From a virus: a stretch of DNA of 39,410 bases. The stretch lies in IMG/VR virus record IMGVR_UViG_3300045988_098250, positions 1 to 39,410 of that record. One strand, written 5' to 3'. Every line of letters begins with the position of its first letter. Within the stretch, counting starts at the first letter, position 1. The translations under genes and the position numbers were made by a program. Shown piece by piece: positions 1 through 39,410 of the stretch. The notes below the pieces were generated by a model. The model was not told where the DNA came from and did no database searches. It saw only the letters and a program-made list of their open reading frames with translations.

Positions 1-119
1 CATTTTCAATCTCTTCTTCGGTAGCATTATCATCTACTTCAATATCTTCATAAGTATCTTCTGTGGGTTGATAATAATCTGGCGAATCCCACGAAACTCT
101 AATTTTCATAGTCTCCTCC
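1..119. repeat. Terminal redundancy copy 1, identical to 39292..39410; marks circular closure of a 39,291-bp genome
   Basis: Direct reading: the first 119 bases recur base-for-base as the last 119 bases. The repeat cuts through a minus-strand ORF whose remainder lies at 39224..39291. Confidence 0.95.
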
Positions 120-354
120 CGCACATTGGGCAATAGTTGATCTTAATTTGGTCTGCAAGTGCTCCACTTTCATCGTCAACATCTATACAGAGTTCTTTAC
201 TCAATACATATATTGCTGCGTTAAATAAACTATCTTGTGATTCGTAGTTATATAGATACTTCTGGGGCACTTTTTCCTCTCGCTCTCCTGCCGATCCTGT
301 ATAGCAAATATCTGTGTGGCAATACGGACAGTTCTCTTTGGCTACTGTCATCAT
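106..354 (-). CDS. Small zinc-ribbon-like protein, unknown function (early region)
   Basis: 82-aa ORF with two CxxC pairs (CPYC ... CPMC). Its stop overlaps the next start (ATGA). No family recognised. Confidence 0.6.
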   Translation of the reverse strand: MMTVAKENCPYCHTDICYTGSAGEREEKVPQKYLYNYESQDSLFNAAIYVLSKELCIDVDDESGALADQIKINYCPMCGRRL

Positions 355-665
355 TCAATCACCAGCTTTGCGTTTACTTTGTGATAATTTGGGTATTCTT
401 TTTGCAAGTTAGAAATAGTATGCTGCTTAGCCATATCAATTGTGAGTGCGTAATCTTGAAGCTCTCTAGCTTGCACACCACCGTTGTTTTGAACCTCCGT
501 ACTTATAAGTACACTGGTAAAATCTGAATTTTCTTCAAAACCATTGCTGTTCTGTTCCCACCAAGCGGAAAATCTTCGCTTGATACCTAATCCCTTATAT
601 AAATCTCTAGCACTAACTAGTTGCTGGTCATTCTTGACCGTTACTTTGATTAATTCGTTATTCAT
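351..665 (-). CDS. AntA-type antirepressor N-terminal domain protein (short paralog)
   Basis: The ORF track gives 351..716. I place the start at ATG 665, with GAGGA 8 nt upstream and an 8-nt overlap with the upstream gene. MNNELIKVTVKNDQQLVSARDLYKGLGIKRRFSAWWEQN parallels the N-terminus of the 262-aa antirepressor at 3990..4778. Confidence 0.6.
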   Translation of the reverse strand: MNNELIKVTVKNDQQLVSARDLYKGLGIKRRFSAWWEQNSNGFEENSDFTSVLISTEVQNNGGVQARELQDYALTIDMAKQHTISNLQKEYPNYHKVNAKLVIE

Positions 666-963
666 CTTCATCGTCCTCATCTTCGCATAGCATATCCGTA
701 ATACGCTCGTAAGCATCTTCTTTGGCTGGGTTCAAGTCGTTAACAGCTAATGTCTTGCTATCGTCGTTTAATCCCATTAGGTACTCAATTGGAACTTCTA
801 AAAAGTTAGCCAACTTTTGCCAAATTGCTAAAGAGTTAGGTATTCCATTTTCCAATCCTTTTTCGAAATTTTCTAAAATTCTAAAATCAATGTTGGTTTT
901 AGCTTGCATATCAGCAAGAGTTAGTCCTTTTTCTATCCGCAACTCTTTCAATCTATTTTTCAT
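658..963 (-). CDS. XRE-family helix-turn-helix protein with acidic C-terminal tail
   Basis: MKNRLKELRIEKGLTLADMQAKTNI is a classic XRE/Cro-CI HTH. The C-terminus is CEDEDDEDE. Confidence 0.75.
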   Translation of the reverse strand: MKNRLKELRIEKGLTLADMQAKTNIDFRILENFEKGLENGIPNSLAIWQKLANFLEVPIEYLMGLNDDSKTLAVNDLNPAKEDAYERITDMLCEDEDDEDE

Positions 964-1654
964 TTGCTACTTCCTCCGGTAAATTCTTAATGCACGTCAA
1001 TAAGTACCCCTGTGGATACTGTTCACCGTAAACAACGGTCTTTTCGGCTGCTTCTTTCAGTCCTCTTGTATCCTTACCATGCACTGCTTTGACCATCTTT
1101 TTAATTTCTGTAGCAGAAAACGTAATCGGCGGTCTTCTCCACTCCTCAGCACAATGGTTAAGATACGTAATTAGGATTTCAATTGCATTTGCATCTCTCT
1201 CCCTCTCTTCTTTAGAGAGAGATTTATTAATTGATCTATTATGATGTTCTTTTAACTTGTTCTCTTTAGGTGAACGCTGTTTCACTACCCCCGTGAATTC
1301 CTGTTCACTACCCTGGTGAAATGGAGAACACCACCCTAGTGAAGCAGATTTCACTAGGGTGTCGCCCGCTGAGATTATTCTGCCTTTAATTGCTCCATTT
1401 TGTGAGTCTTTAACTATTTTTCTATTTATATATCCTTCTTTTTCGAGAAGATTTATGTAATTAATAACAGTTTTCCTATCACAGTGTAATCGTTTGGCCA
1501 GCGTGCTGTTACTCATGAAAAATTCACCCGTAACATTTAACATCGATACGATTTCACCTAAGAGAATGATAGATTTAGGATATTTTAGTAATTTTTCATC
1601 TCTAGCAGCTGCAACTGGTATGTTTAAGAATGCTCTTGATCCTGTAAATTCCAT
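953..1654 (-). CDS. Putative replication initiator / replisome organiser (winged-helix HTH N-terminal domain)
   Basis: 233-aa ORF directly downstream of erf. HTH-like segment STLAKRLHCDRKTVINYINLLEKEGYI. Iteron cluster inside the gene (1278..1361). SD AGGTGA precedes the ATG. Confidence 0.55.
   Translation of the reverse strand: MEFTGSRAFLNIPVAAARDEKLLKYPKSIILLGEIVSMLNVTGEFFMSNSTLAKRLHCDRKTVINYINLLEKEGYINRKIVKDSQNGAIKGRIISAGDTLVKSASLGWCSPFHQGSEQEFTGVVKQRSPKENKLKEHHNRSINKSLSKEERERDANAIEILITYLNHCAEEWRRPPITFSATEIKKMVKAVHGKDTRGLKEAAEKTVVYGEQYPQGYLLTCIKNLPEEVANEK
1278..1361. repeat. Iteron cluster, putative origin of replication embedded in the replication gene
   Basis: Direct repeats ctgtttcactacccccgtgaa (1278..1297) and ctgttcactaccctggtgaa (1301..1320). 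Then a perfect 12-bp inverted repeat caccctagtgaa-gcagat-ttcactagggtg (1332..1361). All share the TTCACTA core. Confidence 0.45.
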
Positions 1655-1664
1655 TGCTCATCAC

Positions 1665-2468
1665 CTAAAATAAACTATCTACATCGGGATCGCTCTCACT
1701 TGCTACTTTCTTTTCAGCAAACGGATCCTTTTTGTTTTCTTCGGGTCGAGACTGCTGTATCTTATCAAGAGCATCTTTCTTTGCTTTATCAGATTCTTTT
1801 GTTCCGGGGTGTTTCTTTTTAAAAATCTGCGCAATTTGATGGATAGCTTGCGCATCTTCTGGTGTATGTGACTCTTTAAACCAATCCTGTGCGTCTTTGA
1901 TACCATCTCTTGCTTCTTGATATAAGTCATACAAGTTAGCTTGAACGCCATTGTAATACACCTGATAATTTTCAAGTTCCTGCTTGGTTAAGATTTTAGG
2001 TTCATAGATAGTCTTTTGATCTTGTACGTCATTATCATCGTCTGCAGCAATCCCAAAGGCTCCACTAAGTGAATATCTTTTTGCATAACTGATAAGACTG
2101 GCGGTTGCTTGTGCATCATATGCTTTACCGTTTTGAAAAACGATTTTATTTGTTTTGACAGTAAAGCCTGAAGCATCAACTAAAAGTGTTTGGACGGCTA
2201 CTGCAGTGTTAGTTGTTTGAATATCGAAGAAATAACTAAAAGTTACATTACCTTCTTTATCTGTAGCTTTTTTAATACCATCCATTACTGCTTTATCAAT
2301 GTCTGCTAGATCGGCATACTTATAGTCATAGCTATAAGGTTTTCCTTGTTTGTTTTTGCCTGAAACAGTAACATTATGTGTTCTTTTAGGCTGGCTAATA
2401 TTAGCCTTCACTTGTGCGTAATGCATTGCCCACTTAGCTCTATCTTCTTCTCTTCCATAAATTTCCAT
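1665..2468 (-). CDS. erf: ERF-family single-strand annealing recombinase
   Basis: 267 aa. YADLADIDKAV and SYAKRYSLSGAFGIAADDDND are typical ERF motifs. The C-terminal tail is acidic and Lys-rich. Confidence 0.85.
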   Translation of the reverse strand: MEIYGREEDRAKWAMHYAQVKANISQPKRTHNVTVSGKNKQGKPYSYDYKYADLADIDKAVMDGIKKATDKEGNVTFSYFFDIQTTNTAVAVQTLLVDASGFTVKTNKIVFQNGKAYDAQATASLISYAKRYSLSGAFGIAADDDNDVQDQKTIYEPKILTKQELENYQVYYNGVQANLYDLYQEARDGIKDAQDWFKESHTPEDAQAIHQIAQIFKKKHPGTKESDKAKKDALDKIQQSRPEENKKDPFAEKKVASESDPDVDSLF

Positions 2469-2470
2469 GC

Positions 2471-3361
2471 TTAGTTCACCCTTTCATAGCTAATACCCCA
2501 ATCGCGGATGAAGTTAGATAGGGCCGTTAATTGTTCTGTGGTGCCAGTAAGTTTAAGTGTGACGCTATGTACCTTATCAACTACTTCACCTGTTTTGGCA
2601 TCAACATACTTATCGCCATGTTGTTCAAGCGATTCTATAGCTTTCTTACGGTTCTCTTCTTGTTGCTTTGACTGCTCAATCAAATATTTGTGGTCATTAT
2701 CCATTTGAGTAAGAACATCAGGCAGTGACTTATAATCAAGCATCTGCAAGTAAGGACTAGCTGTCATAGCTGGTTTAGTGTACTCGTTAGCCTTATTAGC
2801 AATAACTTGTTCAGCTTCTTTTCTAGCTTTCTCCTGCTCAACAATTGCTTCAAATTGCTGTCTAGCTTCTTCTTCAATGGTCTTCCAGCTAGTTGACTTG
2901 TTGTCCCACTTAGGGTTGTACTCTAATTTTTGAAGAGCTACACCGTATTCAGTAGCAATCTCACCAAGTCTAATCAAGTTCTGCTGGTGCTTATCTTTCC
3001 TAGCCTTTTCATCAAAAACTTTAATGCCCTCATTGATATGGTCAACTGCCTCTTTAATTTCAAGGTCTAAGCCTTTAATTAATGCCGTAAACTCATCTAT
3101 AGGTTGACTAGCCTGTTTAGTAATCTCTTTGCGTCTATCATTTAACGCCTTACGAATACGATTCAGCTCAGCTTTAGTCTTCTTGTCATAAGGGTAGGAC
3201 TTAGAAGTTACTACATAGGTATCCCAGCCCTGGGCTATCTCATCTACTTTTGCTTTTAAATCTTGATAGCCAGGAAAGTCTACTTTTGCTGGCTCAAAAT
3301 TAATTGGAAAGTTCTCATTTTCAAATGTAATTAATGCTTGTGTTTTGTTAATCTTATTCAT
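2471..3361 (-). CDS. DUF1351-like protein (recombination-module partner of ERF)
   Basis: 296 aa. The N-terminal pattern INFEPAKVDFPGYQDLKAKVDEI...KKTKAELNRIRKALNDRRKEITK matches my recollection of DUF1351 proteins encoded upstream of erf/ssb in Firmicutes phages. Confidence 0.6.
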   Translation of the reverse strand: MNKINKTQALITFENENFPINFEPAKVDFPGYQDLKAKVDEIAQGWDTYVVTSKSYPYDKKTKAELNRIRKALNDRRKEITKQASQPIDEFTALIKGLDLEIKEAVDHINEGIKVFDEKARKDKHQQNLIRLGEIATEYGVALQKLEYNPKWDNKSTSWKTIEEEARQQFEAIVEQEKARKEAEQVIANKANEYTKPAMTASPYLQMLDYKSLPDVLTQMDNDHKYLIEQSKQQEENRKKAIESLEQHGDKYVDAKTGEVVDKVHSVTLKLTGTTEQLTALSNFIRDWGISYERVN

Positions 3362-3391
3362 GTTATAATTCCTTTGGTTCTATATATTTTT

Positions 3392-3544
3392 CTAGTCGTT
3401 AGCTGTTGGCGCAGTTAGCGGCTTTTTTGTTGACATTAAATCCGTTCTAAATTGACGTTGATACTCATCTTCAATGAATTGCTGCTTAGTTTCTTTTGTG
3501 AAAAAAGCATTGCTGCTACTGATTAATCGTGTTTCTAAACTCAT
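3392..3544 (-). CDS. Hypothetical 50-aa protein (below the ORF-track size cut-off)
   Basis: My own translation: MSLETRLISSSNAFFTKETKQQFIEDEYQRQFRTDLMSTKKPLTAPTAND. Strong SD AAGGAGGG 7-9 nt upstream of the ATG. Confidence 0.45.
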   Translation of the reverse strand: MSLETRLISSSNAFFTKETKQQFIEDEYQRQFRTDLMSTKKPLTAPTAND

Positions 3545-3558
3545 TTCATTCACCCTCC

Positions 3559-3705
3559 TTAAATATTCGGAAAAATCGCGGTAAACATTGTGAATATGAA
3601 CGTGATAAATACCCCAATAAATCCGCCTAGTGCTAAAAAATCTGTTTCTCTACAATTCAAATCAATGTGAAACCAATTATTTACTATTTTGTTAAACCAT
3701 CTCAT
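3559..3705 (-). CDS. Possible 48-aa single-pass membrane peptide
   Basis: My own translation: MRWFNKIVNNWFHIDLNCRETDFLALGGFIGVFITFIFTMFTAIFPNI. It overlaps the 3' end of the upstream gene by 14 nt. The SD is weak. Confidence 0.3.
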   Translation of the reverse strand: MRWFNKIVNNWFHIDLNCRETDFLALGGFIGVFITFIFTMFTAIFPNI

Positions 3706-3976
3706 CGTTGCTCATCATCCTATCTAAATCTGCTCTTGCATATCTAACTACTCCGCAAACAATGCGGGGTGTAATTATTCCATCTTTTCGCCATTTATCA
3801 AAAGTACTTCGGCTAACTCCGCAATAGTTAGCAGCATCCCCTACATTGAAATACCCTTGTGATGCGTATTTTTTAATCAAAGATTTAGCATCTTTTTTCG
3901 TTAGCAAATTGTTACTCACGTCCGGTATTTCTTCTCTAATAATTGAGCGAAGAGCGTTTGAATTTATTAAATCCAT
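3692..3976 (-). CDS. MerR/excisionase-type helix-turn-helix DNA-binding protein
   Basis: FNVGDAANYCGVSRSTFDKWRKDGIITP is HTH_17/Xis-like. I prefer the start at ATG 3976 (AAGGAG 7 nt upstream) over track position 4000. Confidence 0.6.
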   Translation of the reverse strand: MDLINSNALRSIIREEIPDVSNNLLTKKDAKSLIKKYASQGYFNVGDAANYCGVSRSTFDKWRKDGIITPRIVCGVVRYARADLDRMMSNDEMV

Positions 3977-3989
3977 CTCAAACTCCTTA

Positions 3990-4778
3990 CTAAACATCAA
4001 ACGTGGTTACCATAACGTCTTGATAAATATCATCAAACTTCCCACGTAGAGCCTTATTGATGATGTGTTTCTGTCCTTTCGGTGTCACAAACACTTGTGA
4101 ATATGGACGATTATCTCTTGTAAGTCTGTGGGTTATTCGGAAATATCCTCTTTTGACCTTGTCGGTCATAGGTAAGTTCCAGGTACTTCTTTGGTGTGAT
4201 AAATATTTAGCATGTCTTAACAATTGAAATAGTTGATTACGGCCGATTACAAAGCCATTTTGTGTTAAGATGTCAGCTAATTCAGCAATAGTAATTGCAT
4301 GGTGGCTGTATCTAATAGCTTTTGCAAAAACTACATCGTCAGCATCTTTGGCAATTTTTTCTGCCTGCTTTGCATTGACGTCTTCAAGTTCCTTATTCTT
4401 ATTTTCAAGTAGCTTTACACGACTGCTTGCGATGTTTAATGCACGCTGCATAATCATATCTGGATTGTTCCAGTTCTTTTCAACTTGAATAAAGTACTTG
4501 CGAACTTCTTTACCTCTTGATGTTTTTGACATCATGCAAATTTGTTTCGCTGTTTCAATTGTTAAAAGAACATCATCGTATTTTCGTACTGTTCCATTGC
4601 CACTTTTAACGAGGTAACTTTCAGGTGACCTCGTAAAATCTACACCCACTATAAAACCTGCTACATTTTGAGAAATCCATTCAGAATACTTCTTTTTAGC
4701 TCCTAAAGTTTTATGCAAATCTCTAGCTGAAACAAGTTGCTGATCGTTTTGGACTTTTATATTAATTATTTCGTTCAT
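3990..4778 (-). CDS. Phage antirepressor (AntA-type N-terminal domain plus ANT-type C-terminal domain)
   Basis: 262 aa. DQQLVSARDLHKTLGAKKKYSEWISQN at the N-terminus and AKAIRYSHHAITIAELADILTQNGFVIGRNQLFQLLR at the C-terminus. Located directly after cro. Confidence 0.8.
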   Translation of the reverse strand: MNEIINIKVQNDQQLVSARDLHKTLGAKKKYSEWISQNVAGFIVGVDFTRSPESYLVKSGNGTVRKYDDVLLTIETAKQICMMSKTSRGKEVRKYFIQVEKNWNNPDMIMQRALNIASSRVKLLENKNKELEDVNAKQAEKIAKDADDVVFAKAIRYSHHAITIAELADILTQNGFVIGRNQLFQLLRHAKYLSHQRSTWNLPMTDKVKRGYFRITHRLTRDNRPYSQVFVTPKGQKHIINKALRGKFDDIYQDVMVTTFDV

Positions 4779-4790
4779 TTGTTCATCTCC

Positions 4791-5018
4791 TTAATGTTCA
4801 CTATTGTGAACGTCTTTTGCAAAAAAAAGCGAAATTTGTTTCTTTTCGAAACCTAGTACACTTAAGATCTTGACAAATTCTTCCATACCAATGTCACGTT
4901 CTCCATTCTCCTTTCTCCAATAGGCATTCGTACTAATGCCTATTTTACGTGCCATTTGAGCTTGTGTAATTCCTCGTGCTACACGCTCACCTTTTAAACG
5001 TTGCAAATCAAACTTCAT
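4791..5018 (-). CDS. Cro-like XRE-family repressor
   Basis: 75-aa HTH (GITQAQMARKIGISTNAYWRKENG), divergent from the CI-like gene across a 149-bp switch region. SD is GAGGTGG. Confidence 0.8.
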   Translation of the reverse strand: MKFDLQRLKGERVARGITQAQMARKIGISTNAYWRKENGERDIGMEEFVKILSVLGFEKKQISLFFAKDVHNSEH

Positions 5019-5167
5019 TATTCCACCTCAATTCGTTCACTTTGAAGAACAACTATATAATATTCTTATCGTATTCTTTTGTCAACAAAAAACATAAAAA
5101 AAGATAAAAAATGTATTTTTTTGTCAACAAGTGGAGTATTATTAGTATTAAGAGATGAGGTGAAATA
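5019..5167. promoter_or_regulatory. Lysis/lysogeny genetic switch: divergent promoters and repeated operator-like sites
   Basis: An 18-bp direct repeat gtatt(c/t)ttttgtcaacaa lies at 5071..5088 and 5113..5130. Minus-strand promoter candidate: -35 TTGACA (complement of 5080..5085), 17-bp spacer, -10 TATTAT (complement of 5057..5062). Plus-strand candidate: TTGTCA 5121..5126, 16-bp spacer, TAGTAT 5143..5148. Confidence 0.55.
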
Positions 5168-5776
5168 ATGCGCAGTAGTGAAGAAATAATTGATTATTTA
5201 AATCAACTAAGAGAAGAGCAAGACGTATCAATTAGTGAATTAGCTAGACGCGTTGGAATGGCCAAATCAGGTGTGTCCAGATACTTCAACCACACAAGAG
5301 AATTTCCTATAAATAGAGCACCAGCTTTTGCAAAAGCACTACATATTAAAACCGAAGATTTATTAGGGCTTGAACCTATTAATCAAAATAAGCCAAGAAT
5401 GGTTCCTTTATTAGGAACTATAGCGATGGGAGCGCCAATTACTGCAGAACAAAATATAGAAAAATATATACCAGAATATATGATGGATAGATATGCAGAT
5501 GACACTCTTTTTGCTCTTAGATGTCAAGGCGATAGCATGTACCCTCTTATACCTAATGGAGCAATTGCCATAATTAGACAACAAGCCGATGTAGAAGATG
5601 GAGAGGTAGCTGCAGTCTTGATTAATGGCGAGGCAACCCTTAAAAAGGTTCTTCATGTTGGTAAAACAGTAGTGCTAAGGCCAGCTAATCCTGATTATAA
5701 AGACATAATATTAGACAAAGATCATCCTGGGACTATTCTAGGCAAGATGATTAAATATGAAATGAATTTTGATTAG
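5168..5776 (+). CDS. CI-like repressor (XRE HTH plus LexA/S24 autopeptidase domain)
   Basis: N-terminal HTH (ISISELARRVGMAKSGVSRYFN). C-terminal S24 signature with GDSM (Ser nucleophile) and ATLKKV (Lys). Confidence 0.9.
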   Translation: MRSSEEIIDYLNQLREEQDVSISELARRVGMAKSGVSRYFNHTREFPINRAPAFAKALHIKTEDLLGLEPINQNKPRMVPLLGTIAMGAPITAEQNIEKYIPEYMMDRYADDTLFALRCQGDSMYPLIPNGAIAIIRQQADVEDGEVAAVLINGEATLKKVLHVGKTVVLRPANPDYKDIILDKDHPGTILGKMIKYEMNFD

Positions 5777-5786
5777 AGGATAAGTA

Positions 5787-6380
5787 ATGAATCAACGTAT
5801 TAATCCAGCAACTGGCTATCCTATGTCTACTGATAAACAAATTAAAGTAAAAAAAGAAGCAGTGTCTATGGTTAAGGCCTTTCATGAGGAAAATCCGCAT
5901 GAAGCCGGAATTAAATTTCTAAAAGAATTAGGCTTACCTGATCCTAGAGACGAAAGAACTATCCTTTCTGATAAAATTTATCAGCATATTACTGGCGTAC
6001 TTGGTGCAGAAGCAGAACTTCATTACAAAATGGGATTATGGGATGAAGCTGAAAATGAATATCTTCAAATTTTCTATTTAAGTATTTATCATACAGATGC
6101 CTTAAGAATACTATATTCTAAAGAACATCGTTATAGGGATGCAGTGTATATTCTTGAGTTTACTATGCAAACTATTTTAGATTTTCCTCAATTATTTTAT
6201 AAAGAAGATTATGCCAAGCTTTCTTTAACTCAAGAAAAAACACAGAAACTAGCTGAAAAAAAACAAGCACTAGATAAATCATGCTTATCAAGTGATAAAA
6301 AAGCTTTATTATCTCAAATAGCTAGTAACAATTTTCTAAGAATCAAAAATTGGACAAATGAAATTGAAAAGGAAAAATAA
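5787..6380 (+). CDS. Hypothetical lysogeny-module protein (moron position between repressor and integrase)
   Basis: 197-aa ORF co-oriented with and 10 nt after the repressor gene. No motif recognised. Confidence 0.6.
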   Translation: MNQRINPATGYPMSTDKQIKVKKEAVSMVKAFHEENPHEAGIKFLKELGLPDPRDERTILSDKIYQHITGVLGAEAELHYKMGLWDEAENEYLQIFYLSIYHTDALRILYSKEHRYRDAVYILEFTMQTILDFPQLFYKEDYAKLSLTQEKTQKLAEKKQALDKSCLSSDKKALLSQIASNNFLRIKNWTNEIEKEK

Positions 6381-6404
6381 TGTATATTTTGGGAGGAAGT
6401 AAAA

Positions 6405-7055
6405 ATGGGACTAAGAGACGCATTTAAAAAGTTTAATGACAGTGCTGAAAAAATGAGAGATCAAGTATCAGATATGACTAACTCTTGTGTATCTGATCCA
6501 AGTGGCAACTTTATGTACAGTGATGAAAATAAAATTTTATCCTTTAAAAAAGAGCCTAGAATACCACAAGATTTCATTCCCTATTCAGACGTAGTTGGTG
6601 CAGAATTACAAGAAAATGGTAAAACTACACATGGTTTAAATATTGCTCGTGGAATTGGTTTAGGTTTAGCAACCGGTGGCTATGGTGCTATTGCTGGTCT
6701 TGTTACTGGCGGTAAGAAAAAGCAAAAAGTTGAGCTTACTATTATTATCAAATTTAAGAATAAAAAAGATGAAAAAATAGAGTATTACAAAGGCAAAATT
6801 AAAGGAACAGATGCAGTTTATAGAGAAAGCATTGTCCCAAAAGCTGTTGCTTTAGTGGACTTAATTAATAGTTTTCCACAAAAAGCTCTTAATAATTCCA
6901 ATAACCCATCCTCTAACGCTACACAAACCGCCACCCAATCATTCCCGGATACTGATCCATTAGACGAGATCAAAAAGCTCAAGGGTTTGCTAGACATTGG
7001 AGCAATTACACCAGAAGAGTTTGATGCCAAAAAGAAGCAGCTGCTAAATCTATAA
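6405..7055 (+). CDS. Membrane-associated protein with Gly-zipper segment and C-terminal SHOCT domain
   Basis: GIGLGLATGGYGAIAGLVTGG is a hydrophobic, Gly-rich segment. The C-terminal LDEIKKLKGLLDIGAITPEEFDAKKKQLL matches the SHOCT motif. SD GGGAGG lies upstream. Confidence 0.65.
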   Translation: MGLRDAFKKFNDSAEKMRDQVSDMTNSCVSDPSGNFMYSDENKILSFKKEPRIPQDFIPYSDVVGAELQENGKTTHGLNIARGIGLGLATGGYGAIAGLVTGGKKKQKVELTIIIKFKNKKDEKIEYYKGKIKGTDAVYRESIVPKAVALVDLINSFPQKALNNSNNPSSNATQTATQSFPDTDPLDEIKKLKGLLDIGAITPEEFDAKKKQLLNL

Positions 7056-7091
7056 AAAAAAGACCTACTAATGCGCCAACATCAGTAGGTC
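7054..7091 (-). terminator. Intrinsic terminator functional in minus orientation (hairpin plus U8)
   Basis: gacctact (7062..7069) pairs with agtaggtc (7084..7091), 14-nt loop. A8 on the plus strand (7054..7061) gives a U-tract only for minus-strand transcripts. Confidence 0.5.
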
Positions 7092-7219
7092 AAACAAACG
7101 AGCTACGCCAATAGCTCATCCGTAAACTTGAATAATATTAACAAAACCATCATTAAACAGTTCTGCTATCTTCTATTTTAACAGACTTTTAATGATGCCA
7201 AAATAGGAGGTTTTTTATT

Positions 7220-8344
7220 ATGCCAAAACAATTGAATAAAGAGATTACCAAATATACTTTAAAATCTGGGAAAGTTAGATACAGATTTAAAACATATCTA
7301 GGCATGGACGATAGTGGCAAGCGTGTTATGGTTACTCGTCAAGGCTTTAAGACATATCAAGAAGCTAACGCTGTTTATAAGAAACTTCGTGCTAAAGGTA
7401 CTCAAGGATATACCAAGCCTAAACAAGCTACAGTAGGTCAGGTGTGGGATCTATGGTTTGATAATTACAAAAAACACGCAAAAGAATCCACGGCTCATAA
7501 GATGGAAGAGACTTACGATAATCATATAAAGACAGATTTTGGCAATGTTTATATTGATAAAATTAAGCCTGCTAAAATTCAAAAATGGATTAACAACCTA
7601 TCGACTGTTTTAGTAAGATATCGACCAGCTTTTAACCTACTTAGCAATTTAATCAACTATGCTATCGTTCTAGGCTATGCAAATATTAATCCTACTAAGA
7701 AAGTAATTGTCCCTGCTAAAACATCTGTAAAGAAACGTAGAGATACTAAAAATAACTACTATGATAGTCCAGAACAAGTAAGGGAATTTTTAAATGCTGC
7801 TAAAAAAGATAGTGAAATAGCATACATGTACTTTAAGCTTTTAAGTTCAACCGGACTTAGAAAAAGTGAAGCTCTAGCCCTTAAGTGGGATGACATTGAT
7901 TTTGAAAAGAATGTTATTCATGTTACTAAAACCATAAATGTGGGCTTTAATAACGTAGAACTTATTGCTCCACCAAAAACAAAAGAATCATATAGGGATG
8001 TACCATTGTCAAAAAGTCTGAAAGTAGACTTGATGAAGTATCGCAGTAATATTTATGACTTTGTTTTCTGTAAAGCAAATGGAGACCACCTTAACTTAGC
8101 TACACCGGCACATTGGTTACAAAGGATTTATAAAAATAATTCCAATTTAAAACAGATAACCATTCATGGTTTTAGACATACCTTTGCTACTCTTATGCTT
8201 CAACCAGGTACCGGAAATACTCCGAAAGATGTTCAAAAAATTCTAGGACATTCAACGATAGATATGACTTTGAACATTTATACCCATGAAAGTAAAAAGG
8301 GTCAACAAAACATAATTCGTTCCATTGACGCCTTAAATATTTAA
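7220..8344 (+). CDS. int: Tyrosine site-specific integrase
   Basis: 374 aa. RKSEALALKWDDID (Arg box), HGFRHTFATLML and LGHSTIDMTLNIYTH (H-x-x-R ... Y catalytic signature). SD is AGGAGG. Confidence 0.92.
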   Translation: MPKQLNKEITKYTLKSGKVRYRFKTYLGMDDSGKRVMVTRQGFKTYQEANAVYKKLRAKGTQGYTKPKQATVGQVWDLWFDNYKKHAKESTAHKMEETYDNHIKTDFGNVYIDKIKPAKIQKWINNLSTVLVRYRPAFNLLSNLINYAIVLGYANINPTKKVIVPAKTSVKKRRDTKNNYYDSPEQVREFLNAAKKDSEIAYMYFKLLSSTGLRKSEALALKWDDIDFEKNVIHVTKTINVGFNNVELIAPPKTKESYRDVPLSKSLKVDLMKYRSNIYDFVFCKANGDHLNLATPAHWLQRIYKNNSNLKQITIHGFRHTFATLMLQPGTGNTPKDVQKILGHSTIDMTLNIYTHESKKGQQNIIRSIDALNI

Positions 8345-8653
8345 TTCTGTGCTTTTTCTGTGAAAGACAGTCAGATTTAGTGAAGAATGTTAATATATAG
8401 CGGTTTGTTTTAAGCAAACCGCTTTTTTAATGGAGCTTTGGACATTCCAATTATATACACATCCTTTCGCAATAGTGTGTTATATCAGCATTTTCAAAAA
8501 TTTATTCGTTTTAATTCTGATTATTTAATATTTTTATTCTGTACTTTTTCTGTGATTTTCTGTACTTAAACTTGGATCAGTTTTACTGAAAACTACTATA
8601 AAGTATACCAGCTTACTTTCAAAAAATTAACTATTAATCTTTGCACACACGAC
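8344..8653. other. Putative attP region with arm-type repeats
   Basis: Non-coding, adjacent to int. The 20-bp repeat attctgt(g/a)ctttttctgtga lies at 8344..8363 and 8536..8555, with an extra ttttctgtac at 8557..8565. acattccaa at 8442..8450 recurs at 8850..8858. The core site is not identifiable without the host sequence. Confidence 0.4.
8399..8428 (+). terminator. Rho-independent terminator downstream of int
   Basis: agcggtttg-ttttaag-caaaccgct: 9-bp perfect stem followed by a T-run. Confidence 0.75.
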
Positions 8654-8691
8654 AAAAAAGCCACCCCAGAGAATTTTATCTCCAGAGTGGC
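8654..8691 (-). terminator. Rho-independent terminator ending the late (lysis) operon
   Basis: On the minus strand: GCCACTCTGGAGA-taaaat-TCTCTGGGGTGGC (13 bp including G-U pairs) followed by TTTTTT, about 180 nt past the lysin stop. Confidence 0.65.
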
Positions 8692-8867
8692 TTTTAAAAC
8701 ATGTTTTAATTCGCTTCATTATTAATAATTCATCTAGACACTTCAAAGAGATCGAATTATCGCAATAGGCTCCGTAGAGTTATCTATCACTACAGTGGTT
8801 CAAGTATAACATAATTTTCGTATTCGAAATATGCCAAAAATGTTCCAAAACATTCCAAAATTTATTT

Positions 8868-9818
8868 CTATTCAAATCTTCCCCATGGATCGTTACCTTG
8901 ACGACATACTAAGAAACCGGGTTCTCCGTCAGCTCTTGGTTGTCTAATCCAGACATAGCCACCATGACGACTGTAAGCATCGTACTTAACGCAATCGCCC
9001 TTGGTTACTGTACCAATGATATCGCTGGTAGTTCTAGCGCCATAGCGAACATTGATAGTGCCGTTTGGATAGAACTTACCTTCTTCCTTGTACCAAGTAT
9101 CACCAATCTCATCAACCCAAGATTGTGGTGTTGATTGCTTAACAGCCGGCTTAGATGGTTGGGCTACTGGCTTGCCGTCAGTCTTAAGATCAACTAGAGA
9201 GATGTTTCCGTCAACGTTTAAGCCACGCCAGTTATCTGTGAACTGCCAGATTGCTACATTATCCATAGATGGGAACCAGCCAAAGTCTGGGTTATCTAAA
9301 CGAGTACCGCTTTTGTATTCATAAGATGCAATCCATAGACAAGTGCCATACTTTGCAGTTACTTTCTTAACATCAACTTTCTTGTTTAGGATCTCTTTTC
9401 CTGAGTAAAGTAAAGGCTTGTACCCCGCACTTGCTACCGTATCCATGAAAGCAAGGATAGCGTCAGCATTAGTAGCACCATCGCCTTGAGTTGTACTGTT
9501 ACCGCTGCCTTCTTCATAGTCGCAAGCTAAGTAATAACCAGGAACGATACCAGCTTGTTTTGCTGAAGAAACTGCATAGTTACCTTCTAGCACCGCTTGA
9601 CTACGGCTTGCGCTAAAATGTGCATAGTGATAACCAGCTGACATCATGCCATTAGCATTTGCACTATTCACTTGTGCCTGTGCTTTAGGATTTTGATAGT
9701 TCAGGCCTTCTGATACCTTTACAATTGCATACTTAGCTCCAGCTGATGCCATAGTTGATAGGTTAGATGCCTGCCAATCAGATACATCTACTCCGTAACT
9801 TCTTTTTGCTACTTCCAT
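8868..9818 (-). CDS. Endolysin: GH25 muramidase with C-terminal SH3b-like cell-wall-binding region
   Basis: The N-terminus YGVDVSDWQ...AKYAIVKVSEG...AGYHYAHF is typical of GH25 (Lyz2). A Pro/Lys-rich linker is followed by a W/Y/G-rich C-terminal domain. Confidence 0.9.
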   Translation of the reverse strand: MEVAKRSYGVDVSDWQASNLSTMASAGAKYAIVKVSEGLNYQNPKAQAQVNSANANGMMSAGYHYAHFSASRSQAVLEGNYAVSSAKQAGIVPGYYLACDYEEGSGNSTTQGDGATNADAILAFMDTVASAGYKPLLYSGKEILNKKVDVKKVTAKYGTCLWIASYEYKSGTRLDNPDFGWFPSMDNVAIWQFTDNWRGLNVDGNISLVDLKTDGKPVAQPSKPAVKQSTPQSWVDEIGDTWYKEEGKFYPNGTINVRYGARTTSDIIGTVTKGDCVKYDAYSRHGGYVWIRQPRADGEPGFLVCRQGNDPWGRFE

Positions 9819-9878
9819 ATATGTTACCTCCTTTATAATTCGGATCTAATCTTTTGGCCAACCGTTAGTTAGATCACT

Positions 9879-10283
9879 TTATTCGGCTTTTGTGTCTTGG
9901 CCAAAACTTGCAGTAATGGTTTTGCTCGGCTTATCAACAGTATCTGCAATTGATTGAGCTTGTTTCATAGCTGTAACTGACTTTTCAGCAAGTCCCTTTA
10001 AAAAGCTTGTTGGTAGACTTGGCAAGTGAGCCATAGTTAAAAGAATATTGAGAGTATTGATTACGAATTCTAACTTATCTTCGCCACTCCCTCCCCTCTT
10101 CTCGGCCTGATAGACAAGGGGAGTTACAGAATGAGCTGCAAGTTGCTCAGACTTAGCAAGTAAGTCACCTTGTGCTGCTTTTCTATCAATCTCAATTTTG
10201 TGCTTACTATAAATAGAAACAATAACAACCGCTGCAACTGATAAAACGACAATTGCTGTTTCTAATAATTGGCTGAAATTCAT
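9879..10283 (-). CDS. Holin, LL-H-like (single N-terminal TM)
   Basis: 134 aa with N-terminal TM LLETAIVVLSVAAVVIVSIY. Located immediately upstream of the lysin. Architecture matches my recollection of LL-H family holins. Confidence 0.6.
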   Translation of the reverse strand: MNFSQLLETAIVVLSVAAVVIVSIYSKHKIEIDRKAAQGDLLAKSEQLAAHSVTPLVYQAEKRGGSGEDKLEFVINTLNILLTMAHLPSLPTSFLKGLAEKSVTAMKQAQSIADTVDKPSKTITASFGQDTKAE

Positions 10284-10477
10284 TATTTAGCCTCCTTTAA
10301 ATCTTCAATACGTAATTTCAAAACCTTTGCGTACTTATCCATTGCTTGTTTTTGCTCTTTTAAGAGTCGGAGTTGGTTAGCTGACAAGGTCTTTTTGTTC
10401 TGCTTTGATAAAAATTTGGATAACTTATTACGCTTGGTATTTAACTCTTTCAATTCTTTTTCTAGTTTCTTAATCAT
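10283..10477 (-). CDS. 64-aa coiled-coil, Lys-rich protein in the lysis cassette
   Basis: I chose the start at ATG 10477 (AGGAGG 6 nt upstream) instead of track position 10537. Sequence begins MIKKLEKELKELNTKRNKLSKF. Confidence 0.5.
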   Translation of the reverse strand: MIKKLEKELKELNTKRNKLSKFLSKQNKKTLSANQLRLLKEQKQAMDKYAKVLKLRIEDLKEAK

Positions 10478-10655
10478 GTTTGTCCTCCTTAAGTTTCTTC
10501 TGTAACTTCTTAATTTCATTTTGAATATCGTCAACACTCATATCCGACTTGTCTGATGAAGCGTTGTGCTTGGTTTTGGCAATAATCTGACAAAAGGCAG
10601 AAATCGACCCAATTAACGCCGAAATCGCTAATAGCAGATTGCTTAAGTCTTGCAA
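10470..10655 (-). CDS. 61-aa single-TM protein in the lysis cassette
   Basis: Hydrophobic segment LSNLLLAISALIGSISAFCQII. Probable TTG start at 10655, 8 nt after AGGAGG (the track start at 10664 is a GTG inside the SD). Confidence 0.5.
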   Translation of the reverse strand: MQDLSNLLLAISALIGSISAFCQIIAKTKHNASSDKSDMSVDDIQNEIKKLQKKLKEDKHD

Positions 10656-10667
10656 GCGCCCCACCTC

Positions 10668-11078
10668 CTATAAGTAATGAGCCACTAGTAGAACTAAGCT
10701 AAATAGGATTAGTTCTCCAATCACGTTAAGTCCCATAACCCAATAATTAGACATGATTACATGAAGCAGTGACAAGGTAGCCATTGATAGGCTTATAGCA
10801 CCTGAGCAAACTAATAAAGTTGCTATAATCTTGCGGTTCTTTATACCGAAAATTGTGCATAAAAAAAGCACTAGCCCAACTAGTACTACAAAAGTGTCAA
10901 TTCGAATGTCGTTTTCTATGTTTGACCAATCAGGCGGCCAGAGGAAATAATGTTGATCGCTGAATAAAAAACATCCAATCCCCGTAACCCATAGTGAAAT
11001 TAGCCCCTGCAAGATAGTTAAAACTAACTTAAGTGGATCTGATCTGATTTTTTGATAATTCTTTAGCATTTTTGTCAC
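10668..11078 (-). CDS. Four-TM membrane protein (holin-like or immunity-like, function unknown)
   Basis: 136 aa with four hydrophobic stretches. It is the first gene of the lysis-proximal cluster. Confidence 0.6.
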   Translation of the reverse strand: MTKMLKNYQKIRSDPLKLVLTILQGLISLWVTGIGCFLFSDQHYFLWPPDWSNIENDIRIDTFVVLVGLVLFLCTIFGIKNRKIIATLLVCSGAISLSMATLSLLHVIMSNYWVMGLNVIGELILFSLVLLVAHYL

Positions 11079-11130
11079 CTTTAATAGCCGCCCTTACGTA
11101 CTGTTTATTTTTTAGGCGACTTTTGATTTA

Positions 11131-11565
11131 CTAAGCTAATTCATTCTTGATGTATAGAGCAGTTGCAGAAACTGAATTGGAACTATTAGTGATAGTCCAC
11201 TGTGGAGTGTAAACCCAGATTTGACCATTGCTATTTAATTTACTGGACATATAAGTTGTGCTAACAAAGCCATTAGTTTGAGAGCCAATCCAGCATTGGA
11301 AAGTATAACCAGGTACGGAAGGGGCAGAAACGTCAAAACTAACTCCAATTTCAGTATTTTTATCTGGGTTAGTGGCTTTATCTGCTTGAGTAGAAGTTAA
11401 AACAGATACCTCTTCAAAGTGCAAAGCTTGATGTACTGAAAACATGTTTCCAATAGTGCCTAAAGTTGTGCGCTTTAATCCATCTTGTGAGTTGCCAATT
11501 AATACACTGTCTGTAGTTGCTGGGTTACCGTTTTCTGATAAATCCATAAATTTAATATCTGCCAT
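11131..11565 (-). CDS. Tail fibre / baseplate-associated small protein
   Basis: 144 aa. N-terminus MADIKFMDLSENGNPATTDSVLIGNSQDGLKRTTLGTIGNMF is the attachment-type motif seen at N-termini of Firmicutes phage fibre proteins. Located after the receptor-binding protein gene. Confidence 0.55.
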   Translation of the reverse strand: MADIKFMDLSENGNPATTDSVLIGNSQDGLKRTTLGTIGNMFSVHQALHFEEVSVLTSTQADKATNPDKNTEIGVSFDVSAPSVPGYTFQCWIGSQTNGFVSTTYMSSKLNSNGQIWVYTPQWTITNSSNSVSATALYIKNELA

Positions 11566-11582
11566 AATAATTTTCTCCTTTA

Positions 11583-14099
11583 TTAGTTATTAAAATATTT
11601 GTTTTTCAACCATGCTATACGCTGCATGTACCATCTGCCAATACGGTTTATATTATCAACCGATGTATTTTGCATACCAGGCCAGCGTTCAAGTTCTGCA
11701 TTAAAAGCAGTAAGTGGAATATGTCTTACATAATCAACAAAAGCTGTATCTACGGCTGAATCTGACATGACGCCATCAATCAAAGCCTTAGTACGTTTTA
11801 AGATCTCCTCCTTATAGAACTTCCATAGCTGATACATCAGTCGGTTAGCATTGGTTACATTCTCGAACGTTACGCCATGGTCTCGCCAATCGTTTGTATC
11901 CGACTTAGCGTGTAGATGTTCCCAAAAGTCTGGTGTTCGCCCAAAGATTGAATCCAAGTCATATGCTGCAATGTACCACTTTTTGCCATCAAATGTTTGT
12001 AGCAAGTAGTTTCTGAAAATGCCATCATCATTATCAACTAAAACTGAAAAGATGTAGTAGTCAATGGCACTATCTATATCAAGTAATGGACTAACTGCTT
12101 TGTTAAAATCATCTACTGTATCATAGTTAGCCAATACAGCTCTGATTAACTCATTTACTGAATCCTTAGCCCAGGTTGTGTCCTTGGTACTGCAGAATTG
12201 CAATTCCATTTTGTCATCTTTCAAGTTAGTTTCTTTTAAGAAAGCACCTTGTGGCGACCAAATAGTATCAATAATTGCATATTTATGCTCAGACTTCTTA
12301 GGCATCTTAGCCATCCAGTCATCCTTAGGAATGCTGAATGAATAAAGCCCCCAGTATTGATCGTTGATATAAACAGCAATTGGAAAACCATCTACCGCTC
12401 CATAAGTGCCACCAATTGATAATTGTGGATCGGTTTCTGCAACTATGCGATTACCTTTGCTATCTACTAATTGATCACCGTTAATGTTGATAATTCCTGT
12501 ATCAGCATGCTTATGCGTATCTCTGATACTTCCCCATAATCTAGCGCCAACCACGTTTAACGCTTGCGAAGGATCTGCATAATTAGCCTTGATTACATAC
12601 TTATGATTTTTGCCGTATCCACTAATACCTTCAAAACTCGTGTCAAGGTTCAAAGTATAATTCTTTTTAGGCCAAGCCACACTAGAGGATCCCTGTACTT
12701 TAAACTTCTCTACAGTCCCAGATACTCTATAAGCCGGAAAACTATAAGTAACCTCGTTCGTTAAGGTCTTGGTTTTATCTTTTAAAGATAATATATTGCT
12801 GCCCAAGAGATAAAGAACTGGCATACCATACTTTTCAGGCTTGAAACTAGTAGCATTTTTAATTGCTTCTCCAACCGCTTGACCATCTGCTGGCAATCCT
12901 GCTTGCGTAAGAGTAACGTCTGTTAACGGTAGCCACTTATAGCCACCAATTCGATTACCATAGTCATCAGTGATATGATTGCCCGCATCATCAACTAGCA
13001 AGATATCCATTAGATGACCAGCACCCTTTAAGTTCTGAATATCAACGCTATTCTTCTTAATTCCTAGTGAATTAAGTCCAATATCATTGGTATTTTGATT
13101 GATTTTACCCTCTTGCTTTATCAAGTCTTCCTTAAGTGGTGCTAATTCAGAGTTTTCAATGCCAATAGCCTGATACTCACCGCAATCTTTCCAAGCACCA
13201 TAGAGATAGACCCACTTGTGACCAGTATCTGCTGTGATGAAAATACCGTCTGCGCCGTTAGGATAGTTTGCAGTTAACTCCCCAGCATTTGCAACTGCAA
13301 TTGGATTAGTTTTCATTTGAGACAATCTGTCGTTAATAGCATTGTTCATCGTATCCATACCGCTTTGAAATTCAGGTCTGGTTACGATGTCATAGTTAGC
13401 AATTTGTTGTTGAGTACCAGCTAAATGTTGCGAGATATTTGACTGCTCAGCACGGTTGGCTCTAATTTCTCCGTTTAAAGCATCAAGGCTATCTCTAGAT
13501 GTTCGAAGAGATGCACTGATATCGTTCTTAGTTTGGGCAACAAACTGATCGACTTTTTGAGTGCCATTAGCAACCATTTGATCAGTCTTAACTTCGTATT
13601 CTCGTGCTAATCTATCTAACTCTGCACTGTAGTACTTAGTGGTCTCACCAACTCTAAGGTCGTTACCTAAGACTTCAAAGACAATATTGACGCTTGTAAG
13701 AACGTTACCGTTAGTATCTTTAAGTCCAAAGTGGCCTTTAAAAATTCCTTCTTGCGGAAACATTTGATCTTCAAGAGTATAGTCCATGAAGCCACCATCA
13801 TGACCATTATCAGTTGAACCTTGCCACTCACGGTAAAGTGCATCTGGTGCCATGATGATTTCTTTTGTGTCTGGCTCTTCATAGTGTTTTCCAACCATAC
13901 CTTTGATAAAAGGAATAAATCCATGAACGTTCATTACACGTCCTTGGTCATACCATTTAAAAGTAAGGATTTTTCCATTATCACCCACTCTTGTTTTGAA
14001 GAAGTTGCTTAATCTTGCATAGTCTTCCCCTTCTTTTGCGATATCAGCAGGAAAGTAATATGGTTGACCACCGTTATTAATTGTTGGCATATTATTCAT
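11583..14099 (-). CDS. Baseplate / receptor-binding protein: BppU-like N-terminus, coiled-coil stalk, CotH-like C-terminal domain
   Basis: 838 aa. The N-terminus PYYFPADIAKEGEDYARLSNFFKTRVGDNGKILTFKWYDQGRVMNVHGF is BppU_N-like. C-terminal motifs look CotH-like: KKNYTLNLD, KANYADPSQALNVVGARLW, VYINDQYWGLYSF, RNYLLQTFDGKKWYIAAYDLDSIFG. Confidence 0.75.
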   Translation of the reverse strand: MNNMPTINNGGQPYYFPADIAKEGEDYARLSNFFKTRVGDNGKILTFKWYDQGRVMNVHGFIPFIKGMVGKHYEEPDTKEIIMAPDALYREWQGSTDNGHDGGFMDYTLEDQMFPQEGIFKGHFGLKDTNGNVLTSVNIVFEVLGNDLRVGETTKYYSAELDRLAREYEVKTDQMVANGTQKVDQFVAQTKNDISASLRTSRDSLDALNGEIRANRAEQSNISQHLAGTQQQIANYDIVTRPEFQSGMDTMNNAINDRLSQMKTNPIAVANAGELTANYPNGADGIFITADTGHKWVYLYGAWKDCGEYQAIGIENSELAPLKEDLIKQEGKINQNTNDIGLNSLGIKKNSVDIQNLKGAGHLMDILLVDDAGNHITDDYGNRIGGYKWLPLTDVTLTQAGLPADGQAVGEAIKNATSFKPEKYGMPVLYLLGSNILSLKDKTKTLTNEVTYSFPAYRVSGTVEKFKVQGSSSVAWPKKNYTLNLDTSFEGISGYGKNHKYVIKANYADPSQALNVVGARLWGSIRDTHKHADTGIININGDQLVDSKGNRIVAETDPQLSIGGTYGAVDGFPIAVYINDQYWGLYSFSIPKDDWMAKMPKKSEHKYAIIDTIWSPQGAFLKETNLKDDKMELQFCSTKDTTWAKDSVNELIRAVLANYDTVDDFNKAVSPLLDIDSAIDYYIFSVLVDNDDGIFRNYLLQTFDGKKWYIAAYDLDSIFGRTPDFWEHLHAKSDTNDWRDHGVTFENVTNANRLMYQLWKFYKEEILKRTKALIDGVMSDSAVDTAFVDYVRHIPLTAFNAELERWPGMQNTSVDNINRIGRWYMQRIAWLKNKYFNN

Positions 14100-14428
14100 T
14101 AGTCAAGTTTCACCTCCTCAGCTATTTGACTATGATTGTCTTCATTTGAACTAATTGTATGAACTGCTGTAGCCCCATCGCCAAAGACGGCCAGACTTAA
14201 CTTTGCTACTTGATCTTCTAGTTTCTTAATCCTAGTTTCTTTTTCTTTCTTATCTTTTGCGTTACTATCCTGGTCACCAAGAACATCATCATATTTTTGC
14301 TCTGTGCTTTGAACCTTACCCTCAAGTTCAGCAAACTTCCGGTTTCCAGCCTCCCAGTTTCTATTCAAATGTTCTCTAAAAGTGGAATCTTGTGTTGGTG
14401 ATCCCTCTTGCTCAAAAACATTAGCCAT
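14099..14428 (-). CDS. Coiled-coil tail-associated protein, unknown function
   Basis: 109-aa ORF. TAATG overlap with the downstream receptor-binding protein gene. Confidence 0.55.
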   Translation of the reverse strand: MANVFEQEGSPTQDSTFREHLNRNWEAGNRKFAELEGKVQSTEQKYDDVLGDQDSNAKDKKEKETRIKKLEDQVAKLSLAVFGDGATAVHTISSNEDNHSQIAEEVKLD

Positions 14429-14445
14429 CTACTCACTTCCTTTGC

Positions 14446-14472
14446 AAAAAAAACAGCCCTAGGTGGACTGTT
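14446..14472 (-). terminator. Intrinsic terminator-like hairpin inside the tail gene block
   Basis: On the minus strand: AACAGTCC-accta-GGGCTGTT (8 bp, one G-U) followed by T8, in the 63-nt gap between Tal and the 109-aa gene. Confidence 0.6.
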
Positions 14473-14491
14473 TAGTACTATTATCATCATT

Positions 14492-15814
14492 TTAATTATT
14501 GCCTTTATCAGTTGTATCTTTATCCTTATCTTTTTGACTTTCTAAAAGCTGCTGCAATTCCTGCTGTAGTTTTTCAATACTTTGCGTATTTTCTAATTGG
14601 CTTTCTCCCCAGGTGGTTGTGAATTTATCTAAACCCGCATTAGCTTTATGTACTATTTCAGCTAAATTGCTCATTTTAAGATTCATACTGGTATACCACT
14701 CACGATATTTATCTTGTTGGTTATGATGATAAGTCACGTAATCAATCAAATCAAAAGCTAAATTGCCAAAAGTAATTGTATTACCTTTACTTGGATCTTG
14801 CGGATATGAAGTAATCGATTGAACTCTTGTTTCAACATCAATACCTTGCCTAGTTCGCAGATACCCATAGTCACCAATACTGACATCATGTAGATACTTG
14901 GCAAACTTCTTAAAGTTAGCACCATCAACTGTGTACTGAACGCTTGGATAATCATGGACTAGATTTTTAACCTTATCATCAAGCAATTGTTGACTCATTA
15001 CAAAGGACTTACCATCATCAGTGAAATCTTCTGTGTAAGGCGTGGCATCGATAATTGGCCAGCCTTTTTCTTTAACCAATGGAGAAATATAAATTGAAGT
15101 TAATGTATTCACACTAGAATTATCTCCAGTTTGCTTAGTGATATTAATGGTCCCTGTAGCTCTAGTAGTTATTGCTGTATCGTCTTCTTGAACTGATATC
15201 TTAGTACAATTCACATTGTCAACGAAGACAAATTTATCTTTACCGCCAATCTCTTTTGCTACATAGCAAGTCTTGTTTTTCCAATAGTATTCAACACCGT
15301 AGCTAGTTGCTGCAGTTTGTAAAAGTTCGTCAGCATAACCGCCACCTAACCCATCACTAAATGTTTTAACCGAGTTTTGATTTACATCTGCACCAATAAC
15401 AACGTCAAAGCCTGAATCCTTGAATAGAAAGTTCAGAGCATCTTTGATTTTAACTGGTTTAGATGTTGTTGACGTGTCTGTACTATCACCACTCTTAGTC
15501 GCGGTAGTTTCCACACCAATCTTATCTTTGACATAGTGATAATGGAACATTCTGGCAATTTGTATTGCACTTACTGAGTACTGTATATAGTTGCCTATAT
15601 CATCAGTATTGTAAGTCTGCAGTACATAGTCTTCTCCTCTTTCAGGGACGTTAATCACACTAAAAGGTGCTAAAGCCTCACCATCTACCTTATTGGTATG
15701 CAAATTATAAAAGTTGAAACTCAACGTGTCTAAGCTACCCAGAGTTGATGTTACTTGAACATCTTGACCTTTAACGATTGCTACTTGGCCAGCAGCATTC
15801 TTAATTGATATCAA
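14492..15814 (-). CDS. Tail-associated protein Tal / baseplate hub (prophage tail endopeptidase family)
   Basis: 440 aa, directly after Dit. The N-terminus and size fit siphovirus Tal N-terminal structural domains. The call is largely position-based. Confidence 0.65.
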   Translation of the reverse strand: MISIKNAAGQVAIVKGQDVQVTSTLGSLDTLSFNFYNLHTNKVDGEALAPFSVINVPERGEDYVLQTYNTDDIGNYIQYSVSAIQIARMFHYHYVKDKIGVETTATKSGDSTDTSTTSKPVKIKDALNFLFKDSGFDVVIGADVNQNSVKTFSDGLGGGYADELLQTAATSYGVEYYWKNKTCYVAKEIGGKDKFVFVDNVNCTKISVQEDDTAITTRATGTINITKQTGDNSSVNTLTSIYISPLVKEKGWPIIDATPYTEDFTDDGKSFVMSQQLLDDKVKNLVHDYPSVQYTVDGANFKKFAKYLHDVSIGDYGYLRTRQGIDVETRVQSITSYPQDPSKGNTITFGNLAFDLIDYVTYHHNQQDKYREWYTSMNLKMSNLAEIVHKANAGLDKFTTTWGESQLENTQSIEKLQQELQQLLESQKDKDKDTTDKGNN

Positions 15815-15825
15815 GTAATCATCTC

Positions 15826-16659
15826 CTAATAGTAAAACCTGGTATTGAACTTAATTGTATAGTCAGTAGCGCCGTCAACAGCAATATCATTCCAGCCTTT
15901 AACGAAATCAAGATAGGCATGATTAGTCTTAGAATACTGCTCTGTACCGTTAATAGTTGGCACAATCCCGTCAATTACAATTGTGTCTTGCTTAGTGTAA
16001 CTACCGGAAAGCTTAAATACTTGATTAGTAGTGCTATTGGTTATCGTCAAAGCATCTTTCACATTACCGTTAAAAGTAATCTCTACAGGTAATTCATCAG
16101 CTTTTAAATCAATATTAGATGCGTTGTAAACTCTGCAGGGACTTGAATTGAAAACATATTTCAGTTCCATACCATGCGGAATATTAAGGCCTAAGCCCCA
16201 TTTGCCACTTTCATAACTAAAATCACTATCTGCAGTCGTTGCTACTGTTTCAGCAAGTCCTAGTGGACAACTCAAATTAATGGTTGCTGTAGCTTGCCAG
16301 AAGTTTTCTATTTGTGGGTATGAGATAGCTCCATCAACAACACATTTCCAACGTAAATAAGGAATACGATTGGTATAGATGTAAAATGGTTCATCGCTGT
16401 TAAAGATACGCTTTAAATCAAGCCTCTTAAGCTCTAGATCGATCGTATCTTCTGCTTGAATCATTAAAGTTAGTGGAATAGTCATCTTATCAATAACTAC
16501 ATCGGTTAGAACTTGGCCAACTTTGCTTTGTTGCACGTAAGTGTGGGCGTAATTAACGCCCGGTGGCTCAAAAGTAATAACTCTAAAACCTAGTTTGTCC
16601 AAATCGTATTCTGTACCGTCTAATCTTTTAACGAAAATACTAGACAATTGGTACTGCAC
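15826..16659 (-). CDS. Distal tail protein (Dit)
   Basis: 277 aa immediately after the tape measure gene, with a 20-nt overlap. Size and N-terminal pattern (LDGTEYDLDKLGFRVITFEPP) are typical of Sipho_tail family proteins. Confidence 0.72.
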   Translation of the reverse strand: MQYQLSSIFVKRLDGTEYDLDKLGFRVITFEPPGVNYAHTYVQQSKVGQVLTDVVIDKMTIPLTLMIQAEDTIDLELKRLDLKRIFNSDEPFYIYTNRIPYLRWKCVVDGAISYPQIENFWQATATINLSCPLGLAETVATTADSDFSYESGKWGLGLNIPHGMELKYVFNSSPCRVYNASNIDLKADELPVEITFNGNVKDALTITNSTTNQVFKLSGSYTKQDTIVIDGIVPTINGTEQYSKTNHAYLDFVKGWNDIAVDGATDYTIKFNTRFYY

Positions 16660-19600
16660 CTCCTTGTTGCTTAATAGTAATGTCGTGTGCTTGTAACATC
16701 TTAATTGTTGGATAAGTTGCTCTCGCCATCTCTTTATCAGAAACTATAAATTTAATTACTGTATCACCATCAATTGCTTGACCTTGATTATTGACTTTAA
16801 CAATATTTTGACCAGCTACAGTGCTGCTATCAGGTGTTCCATAGCCGGCTACTGAACTATATTTCACTTGTTCCATAATTCTAGCTAATGAAGCCGTAGG
16901 ACTTTCAGGAGCTACTTTAGCACGTTGCAATATAGCCTTATTAATCAAGTGATCTGCCGTTGATTTTTGTGGATTAATAACAAATTCAGGACCATCTTCA
17001 CCAACACCGATCACTTCAGGTTTGTCAAACTCGCCACCGTTACCGTGCCAGCTACCAGAGAACCTTCTATGACCAGTTGGACTCCAACCAGCTCCAAAGT
17101 GAATATCATTTCGCCAGTTAGAATCGTTGAATAATGCCAATAGTTGATCCCAGCCGTGATAAATACTGCCATGACCTTTTACTTTGTAATTGTTAAAAGT
17201 ACTTGTCTTGTATTGCAATAAACCACGTGCTGGTCCAGAACCATCACCATCGGGGTCTGCTCCCGGCTGTGTAGCCCGAGGATTACCACCAGATTCACCA
17301 GCAATCATAGAAATAATTTTTCTGATTTCTAATGGAGTAACAGAAGTGTGCATCGTTTCAGCAGCCTTCTTAATATCTTCGCCCCAACGGTCTGCTCCTG
17401 TTCCTGCTGGGTCTTTAGCATCAGCTGCAATTCCAAATAAATCACTGATTTTGCCAATGAATTTGAAAAAGCCACTCATACCGGGTAGATTCTTAATAAA
17501 TTTCTCTAAGTTAGAGTTGGCCTTTACAGTACCTTCTCCATTTTCATTCTTAAGACCCGGGATTCTGCGATAACTTACTGCTCCTTCGTGGAAGTCTGAA
17601 ACATTAGCCATTCCAATTCCAGAACTTGGGCTCATTGCTGACCATATCTTGCCATTGCCAGCATAAACACCAACGTGATTTCGTCCTCCCGGACCAAAGA
17701 ATACTAAGTCGCCAATTTGTGGATTGCTTACTCCTCGTGACATTGCATATTGGTCACCAGAGTAATGAGGGAAGCTCTTGCCAAAGGCTTTTTGTAAAGC
17801 GTACATAACCAATCCAGAGCAGTCGAAAGCATCAGGACCAGAAGCACCCCATACGTAAGGTTTTCCTTTACCATATTTTTCAACTGCACCTAGAAGGCCA
17901 CCTTCTGCACCACCACCATCAAGTTTGCCAGAAACCATTGACCAGAGTGTTGACCAGAAAGCCTGTACATTCTTGTTAGCTTGATCAAACAAGCCACTAG
18001 CCAGCTCCTTCATGGATCGTTTGCCACTATTAAAGCCTTTAAAATTGAAGATATCCTTCACGTAATCAATTGGGTGAGCAATGATCTTAGTGGCCATGTT
18101 GAATAGGTCTTTTAAGTGACCTGCAGTGTTACCAATCCATGAACCAATGCCACCAAGCCAGCCCATAAAACCAGTACCTTTAGCAAAGTGAGTAATACCC
18201 ATACCTTGCATTACCATAGCTGTTTCAGAAGCATTTAGAACTTCATCACCAGGCATCAGCATAGTGGTTGTATTTCTGCCTTGGAAAATACCAAACTCAC
18301 CGGTTGACGGTCTAAAGAGTGCTTCTTTATTGCCCGTTTCTGGGCTGTCAAAACCATCGTTAACCATTGCTAGGGTCGGTTCAGTAATTGCCCGTCTAGG
18401 ACCACTAAATGCACCAGTACCACTGGCAAACTTCTTAGGGATCTTCTTGATTGTGTCACCTTTTCCACCAAAAGCATAGATGACGGTATTAATGCCGCTA
18501 ATACCAGCGTTAACAATGTCAATCAAGCCACCCATAGCATCTTTACCAAGCTTTTTCATTGCGTCCCACATGTCGCTAAAGATATTTCGAACGCCCTTGG
18601 ATAGACTCTTCCAACCAGCTTTGAAGTTAGGACCAAAGTTGCTTAGCCAGTCTTGCATATCAGAACCAAAACGTGAGGTTCTGTCTTGCATTTTAGACCA
18701 TGCATTGCTTAGATTCTTCCGAGTATCAGACCAACCACGATTCCAATTCTTACTAAAGTTCTTGCTGAAGTCGTCATACCACTTATGGATATTGCTACCC
18801 CAATTACTGGTATTACGCTTCATATCATCAAAGGAATTGATTAGGTTCTTCTTTGCCTTTGACCAGCCGTTATTCCACTTCTTTTTGAACTGACTATTAA
18901 ACTTGTCATACCACTTGTGAGTATCTTTACCCCAATTAGTGGTATTTTTTTGCATTTGTTTAAAGGAATCAGAAAGAGCTTTCTTGTTATTCTTCCAAGC
19001 CTTATCCCACTTCTTACCGAAGTCTTTCATCTGAGATTGAGCATCTTTAAAGAGTGTGCCAAAGAGGTTACCTTTTTTGAAGGCTTTAACGTATCTATTG
19101 TCGTTAAGCCCTTTAACAAAGTTGCCCCAGTTTTTGGATACTTGTTTGCCCCAATTACCAATGCCGGTCCATAATCCTTTGAAGAAATTATGACTGGCTT
19201 TAAGCATGCCGTCCCAGCCTTTTTGGAATGTTTTACCAAGACTATCTACCCATTTTTTGAATTTAGGGTTGTTGTCATATAGTAGTTTTACGGCTCCGCT
19301 AATTGGATTGACAATAAGTAAGGCTAGACCTAACCAATTCTTTTTGATCCAGTTAATCGTGGCTTGCATTCCCTTAGAAATGTTCTTACCTAGATCATCG
19401 ACCCATTTCTTAAACTTAGGATTATTGTCATAAAGAAGTTTAAGTCCTCCACCAATTGGATCAACTAGCATTCTTAATAATGTTGGCCAATTCTTTTTGA
19501 TCCAGTTAACAACTACTTTTAAGCCTTTAACAAAAGACTTATTAAAAGCTTCTACATTACGCACCATGCCATTAAATGACTTACGTACGGTCTCAGCTGC

Positions 19601-21907
19601 TTTATTAACCCATTCTCTAAATGGTTTGATATGCTTATACGCTTCGTAGAAGGCTAGGCCTAGTGCTAATAAAACAGCTAATGTCATACCGAATGGATTA
19701 GCTATAAAAGCACCTTTTAAAGCACCAAAACCATCTTTTAAGGCAATAAAACTAGCTTTAACTTTGTCTACTCCGTTAGCTAATGATGGAAAGGCTTCAC
19801 TTAACCCTATAATGGTTGATTTAGCTGCCTTAATTGTTTTGACGCTAGCTTGTATACCTTCAAATCCGGTTTTGATACCTTTGAAGACTGAAAGCGTACC
19901 TTTTCCGGCTAATGCTGCTGTCACAAATAAAGCAAACGCTTTGCCGAGAAGTTCAATTGCTTGTCTATGCTTAGCTACTTCATCAATAGATTTGCTAGTT
20001 CCTTGCATTTGTGGAATTAGATCAGCTAGCTTTTCTGATATTTTTCCAATAAAATTGCTTATATCTTGAAACAAATCAATTGCTGCAGAAATAGCACCTT
20101 TTGAAAAAATTCCAATGAATTCCCCCATCTCTCTTATAAGTGGGTGAAGATAAACCATGACTGCATTAAAAGCTTGTCCTAGATTTTGAATGATTTTAGT
20201 AATTCCAGAAAAATCTAACGCTAATTTTTGTTTTCCTACGTTTTTTAAACCATCAGCAATACCATTTATTAACTCACTAAATACTTTAAATATGTTGGCA
20301 CTCAGTACTCCTGCTAATCCGGCAATAGATTGAAGCACGGGAGTTAAAGCTTTATTCAAATCCCTGAAAGAGCCACCTATACCATTGAGGTACGTAGAAT
20401 TAAATGCATTACCAATATTAGCCTTAAATGACATGGCAAAAGTATTGACTGTTGACATTAGCACATTGATATTATTGGCAATATTCTTGCTAAAGTTTTC
20501 AAAACTCTTTTCAGCAGCACTAGATGCAATCCAGTTACTCATCTTGCCGAGTAATGGATTCTTTAGATTCTGGAAAGGTTTAACGATAGCACCAGCTAAA
20601 ACAGGAATACGCGCATGAATGGTACGTTCCATACCGTCCATAGTCTGAGAGAAGTTATCAGTAGCATTCTTGTACTTTTTTCCCATTCCTATTAGAACGG
20701 TATTCATTGCATCGGCTGATATTTTGCCTTGAGACATCATATCTCGCACTTGAGATGTAGTTAGCTTACTGTTATGAGTAACTTTTTGCTCGTATGCTAC
20801 CAACTCTTCCATAAACTTAGGGAAGACATTCTGGATTGACATCATATCTTGTGCGTTAGCTTTACCATTACCGATCATTTGAGACCACTGCATCGCAAAG
20901 TTCTTTACCGCATCGTCACTCTGACCAAAAGCATCTTGCAAAGTAAGGACGGATTTAGACAACTCTCTCGTCTTACCTGCAGAGTTAGTAACAGCATAGA
21001 ATTTTTGGTTTAAATCATTAACCATTTCTGTACTGTTTTGTGCTGCAATAGCAAGATCATTAGTTTCTTTAACTAGTTCCTTACCTTTGCCGGCCGAACC
21101 AGTTAAGGTTGTCCACTGAGCAAACATATCTTGCTGTAGCCGATTGTAGTGAGTACCTTCTGTAATTACACCGCCTAAGGTATTTTTGATTACACTTAAG
21201 CCAGCCTGAACAGCATTTGCTGCAAAGTTTCCAATAAATGTTCCTTTAATAATCTCATGAAGTTTTGAGAAGTGTTTTCCTGCATTGTCAGCATTTTTAC
21301 TTGCACTGTCAGTAGCCGATTTAGTTTTATCAGTAGCATCTAAATCAGTATTGTGCTTTTTAGGTACTTTATTGACTTCTTCCTTACTTTGCTGAGCTTT
21401 TGCCTTTACGTCTGTATTATCTGCAGTCTGTTTAGTCTTGGTATCTTTCGGAACTGAGTCAAGTTCTTTTTTAGTTTCCTCAACCTTGGCCTTGGCATCA
21501 GAATTATTAACTTCATTTTTAGTTTCCGTACTCTTAGGTACAGCTTTAAAGGCGTTTTGAAGTTCTACAGTTTTAGACTTAGCTTCATCAGTAACAGCGC
21601 TAAACTTTGTCTCTACTTCTTTAGGTACAGACTTTATTTCTTTATCGGTTTGCTGGGTCTTGTCCTTGACATCCTTGTTATCTAGCGTCCATTTGAATTG
21701 AACTGGCTTACTAAGCTTTTGGTTAACTTCCTTACTGGTCTCATCAGCTTCCTGTTTAACTTTGCTAGTAGATTGTTCAAAGCTATTATCTAGTTTTTTA
21801 CCAGCATCTTTCCCCAGTGCATTCAAGACCTGATCTATCAGTTGAGCATCAGTCTTAACCTTATCAACCGGTATATCAATATCAATAACAATTTTACCGT
21901 CAGCCAT
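16640..21907 (-). CDS. Tape measure protein with C-terminal NlpC/P60 and lytic transglycosylase-like domains
   Basis: 1755 aa. Internal TM/Gly-rich segments and W-rich repeats. YVWGASGPDAFDCSGLV...HVGVY is NlpC/P60. IAGESGGNPRA...GLLQY is SLT-like. Confidence 0.92.
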   Translation of the reverse strand: MADGKIVIDIDIPVDKVKTDAQLIDQVLNALGKDAGKKLDNSFEQSTSKVKQEADETSKEVNQKLSKPVQFKWTLDNKDVKDKTQQTDKEIKSVPKEVETKFSAVTDEAKSKTVELQNAFKAVPKSTETKNEVNNSDAKAKVEETKKELDSVPKDTKTKQTADNTDVKAKAQQSKEEVNKVPKKHNTDLDATDKTKSATDSASKNADNAGKHFSKLHEIIKGTFIGNFAANAVQAGLSVIKNTLGGVITEGTHYNRLQQDMFAQWTTLTGSAGKGKELVKETNDLAIAAQNSTEMVNDLNQKFYAVTNSAGKTRELSKSVLTLQDAFGQSDDAVKNFAMQWSQMIGNGKANAQDMMSIQNVFPKFMEELVAYEQKVTHNSKLTTSQVRDMMSQGKISADAMNTVLIGMGKKYKNATDNFSQTMDGMERTIHARIPVLAGAIVKPFQNLKNPLLGKMSNWIASSAAEKSFENFSKNIANNINVLMSTVNTFAMSFKANIGNAFNSTYLNGIGGSFRDLNKALTPVLQSIAGLAGVLSANIFKVFSELINGIADGLKNVGKQKLALDFSGITKIIQNLGQAFNAVMVYLHPLIREMGEFIGIFSKGAISAAIDLFQDISNFIGKISEKLADLIPQMQGTSKSIDEVAKHRQAIELLGKAFALFVTAALAGKGTLSVFKGIKTGFEGIQASVKTIKAAKSTIIGLSEAFPSLANGVDKVKASFIALKDGFGALKGAFIANPFGMTLAVLLALGLAFYEAYKHIKPFREWVNKAAETVRKSFNGMVRNVEAFNKSFVKGLKVVVNWIKKNWPTLLRMLVDPIGGGLKLLYDNNPKFKKWVDDLGKNISKGMQATINWIKKNWLGLALLIVNPISGAVKLLYDNNPKFKKWVDSLGKTFQKGWDGMLKASHNFFKGLWTGIGNWGKQVSKNWGNFVKGLNDNRYVKAFKKGNLFGTLFKDAQSQMKDFGKKWDKAWKNNKKALSDSFKQMQKNTTNWGKDTHKWYDKFNSQFKKKWNNGWSKAKKNLINSFDDMKRNTSNWGSNIHKWYDDFSKNFSKNWNRGWSDTRKNLSNAWSKMQDRTSRFGSDMQDWLSNFGPNFKAGWKSLSKGVRNIFSDMWDAMKKLGKDAMGGLIDIVNAGISGINTVIYAFGGKGDTIKKIPKKFASGTGAFSGPRRAITEPTLAMVNDGFDSPETGNKEALFRPSTGEFGIFQGRNTTTMLMPGDEVLNASETAMVMQGMGITHFAKGTGFMGWLGGIGSWIGNTAGHLKDLFNMATKIIAHPIDYVKDIFNFKGFNSGKRSMKELASGLFDQANKNVQAFWSTLWSMVSGKLDGGGAEGGLLGAVEKYGKGKPYVWGASGPDAFDCSGLVMYALQKAFGKSFPHYSGDQYAMSRGVSNPQIGDLVFFGPGGRNHVGVYAGNGKIWSAMSPSSGIGMANVSDFHEGAVSYRRIPGLKNENGEGTVKANSNLEKFIKNLPGMSGFFKFIGKISDLFGIAADAKDPAGTGADRWGEDIKKAAETMHTSVTPLEIRKIISMIAGESGGNPRATQPGADPDGDGSGPARGLLQYKTSTFNNYKVKGHGSIYHGWDQLLALFNDSNWRNDIHFGAGWSPTGHRRFSGSWHGNGGEFDKPEVIGVGEDGPEFVINPQKSTADHLINKAILQRAKVAPESPTASLARIMEQVKYSSVAGYGTPDSSTVAGQNIVKVNNQGQAIDGDTVIKFIVSDKEMARATYPTIKMLQAHDITIKQQGGAVPIV
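18545..19025 (-). repeat. About 44-aa Trp-rich repeats (about 3.5 copies) in the tape measure protein
   Basis: KKWDKAWKNNKKALSDSF..., KKKWNNGWSKAKKNLINSF..., SKNWNRGWSDTRKNLSNAW..., KAGWKSLSKGVRNIFSDMW. Boundaries are approximate. Confidence 0.7.
19205..19510 (-). repeat. Tandem 153-nt (51-aa) duplication inside the tape measure gene
   Basis: NWIKKNW...KLLYDNNPKFKKWVD(D/S)LGK occurs twice. The identical string ccaattctttttgatccagtt lies at 19334 and 19487 (period 153). Confidence 0.85.
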
Positions 21908-22531
21908 CTATTTACCTCCCTTCTTTGCTGCTTTAAAAAGAGAGTTGAAAGCTGCAGATAAAGCATTATTACTCAATGCGTCCTGTTCAGACTTGGATTT
22001 ATTAACTCTCAAAGCATAATATTGCTGGAGCTGTGCAACTTTACCTCTTTGTTCGTCTGGTATTTCACTTAAATTCTTTTGTCGTAAGTCAATTATTCTT
22101 TGAATTGGCGTATCTTCATTCAGCCCATCAAAAAGAGCACGGAACACACACCAGTGCATTTTTCCGCGCTCTTTGAGTAGATCTATATGATATTGCATTA
22201 AGAATGACGCATAGATAGCGTCAGCATCTTGCCTATATGAATAAAGCTGTTGTGGAGCTATTTGCATGCCAAAATTCATTGAAGAATTGGACTGATACGG
22301 TGCTTTAGTAATAGTTTCATTGATTAGTTTAAAACTACTCTCAAAGAAATCAGGGTCTAAAGGTAGTTCTTGATCGCCAAAAAACAGACGAATAGCTTTT
22401 TCTTCTTGGTCAGGTTCATCACTCTCTGCTAACTCTAAATACTTAATAACTGTGTCAAAAGCTAAGTTAATGTGATATATTCTGTCGTCAAACTTGATAG
22501 CTGATAAAGGCGTATCAGTTAGACTAAGCAT
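21908..22531 (-). CDS. Tail assembly chaperone-position protein (Gp15-like)
   Basis: 207 aa, between the major tail protein block and the tape measure gene. The call rests on position plus a weak recollection of the Gp15 family. Confidence 0.55.
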   Translation of the reverse strand: MLSLTDTPLSAIKFDDRIYHINLAFDTVIKYLELAESDEPDQEEKAIRLFFGDQELPLDPDFFESSFKLINETITKAPYQSNSSMNFGMQIAPQQLYSYRQDADAIYASFLMQYHIDLLKERGKMHWCVFRALFDGLNEDTPIQRIIDLRQKNLSEIPDEQRGKVAQLQQYYALRVNKSKSEQDALSNNALSAAFNSLFKAAKKGGK

Positions 22532-22541
22532 GATATTAAGC

Positions 22542-22982
22542 CTACATTGATACGCTTGAAGATACAGTTGAAGGAGCAGGCATGTGTTTCAACGCTTTAC
22601 GCTTCTTGTCTTTCAGTTCAACTGATTTATTAGCTTCATCATTCAAAGCATTTAAAACAGCTCCTAAAGCATCGGTTGAGTAGTTGTAATACTTGTAAAG
22701 GCGTTTACCTTCACCATTGCCTAACAACTTGTCTAATGCTGAAATTGCAGCATTTTTTACTGATGCAAAAGTGTTTTCTACATCTTTCTTTTGAGCAGCT
22801 AATTCTTTATTTTCAAAATTAGGATCGTCTAAAGCTTTAAGACCATTCATAACTTCAACAGAGGCCTTTGCAACAGTCTTTTGGAAGTTATCATCAAATA
22901 CGATCTTATAGGCCTTGCCGGCTAATTTAACTTCGACTTTGTTGTCAACTTTAATTCGTTTATCTAAATCAATAACTGACAT
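22542..22982 (-). CDS. Tail assembly chaperone-position protein
   Basis: 146 aa, directly after the major tail protein gene. Position-based call. Confidence 0.55.
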   Translation of the reverse strand: MSVIDLDKRIKVDNKVEVKLAGKAYKIVFDDNFQKTVAKASVEVMNGLKALDDPNFENKELAAQKKDVENTFASVKNAAISALDKLLGNGEGKRLYKYYNYSTDALGAVLNALNDEANKSVELKDKKRKALKHMPAPSTVSSSVSM

Positions 22983-22998
22983 TGGTTACCTCCTAATT

Positions 22999-23595
22999 TT
23001 ATTTTGGCAAATCAGTGTGTTTTTCTGCCAGAGAACTTGCTGGATGTGTGTCATCAACAGCTGCAGTGAAAATTCGGGTCTTGTCAGTCTCGGTTAGCGT
23101 TAATTTACCGTTCGTTGTCTTAGGCGCACCATCAAAAGCAATGGTAAGTGAAAAGTTTTGTTGAGCATCTGCAGCACCACCGGTTGGTGTAATTGCAGTT
23201 AATGTACACTTAGAAACTACTGGCATTCCGTTGTTGATCCATAATACACGTGTTTTTGCAGCTGATCCGATCGCATATTGTTTACTATCAATGTAATCTT
23301 GTGCCGCATCCCCTAAGTAACGCACGCCCTTAACAGCCAGTTGAAGAGATTTTCCAGTTACTTCGGTGTCATCGTGACCGTATCCATCGTAGTAAGCCGT
23401 CTTTTGTGTCTTTTCTTGCCATGATGGTGTAATTTCACTAATACCACGTGCTAACCAAGCCCATTTACCAGTAGTGATATCCGTTAAGTCTTCATCGTTG
23501 TCAGTAGTATCAATGTAAAGACGATTAGCAACGTTTAACGCTGCACCGTCAGTAGGAAGCTCTGTCCCTTTAATTTGAACTAAATTGTTTGCCAT
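22999..23595 (-). CDS. Major tail protein
   Basis: 198 aa in the canonical position after the head-tail joining genes. Strong SD (AAGGAG). Composition is beta-rich. Confidence 0.7.
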   Translation of the reverse strand: MANNLVQIKGTELPTDGAALNVANRLYIDTTDNDEDLTDITTGKWAWLARGISEITPSWQEKTQKTAYYDGYGHDDTEVTGKSLQLAVKGVRYLGDAAQDYIDSKQYAIGSAAKTRVLWINNGMPVVSKCTLTAITPTGGAADAQQNFSLTIAFDGAPKTTNGKLTLTETDKTRIFTAAVDDTHPASSLAEKHTDLPK

Positions 23596-23607
23596 TCTTT
23601 AATCTCC

Positions 23608-24009
23608 TTATTTTGTGTAAACAAAAACAGCAACGTCTAATAAATACGTCACTGTTCCTTGCATATCCTGTTCTGTTTCACTAGGAGCGCTAGATACATC
23701 AATCTTGTCAAAAACAAAATTGCTATTGTCGCTCTTAACCGCTCCTGGCTGTAAATCATCTAAAAATAAACTGATCTTAAAAAGATCATCCTTAATCTCT
23801 CTAGCGCTCTTACCACGCTCTGTAATTGCGTAATTGTATACCCAGTATTCTCTACCACTAAAATCAGTTGAAAGCTTGTGAGAGCCTTGTTCTGGCACTA
23901 AGCCAATAGAGTTATCTGGTGCTAAGTATGCAATCTTGATCGGCAATTCAGTGCCTTTGATAATTGATTGTGCTAGAGCTTCCTGTAGATCAAACTTAAT
24001 ATCACTCAT
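23608..24009 (-). CDS. Head-tail joining / tail terminator-position protein
   Basis: 133 aa. Position-based call. Overlaps the upstream gene by 8 nt. Confidence 0.5.
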   Translation of the reverse strand: MSDIKFDLQEALAQSIIKGTELPIKIAYLAPDNSIGLVPEQGSHKLSTDFSGREYWVYNYAITERGKSAREIKDDLFKISLFLDDLQPGAVKSDNSNFVFDKIDVSSAPSETEQDMQGTVTYLLDVAVFVYTK

Positions 24010-24373
24010 GCCACATTGCGCCCTTTAAAAATTCATTTTTAAGAATTGCCATCTCTGAAAGGTTGCCCTTAAGCCTTAGGTCCCACCGTCTTGATGTTCC
24101 TGCTGTGGTGTAATTATGAATTCTAAATGGACCACCATATTGATTAGTTATAAATCCATAAAACTGTGCCCTTGCATAAGGTACAACATAGTAAACGCTA
24201 GAACCATCAGTTGCTACTTTGGCATAGTCACGTAAATCTCCACTTTTCTTAGGTACGTACTTCTCCATTGCCTGTTGTGCATCATTAGCCATAGCTAAAC
24301 GCCCACGTCTTAACTGAGCTTCACTGAATTTGTGGTTCATGATATTAAGATTCGTCCTAACTCTAATTCCCAT
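24002..24373 (-). CDS. Head-tail joining protein (HK97 gp10-like position)
   Basis: 123 aa. Position-based call. Confidence 0.5.
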   Translation of the reverse strand: MGIRVRTNLNIMNHKFSEAQLRRGRLAMANDAQQAMEKYVPKKSGDLRDYAKVATDGSSVYYVVPYARAQFYGFITNQYGGPFRIHNYTTAGTSRRWDLRLKGNLSEMAILKNEFLKGAMWHE

Positions 24374-24382
24374 GCTATCACC

Positions 24383-24733
24383 TCAAATCATTGTTAGCCT
24401 ATATTGATAGATTTCTTTGCTAAAAGGCTCGTAGTCTTCGTTTATATTGGTTAGCGTGTATTCCTGACCTTCATAGATAATCTTTGCCTTATTCTCAATA
24501 TCTTGCTTAGATAGTGAAATAAGTGGCTCTGATATATCTTTATATATCATCACAGTACCATTTGCGACAATCTGCCGATTGTTGTTAGTGCCTGAATAGA
24601 TAGTCCGTAAATGAACTACGCAATTATCAATCTGAACACCATCATCGTAAGTGGCTTCACCATATAAATCATCTTTAACTTTGCGTCTGATGATAATGGA
24701 TTGATTGCACATTGACTTTGGCGGCTTTAACAT
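24383..24733 (-). CDS. Head closure-position protein
   Basis: 116 aa. Position-based call. Confidence 0.5.
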   Translation of the reverse strand: MLKPPKSMCNQSIIIRRKVKDDLYGEATYDDGVQIDNCVVHLRTIYSGTNNNRQIVANGTVMIYKDISEPLISLSKQDIENKAKIIYEGQEYTLTNINEDYEPFSKEIYQYRLTMI

Positions 24734-25134
24734 GATGAAACACCTCTATACAGCAAGCCAGTATAGAAAAGATATTCTAATGCTAGATTGTATACACCAT
24801 TAGTTGCCGAATCCGTTGGACTAGTACCTGTTGAGACGCTTGTTCCATCGATTGAGACACTTTTAATGTCTTTTTGGGCCATCTCATATGTACTAGTCGC
24901 ACCAATATCGTCCATATACTCAATCTGCAAAGCCAGAGCCTTCTTAAACCACTTAACACGATTCGTATCAGTATCTTCATCAATTGAATTGCGTTCATAA
25001 TACATCCCTGTTAAGGGATTAATCATGTTCTCAGCGGCTTTTTCAAGAGTATCAAAATCAGCATTAGTAGATTTATTTGTTAGTTCTTGAAATTCTTCTT
25101 GGCTAAGTAATTGCATCAAGAACCTCCTACTCAA
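24727..25134 (-). CDS. Head-tail connector / adaptor-position protein
   Basis: 135 aa, first gene after the major capsid gene. Position-based call. Confidence 0.5.
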   Translation of the reverse strand: MSRRFLMQLLSQEEFQELTNKSTNADFDTLEKAAENMINPLTGMYYERNSIDEDTDTNRVKWFKKALALQIEYMDDIGATSTYEMAQKDIKSVSIDGTSVSTGTSPTDSATNGVYNLALEYLFYTGLLYRGVSSC

Positions 25135-25141
25135 TTAATTG

Positions 25142-26179
25142 TTATTTTCCTAGACCGCTTGTTGCTTTTGGAGTGCTAGCAGGTACAAATAACGGATCAA
25201 GTTGGAATTTGTATTGAACTAAACGTACATTGCGTACATCCATTCCCTTTGGTAATGTCCATGCTGCTTTCTTCTTGAAATCGTCTGGAGTTGGGAAGTT
25301 AGGCTTGTCTGGTACAAAGGCTGGATCAATGGAAATGCCTGCTGGATGGATACAGCCAACACGCTTTTGAACAACACTTTCACGTCCACCTTGTTTAAGT
25401 GGCTCGTCTACTACTTTTGTGCCGTAAAGTTGACTAGAGTAACGAACAGCACCAGCTCCAAACAAGTAAGCTACTGATGTAGATTTGCTGCTTGCTGTTT
25501 CTACTGGAATAGCATCATCAATAACTACCTGCTTACCGTTATATACATTAATTGGATTCCCACCGTTTGAAGGCTGAATAGTATCAATTAAGTTTTGTGC
25601 TTTCATCATTGCGTAAGTTGCTGAGTTAACAGCAATGCCGGTTAATAAGTTTTCTGGTTGATCTCCCATTAATCCTAGTGCAGCAATAAATCCTTTTGCG
25701 CTAAATTCAGCACTAGTTGGGGACTTTGCAGTTAAGTCTAAGATTTTTGCGTTTGCTACATCATCAACTTGGAATGCACCATTCAAAACAGCGAGCAACA
25801 TAGTTTCGTCACAAGCGTTCCAAAATTTAGAGAAACGACTACCAATTCGTTCAGAAACTGGTGCTCCTGAAATTAATGTTGAAATATCAGTTTGACCGAA
25901 AGCTTTTGCTTGATAGAACTTCATACCGACTTGTGAACCTGAAGTAAGGTTTGATACCTCAATATCTGCATCATCTGTCCAATTATCGGCATCTCCCTCT
26001 AAGTCATTAATGAAAGGAATGATAACTTTTGTACCTGCATCCATTAATCTATCGCCTAAATCAGTATCGGGAGTAAGAATACCTGAATTTACTAGATTAT
26101 TTGTCTTTGTAGAATCATTTTGCACCCAGTTATCAAAAACTTCTGGGATAATAAGGTCTTTTAAGTGTGTTTCTGCCAT
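25142..26179 (-). CDS. Major capsid protein
   Basis: 345 aa immediately after the scaffold gene. Size, position and N-terminus (MAETHLKDLIIPEVFDNW) fit major capsid proteins of scaffold-dependent Firmicutes siphoviruses. Confidence 0.8.
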   Translation of the reverse strand: MAETHLKDLIIPEVFDNWVQNDSTKTNNLVNSGILTPDTDLGDRLMDAGTKVIIPFINDLEGDADNWTDDADIEVSNLTSGSQVGMKFYQAKAFGQTDISTLISGAPVSERIGSRFSKFWNACDETMLLAVLNGAFQVDDVANAKILDLTAKSPTSAEFSAKGFIAALGLMGDQPENLLTGIAVNSATYAMMKAQNLIDTIQPSNGGNPINVYNGKQVVIDDAIPVETASSKSTSVAYLFGAGAVRYSSQLYGTKVVDEPLKQGGRESVVQKRVGCIHPAGISIDPAFVPDKPNFPTPDDFKKKAAWTLPKGMDVRNVRLVQYKFQLDPLFVPASTPKATSGLGK

Positions 26180-26183
26180 TTAT

Positions 26184-26813
26184 CTATTGCTTCTTTCTAA
26201 ATAATTGTGACCATCTCGATGGATCTTCCTTATACAATTCATTTTGTTGTTGAAGAGTCATCTTAGATGGATCTTGTGGGACTTCGGATGTGCCATTCCC
26301 TGAAACAACTACATGAGTAGCCGGCTTTTGTGGTTCTGCTGGCTCATCCTTTTTGAATAAAAAGCCGTAATTTTGTTTAGCAGCATCAACTTGTTCTTGA
26401 AAGCCAAGTAAGTTGCCATTTTCATCAAGTGATACCTTACCAGTATCAATAAAAGGTAGAACAGCCTTGTTTTCAAGCGCACCAGCTTTACTTAATGCAC
26501 TTGAAATAGCAAACTCTTTCTTTTGAGAAGTCAACTTATTAGACCATTCTTTGTCTTTTTCTTTATTAGCCTTTTCAACTTCGGCAAACTTGGCTCTAAG
26601 CTCTTCATTGTCTTTGGCTGCAGTACTTAAGGACTTAATCTGTTTATCACGATCTGTTACTTGCGACTTGTAACCATCAATTTGATCATTTAAGCTAGCA
26701 ATCTTGGTATCATAGTTACTGCGTATAATGGTCATGTCCTTACCATGTTGTGCCATAACAGCCTTGATCTGATCAGCATTTAAGCCTTGTTTTTCTAAAA
26801 AATCACGTTCCAT
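26184..26813 (-). CDS. Scaffolding protein
   Basis: 209 aa, charged and coiled-coil rich (GP20-like). Located between the minor capsid gene and the major capsid gene. Confidence 0.72.
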   Translation of the reverse strand: MERDFLEKQGLNADQIKAVMAQHGKDMTIIRSNYDTKIASLNDQIDGYKSQVTDRDKQIKSLSTAAKDNEELRAKFAEVEKANKEKDKEWSNKLTSQKKEFAISSALSKAGALENKAVLPFIDTGKVSLDENGNLLGFQEQVDAAKQNYGFLFKKDEPAEPQKPATHVVVSGNGTSEVPQDPSKMTLQQQNELYKEDPSRWSQLFRKKQ

Positions 26814-26906
26814 ATTTAGTTCTCCTAACGTTTAATTTATACGAGGGACGACCTCGTTCAGAGCATAATAAAAGAGCAGTTTAGCGACTTACTCAGGTCG
26901 ATTTAA

Positions 26907-27209
26907 TTAATCTGCTTTGACTATCTGCTCACGATCATATTGACGTGCTAAGAAGTCATTATCTTTTACAATCTTTCTTAATTTGGCTTGATAACCTCTT
27001 ATTGATTGATTGAGCTTTCTAACATTTTCAGGATCTTCATCCCTCTCAGCAAGTTCTTTTTTGTATTTAAGGTGTCTAATACTGCGTTCATAGTATCTTT
27101 GCTGTTGTTGTATCTTAGCATTCTTGACGGCTTGCTTAGGGTCATAATGCTTTTGAAAGTTATGAGATACGCCTTTGATGTAAGGATAAAGAATGTGACT
27201 GCAGTTAAT
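26907..27209 (-). CDS. Minor capsid / head morphogenesis protein (SPP1 gp7-like), exon 2 (100 aa, no own start codon)
   Basis: My own translation of the minus strand: INCSHILYPYIKGVSHNFQKHYDPKQAVKNAKIQQQQRYYERSIRHLKYKKELAERDEDPENVRKLNQSIRGYQAKLRKIVKDNDFLARQYDREQIVKAD-stop. It supplies the conserved NC(R/S)H..YP(F/Y) motif that the truncated upstream ORF lacks. In-frame TAG TAA lie 8-9 codons upstream and there is no ATG. Confidence 0.8.
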   Translation of the reverse strand: MNCSHILYPYIKGVSHNFQKHYDPKQAVKNAKIQQQQRYYERSIRHLKYKKELAERDEDPENVRKLNQSIRGYQAKLRKIVKDNDFLARQYDREQIVKAD

Positions 27210-28163
27210 CTTTTCTGTAATCTTGTATTACTACAAGTGTCGGACTATATCATCTAAGGCTTTCGCCTCGCATTGCACTTCGACCGGTAGCTTGTCTTCC
27301 GGTCTACTCTACTCGATTTTTACTCTTTCGATAGTCTCTACACCTTTTTAATAAATTCCCAGCGATAACCGCCAGCACTCTTTCTATACTTTTTGTGTAA
27401 GCAAACTGCACTAATTTGTCTTGAATTTATGCCAGTTGCTCTTTCAGCTTCTCGCACACCATCAAAAGTGTTAATTAGTTTGCCATCTTTAGTATATTGA
27501 CCAACTCTCTTTTTAAGAGAATCAGTGTATTTTTTTAATTGCTGGCTTTTCTTTGCTAAATATTTTGGATCTTTTAGCCTTTCTTTTTGAATTTGACTAG
27601 ATAGCTTAGAATGTCTTTCTCTATATTCTTTGTTTTGCCAGTTTCTTTTATTCATTTGAGAAAATTGAACGCTTTTGGCTTTTGCCATATTTTCAGCGTT
27701 AGTAGGAGCGCCGTCTATTACGTTATACATTGGAATATTTCTTTTTCTGTAAAGTAATATCCATTTTTTCTCTAAAAAATCAAGATCTGAGATTTTGCAT
27801 TCTTCTAAGATTTTTTTACTAAAATTTTGAATCCCATATTTAGCAATATCTTTATGTAAATTATAAGGTCTTTGATTTATTGCACTTTTTTTAAAGTGAT
27901 CTATAAATCTTTGATGAATATCAGTTGACTGACCAATATATACTTTACCAGTTGCCTTATTAATAATTATATAAATTCCAATAGTTTTATTCATCGCTGA
28001 GAACCTCTTAAACTTGGCACGGGATTAACCTAAATTAGGCTTTCCCCGTTAGCTTTAACAATATTAATCTATATAACTATTATATCATTTATGTAGACAA
28101 TTAATACCGTTAAAACACCCCTAAGCTAAGGGTTCACAATGTTTATACAGGGCATTAACGTCT
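27210..28163 (-). mobile_element. Group I intron (954 nt) carrying a GIY-YIG homing endonuclease ORF
   Basis: Exon 1 ends in U and the intron ends in G. P1: exon CAGGGU (28169..28164) pairs with internal guide GCCCUG (28153..28148), giving a U-G wobble at the splice site. GNRA-capped hairpins: GAGGC-GAAA-GCCUU (27256..27269) and CUUGUA-GUAA-UACAAG (27222..27237). Another hairpin: GACCGG...CCGGUC (27282..27304). Splicing restores the reading frame. Confidence 0.78.
27338..27994 (-). CDS. GIY-YIG homing endonuclease (I-TevI-like)
   Basis: GIYIIINKATGKVYIGQS is the GIY...YIG motif. A Lys-rich linker follows, then a C-terminal DNA-binding module (GINSRQISAVC...GGYRWEF). The ORF sits entirely inside the intron. 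Confidence 0.9.
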   Translation of the reverse strand: MNKTIGIYIIINKATGKVYIGQSTDIHQRFIDHFKKSAINQRPYNLHKDIAKYGIQNFSKKILEECKISDLDFLEKKWILLYRKRNIPMYNVIDGAPTNAENMAKAKSVQFSQMNKRNWQNKEYRERHSKLSSQIQKERLKDPKYLAKKSQQLKKYTDSLKKRVGQYTKDGKLINTFDGVREAERATGINSRQISAVCLHKKYRKSAGGYRWEFIKKV

Positions 28164-29012
28164 ACCCTGTGTGCCGGCCGGCTTGCCGTATCCATAATCG
28201 TAAATATTAGGATACGAAAGATCAGCCTTTGGATCGCTTTTAGGTACAATGCACACTACTTTGCCTTGAATTGGAGCACAAGCCGGTCTTGCTGCCGGAT
28301 GACTAGACATAGTAGCAAGTACTGTGTCAAATTCCTTCATAGATTGCGCCCTAGCTTCGTTAAATACTCGGTGAGTAGTAGATGTAATGACAGTTCTTGT
28401 ATACCCTTCTAGCGTCCACTCATGACCGCCTTTGTCTGTTAGGGATGTAGGCAAGCCTTTGTCATACCATTGGAGGATATTGTCTTTTAATGCTCTATCT
28501 GCCGTCTTAGTTCCTGTAGAAACATCTAATACAGTTTTGTCGATAATGTTTTGATAGGTTTTTAAGGCTGCATTTTTATGAACATTAGTTGTTAATAACG
28601 TCTGATTAACATAGTTATTGACATTTCTAAAGGTTTGATCGGCATAAGCATTAATAATTGCTACTGTATCATCACTCACACCTCGCATTGGTTGCTTTAA
28701 TGCTGTGGATAATTCACTGTTCATTCTTTTAGCAACTGTTAAACCTTGGCCTTGAATAAGATCATAAATAGCTTGCTTACTATATCCAATATTTTTGGCA
28801 ATAAAATCAACCACTTTGTCAGTTAAACCACCCATTTCAGCAAGAGCCTTTAAGCGCCACTCCAAGACGCTTTTTTCATCAGCATTAATAAGCATCCCTT
28901 TGTGCTTCTTAAACGTGTCAATCAGCAAATAAAAGGTATGCTGCTGCAAGTAATCATAATAATCAACTATCTTGCTTGCTTGCTTCATCATCTTGCTTAG
29001 TTGTGGATCCAT
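28164..29012 (-). CDS. Minor capsid / head morphogenesis protein (SPP1 gp7-like), exon 1 (283 aa)
   Basis: Track ORF 28155..29012 ends ...SSHPAARPACAPIQGKV...YGYGKPAGTQG then RR-stop read from intron sequence. In homologs the PAG..G segment is followed by (W/I)NC(R/S)H, which is found in exon 2. Confidence 0.8.
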
Positions 29013-30597
29013 CTACCTCACCTTTATCTTTTTGCTTTTGCGTATCTGCTAAGGGATTAAACTGTTCAAAATCAGGCGCTGGTGTCGCTTTTTCCTTTTG
29101 CAGTTGTTCCACCCACTTAGCAGCTTCATCATCGCTTAAGTTATAGTTACGCTTGGTAAATTCTGTAATAGGCATTGCACCAGCATTAAGAGCTGATAAA
29201 TCATTCTTGAACTGTGCATCTTGATCCACAAAAATACCATCGTTAAAGTCTGGTGTAATAACTAAATTATCAATATCTCCGGTCCATTTAGGCTTTTGAT
29301 CGCTCCACAATTCCGGTGTCTGTAATAGTTCAGCAATAGCATATACAAGTTGGTCTATTGTGTCCTCGACTTGTGTTAAGTAACTAGAACGTGTTTGATA
29401 AGTCATTGAATTGCTTGAAACAACACCTGTAGCTGTTTGAATACCTGTAGGGGTTGCTGTAAATGTTCCCTCACTCAATCCAATTTCGTTTTCAAACTCA
29501 TGTAAGAAGTAGCTCATTGCTGCTTGATACTGGTCTGTTCTGATATTGATAGCTAAATCCTTAAATGAACTGCTATCGTCTAATCTACTATTGATTGGAA
29601 CAAATACGTCATCGTCCGTATCCCAATACATTTGCTGATCTACTGGGACGGGCTGACCATTGATTTGAGTTTGCCGTTTCAACCAGCTTTCAGGAACAGT
29701 TACACGTCTACGCCCAGTCTTAACATCCCAATAAAAGCCGTCTTGTGTCACGTTGATATCATCAAGAATGTTTCTGCAGTTATCGCACAAGCCTAAACCT
29801 AATGGACTTGTAAAACTCTTGTTGTTGTCTCCTGGATTACGATAGAAGGCAAACAGTGGCTTAGTTATATGCGTAAAAGTTGCTGTTTGCGGTAAGTCAG
29901 CATATTCTTCAATCGAATTTAAAGGTACTTGAGTGCCTGTTTCGTTTTCGTCAGTTGACTCGTATAGTTCATTAGTAATTGTGTAAGGTTTGTATTCGTG
30001 GCCGTTCTCATCTACTTGTTTATTGCCCCATTGATGAAATTCTAACAGTGTGTAATAGTGCGGCTCATCGTTAACGGTCTTAACAATCTTACGAGCTAAT
30101 GCAATCTCTCTAACTTCTGTAGTGTTAGCATTTAATGGATATACACCTAATGCGTCAGACCAGTTCAATTTAATTGTGTCATCTTCAACATAAGGTCTAA
30201 TTGCACTAGAACCTAAAGCAATAGCACGCTGTAAATTAGTTTCAAAAGTGGTGTAAAAGCGACTTTCACGAAAGACTTTATCAAGTTGTTCCTGGAGTTC
30301 ATTATCATTAACTTTTATCGAACATTGTTCGTTGAAGATGATTGATGCTAAGCGCTTAGATGCTTTTTGCGTCATGTTAACGGTATTCATCTTGCGTTTC
30401 TTTTCATGACCTAGCACCCAATAATGAACGTCCTGTGGCTTGTCAGAATAATAGTCTTTAGCTGTTCGGATGCGTGTGTACTCTTCTGCAGGTACTGCAA
30501 TCCGTGGATCGTCTGTAATAGCTCCTAGTGATTTAATCATCCCTAACTTAGCACCTCCTTTCCTGAATAAACTCTTAATGCTAGCCCATAGTCCCAT
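28963..30597 (-). CDS. Portal protein (SPP1 gp6-like)
   Basis: 544 aa directly after terL. Size, position and acidic C-terminus are typical. Confidence 0.85.
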   Translation of the reverse strand: MGLWASIKSLFRKGGAKLGMIKSLGAITDDPRIAVPAEEYTRIRTAKDYYSDKPQDVHYWVLGHEKKRKMNTVNMTQKASKRLASIIFNEQCSIKVNDNELQEQLDKVFRESRFYTTFETNLQRAIALGSSAIRPYVEDDTIKLNWSDALGVYPLNANTTEVREIALARKIVKTVNDEPHYYTLLEFHQWGNKQVDENGHEYKPYTITNELYESTDENETGTQVPLNSIEEYADLPQTATFTHITKPLFAFYRNPGDNNKSFTSPLGLGLCDNCRNILDDINVTQDGFYWDVKTGRRRVTVPESWLKRQTQINGQPVPVDQQMYWDTDDDVFVPINSRLDDSSSFKDLAINIRTDQYQAAMSYFLHEFENEIGLSEGTFTATPTGIQTATGVVSSNSMTYQTRSSYLTQVEDTIDQLVYAIAELLQTPELWSDQKPKWTGDIDNLVITPDFNDGIFVDQDAQFKNDLSALNAGAMPITEFTKRNYNLSDDEAAKWVEQLQKEKATPAPDFEQFNPLADTQKQKDKGEVDGSTTKQDDEASKQDS

Positions 30598-30609
30598 ATA
30601 CTCACCACC

Positions 30610-31923
30610 TTATGCTGCTAGTCCGAGTAGTTGCTCATTATCCACAATAGCGTACTTAATGGCATCGCAAGAGTGATCGTCTTCCTTGATAACGCGCGGA
30701 TTATCGCTATTAACTGTAGCTGGATCCCACTGATATTTTTGGTGTTCTTGTAGAAATATCTCATTGCCTGGTGTTTTCAAAACATATAAACGCCCTTGTG
30801 CTAGAAGATCCTCAACACGGTCAATCATTGCTGCTTCACTCAACTTATGTACCTTAGACCACTGCGTGTTGTACATTTGCCAATATTGTGTATAGATACC
30901 ACCATCAGCAGAGTCGATTGTCTGATTATAAGGTAGAACGCCGTATTTATTGGTTATCTCATTGATAAAGTCATGCACACGCTCAGCCTGTTCAGATGCT
31001 GACAGCTTACGAGCGTACTTAGTTGGATCATAGTAAAAGGTATCTAGTACATAAACGTTGTACTTGTTAGTTAAAGCACACGCTACACAAGCGGTAGCAG
31101 ATACCATAAATCCGGTATCCATGCCGTAAAAGATTTCAGTGATATATTCATCATCTGGTATCTTATCCACAACCTTAAACAGATTCATATTATAGACATT
31201 AGTACCCAATCCAACAGCTTCACCAAGGTATAGCCAGCGGTAATAGTCCGGATCATTACGCTTATATGTCTCAATCAGGTCTAATTGCTGCTTAGTGGTA
31301 AAGCCTAGCTTGTCGTCTAAGTAGGTGCTTGTGTCTATGAAGTAATCAGGATCAGTTTGGCGCTGTGTAATCCATTCATTCACCCATGCGTAAGGATTGC
31401 GCGGTGGATTGTATGAAATATAAACCTTTACCTGCTCTGCAAAATCGGGTTTTTGTCTAATGAACGTAGGTACCGATTGATCGAATACATCAACACTTTT
31501 TAAGTTAGCAAACTCTTCAAACCAAACCGCTATCACATTACCCACAATGTTGGATTTAAGTTTCATTGGATCATTAGCACCGTAGAAGTAGAATGTTGAT
31601 CCTGTCCTTATATGAGTAATCGTTAAAGGTGATACACGAGTTCTGAACTCACTTTCAACGTGCAACTTATTCATAGCCCATAGAATCTGGTTATAAACAC
31701 TGTCACGTAAATAGCGTTGATTTTCACGTACACAAATGATGTTTACTGTTTTGCCTTGCGCAATATACTTCATCATTGTGGTAACAAGCTTGAAGCTGAT
31801 TACTGACGACTTAAAAGAACCACGGCCACCCTTATAAACTTGATAAGGCTTATTACTATTCCATGCGGTATAAAAGTGAGGATTAATCTCCTGGCTTAGT
31901 TTTACTATTGCCATTGCTATCAA
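30610..31923 (-). CDS. terL: Terminase large subunit (PBSX / Terminase_3-like, headful type)
   Basis: Walker A-like YKGGRGSFKSS near the N-terminus. C-terminal nuclease region with DDHSCDAIKY. The track start is TTG 31923; ATG 31914, 10 nt after AGGGAG, is more likely. Confidence 0.9.
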   Translation of the reverse strand: MIAMAIVKLSQEINPHFYTAWNSNKPYQVYKGGRGSFKSSVISFKLVTTMMKYIAQGKTVNIICVRENQRYLRDSVYNQILWAMNKLHVESEFRTRVSPLTITHIRTGSTFYFYGANDPMKLKSNIVGNVIAVWFEEFANLKSVDVFDQSVPTFIRQKPDFAEQVKVYISYNPPRNPYAWVNEWITQRQTDPDYFIDTSTYLDDKLGFTTKQQLDLIETYKRNDPDYYRWLYLGEAVGLGTNVYNMNLFKVVDKIPDDEYITEIFYGMDTGFMVSATACVACALTNKYNVYVLDTFYYDPTKYARKLSASEQAERVHDFINEITNKYGVLPYNQTIDSADGGIYTQYWQMYNTQWSKVHKLSEAAMIDRVEDLLAQGRLYVLKTPGNEIFLQEHQKYQWDPATVNSDNPRVIKEDDHSCDAIKYAIVDNEQLLGLAA

Positions 31924-32548
31924 TCTCCCTTATATCGTCTACAATGATTGTCTTATTGCTTGGATCATCATTTTCTTCAAGCGCCTTAAGCTGTGCTTCA
32001 CTAAGTTGTGCTTCTGCAAGCGTCTTACGAGCATTAGCTTCATTAAGTTTCTGGAATGTTTGATCACGGTAAATGTCTGGACGCCTATTTTTAAGCCAAA
32101 AAATAATAGCAGAGGCGTTTGGATCCACTTCTGTTACTGTCTTGCTTATAGGTATTTTTTCATAAACGTCAACATTCTCTGCTGTTGCAATTGCTATCTC
32201 TTCCCGTGTAGCTTGTGGATGATCTAGCTTATAAATGTTAGCAAACTTAGTACGTTCAGCTTTAAGATTAAACTCATCTTTCTTGACCATCTTATATTGT
32301 GTAGTGGTAAGAGTGTGTTTCTTCATAACTGAAATGAAAGAGTCTTCAATTTCAGCATCAACTATTTCTTTACCTTTTTTCAGGGCGTCACTCATGTCAC
32401 TATATGTACTTAACCATCTTTGAAAGGTTTGACGTTTAACACCAATCTTCTTGGCTATCTGTTCATTGGTTAAGCCATCTCTAGCCCATGATCTAAGCTT
32501 AGTGAGATTATCAGGCTCTAGCCATTTTTTGTATTCAGCATGTGCCAT
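31883..32548 (-). CDS. terS: Terminase small subunit (N-terminal HTH)
   Basis: LTNEQIAKKIGVKRQTFQRWLS is an HTH. 221 aa. Overlaps terL. Confidence 0.75.
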   Translation of the reverse strand: MAHAEYKKWLEPDNLTKLRSWARDGLTNEQIAKKIGVKRQTFQRWLSTYSDMSDALKKGKEIVDAEIEDSFISVMKKHTLTTTQYKMVKKDEFNLKAERTKFANIYKLDHPQATREEIAIATAENVDVYEKIPISKTVTEVDPNASAIIFWLKNRRPDIYRDQTFQKLNEANARKTLAEAQLSEAQLKALEENDDPSNKTIIVDDIREIDSNGNSKTKPGD

Positions 32549-32566
32549 CTAATCCACCTCATCACT

Positions 32567-32845
32567 TTAACCACCTTTGCTACCAAACGAACTTCTTTTA
32601 ACCTTAACGCCACTTCTTCTTAAAGCTATCTTTACTGATCTAACACTTCGTCTTGCGCTAGTTAATGCTTTAGTTAATCTATTACCGTTGGCTCTCATAC
32701 TCTGACCACCAGTAACACGATTAGCCATTCTTGTAATTCTACGGTCACCACTTCCAGTAGTCCGTAATCTTCTTTGAATTACTCTATTTTGATTTCTATA
32801 AGAAGTGGTACGACTAGCACTAAATAAATCTAACTGTTTAGCCAT
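32567..32845 (-). CDS. Arg-rich 92-aa protein with C-terminal ...SSFGSKGG tail (GG-tail protein 4)
   Basis: 18 Arg and 6 Lys against 2 Asp, by my count. Ends FGSKGG-stop. Lies 18 nt upstream of terS. SD is GGAGGTG. Confidence 0.7.
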   Translation of the reverse strand: MAKQLDLFSASRTTSYRNQNRVIQRRLRTTGSGDRRITRMANRVTGGQSMRANGNRLTKALTSARRSVRSVKIALRRSGVKVKRSSFGSKGG

Positions 32846-32961
32846 TTAATCACCTCCATATTTCACAAACTAAGAATGCTATATTGTCGGGCTTGAATGA
32901 ACTTTAATCATCTTGGCCAAACTAATTTTCTTCACAAAGATTTTTTAATTCAATTCCAGCG

Positions 32962-33660
32962 TTATTGAAAATATCTCTTTAACTGTTCAAATGTAATGTA
33001 TTCCTCATTAGCTGGGATGTTGGCCTTTTTATAAAATTCTTCCTTAGCTTCATTACTTGGAAAGATAACCTTGGTATAGAAGTTAATAACGGTTGAATCA
33101 TTATCCTTCTTCCTGAACTCGCTCTTAGTTTTATTAAATTCAGCAAGATTAGCCATCTTATCCTTTTCATCTTCAACTTCTTCATCGTAAGGCGTTGATG
33201 TCTTTGATGGTTCATCACTATTTGATAAACTTCCATCAAAATCAACATCCCCGTCAAACATAAAGTCGATATCAGACTTGTTAAAGCCCATATCTTCAAA
33301 AGAGACATCTTGCGAAAGATTAAATAGCTCGTCTAAATCCCAGTCACCTTGCATACTTGGATTATTAAGCTGTACGTTTAATTTCTTTTCTGTCTTTTCA
33401 TCAACATCAATAATTGCTACTGGAACATCATAATCTTTCTTTCGATAAATCTTATCTGCTGCCGTTAACCGTTGATGACCGCCCACAAGGACACCTGTAC
33501 GCTTATTCCAAACTAACGGCTCTATTAATCCATTTTCTCTAATTGCTTTAACGAGCTTCTTTTGATTACTTTCATCAATGATACGTGGATTATAATCAGC
33601 AAACTTGATCTGACTACGTTTAACTGTTCCATATTCAAATTGCTGCAATGGTTTAGACAT
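32962..33660 (-). CDS. ParB/Srx-like N-terminal domain protein with acidic C-terminal half
   Basis: IKFADYNPRIIDESNQKKLVKAIRENGLIEPLVWNKRTGVLVGGHQRL matches the ParBc pattern (NPR ... G.(H/R)R). No methyltransferase domain is attached. Confidence 0.8.
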   Translation of the reverse strand: MSKPLQQFEYGTVKRSQIKFADYNPRIIDESNQKKLVKAIRENGLIEPLVWNKRTGVLVGGHQRLTAADKIYRKKDYDVPVAIIDVDEKTEKKLNVQLNNPSMQGDWDLDELFNLSQDVSFEDMGFNKSDIDFMFDGDVDFDGSLSNSDEPSKTSTPYDEEVEDEKDKMANLAEFNKTKSEFRKKDNDSTVINFYTKVIFPSNEAKEEFYKKANIPANEEYITFEQLKRYFQ

Positions 33661-33662
33661 AA

Positions 33663-34085
33663 CTAACCTCCTCTACTGCCTGTAGAACCTTTATGAAAAG
33701 TAGGCCATAATCCTCTACCAGAAGCTGTTCCTATTCTTTTACCAGTTTTCCAATCTACGCCATGCTTAGCTAACACGCGTCTTGCTGCTTGTACAGCTCT
33801 GTTTTCAGATAAGCCGTGTGCAGTCTTCCATGCCTTTTCAGCATTGCTTGGTGGTCGTACTTTCCCACTAGATACTAATCTTTGATACTCACGTTTAGCT
33901 TGACTTCGTTTGTCATGATAACTTTTTATAGCTTTTTGGTTTTCACGATGGAATTTGTCCTCGCCTCTAGTAGATCTAAGCTGTCTAACGGAACGCAAAC
34001 GGTCATCCATAGCTCCGCTTAATGGACTTCCAACACCTTTGCGATTAAGGTATTCTTGCTCGGACATCACTTTTTTACGAGCCAT
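33663..34085 (-). CDS. Basic 140-aa protein with C-terminal ...HKGSTGSRGG tail (GG-tail protein 3)
   Basis: Lys/Arg-rich body that looks helical. Ends GSTGSRGG-stop, 2 nt before the ParB-like start. Confidence 0.7.
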   Translation of the reverse strand: MARKKVMSEQEYLNRKGVGSPLSGAMDDRLRSVRQLRSTRGEDKFHRENQKAIKSYHDKRSQAKREYQRLVSSGKVRPPSNAEKAWKTAHGLSENRAVQAARRVLAKHGVDWKTGKRIGTASGRGLWPTFHKGSTGSRGG

Positions 34086-34087
34086 TT

Positions 34088-34396
34088 TTAACCACCTTTA
34101 CTTCCAGTAGAACCTTTTTTATATTTAGCTCCACCACTAAATACTAATTTTCTAGCTTTACTAAAGGTCCTATCTGCAGACCTAGAGATGCTAAACTTTT
34201 TCCCGTCAGAAGAATATCTAGCTATTCCCTTGGTATAAGAAGCACCAATTACGTTAATCATTCCATTTCTAGCTTTATAAACCACTGCATTCGCTCCATT
34301 AATCTTTGCATTAGGAATAATCTTCGTTTCACGATTTTTCATGCTCTTACTAATACGGTTGGCTTGTCTAAAAACGGCTTTAATTCCTTTAGGCAT
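34088..34396 (-). CDS. Basic 102-aa protein with C-terminal ...KKGSTGSKGG tail (GG-tail protein 2)
   Basis: Ends GSTGSKGG-stop, 2 nt before the next start. The body is distantly similar to the 123-aa protein (AKINGANAVV.. versus VKFNGGSLAV..). Confidence 0.7.
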   Translation of the reverse strand: MPKGIKAVFRQANRISKSMKNRETKIIPNAKINGANAVVYKARNGMINVIGASYTKGIARYSSDGKKFSISRSADRTFSKARKLVFSGGAKYKKGSTGSKGG

Positions 34397-34398
34397 AA

Positions 34399-34770
34399 TT
34401 AGCCTCCCCTATTTCCGGTAGAACCAAGTTTGTATTTTCCTTTGCTAACTCCAGCAAAAATACTACTAATCATTTTTGAAGCCTTTTTTTGATCCGCAAG
34501 GCTCAGATACGACCAATCGGTCGCTTTTCCTATTCCTCTTGGACCAAGTTCGGTTACTTTGTAACTTTCTCTATTGTTAGAAAACACATGTACATTTCCT
34601 TTTTTGTCTTTACCAACTGCAAGGCTACCACCGTTAAATTTAACTCCAGGAACTGCTTTATATGTTCCACCAGCTTTTTGTCTTCTTTTTTCTGCTCTTT
34701 CCCAAGTGGTAGTCCACCAAGCGTGTTTTCCACTGGTTTGATAGCGCATGCCATTAGAATAAACTACCAT
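34399..34770 (-). CDS. Basic 123-aa protein with C-terminal ...KLGSTGNRGG tail (GG-tail protein 1)
   Basis: The start overlaps the PAPS-reductase-like stop (TAATG). Ends GSTGNRGG-stop. Confidence 0.7.
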   Translation of the reverse strand: MVVYSNGMRYQTSGKHAWWTTTWERAEKRRQKAGGTYKAVPGVKFNGGSLAVGKDKKGNVHVFSNNRESYKVTELGPRGIGKATDWSYLSLADQKKASKMISSIFAGVSKGKYKLGSTGNRGG

Positions 34771-35435
34771 TATTCCTCGCCTTTCTTATAAGCTTCATAT
34801 TGCAGCACGCCGGCCTGTGCTTCCGGGAAAAACTTAAGTATCCTCTGATAATCATCTGGGTAAATATGCTTAATTGCTGATAGCTCTTTGCCGGCTAACG
34901 AATGGAAACTAAAACCCAACTTGCGGTTAAACTCTGGATATAGCAGATTATTAACTTGCATATATCTCTTAATTTCCGCATCTCGCCAGTACATAACCGG
35001 GTAGAATCGGCCACGTTCAACATCAATAGAGCCTGAATGCTTTAGCATTGCTCTACGTACCACAGAATCGTTTATCTTTTCTCCGCCAGCTATCCACTGA
35101 ATACCAGTTTCTCGTCTAATAGCTTCATAAATAGCTCTGATCTTAACTCTAGGCACTGAGTAATCAGCATCCCTGAAAGAACCATATCTATAGAAATCAG
35201 CATTCTCAAAGTGTGGTACTCGGATAATATCTACATCGTAGTGACGCTCATATTTTGCTAACGCTTCTTCTTGAAACTTAAGACCAGGAACTAAATACAT
35301 GAAAAATGGTTGTACTGTCTTAAAGTACTTCTTGCACAGATCAAGTGTTACTATGCTATCTTTGCCCATAGAAAAAGACACAAGCACTTTATCGGTTATC
35401 TGTGCCTGTGTCTTAATTGCATCTAGTAAACTCAT
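34770..35435 (-). CDS. PAPS reductase-family PP-loop ATPase (CysH/DndC-like fold)
   Basis: KVLVSFSMGKDSIVTL is the PP-loop (SxGxDS) motif. The 221-aa size is typical of phage 'phosphoadenosine phosphosulfate reductase' proteins. Confidence 0.82.
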   Translation of the reverse strand: MSLLDAIKTQAQITDKVLVSFSMGKDSIVTLDLCKKYFKTVQPFFMYLVPGLKFQEEALAKYERHYDVDIIRVPHFENADFYRYGSFRDADYSVPRVKIRAIYEAIRRETGIQWIAGGEKINDSVVRRAMLKHSGSIDVERGRFYPVMYWRDAEIKRYMQVNNLLYPEFNRKLGFSFHSLAGKELSAIKHIYPDDYQRILKFFPEAQAGVLQYEAYKKGEE

Positions 35436-35450
35436 AAGATATCCTTTGCA

Positions 35451-35477
35451 AAATAAAAAGCGCTCTAGTAGCGCTTA
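35451..35477 (-). terminator. Intrinsic terminator-like hairpin between ASCH and the PP-loop operon
   Basis: On the minus strand: AAGCGCT-actag-AGCGCTT (7-bp perfect stem) followed by TTTATTTT. The hairpin overlaps the ASCH stop codon. Only about 20 nt remain before the PP-loop gene's ATG. Confidence 0.55.
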
Positions 35478-35942
35478 ATGTACGATATGAAACTTTTTAA
35501 ACTTGCTGAACTGTGGTTCAACATCTCTTTTTACTTTTCGTTTTGGAATATAAAGTAACGGTTTAATTTTGTGATTATACCAATCTTCAAATTCAGGATC
35601 ATTGTGATCTACTTTAACAAATGGAGCTGGCTTAATTAGCTTATCATCAACGTTATATAGTTTTAGCTGCCCTTTTACCTTGATCGGTTCAATTAGATAG
35701 CTGCCGCCCTTTTTAAATGGTTCTATGTGCCAGTAATAAAGTTGATCCTCCTCATTCCATTCAATATCCTTAATCATTGCTACGCAAATAGCATGACCAT
35801 AGATTGAATTAGGATACTTCCTTGCTGACGCACATAGTAACAATGGGCCTCTGTAGTTAGTAGTCCATGTTCTGTACTCTATAGTCTTAGATCCATTAAT
35901 AATATCCATGATGTAATTACCATGAATTGATAATGCCTTCAT
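35475..35942 (-). CDS. ASCH (PUA-like) domain protein
   Basis: MKALSIHGNYIMDIINGSKTIEYRTWTTNYRGPLLLCAS matches the ASCH N-terminal pattern (...I..G.KT.E.R.W.T.YRG.LLI). Confidence 0.72.
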   Translation of the reverse strand: MKALSIHGNYIMDIINGSKTIEYRTWTTNYRGPLLLCASARKYPNSIYGHAICVAMIKDIEWNEEDQLYYWHIEPFKKGGSYLIEPIKVKGQLKLYNVDDKLIKPAPFVKVDHNDPEFEDWYNHKIKPLLYIPKRKVKRDVEPQFSKFKKFHIVH

Positions 35943-35972
35943 GCCTAATCCTCCTATATATCTCTGTCATAT

Positions 35973-36046
35973 GGTAACTGATGGAATCGAACCACCGCTA
36001 ATTTGGTACTTCACACCAATGCTCTACCAACTGAGCTAAGTTACCA
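35973..36046 (-). tRNA. tRNA-Phe (anticodon GAA)
   Basis: Folded by hand from GGTAACTTAGCTCAGTTGGTAGAGCATTGGTGTGAAGTACCAAATTAGCGGTGGTTCGATTCCATCAGTTACCA. 7-bp acceptor stem. D stem GCTC/GAGC. Anticodon stem TTGGT/ACCAA with loop GTGAAGT. T arm GGTGG-TTCGATT-CCATC. No encoded CCA. Confidence 0.75.
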
Positions 36047-36200
36047 GAATGTCTGTTTAAAGGCACAGAACTAAGCCCTCTGCTGTAAAATCAATGACTA
36101 ACTTATTTTTGTGAATAAAATTATCATTTATAACGACTTACTTTGCCAATAGTATGACAAGGTAAAGATTTAATTTTAACGTCCGTTTTCCGCCGGACAA

Positions 36201-36286
36201 TGAGCAGCGTGGGAATCGAACCCACTTCATATTGTGAAAGAAAATTCCTGCTTTCTTTCTAAAATTCCAATTGTGTCGTACTGCCC
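36201..36286 (-). other. Degenerate tRNA-like element (acceptor stem plus canonical T arm, no D or anticodon arm)
   Basis: The 3' end is GTGGG-TTCGATT-CCCAC-GCTGCTC-A. GGGCAGT (36280..36286) can pair with GCTGCTC (2 G-U pairs). The interior instead holds an 8-bp hairpin GAAAGAAA/TTTCTTTC (36236..36259). Confidence 0.4.
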
Positions 36287-36386
36287 ACGGCTATCGCGCA
36301 GTCCACTGAACGATAGCCAACTCTTAACTACAATACGCTCGCCGGGTCGTCGCATATCAATCCTAGGTCGTAGCTTGACCTAGGTA

Positions 36387-36419
36387 AGCAGCAAGTAGGA
36401 ATCGAACCTAAATGCTGCT
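36387..36419 (-). other. tRNA minihelix-like element (7-bp acceptor-like stem directly flanking a T-arm-like hairpin)
   Basis: AGCAGCA-TT-TAGG-TTCGATT-CCTA-CT-TGCTGCT. The stem is perfect at 7 bp. The loop is identical to the T-loops of the tRNA-Phe and of the element at 36201..36286. Confidence 0.4.
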
Positions 36420-36605
36420 GTACATCAATCATGAAATTATTTGACAGAGATAAACAAATAATGGTTGATGTACTAGGAGATCTTTATTCAAGATCTAAAA
36501 TTGTAATACTAAAAATTCTTGGAGGATTTCTAGGATCTTCCTTGTTTGAAAGGGTGTCTTTGTCGAAACTTTTTATTTTTTCGACAATAACAATTTACCA
36601 TGGTT

Positions 36606-37148
36606 TCAATCCGATAAGTGTCCGGAAACTGTCCGGTAATCGTCCGATTTGCCTTTTTCCGGTTCTGGTTCAATCTCAATAATTAAATCAGGTATATCAA
36701 AGCACCCATTTTTTACCTTCTTAGAATTAAGCAGCTCAGCAAACTCACATAAGGCGTCTCTGCGCTTTAAATAATACTGGCTGTTAGAATACCCTACCAT
36801 TGGCTGTATCTTCCAATCAGGTAGCTTTTTTACAAATTTATTGAGAAGTATTTGCTGATATGGATATGTAGGACTCTTTTGGCATAGCAATATAGTTTGA
36901 TAAACGGTTGCTGCTTTAAGCTCGTTCTTTTCTACTTTCTTCCAAGCGCGGTCTAGTTTTTTCTCTTGCGAGTTAGTAGCGCTATGACTAGCTGGCATCC
37001 CTGTAAATGGTTGGCCGGCTAAATCATCTAAACTAAGAGCTGCACCTCTTACATACTCTGGAAACGTGTACTTAAGAAAGCCTGTAGCGCGTCCGGCGGT
37101 CTTTTCAATGTCTATATTCAATCCTAAATCTAAATTTTCGTGTTCCAC
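36606..37148 (-). CDS. ArpU-family late transcriptional activator (sigma-like)
   Basis: 180 aa. N-terminal IDIEKTAGRATGFLKYTFPEYVR, central MPASHSATNSQEKKL, and C-terminal QILLNKFVKK...MVGYSNSQYYLKRRDALCEFAELL follow the ArpU/RinA-type pattern. It is the last early gene before the packaging region. Confidence 0.62.
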   Translation of the reverse strand: MEHENLDLGLNIDIEKTAGRATGFLKYTFPEYVRGAALSLDDLAGQPFTGMPASHSATNSQEKKLDRAWKKVEKNELKAATVYQTILLCQKSPTYPYQQILLNKFVKKLPDWKIQPMVGYSNSQYYLKRRDALCEFAELLNSKKVKNGCFDIPDLIIEIEPEPEKGKSDDYRTVSGHLSD

Positions 37149-37163
37149 GTTTCCAACTCCAAA

Positions 37164-37355
37164 CTAGCCTTCTAAGCCGTAATCTCTATAATGTCTTGCT
37201 TCCATACCACGCAAGTATCCTTCACGATATGCCGCTTCTTTTAACTTCCACAGATCTTTTACTGTAAGGGATGCAGTATCAAACTTATGTATAAGCTTTA
37301 AATCCTTATATGGTTCATCATGTGCTAAGTGATAGCGTCTGTATTCATTACTCAT
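37164..37355 (-). CDS. Hypothetical 63-aa protein
   Basis: ORF in the operon, abutting the upstream gene's stop codon with no gap. No motif recognised. Confidence 0.5.
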   Translation of the reverse strand: MSNEYRRYHLAHDEPYKDLKLIHKFDTASLTVKDLWKLKEAAYREGYLRGMEARHYRDYGLEG

Positions 37356-37556
37356 CTATAACATCCTTTGTGTATTTGTGTAGTATCTATCGCTTTTTTC
37401 ATAAAGCATTAAAGCAGAGAATATCAGTCCTGCCCCTATATCCGTAACTTGATATTTAATTTTTTCTATTGTCAATGGATCTTCTTTTTCAAGAAAATCA
37501 TTAATAGTATCTTCTAAATATTCCGATGTACTTTCTTCAAATACCTTAACTTTCAT
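37356..37556 (-). CDS. Hypothetical 66-aa protein (weakly Cse60-like pattern)
   Basis: I chose the start at ATG 37556 (AGGTGG 5 nt upstream); track position 37565 is a GTG. MKVKVFEESTSEYLEDTINDFLEKE...IEKIKYQV resembles Cse60-type small proteins from memory only. Confidence 0.5.
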   Translation of the reverse strand: MKVKVFEESTSEYLEDTINDFLEKEDPLTIEKIKYQVTDIGAGLIFSALMLYEKSDRYYTNTQRML

Positions 37557-37608
37557 CTTTACCACCTTGTCTCTCTATCTTCTTCAATAAAGTCTTTTCA
37601 GCCATCTA

Positions 37609-37755
37609 TCACACACACCATTCTTCAATACCAAAATATTCTTCCAAACATTTCAAACTGCAAAATATATACTCTTTTTCATCATCATTTGGATCTTCAA
37701 ATGAATAAACACCTTCACCAGGATATAGAGGATCTCCGCATACACTGCATAGCAT
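37609..37755 (-). CDS. 48-aa Cys-rich (zinc-binding-like) peptide, below the track cut-off
   Basis: My own translation: MLCSVCGDPLYPGEGVYSFEDPNDDEKEYIFCSLKCLEEYFGIEEWCV. TAATG overlap with the upstream gene. Confidence 0.45.
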   Translation of the reverse strand: MLCSVCGDPLYPGEGVYSFEDPNDDEKEYIFCSLKCLEEYFGIEEWCV

Positions 37756-37973
37756 TATTTGTGTCCTCCATAGATAAAGCTTGACGTTAAACTTGTTGTA
37801 TATGCACTTTGAGCAAACATATACAAAATATCCTGTTCAGTCATCTTACTAGATAACTCCATATCCGTTACCCTCTTCATGAATATATTTTTATCTTCAC
37901 GATATAGAGCATCTAATGCACTATCCATTGCCCAGTCAAATTTCTCTTTATCAAAAATCTTATATTTTTTCAT
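37755..37973 (-). CDS. Hypothetical 72-aa protein
   Basis: The ORF abuts the rusA stop. No motif recognised. Confidence 0.5.
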   Translation of the reverse strand: MKKYKIFDKEKFDWAMDSALDALYREDKNIFMKRVTDMELSSKMTEQDILYMFAQSAYTTSLTSSFIYGGHK

Positions 37974-38435
37974 TTACTTTCCCTTATCTCTTTCTACTGT
38001 TACCTCTACTCGTGGATACTCTGAATATCTTTTTTTAACTAAAAGGGACGTTACTTGCTTATCATCATGATATATTCCTCTAACAAGCTGCATCATTTTA
38101 TGAACTACTTTATTTCGTTTCATCTTTGGGTTCATTCCGTCCATGATGATCTTGCCGATGTTATCAGCATCAGGTTTCTTAGTAGGAAGTTCTTGGTTAG
38201 ATAAACATAAAGCCTTGCGCTTTTTGCTATAACTTTTTGGAACTTCGAAATATGCCATAATTTTAACGTCTACAGGTTCGTCTTTATCAAGCATACCTTT
38301 GAAACTGTTAATCGCTGTATACCTGACTAAATCTTCATATCGTGCTGTCTTAGCAGGCGTGTAAGTTACCGTCCTAGTAACTCTCGGTCTAGCCTTACCT
38401 ACTGGCGATCCTTCAATCGTAAAGTTAACTCTCAT
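37974..38435 (-). CDS. rusA: RusA-family Holliday junction resolvase
   Basis: GSPVGKARPRVTR..., KKPDADNIGKIIMDGM and IYHDDKQV are the conserved RusA motifs, including the catalytic Asp residues. Confidence 0.88.
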   Translation of the reverse strand: MRVNFTIEGSPVGKARPRVTRTVTYTPAKTARYEDLVRYTAINSFKGMLDKDEPVDVKIMAYFEVPKSYSKKRKALCLSNQELPTKKPDADNIGKIIMDGMNPKMKRNKVVHKMMQLVRGIYHDDKQVTSLLVKKRYSEYPRVEVTVERDKGK

Positions 38436-38447
38436 ATACTTAATTTC

Positions 38448-38678
38448 CTAAATTGTAATAATCCCATCAACTTCGTTTGTGCCTTCATCGTCTTCAAACG
38501 AAATTGTCAAGTTTAATCCGATTTTTTTCTGTAATTTCCGTAGATCATCAAGACTCATAAGTTCTATTCGGTACTCAAGTTCACGTGTTTTTTTATTCCT
38601 TTCCAAGATATTTAACCAGTATTCATTTAAATTTCCCTGTATATCAAAAGGTAAATCTTCTTCCAATTTAAAAATCAT
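38448..38678 (-). CDS. Hypothetical 76-aa acidic protein
   Basis: I prefer the start at ATG 38678 (AGGAG 9 nt upstream) over track position 38747. Sequence begins MIFKLEEDLPFDIQG. Confidence 0.5.
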   Translation of the reverse strand: MIFKLEEDLPFDIQGNLNEYWLNILERNKKTRELEYRIELMSLDDLRKLQKKIGLNLTISFEDDEGTNEVDGIITI

Positions 38679-38680
38679 AT

Positions 38681-38755
38681 TTACATCGCTCCTACTATCA
38701 AAATTACTATAGCTAGCAGAATTAAGAATGCTGCTGCAAAAATCCAATCTGACAT
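38681..38755 (-). CDS. Possible 24-aa hydrophobic peptide
   Basis: My own translation: MSDWIFAAAFLILLAIVILIVGAM. AGGA lies about 10 nt upstream. The stop is 2 nt before the next start. Confidence 0.3.
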   Translation of the reverse strand: MSDWIFAAAFLILLAIVILIVGAM

Positions 38756-38770
38756 GCTACTTATCCTCAA

Positions 38771-38929
38771 TTAAACTTCGTAAGTAATAATTGCTTCATA
38801 GTTTGAATTATTTGATGTGTACTGAATATCTATAATCTTTCTATTGAGTTGATTAGAAAAACGTTCTATATCAAATTCAAACTCATAATTTTCGTATTTT
38901 GGTCTAGTAATAATCTTTGTTTTAATCAT
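38771..38929 (-). CDS. Hypothetical 52-aa protein (below the track cut-off)
   Basis: My own translation: MIKTKIITRPKYENYEFEFDIERFSNQLNRKIIDIQYTSNNSNYEAIITYEV. GAGGAG lies 9 nt upstream. Confidence 0.45.
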   Translation of the reverse strand: MIKTKIITRPKYENYEFEFDIERFSNQLNRKIIDIQYTSNNSNYEAIITYEV

Positions 38930-38933
38930 TCAG

Positions 38934-39224
38934 CTAATCTCCTCTAATTAATCCAGCTTCTTTGAGTAACTTATCTCTCCATTTTGTGTCTTTATTACAA
39001 AATGCTGTATCTTCATAATCCACTTCGTAACGATTTTTAGCCAAGTCATACGCAACTAGTAATACTTCTTTAAAGCCACACTTATCACAAATAAATGGTA
39101 CTTCAATATTATTATTTTCAAGATAATCTAAATTTTTTAATGCTGCTACATCATTTACACTATCTCCAATATAATTTTCAGTTTTACATTTAGGACATTT
39201 CCAGTCTTCACCATTTAAAAACAT
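38934..39224 (-). CDS. Small zinc-ribbon-like protein, unknown function
   Basis: 96 aa with CPKC ... CDKC pairs. TAATG overlap with the upstream gene. Confidence 0.6.
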   Translation of the reverse strand: MFLNGEDWKCPKCKTENYIGDSVNDVAALKNLDYLENNNIEVPFICDKCGFKEVLLVAYDLAKNRYEVDYEDTAFCNKDTKWRDKLLKEAGLIRGD

Positions 39225-39400
39225 TATTTTTTCTCCTCAGTTAAAATTTCATAGCCATATTCAAAATGTTCAAATGCCGTTTCCTTTACAACATTTTCAA
39301 TCTCTTCTTCGGTAGCATTATCATCTACTTCAATATCTTCATAAGTATCTTCTGTGGGTTGATAATAATCTGGCGAATCCCACGAAACTCTAATTTTCAT
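39224..39400 (-). CDS. Highly acidic 58-aa protein (spans the circular junction repeat)
   Basis: My own translation: MKIRVSWDSPDYYQPTEDTYEDIEVDDNATEEEIENVVKETAFEHFEYGYEILTEEKK. 19 Asp/Glu against 5 Lys/Arg. Strong SD GGAGGAG. A truncated duplicate lies at 1..109. Confidence 0.6.
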   Translation of the reverse strand: MKIRVSWDSPDYYQPTEDTYEDIEVDDNATEEEIENVVKETAFEHFEYGYEILTEEKK

Positions 39401-39410
39401 AGTCTCCTCC
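39292..39410. repeat. Terminal redundancy copy 2 (identical to 1..119)
   Basis: Direct reading, base-for-base identity with 1..119. Confidence 0.95.

What the first reader, a model, noticed from the sequence alone, without database searches (positions are those of the whole stretch)
26907..29012. Minor capsid (SPP1 gp7-like) gene split by a 954-nt group I intron carrying a GIY-YIG homing endonuclease
Seen in sequence: the 285-aa ORF (28155..29012) stops at ...YGYGKPAGTQG-RR-stop, just before the motif that ends this family, (W/I)NC(R/S)H..YP(F/Y). About 950 nt downstream the minus strand has an ATG-less open frame (27209..26907) reading INCSHILYPYIKGVSH...QYDREQIVKAD-stop, preceded by in-frame TAG TAA. 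Joining 28164 to 27209 is in frame and gives a 383-aa protein reading ...PAGTQG|INCSH.... The junction obeys group I rules: the last exon base is U and the last intron base is G. Exon CAGGGU pairs with an internal guide GCCCUG 10 nt into the intron, giving a U-G wobble. The 3' part of the intron holds GNRA-capped hairpins (GAAA and GUAA) and a 6-bp GACCGG/CCGGUC helix. The 218-aa GIY-YIG ORF (27994..27338) sits in the intron between a 169-nt 5' segment and a 128-nt 3' segment, with its own SD (AAGAGG). Established knowledge: homing introns insert at highly conserved sequence in essential phage genes. Consequence: standard ORF callers would annotate a truncated minor capsid gene, a free-standing endonuclease and a roughly 430-bp non-coding gap.
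Basis: partly seen in the sequence, partly recalled or inferred. Interest (0 to 1): 0.75.

Follow-up and report, generated by a model that had tools for sequence, protein, structure and literature searches.

The report
Mobile self-splicing intron in capsid gene
A head-protein gene of a Lactobacillus gasseri-type temperate phage is interrupted by a 954-base self-splicing group I intron that carries its own DNA-cutting "homing" enzyme; this is a genuine but ordinary kind of selfish element that public annotation has missed.

Summary
The observation and the interpretation both hold. On the minus strand, exon 1 (29012..28164), a 954-nt intron (28163..27210) and exon 2 (27209..26907) rejoin to a 383-aa protein that matches Pfam Phage_min_cap2 end to end. 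Five intron-less phage alleles, including Lactobacillus phage JNU_P7, read exactly ...GTQG|INCSH... there.

Fourteen distinct relatives of the intron lie at the same codon boundary in capsid genes only 30-97% identical. They give compensatory changes in P1, P10, P3, P5, P6, P7.2 and P9: 93% of cells paired versus 35-43% in slid controls. The U.G pair at the 5' splice site and the terminal G never vary.

The ORF lies in the P6 loop and encodes a GIY-YIG/NUMOD1 endonuclease with all catalytic residues. The intron is 99.8-100% identical in six phages whose exons are only 82-94% identical, which points to recent homing.

Rfam's group I model scores below threshold, because of the ORF and two hairpins inserted in J3/4. 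"SPP1 gp7-like" is not met by sequence.

One extra finding: a conserved copy of the exon junction sits upstream of the endonuclease ORF, next to a TGnTATAAT box. It resembles the I-TevI operator.

Verdict: a new member of a known kind, of moderate interest.

The parts
28164..29012 (-). Exon 1 of the minor capsid (Phage_min_cap2) gene, codons 1-283. It ends ...ACA CAG GGT.
   Evidence: PF06152 profile 6-272, E = 4e-51. Aligns to the intron-less JNU_P7 allele.
27210..28163 (-). Group I intron, 954 nt. It starts AGACGUUAAU and ends ...AGAAAAG.
   Evidence: The boundaries are set by the intron-less alleles. The U.G pair and the terminal G are invariant in all relatives. Pairs covary.
26907..27209 (-). 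Exon 2, codons 284-383 plus the stop codon. It starts ATT AAC TGC (INC...).
   Evidence: PF06152 profile 273-365, E = 1.7e-17. There is no start codon, and in-frame TAG TAA lie upstream.
28164..28170 (-). P1 5' strand, the last 7 exon bases ACAGGGU.
   Evidence: Pairs with 28147..28153. 3 of 7 pairs show compensatory changes and 98% of cells are paired.
28147..28153 (-). Internal guide sequence, P1 part (GCCCUGU).
28154..28159 (-). Internal guide sequence, P10 part (GUUAAU). It overlaps the exon-1-frame stop codon UAA at 28155..28157.
   Evidence: Pairs 6 of 6 with exon 2 bases 27204..27209. 3 of 6 P10 pairs covary.
27204..27209 (-). P10 3' strand, the first 6 bases of exon 2 (AUUAAC).
28135..28141 (-). 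P3 5' strand (CAUUGUG), 5 nt after P1. There is no P2.
   Evidence: Pairs with 27271..27277. 3 of 7 pairs are compensatory and 99% of cells are paired.
28117..28133 (-). Hairpin A, the first of two hairpins lying between P3 and J3/4.
   Evidence: 82% of cells are paired, with one-sided changes only. The same element occurs in many related phage introns.
28053..28115 (-). Helix B. The 5' strand is 28107..28115 and the 3' strand is 28053..28061. Its loop is about 45 nt.
   Evidence: 7 of 9 pairs are compensatory. The single-sequence fold recovers it.
28091..28108 (-). Exon-junction mimic GGTATTAATTGTCTACAT. It has the same pattern as the last exon-1 codon plus the first 15 bases of exon 2, and would translate as G-I-N-C-x-H.
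   Evidence: The pattern GGWATHAAYTGYNNNCAY occurs once in the window, with 0 expected. It is present with at most 1 mismatch in all 16 GIY-YIG introns of this site. It is absent from the HNH-type introns.
28079..28087 (-). TGATATAAT, an extended -10-like box 3 nt downstream of the mimic and 84 nt upstream of the endonuclease ATG.
   Evidence: Read from the sequence. A perfect TGNTATAAT follows the mimic in 8 of 14 distinct relatives. The generic sigma-70 scan did not call it because there is no -35.
28019..28049 (-). P4 (ACGGGG/UCCCGU), J4/5 AAA, P5 (GCCUA/UAGGU) and J5/4 UAA.
   Evidence: Matches RF00028 positions 60-140, 15.6 bits. P4 is 100% paired and P5 has 3 compensatory pairs.
28010..28018 (-). 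P6 5' strand (GCC AAG UUU).
   Evidence: Pairs with 27342..27349. 4 of 6 pairs are compensatory and 100% of cells are paired.
27338..27994 (-). GIY-YIG/NUMOD1 homing endonuclease ORF, 218 aa, in the P6 loop. Its Shine-Dalgarno sequence AAGAGG is at 28004..28009. Its last four sense codons and its stop codon lie in the P6 3' strand and J6/7.
   Evidence: PF01541 and PF07453. TIGR01453 scores 99.1 bits against a cut-off of 56. The best PDB match is the I-TevI catalytic domain.
27332..27349 (-). P6 3' strand, J6/7 and P7 5' strand (AAAAAGGUGUAGAGACUA).
   Evidence: Near-invariant in all relatives. The 19-nt core was found in 67 viral contigs.
27313..27331 (-). P7.1 (UCGA...UCGA).
   Evidence: Weak support: 81% of cells paired and no compensatory change. 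The fold recovers it.
27282..27304 (-). P7.2 (GACCGG/CCGGUC).
   Evidence: 4 of 6 pairs are compensatory and 99% of cells are paired.
27271..27277 (-). P3 3' strand (UGCAAUG).
27256..27269 (-). P8 (GAGGC-GAAA-GCCUU).
   Evidence: The fold recovers it. By eye the relatives covary: CAACC/GGUUG, CAACU/AGUUG, CACGU/ACGUG. It was left out of the pair count because the register differs between two classes.
27243..27255 (-). J8/7 and P7 3' strand (AGAUGAUAUAGUC).
   Evidence: Matches the RF00028 consensus GAUAUAGUC. 35 of 37 nt here are identical to a bona fide RF00028 intron, 90.7 bits, of Pseudoalteromonas phage J2-1.
27222..27237 (-). P9 (CUUGUA-GUAA-UACAAG). The loop is GNRA in all relatives.
   Evidence: 4 of 6 pairs are compensatory and 100% of cells are paired.
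27210..27210 (-). Terminal G of the intron (omega G).
   Evidence: G in every relative.

Best explanation
A mobile group I self-splicing intron of subgroup-IA type (954 nt, 28163..27210, minus strand) interrupts the Phage_min_cap2 minor capsid gene of a Lactobacillus gasseri/johnsonii-type temperate siphophage. It lies between codons Gly283 and Ile284, just before the conserved NC(S/R)H motif.

Inferred splicing pathway:
- The late pre-mRNA is translated up to a stop codon 6 nt into the intron.
- The ribozyme pairs the last exon bases ACAGGGU with its guide GCCCUGU (P1, with U.G at the cleavage site).
- The first exon-2 bases AUUAAC pair with the adjacent GUUAAU (P10).
- Two guanosine-initiated transesterifications ligate the exons, giving an mRNA for a 383-aa protein.

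The P6 loop carries a 218-aa GIY-YIG/NUMOD1 endonuclease. This enzyme presumably cuts intron-less alleles of the gene in co-resident or co-infecting phages. Repair from the intron-bearing copy would then copy in the intron together with a few flanking exon bases (homing).

What is shown: the anatomy, the covariation, the intron-less alleles and the population pattern. What is inferred: catalysis, cleavage and homing.
For: Gene continuity
- PF06152 matches profile 6-272 in ORF 1 and 273-365 in the downstream frame.
- The joined protein matches profile 6-365 of 366 in one stretch, 257.8 bits.
- Five intron-less alleles at 87-90% nucleotide identity read ...GKPAGTQGINCSHILYPY... exactly as predicted.

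Ribozyme
- On 14 distinct introns from the same site, 73 proposed pairs are 93.1% paired, against 35-43% when partners are slid.
- 32 pairs carry changes on both sides, against 2-12 in slid controls, and 0 of 500 shuffles reach the observed values.
- Compensatory pairs occur in P1 (3), P10 (3), P3 (3), helix B (7), P5 (3), P6 (4), P7.2 (4) and P9 (4).
- The U.G pair is present in 14 of 14, and the last intron base is G in all.
- The P4-P6 and J8/7-P7 parts match the RF00028 consensus at E = 0.51 and E = 0.0069.
- 35 of 37 nt at P7-P9 equal an intron that scores 90.7 bits.
- The 5' and 3' segments fold with z = -5.1 and -4.4.

Endonuclease
- GIY, YIG, R29, H33, E75 and N91 align to I-TevI. A NUMOD1 domain is present. 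TIGR01453 scores above its cut-off.

Mobility
- Relatives of the endonuclease at 47-74% identity all sit at the same codon boundary, in capsid genes that are 30-60% identical.
- Among alleles at least 94% identical in protein there are 6 with the intron and 4 without.
- The intron is 952-954 of 954 identical, while the flanking exons are 82-94% identical.
- All 7 intron-bearing alleles end exon 1 in ACACAGGGT. The 5 intron-less alleles use synonymous CAGGGA, CAAGGA or CAAGGG, which would weaken P1 and lose the U.G pair.
Against: - RF00028 does not reach its gathering score: 21.8 and 15.6 bits against 50. The same holds for every relative at this site.
- P7 is invariant, so it carries no covariation information. 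P7.1 is weakly supported.
- The core has a non-canonical layout. The P3 5' strand lies directly after P1, and two hairpins are inserted between it and J3/4. I could not match this layout to a named subgroup.
- No RNA data show the spliced junction. No biochemical data show cleavage.
- The alignment used for counting was trimmed by anchor motifs that I chose.
Confidence: 0.92

Rival explanations
1. The endonuclease gene is a free-standing insertion that split the capsid gene without splicing. Either the two halves are made as separate polypeptides, or the gene is dead in a decaying prophage.
For: Gene callers and public records treat the pieces as separate genes. Rfam gives no above-threshold intron. 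Split genes caused by free-standing endonucleases are known in T4-like phages (review PMC2988022).
Against: - Exon 2 has no start codon or Shine-Dalgarno sequence and is preceded by in-frame stops.
- The 297 non-coding bases keep 32 covarying base pairs, including pairs between intron and exons. A non-spliced insertion would be under no such selection.
- All intron-bearing alleles keep exon bases that fit the guide sequence.
- The arrangement is kept intact in dozens of phage contigs.
Confidence: 0.04
2. The intron splices, but the endonuclease is no longer active. The element would then be a vertically inherited passenger rather than a currently mobile one.
For: Truncated NUMOD1-only versions of 128-130 aa exist in some L. 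gasseri records. Relatives at this site with degenerate ORFs exist (L038, L050). Cleavage has not been tested.
Against: - The window's ORF is full length with all catalytic residues.
- The identical protein is seen on 209 contigs.
- The intron is 99.8-100% identical across phages whose exons differ by 6-18%, as expected from recent lateral spread and not from co-descent.
- Intron-bearing and intron-less alleles coexist among near-identical genes.
Confidence: 0.12
3. The conserved junction mimic at 28091..28108 acts in RNA rather than DNA. As a decoy 3' exon it would pair with the P10 part of the guide sequence and modulate splicing. It would not be a protein-binding operator.
For: The mimic can pair with the P10 strand almost as well as the real exon 2 does: 70% against 77% of positions over 14 introns, and 6 of 6 in the window. 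Its 5' half also lies in an extension of helix B.
Against: - Conservation runs 18 nt (GGWATHAAYTGYNNNCAY), well beyond the 6-nt P10 region, and varies only at codon-wobble-like positions.
- It does not track the guide sequence where the real exon does. In L003, for example, the exon is GUAAAU and the mimic is AUUAAU.
- It is absent from introns at the same site that carry an HNH enzyme.
Confidence: 0.2

Closest known systems
Phage T4 td intron with I-TevI (group IA2 intron, GIY-YIG endonuclease in the P6 loop)
   Same: - The ORF lies in the P6 loop.
- The P4-P6 sequence is nearly the same (ACGGGGAA...CAAUCCCGUGC; my recollection of td).
- P7.1 and P7.2 are present.
- An in-frame stop lies just inside the intron.
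- The enzyme has a GIY-YIG N-terminal domain and a helix-turn-helix DNA-binding C-terminus.
- A copy of the homing-site sequence sits upstream of the ORF next to a promoter-like box, like the I-TevI operator (PMC2988022).
   Different: - The host gene is a capsid gene of a Gram-positive temperate phage.
- There is no P2.
- Two hairpins are inserted between P3 and J3/4.
- The protein has no Cys pairs, so it lacks the zinc finger that sets I-TevI's cleavage distance.
- The catalytic domains are only distantly similar (phmmer E = 0.002).
Group I introns in structural and packaging genes of Gram-positive phages and prophages. Examples: B. cereus-group prophage tape-measure, terminase and tail-tube introns; Lactococcus phage Tuc2009 major head protein; L. 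delbrueckii phage JCL1032.
   Same: Self-splicing IA-type introns, often with endonuclease ORFs, inserted at the most conserved part of late genes and spread by phages (PMC2504315; PMC6669764).
   Different: I found no report of an intron in a Phage_min_cap2 gene, or in L. gasseri-group phages, in the searchable library. No deposited phage in the 2025 collection carries a close relative of this endonuclease; the best match is 43% identical over under half the protein, and full-length matches are at most about 31%.
Pseudoalteromonas phage J2-1 nrdA intron (RF00028, 90.7 bits)
   Same: 35 of 37 identical bases over J8/7-P7-P9. It has the same P7.1/P7.2-type insertion between P7 and P3'.
   Different: It has no ORF and a canonical P2-P3-J3/4-P4 order. 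The host gene and the host phylum are different.

Membership tests
Group I self-splicing intron | The last 5'-exon base is U, wobble-paired to G of an internal guide sequence (P1). | tested here: met
   U.G in 14 of 14 introns. 3 of 7 P1 pairs are compensatory.
Group I self-splicing intron | The last intron base is G (omega G). | tested here: met
   G in the window and in every relative.
Group I self-splicing intron | P10 forms between the start of the 3' exon and the guide sequence 5' of its P1 part. | tested here: met
   6 of 6 pairs in the window. 3 of 6 pairs covary and 77% of cells are paired.
Group I self-splicing intron | A conserved core of P3-P9 with the P3/P7 pseudoknot. | tested here: met
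   P3, P4, P5, P6 and P9 are supported by compensatory changes. P7 is 100% paired but invariant. P8 is supported by eye only.
Group I self-splicing intron | The score against Rfam RF00028 reaches the gathering threshold of 50 bits. | tested here: not met
   21.8 bits for the 3' half and 15.6 bits for P4-P6. An ORF-less relative with the same layout scores only 30.7 bits, with P3 unaligned. No relative at this site passes. The model cannot bridge the 657-nt ORF or the J3/4 insertion.
Group I self-splicing intron | Guanosine-dependent self-splicing, or a ligated exon junction in RNA. | not testable with these tools
   No RNA data or biochemical data are available.
Subgroup IA | Extra helices P7.1 and P7.2 lie between P7 and the P3 3' strand. 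| tested here: met
   P7.2 has 4 of 6 compensatory pairs. P7.1 is weak at 81% paired.
Subgroup IA | The canonical order P1-(P2)-P3-J3/4-P4. | tested here: not met
   Two hairpins lie between the P3 5' strand and J3/4. Hairpin A shows no compensatory pair; helix B has 7 of 9 compensatory pairs. The layout is shared by many IMG/VR phage introns. It was not compared with a curated subgroup catalogue.
GIY-YIG homing endonuclease (TIGR01453, I-TevI-like) | A GIY-YIG catalytic domain with the conserved Tyr, Tyr, Arg, His, Glu and Asn residues. | tested here: met
   PF01541, E = 3e-9. Y8, Y19, R29, H33, E75 and N91 align to I-TevI chains 1MK0 and 1LN0. TIGR01453 scores 99.1 bits against a cut-off of 56.
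GIY-YIG homing endonuclease (TIGR01453, I-TevI-like) | A C-terminal NUMOD-type DNA-binding module. | tested here: met
   NUMOD1 PF07453 scores 31.3 bits against a cut-off of 22.8, over residues 162-195.
GIY-YIG homing endonuclease (TIGR01453, I-TevI-like) | A zinc finger in the linker, as in I-TevI itself. | tested here: not met
   The 218 residues contain only two Cys, at positions 66 and 188.
GIY-YIG homing endonuclease (TIGR01453, I-TevI-like) | Presence/absence polymorphism and lateral spread of the element. | tested here: met
   6 intron-bearing against 4 intron-less close alleles. The intron is 99.8-100% identical where the exons are 82-94% identical.
GIY-YIG homing endonuclease (TIGR01453, I-TevI-like) | Site-specific cleavage of the intron-less allele. 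| not testable with these tools
   Needs purified protein and substrate DNA.
Phage_min_cap2 (PF06152) | A full-length match to the family profile. | tested here: met
   The spliced protein covers profile 6-365 of 366, 257.8 bits.
SPP1 gp7 minor capsid family (TIGR01641) | A score above the family cut-off. | tested here: not met
   13.2 bits against 39.65. Only the gene's position after an SPP1-type portal gene is shared.
I-TevI-type autorepression operator | A sequence like the homing site lies inside the intron, upstream of the endonuclease ORF. | tested here: met
   GGTATTAATTGTCTACAT against the junction GGT|ATTAACTGCAGTCAC. The pattern occurs in 16 of 16 GIY-YIG introns of this site and once in the window, with 0 expected.
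I-TevI-type autorepression operator | The operator overlaps the promoter that drives the endonuclease. | tested here: inconclusive
   TGATATAAT lies 3 nt downstream of the mimic. In L069-type relatives, TAGACA-17 nt-TATAAT has its -35 inside the mimic. However, the generic scan calls no promoter here, and in some relatives the box is also a strand of helix B.
I-TevI-type autorepression operator | The endonuclease binds the operator and represses its own transcription. | not testable with these tools
   Needs binding and reporter assays.

The most novel reading that the evidence does not exclude
The 18-nt copy of the exon junction, kept inside the intron next to a TGnTATAAT box, is an operator. 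Through it the GIY-YIG endonuclease would repress its own intron-internal promoter. Homing-site mimicry, shown so far only for T4 I-TevI, would then be a general and independently maintained feature of endonuclease-bearing phage introns, here in a Gram-positive temperate phage and without the zinc-finger ruler. Linked to this, the host ribozyme belongs to a widespread class of phage introns with two hairpins inserted in J3/4. The curated Rfam model misses this class, so many split phage genes remain unrecognised.
Probability: 0.35. Interest if true: 0.55.

Novelty: new member of a known kind. Interest (0 to 1): 0.42.

Why it matters
- Annotation. Public records carry a truncated 285-aa 'minor capsid protein', a stand-alone 'GIY-YIG nuclease' and an unexplained gap. 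The true product is 383 aa. The same error affects dozens of Lactobacillus-type phage and prophage contigs.
- A tractable natural system. Near-identical L. gasseri-group phages exist with and without a 99.8-100% identical intron. These are ready-made donors and recipients for homing experiments in a human commensal.
- Short co-conversion or selection tract. The exon bases next to the intron track the guide sequence perfectly: -1 T in 7 of 7 intron-bearing alleles and in 0 of 5 intron-less alleles.
- Detection blind spot. This ribozyme layout falls below Rfam's threshold even without an ORF.
- Regulation. The junction mimic offers a testable second example of endonuclease autoregulation.

Tried and rejected
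- Rfam at the gathering threshold on the window found only a tRNA. At E up to 1 over the whole window it found no further intron.
- A distant-mode DNA search of the intron against deposited phages found only a 37-nt match to phage J2-1.
Host assignment therefore rests on JNU_P7 and Lj928 similarity and on protein names.
- Literature searches for an intron in a minor capsid gene or in L. gasseri phages, and for hairpins between P3 and P4, found nothing relevant.
- An alternative junction was rejected. With exon 1 ending ...GGG and the intron ending ...AAAA, the protein would be unchanged, but both the U.G rule and the terminal-G rule would be broken, and P1/P10 covariation fixes the junction as given.
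- A local P2 (AAACA/UGUUU) was rejected. It is invariant, it breaks in L009, and it competes with the covarying P3 and helix B.
- A canonical P3 using the strand next to J3/4 was rejected. It has no complementarity in most relatives.
- Rfam's own placement of GACCGG/CCGGUC as P3 was rejected. That helix is P7.2.
- P8 was left out of the pair count, because two classes of relatives differ in register.
- The generic promoter scan does not support an internal promoter.
- The terminator-like hairpin at 27375..27359, inside the ORF, was not pursued.


Full report
**What is in the sequence.** The region is read on the minus strand. The ORF 29012..28155 (285 aa) ends ...YGYGKPAGTQG-RR-stop. A 218-aa ORF follows at 27994..27338. 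Then an ATG-less frame at 27209..26907 reads INCSHILYPY...QIVKAD-stop, preceded by in-frame TAG TAA. Joining 28164 to 27209 is in frame and gives 383 aa. The neighbours are a terminase, an SPP1-type portal gene upstream, and a scaffold and capsid gene downstream. The window as a whole resembles Lactobacillus gasseri phage JNU_P7 and L. johnsonii prophages.

**The gene is one gene.**
- Pfam Phage_min_cap2 (PF06152) matches profile positions 6-272 in the first ORF and 273-365 in the downstream frame.
- The joined protein matches positions 6-365 of 366 in a single stretch at 257.8 bits.
- Lactobacillus phage JNU_P7 carries an uninterrupted allele, 87.7% identical in DNA, that reads ...GKPAGTQGINCSHILYPY....
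- Four more uninterrupted alleles with 95-96% protein identity are in IMG/VR.
- The label 'SPP1 gp7-like' is not met by sequence. TIGR01641 scores 13.2 bits against a cut-off of 39.65.

**The intervening sequence is a group I intron.** Rfam's RF00028 does not reach its threshold. The J6/7-to-P9 part scores 21.8 bits (E = 0.0069) and the P4-P6 part scores 15.6 bits. I therefore gathered relatives.
- Homologues of the endonuclease at 47-74% identity all lie between two Phage_min_cap2 fragments.
- The 19-nt core GTGTAGAGACTATCGAAAG occurs in 67 IMG/VR contigs. Nineteen of them have the same split gene.
- In every case exon 1 ends at the same codon boundary, just before (I/V/P)NC(S/H/R)H. This holds although the capsid proteins are as little as 30% identical.

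On a trimmed alignment of 14 distinct introns I wrote down a structure and counted pairs.
- 93.1% of cells are paired, against 35-43% when partners are slid.
- 32 of 73 pairs carry changes on both sides, against 2-12 in slid controls. No shuffle out of 500 reaches the observed values.
- Compensatory pairs occur in P1 (for example ACAGGGU/GCCCUGU against ACUCGGU/GCCGAGU), P10, P3, P5, P6, P7.2, P9 and a helix I call B.
- The U.G pair at the 5' splice site and the terminal G are invariant.
- In the window, the first six exon-2 bases AUUAAC pair perfectly with GUUAAU immediately 5' of the guide sequence.
- J8/7-P7-P9 is 35 of 37 identical to an intron of Pseudoalteromonas phage J2-1 that scores 90.7 bits with RF00028.
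- Single-sequence folds of the two non-coding segments have z = -5.1 and -4.4 and recover P1, helix B, P4-P5, P7, P7.1, P7.2, P8 and P9.

**Layout.**
- The order of elements is P1, five bases, the P3 5' strand, hairpin A, helix B, J3/4 (CUA/UAA), P4-P5, P6 with the ORF in its loop, J6/7, P7, P7.1, P7.2, the P3 3' strand, P8, J8/7, the P7 3' strand, P9, and the terminal G.
- The last four sense codons and the stop codon of the ORF lie in the P6 3' strand and J6/7.
- The exon-1 reading frame stops at UAA, 6 nt into the intron.
- The two hairpins between P3 and J3/4 are not in the canonical scheme. This explains part of Rfam's failure. An ORF-less intron with the same layout in another gene (L022) scores only 30.7 bits with P3 unaligned. 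None of the 13 min_cap2-site introns among the 17 related loci scanned passes the threshold.
- The same layout recurs at many other insertion sites in IMG/VR. I could not establish whether it has a name.

**The ORF is a homing endonuclease and the element looks recently mobile.**
- The protein has GIY-YIG and NUMOD1 domains and scores above the cut-off of TIGR01453, 'group I intron endonuclease'.
- It aligns to the I-TevI catalytic domain with Y8, Y19, R29, H33, E75 and N91 in place. It has no zinc finger.
- Among alleles at least 94% identical in protein, six carry the intron and four do not.
- The intron is 952-954 of 954 identical in those six phages, while their exons are 82-94% identical to the window's.
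- All seven intron-bearing alleles end exon 1 in ACACAGGGT. The five intron-less alleles use CAGGGA, CAAGGA or CAAGGG. Co-conversion during homing predicts this pattern, and so does selection for P1 pairing.
- A second intron lineage, with an HNH-type or a degenerate ORF, occupies the same site in a more distant branch of the gene family.

**An extra feature.**
- In the loop of helix B, 28108..28091 reads GGTATTAATTGTCTACAT. This mimics the ligated junction GGT|ATTAACTGCAGTCAC.
- The pattern GGWATHAAYTGYNNNCAY occurs once in the window, with none expected.
- It is present with at most one mismatch in all 16 GIY-YIG introns of this site, although the rest of the loop is unalignable. It is absent from the HNH-type introns.
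- It is followed by TGATATAAT (28087..28079). Eight of 14 relatives have a perfect TGNTATAAT there. In some relatives a TAGACA -35 box lies inside the mimic.
- T4 I-TevI represses its own intron-internal promoter through an operator with 15 of 20 identity to its homing site (PMC2988022). I propose the same role here, as an inference.
- Caveats: the generic promoter scan calls nothing. The box doubles as a helix strand in some relatives. The mimic could also pair with the guide sequence as an RNA decoy.

**Comparison and novelty.**
- Group I introns with endonucleases in late genes of Gram-positive phages are well known (PMC2504315; PMC6669764).
- I found no report for this gene family or for L. 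gasseri-group phages. I found no close relative of the enzyme in deposited phage genomes.
- Public records annotate the pieces separately.
- This is a new member of a known kind, well supported in silico. The possible operator and the Rfam blind spot are the parts worth following up.

Noticed in passing
window 28091..28108 (minus strand), with 28079..28087: An 18-nt copy of the ligated exon junction lies inside the intron and is followed by TGATATAAT. It is conserved in all GIY-YIG introns of this site and absent from the HNH-type ones. It may be an I-TevI-like operator, or an RNA decoy for the guide sequence.
   Followed up: partly
window 28053..28133; L022 about 5000-5060; L043, L044, L047, L048, L060, L065, L071: Two hairpins sit between the P3 5' strand and J3/4-P4, and there is no P2. 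The layout is shared by many IMG/VR phage introns at different insertion sites. RF00028 cannot align P3 in them and scores below threshold even without an ORF (30.7 bits in L022). I could not tell whether this layout is a named subgroup.
   Followed up: partly
L029, L046 (intact HNH-type ORF); L038, L050 (degenerate ORF); L013, L042: A second intron lineage with the same ribozyme type lies at the homologous site of more distant Phage_min_cap2 genes (junction ...LLH|PNCRH...). Its guide sequence is adapted (ACUCCAU/GUGGAGU). It carries an HNH-type endonuclease or remnants of one in P6, preceded by its own TGATATAAT box.
   Followed up: partly
L003, L004, L008, L041, L030, L020, L052, L069, L075 (P7.1 region): In many relatives P7.1 is extended by a G+C-rich hairpin followed by a run of U, which looks like a terminator. 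The U run can pair with the GAAAG of P7.1. The window's intron lacks this extension.
   Followed up: no
L065, about 900-5000 (stored orientation, minus strand): Five separate RF00028 matches above threshold (54-89 bits) lie within about 4 kb. A sixth intron, of the sub-threshold class, lies nearby. This is a heavily intron-invaded phage locus.
   Followed up: no
protein cluster of the endonuclease (P0112, P0121, P0122): Truncated versions of 128-130 aa with NUMOD1 only are annotated in some L. gasseri genomes. This suggests degeneration of the endonuclease in part of the population.
   Followed up: no
window 35971..36046 (minus strand): A tRNA-Phe (anticodon GAA) gene lies inside the phage sequence.
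   Followed up: no
window 27359..27375 (minus strand): A terminator-like hairpin with a T-rich tail lies inside the 3' end of the endonuclease ORF.
   Followed up: no
L002 2315..2534 (Pseudoalteromonas phage J2-1, MF370964.1): The ribonucleotide reductase alpha gene is annotated as two CDSs. Between them lies an unannotated ORF-less group I intron (RF00028, 90.7 bits).
   Followed up: partly

Follow-up and report, generated by a model that had tools for sequence, protein, structure and literature searches.

A C-terminal tag on basic phage proteins is linked to a PP-loop ATP-pyrophosphatase, a ParB-like protein and the terminase genes

Basic proteins with a common C-terminal tag, of consensus [KR][KR]-x-S-x-G-x-x-G-G-end, are encoded by phages of at least five bacterial phyla, and only beside one PP-loop ATP-pyrophosphatase and one ParB-like protein. 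Conservation of the tag lies in the protein sequence, and its linkage is exclusively to these two enzymes, in a terminase neighbourhood. The conserved triad adjoining terS/terL consists of a basic peptide of 36-90 aa ending in [KR][KR]xSxGxxGG, followed by a PAPS-reductase-like PP-loop protein and a ParB-N-like protein of phrog_9353. Together, these genes point to a system of three parts, so far undescribed, whose probable role is to load basic proteins onto phage DNA or attach them to it; no published description of the module was found in the literature.

The window, that is, the whole stretch of 39,410 nucleotides analysed here (IMG/VR record IMGVR_UViG_3300045988_098250), belongs to a siphophage of the Lactobacillus gasseri/johnsonii type, with 97.7% identity to phage JNU_P7. 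A first-pass annotation of this DNA had described four basic proteins with a common C-terminal tail, interleaved with ASCH, PP-loop and ParB-like genes ahead of terS, and a hairpin with a U-tract between the ASCH and PP-loop genes. All of these elements were found on the minus strand in the order and at the positions described (Table 1). The recomputed intergenic gaps from the PP-loop gene through terS are -1, 2, 2, 2, 116 and 18 nt, in agreement with the tight coupling claimed up to the ParB-like gene and with the spacing on either side of the 92-aa gene. In this window the module stands at the start of the late operon, with an ArpU-type activator and a terminator-like hairpin just upstream.

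Table 1. Features of the tail-protein module and its flanks in the window.
Feature	Coordinates	Strand	Evidence
ASCH-domain protein, 155 aa	35475..35942	-	Pfam PF04266, 30.3 bits
Terminator-like hairpin with T-run, between ASCH and PP-loop genes	35458..35476	-	7-bp stem, 4 GC pairs, then TTTATTTT
PAPS-reductase-like PP-loop ATP pyrophosphatase, 221 aa	34770..35435	-	PF01507, 46.1 bits; SFSMGKDS motif
123-aa basic tail protein	34399..34770	-	C-terminus ...KYKLGSTGNRGG (...LGSTGNRGG)
102-aa basic tail protein	34088..34396	-	C-terminus ...KYKKGSTGSKGG (...KGSTGSKGG)
140-aa basic tail protein	33663..34085	-	C-terminus ...TFHKGSTGSRGG (...KGSTGSRGG)
Acidic ParB-N-like protein, 232 aa	32962..33660	-	phrog_9353, E = 3.6e-85; ...VGGHQRL
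92-aa core tail peptide	32567..32845	-	C-terminus ...VKRSSFGSKGG
Terminase small subunit terS, last of the cassette order	31883..32548	-	phrog_309, E = 4.4e-44

The four tail proteins have net charges of +16, +21, +21 and +22 and contain no cysteine, and no family was found for any of them in Pfam, PHROG, NCBIfam or PADLOC. The strongly basic composition ascribed earlier to the 92-aa protein holds (24 K+R against 2 D+E), as does the distant paralogy suggested for the 123- and 102-aa proteins (34% identity across 92 aa, E = 1e-5). The 92-aa protein, for which phmmer retrieved only 10 representatives at 50% identity, is the ortholog of an ancestral core peptide that measures 36-60 aa in other phyla; the two have in common the C-terminal tag and, near the N-terminus, the motif [IV]QRR[IL]xRTTG. 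This core peptide is probably disordered and nucleic-acid-binding. The 123-, 102- and 140-aa proteins are mosaic, lineage-specific additions of Lactobacillaceae phages, and the proteins carrying the tag are mosaic hybrids. The 123-aa protein has 24 homologs with modular shuffling, the 102-aa protein is missing from phage JNU_P7, and the ortholog of the 140-aa protein in the L. reuteri phage LR1 ends in ...KGSSGKSSG.

With regard to its distribution, the triad is present in prophages whose hosts belong to Firmicutes, Actinobacteria, Proteobacteria and Acidobacteria; these hosts include Clostridia, Eggerthellaceae/Coriobacteriaceae, Dechloromonas, Bilophila, a deltaproteobacterium and Bryobacteraceae. 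Bacteroidota phages, among them those of Bacteroides, carry variant tails, and so do Terracidiphilus and Pasteurella phages. Of the 52 distinct PP-loop homologs, 46 are accompanied by one to six tail ORFs; five of the remaining six are distant homologs, and at the sixth locus the tail is truncated. When IMG/VR was scanned blind for DNA that encodes RRKSxGGxGG-stop, 43 sites came up, with the PP-loop gene within 0-110 nt downstream in all 40 that could be evaluated. The same scan of metagenomes gave 46 evaluable matches closing a small ORF, and the PP-loop gene came next in 38 of them. The peptide gene lies directly upstream of the PP-loop gene, often overlapping it, and is not attached in this way to the ParB gene. 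The module always adjoins the terminase genes (terS/terL), in the window as in the other phyla, and in Clostridia phages the triad lies well within the packaging region. ASCH is a recurrent yet optional accessory: in 18 of 69 distinct loci an ASCH-like ORF immediately precedes the module, and ASCH is present as well in phages BS-TP2 of Bacteroides and RAP44 of Riemerella. The closest PDB sequences to the window protein are the ASCH domains of ASC-1/TRIP4.

All 64 unique tails have G-5; 61 have G-1, 59 have G-2 and 56 have S-7, and basic residues occupy positions -9 and -10. The conservation of S-7 and G-5 is at least that of the terminal GG. Endings other than GG include -SSG, -MGH, -NGH and -SGN. 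In L. reuteri phages all the paralogous tails listed change jointly to -SSG or -MGH, and S-7 and G-5 are kept even there. The tag is borne by about 25 unrelated body clusters, every one with a K+R content of 17-30%, and the tagged proteins therefore look like cargo and not like a single modifier. By sequence comparison the tag is portable and co-evolving. As a check against chance, 3506 six-frame ORFs of at least 40 aa were taken from 56 related loci; 103 of them end in GG, and 95 of these in G..GG. The four from the window, like the 52 distinct proteins listed, all belong to the cassette.

The first-pass annotation had itself cautioned that the [KR]GG codons overlap Shine-Dalgarno-like sequence before the tightly coupled genes of the window; at the extreme, the G-rich tail might merely serve translation of the next gene. 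The sequences refute this explanation. All four GGN codons are used at each conserved glycine (-5, -2 and -1), including in the GGC-rich tails of high-GC hosts, the serine is encoded by both TCN and AGY, two unrelated codon families, and the motif spans ten residues. Moreover, the tail persists when the downstream context differs, both before genes with their own Shine-Dalgarno 10-18 nt downstream and, in locus L056, before non-coding DNA. DNA identity among the three tail junctions of the window is just 63-73%. The codon usage and the uncoupled contexts thus bear out the earlier claim of conservation at the protein level. Together with the linkage to the PP-loop and ParB genes, this lends strong comparative support to its core proposal, that the tail is a recognition tag common to the clients of a cassette enzyme.

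In the PP-loop enzyme, the motif S22-x-G24-K25-D26-S27 is invariant or nearly so across 43 homologs, many Arg and Asp residues are invariant as well, and such a catalytic motif points to an ATP-consuming reaction under selection. Its AF2 model (pLDDT 88.4) matched TtuA, NcsA, CysH, FAD synthase and LarE in Foldseek, which gives it the fold of adenylating PP-loop enzymes. TtuA and NcsA had the best E-values, among them the complex of TtuA with its GG-tailed partner TtuB, and the nearest folds by rmsd were CysH and FAD synthase; TM values were 0.5-0.6 to every PP-loop class and do not discriminate between chemistries. The protein contains a single Cys, lacks the Cys ligands of Fe-S clusters and zinc fingers, gave no match to the DndC models of PADLOC and has no DUF3440 in Pfam. 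The ATP-using PAPS_reduct members transfer AMP onto sulfate or phosphate (CysD, FMN adenylyltransferase), and we know of no enzyme of this family that adenylates a protein C-terminus.

The ParB-like protein (pI 4.8, net charge -11, no Cys) is the obligate partner of the PP-loop enzyme, and with the nucleotide motifs of both intact, the two look active. The NPR and GGHQR motifs are invariant in its family. Foldseek matched it to CTP-bound ParB N-domains (E = 5e-6). A Type II DNA-methyltransferase model, of the type in which phages fuse ParB to an MTase, likewise matched this N-domain with its N-terminal part; sequence and structure comparison revealed no recognisable HTH domain for DNA binding. 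Phage T-dioxygenases need a ParB-like partner (bioRxiv 10.1101/2025.08.14.668559; PMC13229309), and the ParB-like DpdB is required by DpdA according to the summary in PMC12839542.

We favour, with a probability of about 0.38, a mechanism in which the PP-loop enzyme activates the tail with ATP and the ParB-like partner couples the basic protein to DNA at packaging. The components would be a small, very basic peptide (here the 92-aa protein), the PAPS-reductase-like PP-loop ATP pyrophosphatase and an acidic protein with a ParB-type NTP-binding N-domain, expressed together with the late genes beside terS/terL. The flexible tail would be bound by the PP-loop enzyme, which is predicted to be the enzyme acting on it, and activated using ATP, most likely by adenylation of the free C-terminal Gly carboxylate. 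The enzyme would then attach or load the basic protein onto phage DNA during packaging, the ParB-like partner being the subunit that engages DNA. We infer that the tail is the substrate of the enzyme, the carboxylate its reactive group and DNA the acceptor. DNA is a likely target because the ParB-like N-domain resembles CTP-bound ParB and ParB-MTase fusions, ParB partners serve DNA-modifying enzymes and the module adjoins terS/terL. In ThiS/ThiF, MoaD/MoeB and MccA/MccB, the small gene just upstream of the adenylating enzyme encodes a substrate with an activated C-terminus. Conversely, proteins covalently bound to DNA would need to pass through the portal and tail, which counts against this mechanism.

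As conservation at S-7 and G-5 equals or exceeds that of the variable terminal GG, a docking motif or Ser-directed chemistry fits the tail equally well. As a non-covalent docking or encapsidation signal, anchored by its free carboxylate, the tail would be read by the acidic ParB-like or the PP-loop protein, and the complex would chaperone basic proteins onto DNA or into proheads; the PP-loop enzyme would act on something else, such as a DNA base, with the peptides as DNA-binding adaptors. T4 internal proteins have capsid-targeting sequences, and the C-terminal tails of SSB are docking elements. The complementary charges of the ParB-like and tail proteins (-11 against +16 to +22), the portability of the tag over unrelated bodies, the adjoining terminase genes, the tolerance of -SSG, -MGH and -SGN and the constant distance that separates S-7 and G-5 from the end of the protein, as is usual where C-terminal peptides are recognised, all agree with docking. 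We nonetheless consider it somewhat unlikely: the peptide gene is attached to the PP-loop gene rather than to the ParB gene, the invariant PP-loop motif implies a selected ATP-consuming reaction, and the substrate of that enzyme is left unnamed. Ser-directed chemistry seems improbable. The ParB/Srx-fold protein would phosphorylate the basophilic site [KR][KR]-x-S, by analogy with Srx and with the serine kinase SerK of this fold, or the PAPS_reduct-like enzyme would make an AMP-phosphate linkage on phospho-Ser or on a terminase-made DNA 5'-phosphate, to give a Ser-O-phosphodiester peptide-DNA end, a post-packaging 'terminal peptide'. The retention of S-7 and G-5 where L. reuteri phages lose GG, the folds of CysH and FAD synthase, from a family in which ATP-using members pass AMP to oxyanions, and the adjacent terminase genes, whose products make DNA ends, would suit it. 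However, some peptides have A, N, M or G in place of Ser, among them the sole listed tail ORFs of loci L068 (..RRAAGLAGG) and L025 (..KKGNVGSMGG), the ParB-like domain is closer to CTP-binding ParB than to Srx, and nothing in this chemistry requires the tag to end exactly seven residues past Ser.

A regulatory role has a small chance of being correct. The Arg-rich peptide, comparable to the lambda N ARM, and an IbrA/IbrB-like PAPS_reduct/ParB pair would act as a late-gene co-activator or antiterminator, in keeping with the position of the module at the opening of the late operon, just past the activator and hairpin, and with IbrAB reportedly activating prophage genes (as attributed to Sandt et al. 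2002). This is at odds with the location of the triad in Clostridia phages, with the absence of the IbrA feature DUF3440 and with the one to six diversified tagged paralogs, needless for a regulator. A sulfur relay, one of the options of the first-pass annotation, would convert the GG tail to a thiocarboxylate, as in TtuB, ThiS and MoaD, and supply sulfur for DNA/tRNA thiolation or phosphorothioation. The top Foldseek E-values, the GG itself and a PAPS_reduct and ParB pairing that resembles DndC/DndB speak for it, but it is very unlikely because the Cys cluster is absent. Furthermore, the module loci have no linked gene for a cysteine desulfurase, a rhodanese or an E1-like protein, the DndC models do not match, and the peptides are too short and too basic for a beta-grasp fold.

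The module shares features with several known systems. In GG-tailed carriers and their adenylating enzymes (ThiS/ThiF, MoaD/MoeB, TtuB/TtuA, Urm1/SAMP with NcsA, ubiquitin/E1), a small protein with a flexible tail and a free C-terminal Gly-Gly is likewise encoded beside an enzyme cleaving ATP at the alpha-phosphate, and TtuA and NcsA are themselves PP-loop enzymes. Those carriers are beta-grasp proteins, whereas the phage peptides are Arg/Lys-rich and of low complexity, and the phage module has a ParB-like partner in place of an E1-like enzyme and is set in DNA packaging. Pup/PafA and MccA/MccB also have a short or disordered product, encoded just upstream of the enzyme, whose C-terminal residue is ATP-activated. 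However, PafA is glutamine-synthetase-like and MccB E1-like, the C-termini are GGQ/GGE in Pup and N in MccA, and there is neither a ParB-like partner nor a terminase link. DndB/DndC, IbrB/IbrA, DpdB/DpdA, T-dioxygenases and ParB-MTase fusions each combine an NTP-binding protein of the ParB/Srx fold with an enzyme that modifies nucleic acids, and DndC and IbrA belong to the PAPS_reduct family. The analogy drawn earlier with the Dnd and Ibr pairs stands for a ParB-like plus PAPS_reduct pair and fails beyond it, as DndA, DndD, DndE, the DndC cysteines and DUF3440 are absent; no report of a GG-tailed basic peptide family was found in the literature for any of these five systems. Packaged core and internal proteins (adenovirus Mu and VII, T4 internal proteins, P1 Dar) resemble the tail proteins, whose packaging is a prediction here, in being small, very basic, DNA-associated and late-made, and a short common sequence marks otherwise diverse cargo. 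The T4 tags are N-terminal and the adenovirus tags arise by protease cleavage, unlike the C-terminal phage tag, and no ATP-pyrophosphatase or ParB-like enzyme is involved. Mature adenovirus Mu likewise ends in ...RGG.

Under the favoured mechanism, the tag would mark the proteins that serve a conserved phage module of three components as substrates or clients. In Lactobacillaceae phages it would have been grafted onto additional basic proteins that evolve fast (the 123-, 102- and 140-aa proteins), and ASCH may read or reverse the product. The tail proteins would be delivered with the DNA, each basic protein travelling into the next host along with the genome.

The phage of the window is a siphophage of the Lactobacillus gasseri/johnsonii type, with 97.7% identity to phage JNU_P7 in this region. 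The gene order, intergenic gaps and stop/start coupling described in the first-pass annotation are all found there, as is the GG tail that it had reported on four basic proteins of 123, 102, 140 and 92 aa. These proteins have isoelectric points of 10.3-12.0 and net charges of +16 to +22, and they end in LGSTGNRGG, KGSTGSKGG, KGSTGSRGG and RSSFGSKGG, with a stop codon directly after each. Searches of Pfam, PHROGs, NCBIfam and PADLOC gave no family match for any of the four. A distant paralogy of the 123- and 102-aa proteins, as had been suggested, is borne out by 34% identity over 92 aa. Except for the tail junctions, no conserved repeats or parS-like sites were seen in the cassette. The L. johnsonii prophages Lj965 and Lj771 carry tRNA genes similar to that of the window at the corresponding position.

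Features of the region, in minus-strand order
Feature	Position	Strand	Remarks
ArpU-type late activator		-	phrog_248; first in the order
tRNA-Phe(GAA)	35971-36046	-	between the ArpU-like activator and ASCH
ASCH gene	35942-35475	-	PF04266
Terminator-like hairpin	35476-35458	-	
PAPS_reduct/PP-loop gene	35435-34770	-	PF01507
Three small genes (123, 102, 140 aa)	between PP-loop and ParB-like genes	-	stop/start-coupled
ParB-like gene	33660-32962	-	followed by a 116-nt gap
92-aa gene	32845-32567	-	terS starts 18 nt beyond, then terL
terS	31883-32548	-	
terL	30610-31923	-	listed from a TTG start; 41-nt overlap with the terS end

Relatives of this locus were gathered in IMG/VR via the ParB-like and PP-loop proteins, and the PP-loop alignment was then used to scan genomes, one per GTDB species. 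Nearly all loci gathered contain one to six small basic ORFs with the same ending. The consensus of 64 unique tails is [KR][KR]-x-S-x-G-x-x-G-G-COOH, as in KVKRSSFGSKGG-COOH; counted back from the C-terminus, glycine is present at position -5 in 64/64, at -1 in 61/64 and at -2 in 59/64, serine at -7 in 56/64, with basic residues at -9 and -10. A six-frame translation of 56 loci gave 3506 ORFs, of which 103 have a GG ending and 95 of these a G..GG ending; the window's four and the 52 distinct proteins listed are all cassette proteins. It had been cautioned that the terminal [KR]-G-G might merely serve as the Shine-Dalgarno sequence of the next gene. The tail is not such a by-product, because all four GGN codons are used at every conserved glycine, the serine is encoded by both TCN and AGY, and tails also stand ahead of genes with their own Shine-Dalgarno sequence 10-18 nt downstream and, at one locus (L056), ahead of non-coding DNA. 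Tails are likewise present in high-GC hosts, with GGC codons. This codon diversity across loci, together with the persistence of the tail where the downstream gene or ribosome-binding site differs, agrees with the earlier claim of protein-level conservation: the ending is a portable C-terminal tag of ten residues under selection as protein.

The tag is linked exclusively to a PP-loop enzyme with an intact catalytic motif and a predicted NTP-binding protein of the ParB type, and the whole module always adjoins the packaging genes. All of IMG/VR was scanned for DNA encoding R-R-K-S-x-G-G-x-G-G-stop, without consulting the enzymes, which gave 43 matches, 42 of them closing an ORF of 36-87 aa. For 40 of the 43, hmmsearch places the start of a PP-loop gene (E ~1e-80 or better) at 0-110 nt beyond the match in the same orientation, and the other three loci stop right after the match, so that the PP-loop gene comes next in 40/40 evaluable cases. 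The same pattern in JGI/ENA metagenomes, where chance matches are expected, gave at least 120 matches; among those listed, 46 are evaluable and close an ORF of 25-120 aa, and the next gene is the PP-loop gene in 38 of these. Viewed from the enzyme, at least one tail ORF accompanies 46 of the 52 distinct PP-loop proteins. The six without one comprise the five most distant homologs and L073 (~5830-5980), which has a core peptide that is cut off, ending ..NTGRKSS before the stop. Loss of the stop codon after GG was observed in some variants, such as GHSGGNMLIYGYK and ..SGGRNLL (P0132, P0136, P0140 and P0144 among the database homologs; 3808-4254 of locus L010). Decay of the copies or errors in assembly may account for these variants and for the shortened L073 peptide.

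Beyond the Lactobacillaceae the module is reduced to a minimum and follows one fixed layout, with a single peptide of 36-90 aa, for example MSEIQRRINRVTGVTRRNVNRNVTRRNARNTFRRKSSGGMGG, encoded immediately upstream of the PP-loop gene and often overlapping it, the ParB-like gene (phrog_9353 in all cases) after it, and terS/terL adjoining this triad. Hosts of such triads in the GTDB species scan include Oscillospiraceae, Acutalibacteraceae and Ruminococcus; Eggerthellaceae and Coriobacteriaceae; Dechloromonas, Bilophila and a deltaproteobacterium; and Bryobacteraceae. The core peptides share a second motif in their N-terminal region, [IV]xR[RI][IL]NR[TA][TS]G, and since the 92-aa protein carries a version of it, VIQRRLRTTGSG, it is the ortholog of the ancestral core peptide. 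A phmmer search with this protein against 1.84 billion representatives returned only 10 relatives; in other phyla the short peptides have diverged beyond the reach of sequence searches, and they were located only via neighbouring genes or the DNA pattern. More distant PP-loop/ParB pairs, at 27-31% identity, lie ahead of the terminase genes in Riemerella phage RAP44, Bacteroides phage BS-TP2, Pasteurella phage Pm86 and a Terracidiphilus prophage, where the small basic ORFs have variant Gly-rich ends (..RGANGSNG, ..GVGGGG, ..SGSRSSGS). At its other end, the 92-aa protein starts with MAKQLDLF (32822-32845, minus strand), which fits the bacterial sliding-clamp-binding consensus QL[SD]LF. A start of this kind is kept in all Lactobacillaceae-phage orthologs, including the 36-aa form of L. 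reuteri phages (MSRQLKLF...RASTGRSSG), whereas core peptides from other phyla lack it.

The 123-, 102- and 140-aa families are found in Lactobacillaceae phages only (all 24 homologs of the 123-aa protein are from Lactobacillaceae) and show strong mosaicism, their N-modules, bodies and tails having been shuffled by recombination. In JNU_P7 (L001, 2831-4328, compared with window 32962-34770) there is no 102-aa gene and the 123-aa protein carries the tail of that gene, GSTGSKGG, so the 102-aa gene was apparently deleted by recombination between tails. The ParB-like gene of this phage is split into two ORFs. Two natural hybrids among the database homologs of the 123-aa protein, P0133 and P0129, consist of the N-module of the 123-aa family joined in one case to the last 22 residues of the 92-aa core protein and in the other, with nothing between, to the ParB-like protein's C-terminal domain. 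In the L. reuteri phages (L002, L017-L020), every tail listed ends in -SSG or -MGH in place of -GG, with S-7 and G-5 kept, and this concerted change within one phage lineage suggests that paralogous tails co-evolve with a single shared recogniser. The expansion in Lactobacillaceae phages is compatible with an exchangeable cargo loaded with the genome: the tag is borne by some 25 clusters of unrelated bodies, each phage has one to six tagged proteins, and mosaicism is heavy.

The PP-loop protein belongs to the PP-loop/PAPS_reduct superfamily (PF01507, 46.1 bits against a cut-off of 22.5). Within its motif SFSMGKDS, S22, G24, K25 and S27 are invariant and D26 nearly so in 43 homologs, among which many Arg, Asp and Glu residues are also invariant; its only cysteine is C34, with none at the C-terminus. 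The AF2 model (pLDDT 88.4) has a generic adenine-nucleotide alpha-hydrolase fold. Foldseek gives the best E-values to NcsA and TtuA, including the TtuA-TtuB complex (TM 0.49-0.57, rmsd ~13 A), and the best superpositions to CysH and FAD synthase, with LarE, NAD synthetase and GMP synthetase close behind; as the matches spread over the PP-loop chemistries, the fold leaves the chemistry unspecified. A PDB sequence search gave no match. CysH-type PAPS/APS reductases have a C-terminal catalytic cysteine in an ECGLH-type motif and equivalog-level scores, and this assignment is rejected for want of that cysteine and with NCBIfam cysH scores of 17-27 bits against cut-offs of 154-254. DndC is marked by [4Fe-4S] cysteine ligands and a cysteine dyad, with DndA, DndD and DndE alongside. 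As to the phosphorothioation parallel drawn earlier, a DndC assignment is rejected for the window's enzyme, which has one cysteine, no PADLOC match to DndC (only a 24-residue match to the PP-loop of BrxP) and no dndADE-like neighbours. TtuA/NcsA thiolases, marked by an Fe-S cluster cysteine triad, zinc fingers and a beta-grasp carrier with a GG-thiocarboxylate, are rejected despite their top Foldseek E-values, there being no cysteine ligands. Ubiquitin-like, ThiS and MoaD modifiers are marked by a beta-grasp fold and a C-terminal GG. The tail proteins end in GG and have no Pfam match, and a beta-grasp fold is unlikely for core peptides of 36-60 aa with 20-30% Lys and Arg, which are probably too short for it. 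IbrA combines PAPS_reduct with DUF3440 and IbrB is ParB-like; the 221-aa protein of the window shares the pairing with a ParB-like protein, and its identity as IbrA is rejected since it contains PF01507 only.

The ParB-like protein is assigned to the ParB N-domain superfamily, which is marked by the ParB_N fold and a GxxR nucleotide-binding motif. Its Pfam score (20.3 bits) is under the cut-off of 26.3; it matches phrog_620, phrog_498 and phrog_9353 strongly, and its homologs have a precomputed PF02195 assignment. Foldseek aligns the N-domain with CTP- or CDP-bound ParB, Noc, KorB and the ParB-N of pNOB8 (E down to 5e-6), the sulfiredoxin match being weak, and the motifs NPR and GGHQR are invariant. 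Phage DNA methyltransferases carry a domain of this type as a fusion (phrog_498, E = 7e-26; PADLOC MTase_II, E = 1e-16). Canonical ParB proteins have a helix-turn-helix DNA-binding domain, a C-terminal dimerisation domain and a parS/ParA partner. No HTH_ParB match was found in Pfam and no such domain is recognisable in the model, where the N-domain is joined only by a long helix and a small domain at the C-terminus, and the linker is of low confidence; no ParA gene lies near the window's gene. The ASCH protein is a member of its family by score (30.3 bits against a cut-off of 21.2) and by its GxKxxExR motif (NGSKTIEYR), and matches the ASC-1 ASCH domain in the PDB. Of 69 distinct loci, 18 have an ASCH-like gene as the immediate upstream neighbour of the module, in Lactobacillaceae phages and a second PP-loop group, so that ASCH is optional to the module. 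The order ASCH, small basic ORF, PP-loop, ParB-like, terS, terL recurs in the Bacteroidota phages RAP44 (L127) and BS-TP2 (L129), and an IMG/VR contig (L097) keeps ASCH, peptide and PP-loop with no ParB-like ORF; ASCH is therefore a repeatedly recruited accessory.

The first-pass annotation regarded the tail as a recognition tag for an enzyme of the cassette. The linkage to the cassette enzymes is observed, and we infer that the tag marks substrates or clients of the PP-loop/ParB-like pair. Tail activation and DNA attachment are put forward here as proposals. The PP-loop enzyme would activate the tail with ATP, most simply by adenylation of the free glycine carboxylate. This step is favoured because carboxylate adenylation is common among PP-loop enzymes (NAD synthetase, LarE, QueC, asparagine synthetase), because in ThiS/ThiF, MoaD/MoeB and MccA/MccB a small gene directly upstream of the adenylating enzyme encodes the C-terminally activated substrate, and because the C-terminus has to coincide exactly with the end of the tag. 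Conservation of S-7 and G-5 is no lower than that of the terminal GG, which suits a docking motif and chemistry directed at the serine equally well. Serine-directed chemistry, or a link to a DNA 5'-phosphate, is a serious rival because ATP-using PAPS_reduct-family enzymes transfer AMP to phosphate or sulfate. Equally to be taken seriously is a purely non-covalent docking of the tag to the acidic ParB-like protein (pI 4.8), which would make it an encapsidation signal. A sulfur relay via the GG tail, one of the options raised earlier, is unlikely because the proteins are short of cysteine and sulfur-donor genes are not linked, and a regulatory role, as reported for IbrAB, is conceivable, though the data agree with it poorly.

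For activated tails, DNA would be the favoured target, since the proteins with the tag are of extreme basicity, terS/terL are neighbours of the module, and ParB-like partners serve other DNA-modifying enzymes, such as the ParB-dependent phage T-dioxygenases (bioRxiv 10.1101/2025.08.14.668559; PMC13229309), DpdB/DpdA and DndB/DndC (PMC12839542, PMC10853773); ParB-methyltransferase fusions are also known (PMC5512222). The boldest form of this proposal, to which we give a low probability of roughly 0.15, is an unrecognised phage conjugation system in which the PP-loop pyrophosphatase would adenylate basic peptides and proteins of ribosomal origin at their C-terminal glycine, the ParB-like CTPase would guide their covalent ligation to the phage genome at packaging, with an exocyclic base amine or a DNA end as possible attachment points, and ASCH would act as reader or eraser of the product. 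If true, this would be the first enzymatic DNA 'peptidylation', and a changeable set of proteins would be delivered to the next host tethered to the injected DNA.

PAPS-reductase-like and ParB-like genes beside the terminase are common in prophages and are usually labelled 'host sulfur metabolism' and 'partition/nuclease' (e.g. PMC11318856), and published genomes label the present genes as hypothetical, 'PAPS reductase (host metabolism)' or 'ParB-like nuclease'. Lambda NinC also has a PAPS-reductase-family annotation and is non-essential according to earlier literature cited in PMC10695390. In a full-text literature search, neither the tag nor the peptide family nor the triad was found described; the components individually belong to known superfamilies, and the combination of GG-tagged basic peptides, a PP-loop enzyme and a ParB-like protein beside the packaging genes fits no known kind. 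One large clade of the PAPS-reductase-like and ParB-like pairs forms an obligate triad with unannotated basic peptides that bear a near-invariant free C-terminal tag, which provides a defined enzyme-substrate hypothesis for an orphan PP-loop enzyme. Its outcome may be C-terminal activation by the PP-loop enzyme, attachment of proteins or peptides to DNA, or a new encapsidation tag, and the ten residues could serve as a tool for loading capsid cargo. For temperate phages of gut Firmicutes, Actinobacteria and Proteobacteria, the module suggests how accessory proteins that evolve fast, perhaps with an anti-defence role, could be supplied to the packaged DNA.
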